The notes beneath the pieces were generated by a model. That model saw only the letters and a program-made list of their open reading frames with translations. It ran no database searches and had not been told where the DNA came from. A stretch of DNA of 6,444 nt, counting the filler, from an uncultured virus (IMG/VR IMGVR_UViG_2061766007_000865) (Duplodnaviria > Heunggongvirae > Uroviricota > Caudoviricetes). It is 2 parts of one record of this genome, joined end to end, with 100 filler letters (N's around TTAATTAATTAA, not from the genome) between each part and the next. Parts side by side here need not be neighbours in the genome. Positions count along the whole stretch, not along the records: positions 4,374 to 6,444 come from IMGVR_UViG_2061766007_000865; 1 more part is not named here. One strand, given 5' to 3'. The translations under genes and the position numbers were made by a program. Below, in pieces: positions 1-6,444 of this stretch (its first letter is position 1; every line of letters starts with the position of its first letter).

Positions 1-1
1 T

Positions 2-649
2 AAAGTAAATGAAAAAGCTTGCATTCAATTACACAAACTGATTAATAGCGGTGATGAGAAGGGTGCAATTAATCTCATTAACTCTGAGAAAGACATTGAC
101 GTATCTTATGAATACAATGGTAGAATCCCTATTTTCTTCGCATTTAACAAGAGAATGTATGATTTGGTTGAGGTAATTGTAAATCATCCAACATTTAATC
201 CGCTTATTGAAGATGGATTTGGGGAATCATTTTTAGAATCATTGTTATATTTGTATACAGCAGACGAATGCACTGATGATGACAGAGCAGAAATCAAGAG
301 ATACATTGATTTGCTATTGAAGTCAGAAAATACTTGTTTTAACCACAAAGACTTAAATGAGGACACAGCTCTTAGTATTGCTTGTGAATATCCTCAATTG
401 CTTTGGGTTGTTGAATTTCTTGCCTCCAAGGAGGAAGTTAACGTTAATACAATCAACGACATTAATTTCTCACCATTGACTAGTGCCATCNNNNNNNNNN
501 NNNNNNNNNNNNNNNNNNNNNNAAAGAGAAAGGACATTGTGGTTAGGGAGATTGATGTCAAGAAAGCGAAGGAGAACAACATTGACCTTTCAAAGTATGG
601 ATTGGAAATCAATGCTGAATCTGAGTTTGCTTGCGCAATGGCAGAATAA
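2..649 (+). CDS. Ankyrin-repeat protein (5'-partial)
   Basis: The frame of ORF 155..649 is open back to base 2 (KVNEKACIQLHKLINSGDEKGAINLINSEKDIDVSYEYNGRIPIFFAFNKR-MYD...). It contains ankyrin-like motifs NGRIPIFFA, DLNEDTALSIAC and VNVNTINDINFSPLTSAI, and ends in TAA. The N-run at 491-522 keeps frame. Confidence 0.8.
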   Translation, partial: KVNEKACIQLHKLINSGDEKGAINLINSEKDIDVSYEYNGRIPIFFAFNKRMYDLVEVIVNHPTFNPLIEDGFGESFLESLLYLYTADECTDDDRAEIKRYIDLLLKSENTCFNHKDLNEDTALSIACEYPQLLWVVEFLASKEEVNVNTINDINFSPLTSAIXXXXXXXXXXXKRKDIVVREIDVKKAKENNIDLSKYGLEINAESEFACAMAE

Positions 650-685
650 AACTTACAATANNNNNNNNNNNNNNNNNNNNNNNNT

Positions 686-991
686 CTTTATGAAGTATAT
701 GTGTTTGGCAGTGGCGAAATCAACGCCAAAAAACATGAAGGGTGTGTTTTAACAGAACTTTCCTTCGAAAAAAGGTCAATTTACTATCAAGTCATAAACA
801 AAGAAGGAAAAGACGTTTGTTTTTGGTGTGGTTCAACACCTCATTGGGGCACTAAGATTAGGTATCTCTATTTCTCGCTAGATGAGGCTTNNNNNNNNNN
901 NNNNNNNNNNNNNNNNNNNNNNNNNNNNTCTAGGGAGGTTGCAGAATACAAGAAAACAGTCTTGTACGGCTTAAAAGATGCTTTTAAATAA
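686..991 (+). CDS. Hypothetical phage protein (~100 aa; true start probably inside N-run 661-684)
   Basis: ORF 701..991 is open back to the N gap (LYEVY-VFGSGE...). It is co-oriented with the upstream gene and ends in TAA directly at a terminator. Confidence 0.6.
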   Translation, partial: LYEVYVFGSGEINAKKHEGCVLTELSFEKRSIYYQVINKEGKDVCFWCGSTPHWGTKIRYLYFSLDEAXXXXXXXXXXXXXSREVAEYKKTVLYGLKDAFK

Positions 992-1026
992 AAAAAGTGG
1001 AGGGACTTGAATCTCTCCACTTTTTT
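990..1026. terminator. Bidirectional rho-independent terminator
   Basis: A7-GTGGAGGGA-cttgaa-TCTCTCCAC-T6, lying between convergent stop codons at 991 and 1037. Confidence 0.9.
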
Positions 1027-1036
1027 ATTGTGTTAT

Positions 1037-4000
1037 TTAAATATCATCGAATGAAACTCCTTCGGGGGTTAGTATGAAGTCGATTGTGATATACTCAAGA
1101 GCGTTGTAAGGTTTGAAGTAAATCTTAACTGGAAGTTCTCTTCTCTCCCTTGACTCAATTGTATCATTAATCTCGATTCTGTAATCAGAGATACCTCTGT
1201 TGCTTCTGATGCTATCCATGATTGGAGTTACAGTAGACATGAATGACTGTTTAACTGTTGCATCGTTTGGCTCGAAGATAAGACCGATACAAGAGATTGC
1301 AATCAACTTTCTCATTCTGAGAAGCAATCTACGTACAGCGATTCTATTAAGCTGAGACTCATTAATCTGAAGGTTCTTCTGACCCCAAATCTTTGGCCCA
1401 TCTTGTGCGAAGGTCTTGATTGGGTTGATTCTACCCTCATAAAGAACGTCCTCGTCTCCAAGCTTTGTGATGAAGTGTGCTCTCACGCAGTCAACATCAC
1501 CACGATTGATACCTGCTGGTGCGAACCAAGGATAAGCTGTGTTATCAGTCTGTGCGAAGTTTCTAACTGCATCCTTTGTTGCTGGAAGATAGATGTACTG
1601 ACTATTCTCCTTATCAAGGTACTTAACCCAAGGATAGTAAGTACAAGTGTAGTTAGAATCAATCTCAGTGTCCTCAAGATTACCTACAGCCTCATCTGGT
1701 GTGTACATTTCATCAACGTAGTCACCAGCACCACTTGGCTTATCTGGAGTTGTTACAACGTAGATTGAGTCTGCTCTCTCTTCCTCAATCATATCGATTG
1801 CCTCCTCTACAAGAAGCTTCTGATTTACGTAGTCGATACCTGGAGTTGCAAATACGTTGATATCTGCTTCCTCTGGATTAGCGAACTGACGGATACCACT
1901 TAAGTAAGCATACCAGTCAGAGGTAATGCCATTCTGATTCAACTTAAGAAGGTCTGGGTCTTTGATTCTGTTGAATGCATAACCCTCACCACTACCTTGA
2001 TTAATAAAGCCTTTATACTGAGACATCTTGTAACCGTCTGTATTGGTTCTTTGGTCTCTGTAGTCATCCCATCCATCGAAACCACCGTAGAAGTAAACAG
2101 TGAACTTACGAAGGTTTACATACTCATAGATTGAACCATACATTTCATCCTCAGTACCGATGATTGGTGGCTCTGACAATGTAGAAGTTCTAGAGTTGGT
2201 AGAAACTGCATCAAACTCATAACCACTCTCACCGTCAACAGTGTATGCTGAAAGATAAATGCCACCCTTTGCACTACTGTCAAGTCTTGAATCAAGGTGG
2301 AAACCACGTGACAAGAACTTTGGATTATCAATGTATGCCTTATTGCCCTTGAAGGTGAAGTTATCGATGTCAACGCCTACCCAAGAAGAAAGACCGAAAT
2401 ACTGCTTTCTATTTTTGATGTCTTGGTCGAAGAATCTGTTGTACTTAAGAGTTGGGAATGCAACACTTTGTGCACTACCGCTTATTGGAGTACCACTATA
2501 ACTAGGCTGTGGATAGCCCAAGAAACCTGCTGGAACTGACATTCTAGCTGCCGTAGAATCATTTACCTCAACTGTAATGTACTTAGATTTAGACTCGTAT
2601 ACGCCATCGAATGAACCAATCTTATATGCGATATAGTTAGAAGTGCCTGGAATCATTGAACATCTTCCAAATCTCTCAAGTGGCATAATCTGCTCATCAC
2701 CATCGTTGATGTCACGAACTACAACATCGAATGTACCCTCATCTGGTCTGATGTTTTCAATTGAAATCTTAACCTCATAGTTTGCATTATTACCGTCAGT
2801 GATTGTATGGAATCTGAACAATTTATTGATTTCAGCGTGGGTAAAGTCACCCTTTAAGTTAGATACAATCCAAGGAGTTGAAGCGTATCTGTAAGCTGAC
2901 TTGTAATCGTTCATATCAAGCTCAACGTAAGTAACGTCAGTCTTTCCAGTATTCATTCTGTAATAAAGGCCATCAACTGCGTTCAATACAAGTGTGGCTT
3001 CTTTTCTAGTATTAGTTTTAGTTCCACCATCTTTAAGGTTTCCATAGAGATTGGTCATATCAGTACCAGATAGAACACTAGTAAAGTCTTGCTTATAATA
3101 AGCATAATGATAGCTTCTCTTACCATCCTTATTGGTATATTGTCTTACAGTGTAAATCTGTCCAACCAATACGTCCTCTGCACCAAAATCTGACTTGGTT
3201 ACGTCAACTGGAGCATTCTTGTCATAACTATAAGGTACAGCCTTTATACCAAGACCATTTCCACCATCCTTAGTTGACATCTTATCAGCAAGGAATCTCA
3301 TACCGACATGCTTTCTTCTAAGTGATGACTCTGGCATTCTAAGTAAGCCGCTAATTGGCTCATGCCANNNNNNNNNNNNNNNNNNTCATAATATACGTCA
3401 AACATACCACTAGCGCCACTGTATTCGCCACTTGTAATTGTTTTACCGCTGTTAATCATGGTAACTTTATCTTCAACAATTGCTTGGTCAAGTGCCACGT
3501 CATAAAGAGACTCAACGAAGATTGGAGCATCACCATCATAAGGTTTTGTACCAAGTACATTAAGGATGTATTCCTTATCATAAGGATTAAGTGTTACTGG
3601 ATACTCAAAATAACCTTTACTGTAATCCTTACTGTTTATAATGGTATTAACTTCAGATGAAGTGTATACACCTTTAACACCGACAAGTTTAAATCTACCG
3701 TGATTTGTTTGAGAGACGTTCCAATAAGGAGTACCACCACTCATTCCATAATCACTACATTCATTACCATTGCTTGTCATTGGAACATACTCTTTAATTT
3801 GAAGGGCATTCATGTTATATCCATTCTTATCACAGATGTTTTCCCCTCTACCACTATTTGGTTTCTCACCAACATAGTACTTAAGGACATCATACTTTGA
3901 ATCTTCACATGTACAAGCACTTGTAGAACCAGTATTATATGGACTATAAGTACCTCTTGAACGGATTACAGCAACAGCAACTTTTCCACTGCCATCTGCT

Positions 4001-4272
4001 TTTGAAGCAGTCACAAGCCAAGCAGGACCTGCGTTGTAACCACTAAGACCAAGAACACGAACAACCTTAAGTTGCTCTGATTCGCTCAAGTATGATTTTG
4101 CGATATAAGGCAACTCATATTTAGGATATTGGCTTCCTTTGAACTTTTCTGTACTAGTTCCACCGAAAATGTCTTCATACTCACGCCAGTTAGCAATGTC
4201 CATTACTTGAAAAGCAGGACCCTTCAAGGTCTCACCAACAACACCAAGTGTTGTAATTCCAAGACTACGAAC
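1037..4272 (-). CDS. Phage contractile tail sheath protein (one gene; start lost in N-run 4274-4317; frame change across N-run 3368-3385)
   Basis: Sheath-type N-terminus VRSLGITTLGVVGETLKGPAFQ...EDIFGG. Sheath C-terminal motifs TYYPWVKY, YPWFAPAGINRG, LYEGRINPI, IWGQKNLQ, LNRIAVRRLL, LIFEPND and KIYFKPYNALEYITIDF. The downstream frame is open right up to the gap (WHEPISGLLR-MPESS), so ORFs 3298..4227 and 1037..3337 are two halves of one gene. Confidence 0.93.
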
Positions 4273-4373
4273 TNNNNNNNNNNNNNNNNNNNNNNNNNNN
4301 NNNNNNNNNNNNNNNNNTTAATTAATTAANNNNNNNNNNNNNNNNNNNNNNNNNNNNNNNNNNNNNNNNNNNN

Positions 4374-4386
4374 GAGCTATCTCCGC
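4374..4386 (-). tRNA. 5' fragment of a tRNA (Gly-type start), truncated by N gap
   Basis: Minus strand reads GCGGAGA-TA-GCTC (acceptor 5' strand, U8-A9, D stem), 6 nt downstream of tRNA-Gly, then runs into Ns. The anticodon is not visible. Confidence 0.55.
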
Positions 4387-4392
4387 ATTTAG

Positions 4393-4463
4393 AGCGAATA
4401 AACGGAGTCGAACCGTCATCTAAGCCTTGGAGGGGCCTTGTCCTACCATTGAACGATACTCGC
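4393..4463 (-). tRNA. tRNA-Gly(UCC), with C at position 33
   Basis: GCGAGTA TC GTTC AATGGTA GGAC A AGGCC CCTCCAA GGCTT AGAT GACGG TTCGACT CCGTT TATTCGC T; full cloverleaf with U73. Confidence 0.9.
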
Positions 4464-4685
4464 AAAGTGAACTAACTTTGTGATATTACCATAAGAATCG
4501 TAATATCTGGTTTGGTATTAGTCCTTGAGCTGTTTACCATTCGCAGCAACCGTTTACCTAACCATCTTAGGAGAATGTAGACAATTAATTTGTGATGATT
4601 GATAAACTTACGGTTTTTATGCATGACCACCGCCAAAGCATTTATCCTCCTAATTAGATTTACTTGTCTGAAAAAAAGACAGGAT
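4464..4685 (-). ncRNA. Candidate structured non-coding RNA (unassigned)
   Basis: No ORF of 60 aa or more. Abutting helices 4482-4489/4500-4507, 4508-4517/4555-4564 and 4567-4573/4647-4653, the last with nested 4601-4606/4641-4646. Strand inferred from neighbouring genes. Confidence 0.45.
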
Positions 4686-4715
4686 TTCGGACAAATTTAA
4701 TATTATAAGACTATG

Positions 4716-5096
4716 TTAATCTATATTTACATGTAAGCCATATTTGTTAGAGAACCTGTCAATTTTTTCTTGTAAGGTTTTTCCAAATACATCATAATGG
4801 AAGTGTTGGGCATCTGTTCTTGGTTTAGGTTTATTGCTATAATATTCATATAATAATCTACGAATTTCTTGTATTTCGCTTGCGTCCTTAACAAATTCCT
4901 CAAACATAAAACCCTTATTGTTAAGCATGTCTTTAAGGAAACGAGCAATCCCTTCAACAAGCGCCAAACAATGAATTTCCGAATACCAATCTTTTGTTTC
5001 ATCGTTCTGCTGCTGATAGTATTCTATGTCGAATAAACAATATCCTTTATAGCCATTTGAATCTCCTTTCGGTTTATAATATATTTGATATACCAT
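4716..5096 (-). CDS. Hypothetical phage protein (126 aa)
   Basis: ATG..TAA ORF with an A-rich leader and natural composition, co-oriented with the tRNA cluster; no family recognised. Confidence 0.75.
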   Translation of the reverse strand: MVYQIYYKPKGDSNGYKGYCLFDIEYYQQQNDETKDWYSEIHCLALVEGIARFLKDMLNNKGFMFEEFVKDASEIQEIRRLLYEYYSNKPKPRTDAQHFHYDVFGKTLQEKIDRFSNKYGLHVNID

Positions 5097-5138
5097 GACT
5101 TTGTTATCTTTTTTTCTATTTTGGAGTAATAAGTTGTC

Positions 5139-5196
5139 GGAAACATCTTTTACTTATTTGTCACCACAAATAATTTAATAGTTGCTGTGTGTTTCC
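5139..5196 (-). other. Small nested stem-loop element
   Basis: Minus strand GGAAACA-cACAGCAActattaaa-TTATTTGT-ggtg-ACAAATAA-gtaaaaga-TGTTTCC: a 7-bp outer helix and an 8-bp inner helix, both perfect. Confidence 0.55.
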
Positions 5197-5202
5197 TTGT
5201 AG

Positions 5203-5273
5203 AGCAAGCTTGTGGGTTCGAACCACTCTTTTGTCTAGGTTTAGACAAGGTGCTACCATTACACTAGAGCCGC
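5203..5273 (-). tRNA. tRNA-like element / pseudo-tRNA (Gly-like body, aberrant anticodon arm)
   Basis: GCGGCTC TA GTGT AATGGTA GCAC C TTGTC TAAACCTA GACAA AAG AGTGG TTCGAAC CCACA AGCTTGC T. D and T arms are recognisable, the loop is 8 nt (or 7-bp stem + AACC), and the acceptor stem is imperfect. Confidence 0.7.
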
Positions 5274-5288
5274 CTTTGTTTACTTTTG

Positions 5289-5320
5289 CAAAGATATATA
5301 TAATTTCTGACAATTCCAAA
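5289..5320 (-). promoter_or_regulatory. Bacteroidota-type sigma-A promoter (-33 TTTG / -7 TATCTTTG)
   Basis: Minus strand TTTG (5320-5317), a 20-nt spacer, then TATCTTTG (5296-5289). It matches the TTTG-N19-21-TAnnTTTG consensus and is intergenic. Confidence 0.8.
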
Positions 5321-5323
5321 TTT

Positions 5324-5710
5324 TTAATCGATTTTCTTCAATGGAACGAACAAATCATATCCATCATCATCTTGAAAATGATTTATTTTGGCATCTTGCC
5401 ATTCACCGAATTTATACCTTTTATATTCAAAGCATTTACCATTCCAAGTTGCTTCATTCGCATTTCTGCATTCACCTTCATAAGTTGCGCCAATTTCAAG
5501 TTTGTCCTTTGGTATTGCTCCACAACGGATGAGGTTTTTCACTATAACCTCTTCATATATATGAGGGTCATCAACCTTTGGTATACTTGGTATGTCATCA
5601 ACTGTTTTGAATGGTTTTAGGTTTTTGAACCTCTCTATTCTCTCGATGCCTTCTTTTGCTTTTCTTTCACAAAGTCTTTGTTTTATTTTTTCTAATTTCT
5701 TACTTTCCAT
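5324..5710 (-). CDS. Hypothetical phage protein (128 aa)
   Basis: ATG..TAA ORF with protein-like composition (GAIPKDKLEIGATYEGECRNANEATWNG...HFQDDDGYDLFVP), located between tRNA genes; no function recognised. Confidence 0.8.
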   Translation of the reverse strand: MESKKLEKIKQRLCERKAKEGIERIERFKNLKPFKTVDDIPSIPKVDDPHIYEEVIVKNLIRCGAIPKDKLEIGATYEGECRNANEATWNGKCFEYKRYKFGEWQDAKINHFQDDDGYDLFVPLKKID

Positions 5711-5735
5711 TATCTAACATCTATTCTTATGTTAG

Positions 5736-5810
5736 TGAGCTAGGTCAGAGTCGAACTGACACCTTTCAGAGCCACAATCTGATGCTACTACCAATTAAGC
5801 TACTAGTTCC
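5736..5810 (-). tRNA. tRNA-His(GUG) with encoded G-1 and A73
   Basis: G GAACTAG TA GCTT AATTGGTAG TAGC A TCAGA TTGTGGC TCTGA AAGGT GTCAG TTCGACT CTGAC CTAGCTC A. Confidence 0.88.
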
Positions 5811-5838
5811 ATGTTAAAAATCGGAATCCTTTTAAGCA

Positions 5839-5909
5839 AAGACACGTAGGGACTCGAACCCTAATCTCTTGGTAAAATCCAAGGTTCTAACCCATTGAGC
5901 TACATGCCT
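5839..5909 (-). tRNA. tRNA-like element with shortened anticodon arm (undetermined; possibly Lys(UUU)-derived)
   Basis: AGGCATG TA GCTC AATGGGTTA GAAC CTTGG ATTTTA CCAAG AGAT TAGGG TTCGAGT CCCTA CGTGTCT T. Acceptor and T stems are fully paired; the anticodon loop is 6 nt. Confidence 0.75.
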
Positions 5910-5934
5910 GATGTCTTACCTACTGCTTGCTTTG

Positions 5935-6007
5935 TCTAGATGAACGGACTCGAACCGCCGACCCCAGCATCCCAAATGCCGTATTCTACCTACTGAACTA
6001 CACCTAG
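5935..6007 (-). tRNA. tRNA-Pro(UGG)
   Basis: CTAGGTG TA GTTC AGTAGGTA GAAT A CGGCA TTTGGGA TGCTG GGGTC GGCGG TTCGAGT CCGTT CATCTAG A; C1-G72 and A73. Confidence 0.95.
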
Positions 6008-6020
6008 ATTTATTTTGTTG

Positions 6021-6068
6021 TGGGGTTGGTAGGATTCGAACCTACTGCGTTTCTAATGTACTAGATTT
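6021..6068 (-). tRNA. 3' exon of an intron-split class II tRNA, best fit tRNA-Tyr(GUA)
   Basis: AAA TCTAG TACATTAGAAACGCA GTAGG TTCGAAT CCTAC CAACCCC A: loop positions 36-38, anticodon 3' stem, 15-nt variable arm, perfect T arm, C72 and A73. No 5' half is adjacent. Confidence 0.75.
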
Positions 6069-6193
6069 CCTACCACTCTATGTTACCATAGCCAAACAAA
6101 TCTAATTTTAGACATTTATATGCTCTACTAGTCAATGTTTGTTGTGGTCTGGAATACATTATTACCATATTGAAATTCTTGCAAGATAATCAA
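6069..6193 (-). ncRNA. 3' portion of a probable group I intron in the tRNA anticodon loop
   Basis: Terminal G at 6069. S-element-like ATAATGTATTCC (6162-6151). P9-region helices ACCAC/GTGGT (6148-6144/6076-6072), CAAACA/TGTTTG and the GNRA hairpin CTATG-GTAA-CATAG (6091-6078). The 5' core is not seen in the window. Confidence 0.7.
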
Positions 6194-6332
6194 GTAACTG
6201 AACTACGCAAGCCGCTTGTAGATAGTANNNNNNNNNNGCGAATCTCTTTCAGTTCAAGAATATCTCTTGCAATCGTACCCCACTGGCGATACGCATGGTC
6301 ATAGTANNNNNNNNNNTTTAAGGGTTTTTAAC

Positions 6333-6374
6333 AAAAAAAGCGGTGGCTAGGCTTTGATTGATTACCTAGTCACC
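6333..6374 (-). terminator. Possible rho-independent terminator
   Basis: 10-bp inverted repeat GGTGGCTAGG (6342-6351) / CCTAGTCACC (6365-6374), with T7 following on the minus strand. It sits on a short inter-gap fragment. Confidence 0.5.
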
Positions 6375-6444
6375 ACGTCAAAANNNNNNNNNNTTCGTAA
6401 CTCTCATATTCTCTTCCGTTGATTGTAAACTTCATAACCCTATT

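Follow-up and report, generated by a model that had tools for sequence, protein, structure and literature searches.

The locus analysed here raises a simple question: why does a phage tRNA gene appear as a 3′ half only, and what is the sequence that stands where its 5′ half should be? We have studied the whole stretch of 6,444 nucleotides that contains it (hereafter the window), in which the initial annotation had proposed a phage tRNA split inside its anticodon by a group I-like intron, a reading that our analyses support. The reported feature, a tRNA 3′ half preceded by an intron end, is real, and the observation is confirmed. The 3′ exon, of class II type, lies on the minus strand at 6021..6068 (read 6068→6021, AAATCTAG...CCAACCCCA) and supplies positions 36–73 of a tRNA-Tyr(GUA), i.e., A36, A37 and A38, the anticodon-stem 3′ strand TCTAG, a long variable region, the T arm GTAGG-TTCGAAT-CCTAC, the acceptor 3′ strand CAACCCC and the discriminator A at 6021. 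The sequence ahead of it reads ...TAATAATGTATTCCAGACCAC...CTATGGTAACATAGAGTGGTAGG, which includes the stretch CTATG-GTAA-CATAG-A-GTGGT-AGG, and its last base is G 6069. This 3′ half had been described as clean, a word that does not hold for the variable arm, since it pairs only weakly (C-G, A.C, U-A, U-A by eye). No 5′ half is present, and GGGGTTG, the start of the 5′ exon, is absent from the whole window.

The split tRNA in the window is not called by ARAGORN, either by default or with -i, and at 80% stringency the program gives only a forced, poor 'tRNA-Leu' at the split site. An exact search with the 54-nt junction string returned no match in the viral contig collection. We also considered a tmRNA and rejected it, as ARAGORN -m reported none and Rfam matched only 17–18-nt scraps of T arm.

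The missing half can be read in a homologue. A 31-nt string from window positions 6190–6220 matched a single contig, the 3645-nt metagenome contig L090, which is 96.6% identical to the window over 1045 nt (6227→5194). Here ARAGORN -i reports a tRNA-Tyr(gta) at 1526–2170 with a 558-nt intron. Its 5′ exon runs GGGGTTG...CTAGACTGT, with exactly the start and the end that had been expected of the lost exon, and its 3′ exon (2122–2169) is identical to the 48 nt of the window. The anticodon loop is CUGU|AAA; that is, the gene is split between U35 and A36 of GUA, and the identity of the tRNA as Tyr follows from this anticodon. When the window-type 3′ exon is joined in silico to the 5′ exon of L090, ARAGORN recognises a tRNA-Tyr(gta) of 87 nt. 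From 6227 to beyond the neighbouring tRNA-Pro, the window and L090 are identical except for two bases of J8/7 and the tip of P9a. Another phage contig, L070, carries a second tRNA-Tyr with the same split (CTGT|AAA) and a related intron of 562 nt. The proposed split at 35/36, with G 6069 as the terminal base and an exon supplying positions 36–38 (AAA), is therefore borne out by these two genes and by the family-wide position of the intron-final G given below.

The window alone does not give positions 34–35, and the alternatives to Tyr that had been named are a CUA/UUA suppressor and Ser(U|GA). These are highly improbable. Both L090, whose 3′ exon is identical, and L070 have 5′ exons ending in CTGT and so carry G34 and U35, which gives GUA; the position of the terminal G, constant across the family, sets the splice at 6069|6068; G1-C72 and A73 are seen in the sequence, and the ARAGORN call is Tyr. 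Actually, all the features of a bacterial-type tRNA-Tyr are found, namely GUA, a long variable arm (with a weak stem), G1-C72 and A73, and of these the window itself has C72, A73 and the variable region, as well as A36 of the anticodon; we take G1-C72 and A73 to fit bacterial Tyr identity. Tyr genes without an intron occur at the same cluster position in relatives, where only 54–59 of 87–91 columns match the joined exons. As they are too divergent from the latter, no empty-site allele has been found. No long open reading frame was apparent by eye in the 558-nt intron of L090.

The split gene is one member of a family in large phages. The 23-base motif of the intron 3′ end (GGCTATGGYAACATAGAGTGGYA) is found at 34 loci in viral contigs, at 30 of which it is followed, after two bases, by a T arm and an acceptor strand, and matching 5′ exons lie 470–780 nt upstream of it. 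Since this order is kept so widely, and since the exon and most of the 159 nt preceding it recur unchanged in the complete split tRNA-Tyr of L090, the feature in the window is beyond chance. We have resolved 25 genes (L090 included) with 7 insertion sites: Arg(UCU) split at 36/37 (6 genes) or at 34/35 (4), Leu(UAA) at 34/35 (8), Leu at 33/34 (1), Lys(UUU) at 34/35 (2), a CAU tRNA of Met/Ile type at 36/37 (1) and Tyr at 35/36 (2, those of L090 and L070), together with L076, whose split site is unclear. The 5′ exon ends in T in all 25, and 24 of them, once their exons are ligated in silico, are called as standard tRNAs by default ARAGORN. The intron-final G stands at a fixed offset after GTGGYAN in 35 of 37 aligned rows, the exceptions being L076, which shows a one-base shift, and L082. 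Across five complete relatives, a pattern made of R, P3′ and P8 gave a single match, and the known copy in G003 was missed because of an insert; the intron family is thus sparse in these genomes, and repeat-induced misassembly is not established.

The window belongs to a giant tailed phage of the rumen. An ORF at 1037–3337 (minus) encodes the tail sheath (PHROG 23, E 4e-44; Pfam PF17482), and its closest relatives, 86% identical, sit on IMG/VR contigs of 409–413 kb. In these relatives no tRNA lies within 10 kb of the sheath gene, and the tRNA cluster is elsewhere in the same genomes. In the phage GenBank collection no near match to the window was found, only distant matches of tRNA size. All tRNA genes of the window are on the minus strand. 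The 3′ exon is adjoined by tRNA-Pro(tgg) at 5934–6007, which is followed by a tRNA-like gene with a 6-nt loop at 5839–5909 and, downstream in the same cluster, by tRNA-His(gtg) at 5735–5809; tRNA-Gly lies at 4392–4463 (ARAGORN/Rfam). The gene order Tyr-Pro-odd-His is also present in L048–L051 and in L090.

This setting bears on another explanation. It is common for a temperate phage to carry a host tRNA gene's 3′ part, reaching from the anticodon loop to the gene end, and the 3′ half in the window could be such an attP site, or a chance tRNA fragment, with no intron involved. It sits, however, in a phage tRNA array; the 25 resolved related genes show the intron 3′ end before the 3′ half and a matching 5′ exon upstream; and no integrase was found among the 8 window ORFs scanned. 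The probability of an attP site or chance fragment is close to nil, and the 3′ half is taken below as the exon of a split gene.

Several neighbours of the split gene have features of their own. The odd gene at 5839–5909 scores 41 bits with the Rfam tRNA model and is labelled 'tRNA-??? (tt)' by ARAGORN; its anticodon arm, CCTTGG-ATTTTA-CCAAG, can be read with a 6-nt loop or as 4 bp with an 8-nt loop. This arm is invariant in all six related loci, the acceptor stems vary, and the gene always lies between tRNA-Pro and tRNA-His. The ORF at 5324–5710 (minus, 128 aa), which adjoins tRNA-His, matches PHROG 18490 (function unknown, E 1e-21), and its DNA is 95% identical in G003, where it adjoins tRNA genes as well. 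At the other end of the window, an ORF at 2–649 (plus), open at the window start, shows a weak ankyrin-repeat match (PF12796, 28.8 bits, barely above the cut-off).

As for the intron, the window keeps only its 3′ third (6069–6227, 159 nt, minus strand), which comprises P8′, J8/7, P7′, a branched P9 and the terminal G; the 5′ exon, P1, P3–P6 and the 5′ strand of P7 are absent. Reading from the break, 6178..6227 is the distal part of the insert in the P8 loop and the last stretch that matches L090 (identical to its positions 1952–2001). It is followed at 6165..6177 by the P8 3′ strand AATTTCAA and TATGG, the 3′ half of a CCUAAG/UAUGG tetraloop-receptor-like motif, whose 5′ partner CCTAAGTTGAAATT is found in L090 and absent from the window. 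The S element occupies 6152..6164 and consists of J8/7 (TAATAATG, 6164–6157) and the P7 3′ strand TATTC (6156–6152); in Rfam alignments of bacterial relatives it aligns with AAGAUAUAGUC of RF00028. The P9 domain (6072..6148, from the minimum free energy fold and homologue pairing) is closed by ACCAC (6148–6144) with GTGGT (6076–6072) and branches into P9a (6141–6136 with 6098–6093, with a variable tip) and P9b, the hairpin CTATG-GTAA-CATAG (6091–6078). The pairs of P9 are standard in 20–24 of 24 introns, and one G-C for A-U exchange is seen. The terminal G (omega G) at 6069 is placed by its fixed offset after GTGGYAN, so that the 3′ splice site is 6069|6068. The initial annotation had recognised an S element followed by P9 helices, and both were correctly placed, as follows from the Rfam alignments of bacterial relatives: in one of them, intron L142, J8/7, P7′ and P9 read ...CUAUGGCGAAGAUAAAGUCCAGACCACAAC, to which the window offers the near-match ...TATGGTAATAATGTATTCCAGACCACAAC, with the GTAA-loop P9 after it. 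The fold of 6069–6165 alone is not significantly stable (z -1.62; 15 of 200 shuffles as stable), though the P9 branches appear in it. The tip of P9a differs wholly between the window (6093–6141, minus) and L090 (2041–2095) over 40–50 nt with identical flanks, and looks like an exchanged cassette.

A search with Rfam RF00028, which had been suggested as a check, did not serve for this purpose: with nine phage loci tested, there was no match on the window (E<=1) or on full-length phage copies (E<=10), and three whole genomes of relatives gave nothing over the cut-off (one unrelated match of 17.7 bits). Since RF00028 is silent on the phage copies, the defining group I features were tested directly on the 24 introns that could be anchored. 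The homologue core contains P3, P4, P5, P6 and P7 in the expected order, forming the two domains P4-P6 and P3-P8, and the crossing of P3 and P7 is that of the group I pseudoknot. In bacterial relatives the core also maps onto the consensus structure of the Rfam model. In P1, the guide consists of the three bases 42–40 nt upstream of the CGG of P4, which pair with the last three exon bases (in L090, exon ...TGT opposite guide GCA). The pair at the splice site is U.G in 24/24 introns, and the second (C-G 7, U-A 14, G-C 2, A-U 1) and third pairs (U-A 8, C-G 15, A-U 1) are likewise standard in 24/24. P10 is formed by the two bases 5′ of the guide and the two that open the 3′ exon (22/24 standard at each position), with TT facing AA-exons, AA facing TT-exons and AG facing CT-exons.

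The core helices show the same behaviour. P4 is standard in 144/144 pairs (TTCGG/CCGAG in 14 introns, AACGG/CCGTG in 10). P3 has 135/144 standard pairs with compensatory changes (ATCTCCC/GGGAGAT, ATCACCC/GGGTGAT, ATCTTCC/GGAAGAT, GTTGG/CCAAC), and inner P6 has 107/120, compensatory changes being seen in P5 and P6 too. For P7, 111/120 pairs are standard over 10 distinct strand pairs, such as GACTG/CAGTC, GAGTA/TATTC, GAACA/TGTTC, GGCCA/TGGTC and GAGCA/TGCTC, and the first pair, which may be the guanosine-binding one, is G-C in all 24 introns. When the 3′ strands were dealt anew among the introns, the observed level of pairing was reached in 0 of 2000 shuffles for any helix, in a control that ignores relatedness.

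Bacterial relatives connect these introns with Rfam. In bacterial genomes, a 23-base phage core motif (GTGTAGAGACTNNACGGNNNNNNCCTAAG) has an estimated 1500 matches; 80 of these were fetched, and 69 lie inside intron-split tRNAs reported by ARAGORN, 48 of them Leu(taa). RF00028 matches 15 of 19 tested bacterial motif loci at E<=0.01, four of them above the gathering score. The phage intron appears to belong to a lineage found in the anticodon loops of bacterial tRNAs, and its group I status, inferred from covariation and shared core motifs, carries with it a prediction of self-splicing. The long inserts of the phage copies may lower their RF00028 score. None of the seed sequences of RF00028 is bacterial (Williams 2020, bioRxiv 10.1101/2020.01.27.920355).

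What, then, has removed the rest of the gene from the window? The homology with L090 ends exactly at a run of 10 N (6228..6237), in line with the assembly problem that had been suspected. This is one of nine N runs in the window (491, 661, 891, 3368, 4274, 4330, 6228, 6307 and 6384), the last three of which have 10 N each. Of the pieces beyond it, 6317–6383 (a hairpin and a T run) has an exact 30-mer in the relative G001 near 224.5 kb and 6238–6306 an 84% match at 235.7 kb; they are thus ~11 kb apart there and >100 kb from the Tyr-Pro-odd-His cluster of G001 at 110.8 kb, the sheath gene of which is near 328 kb. The terminal piece, 6394–6444, has no match in the five complete relatives. The N block 4274–4373 is another point where L090 and the window part, and there the matches of the sheath relatives stop too. 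At 4274–4373 and at the three 10-N runs, the window behaves as if pieces that are far apart in relatives had been joined; the run 3368–3385 is spanned by a continuous alignment. In our view it is likely that such N runs are joins of unlinked pieces made in scaffolding and do not mark a deletion.

Alternatively, the gene could be a dead remnant in the phage of the window, if recombination or deletion had taken away the 5′ exon and all of the intron but its 3′ third. Neither an intron core nor a 5′ exon is indeed seen in the window upstream of 6227, and degenerate copies do exist in the family (L054/L080, L081 and L087, with 7 acceptor bases and 14 nt before the intron). On the other hand, the break falls exactly on a 10-N run, the pieces past it are separated by 11 kb in G001, where they also lie far from the tRNA cluster, and L090 leaves the window at the N block 4274–4373 as well. 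Moreover, a contig from run X1 is of window type, with the J8/7 of the window, three P9a letters of the window and the same net shortening there, and it extends upstream as L090-like intron sequence to L090 position 1804. A dead remnant is unlikely on this evidence. We conclude that 6021–6227 (minus) very probably forms the end of a phage gene for tRNA-Tyr(GUA) with a group I intron of ~560 nt between positions 35 and 36, of which the window lacks the 5′ two thirds.

If the intact gene works as its parts suggest, the internal guide sequence (GCA in the Tyr copies) would form P1 with UGU at the end of the exon and so place a U.G wobble at the splice site, which free guanosine bound in P7 would attack. 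The terminal G (6069) would next occupy the guanosine pocket in P7, the two U's 5′ of the guide would pair with A36 and A37 of the exon (P10), and exon ligation would give a tRNA-Tyr of 86–87 nt.

According to the run records, the runs containing L090 are bovine gut metagenomes and metatranscriptomes. In three RNA libraries, contigs cover the interior of the intron, and the 158-nt contigs over L090 1863–2020, which span window 6178–6227, show no difference from it. These RNA contigs cover neither the exons nor the neighbouring tRNAs, and the joint 1563|2122 was not seen among the 15 of 25 joints listed. They are assembled contigs, DNA may have been carried over and tRNAs do not assemble well, so that this coverage speaks neither for nor against splicing.

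Group I introns in the anticodon loops of bacterial tRNAs are assigned to subgroup IC3 in the literature, with those of cyanobacterial and plastid tRNA-Leu(UAA), Azoarcus tRNA-Ile(CAU), tRNA-Arg and tRNA-fMet as examples; the phage intron may resemble the Azoarcus and cyanobacterial IC3 introns. It shares with the bacterial anticodon-loop introns the insertion after U, the final G, and P1 and P10 built with the guide. With those recognised by RF00028 it further shares the J3/4-P4-J4/5 block, the R block (GTGTAGAGACT..ACGG), CCTAAG...TATGG in P8 and the S block. Unlike them, the phage introns are 470–780 nt long (about 200–250 for bacterial RF00028 matches), bear inserts in P5, P6 and P8 and a branched P9, are carried by a phage of about 400 kb and are missed by RF00028. 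Overall, the mechanism has nothing unusual for a group I intron in a tRNA anticodon loop, such as bacteria and plastids have; what sets this one apart is its carrier (a ~400 kb phage), its size, its inserts and the failure of RF00028. The classes of bacterial tRNA group I introns have been extended from 4 to 21 (Williams 2020, bioRxiv 10.1101/2020.01.27.920355). For phages, the review PMC3984707 places all introns known to 2014 in protein-coding genes, despite the many phage tRNA genes. Those of the T4 td/nrdB/sunY type and others interrupt protein genes, and many contain an ORF for a homing endonuclease. The present intron resembles these T4-type introns as one of self-splicing type in a phage genome and differs from them in having a tRNA gene as its site. 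A literature search of titles and abstracts found no group I intron in a phage tRNA gene.

Since standard tRNA finders and Rfam miss such split genes, tRNA counts for large phages come out too low, in this case by one tRNA-Tyr, and arguments on phage codon supply or recoding can err through missed split tRNAs. In addition, one intron lineage at >=7 (at least seven) anticodon-loop sites in five isoacceptor types offers a good system for the mobility of ORF-less group I introns, as well as a ready set of natural guide-sequence variants. The exchangeable tip cassettes, together with intron sequence lacking flanking exons in rumen RNA libraries, lead to the idea that the introns are more than selfish passengers, in that splicing would gate tRNA availability or the excised intron would carry small functional RNAs. 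Gating might, for example, keep the anticodon loop from host anticodon nucleases. We consider this idea quite improbable.

Some further arrangements have been observed in the family. In L054/L080 (1084–1700), L081 and L087, ACATCCG and 14 nt stand ahead of the intron with no full 5′ exon; ACATCCG is the perfect complement of the 3′ acceptor strand, and three different contigs share this arrangement. L054 also has an intact tRNA-Arg(UCU), 8 nt upstream. The peripheral inserts of L057, L059, L064 and L085 (alignment A1, columns about 380–860) contain T-arm-like hairpins, GGTTCGA.TCC, and L057 has a longer insert stretch that starts like a tRNA D arm. The Lys intron of L062 (A1 columns 680–1035) apparently has two successive S/P9-like 3′ ends, of which the degenerate one comes first.
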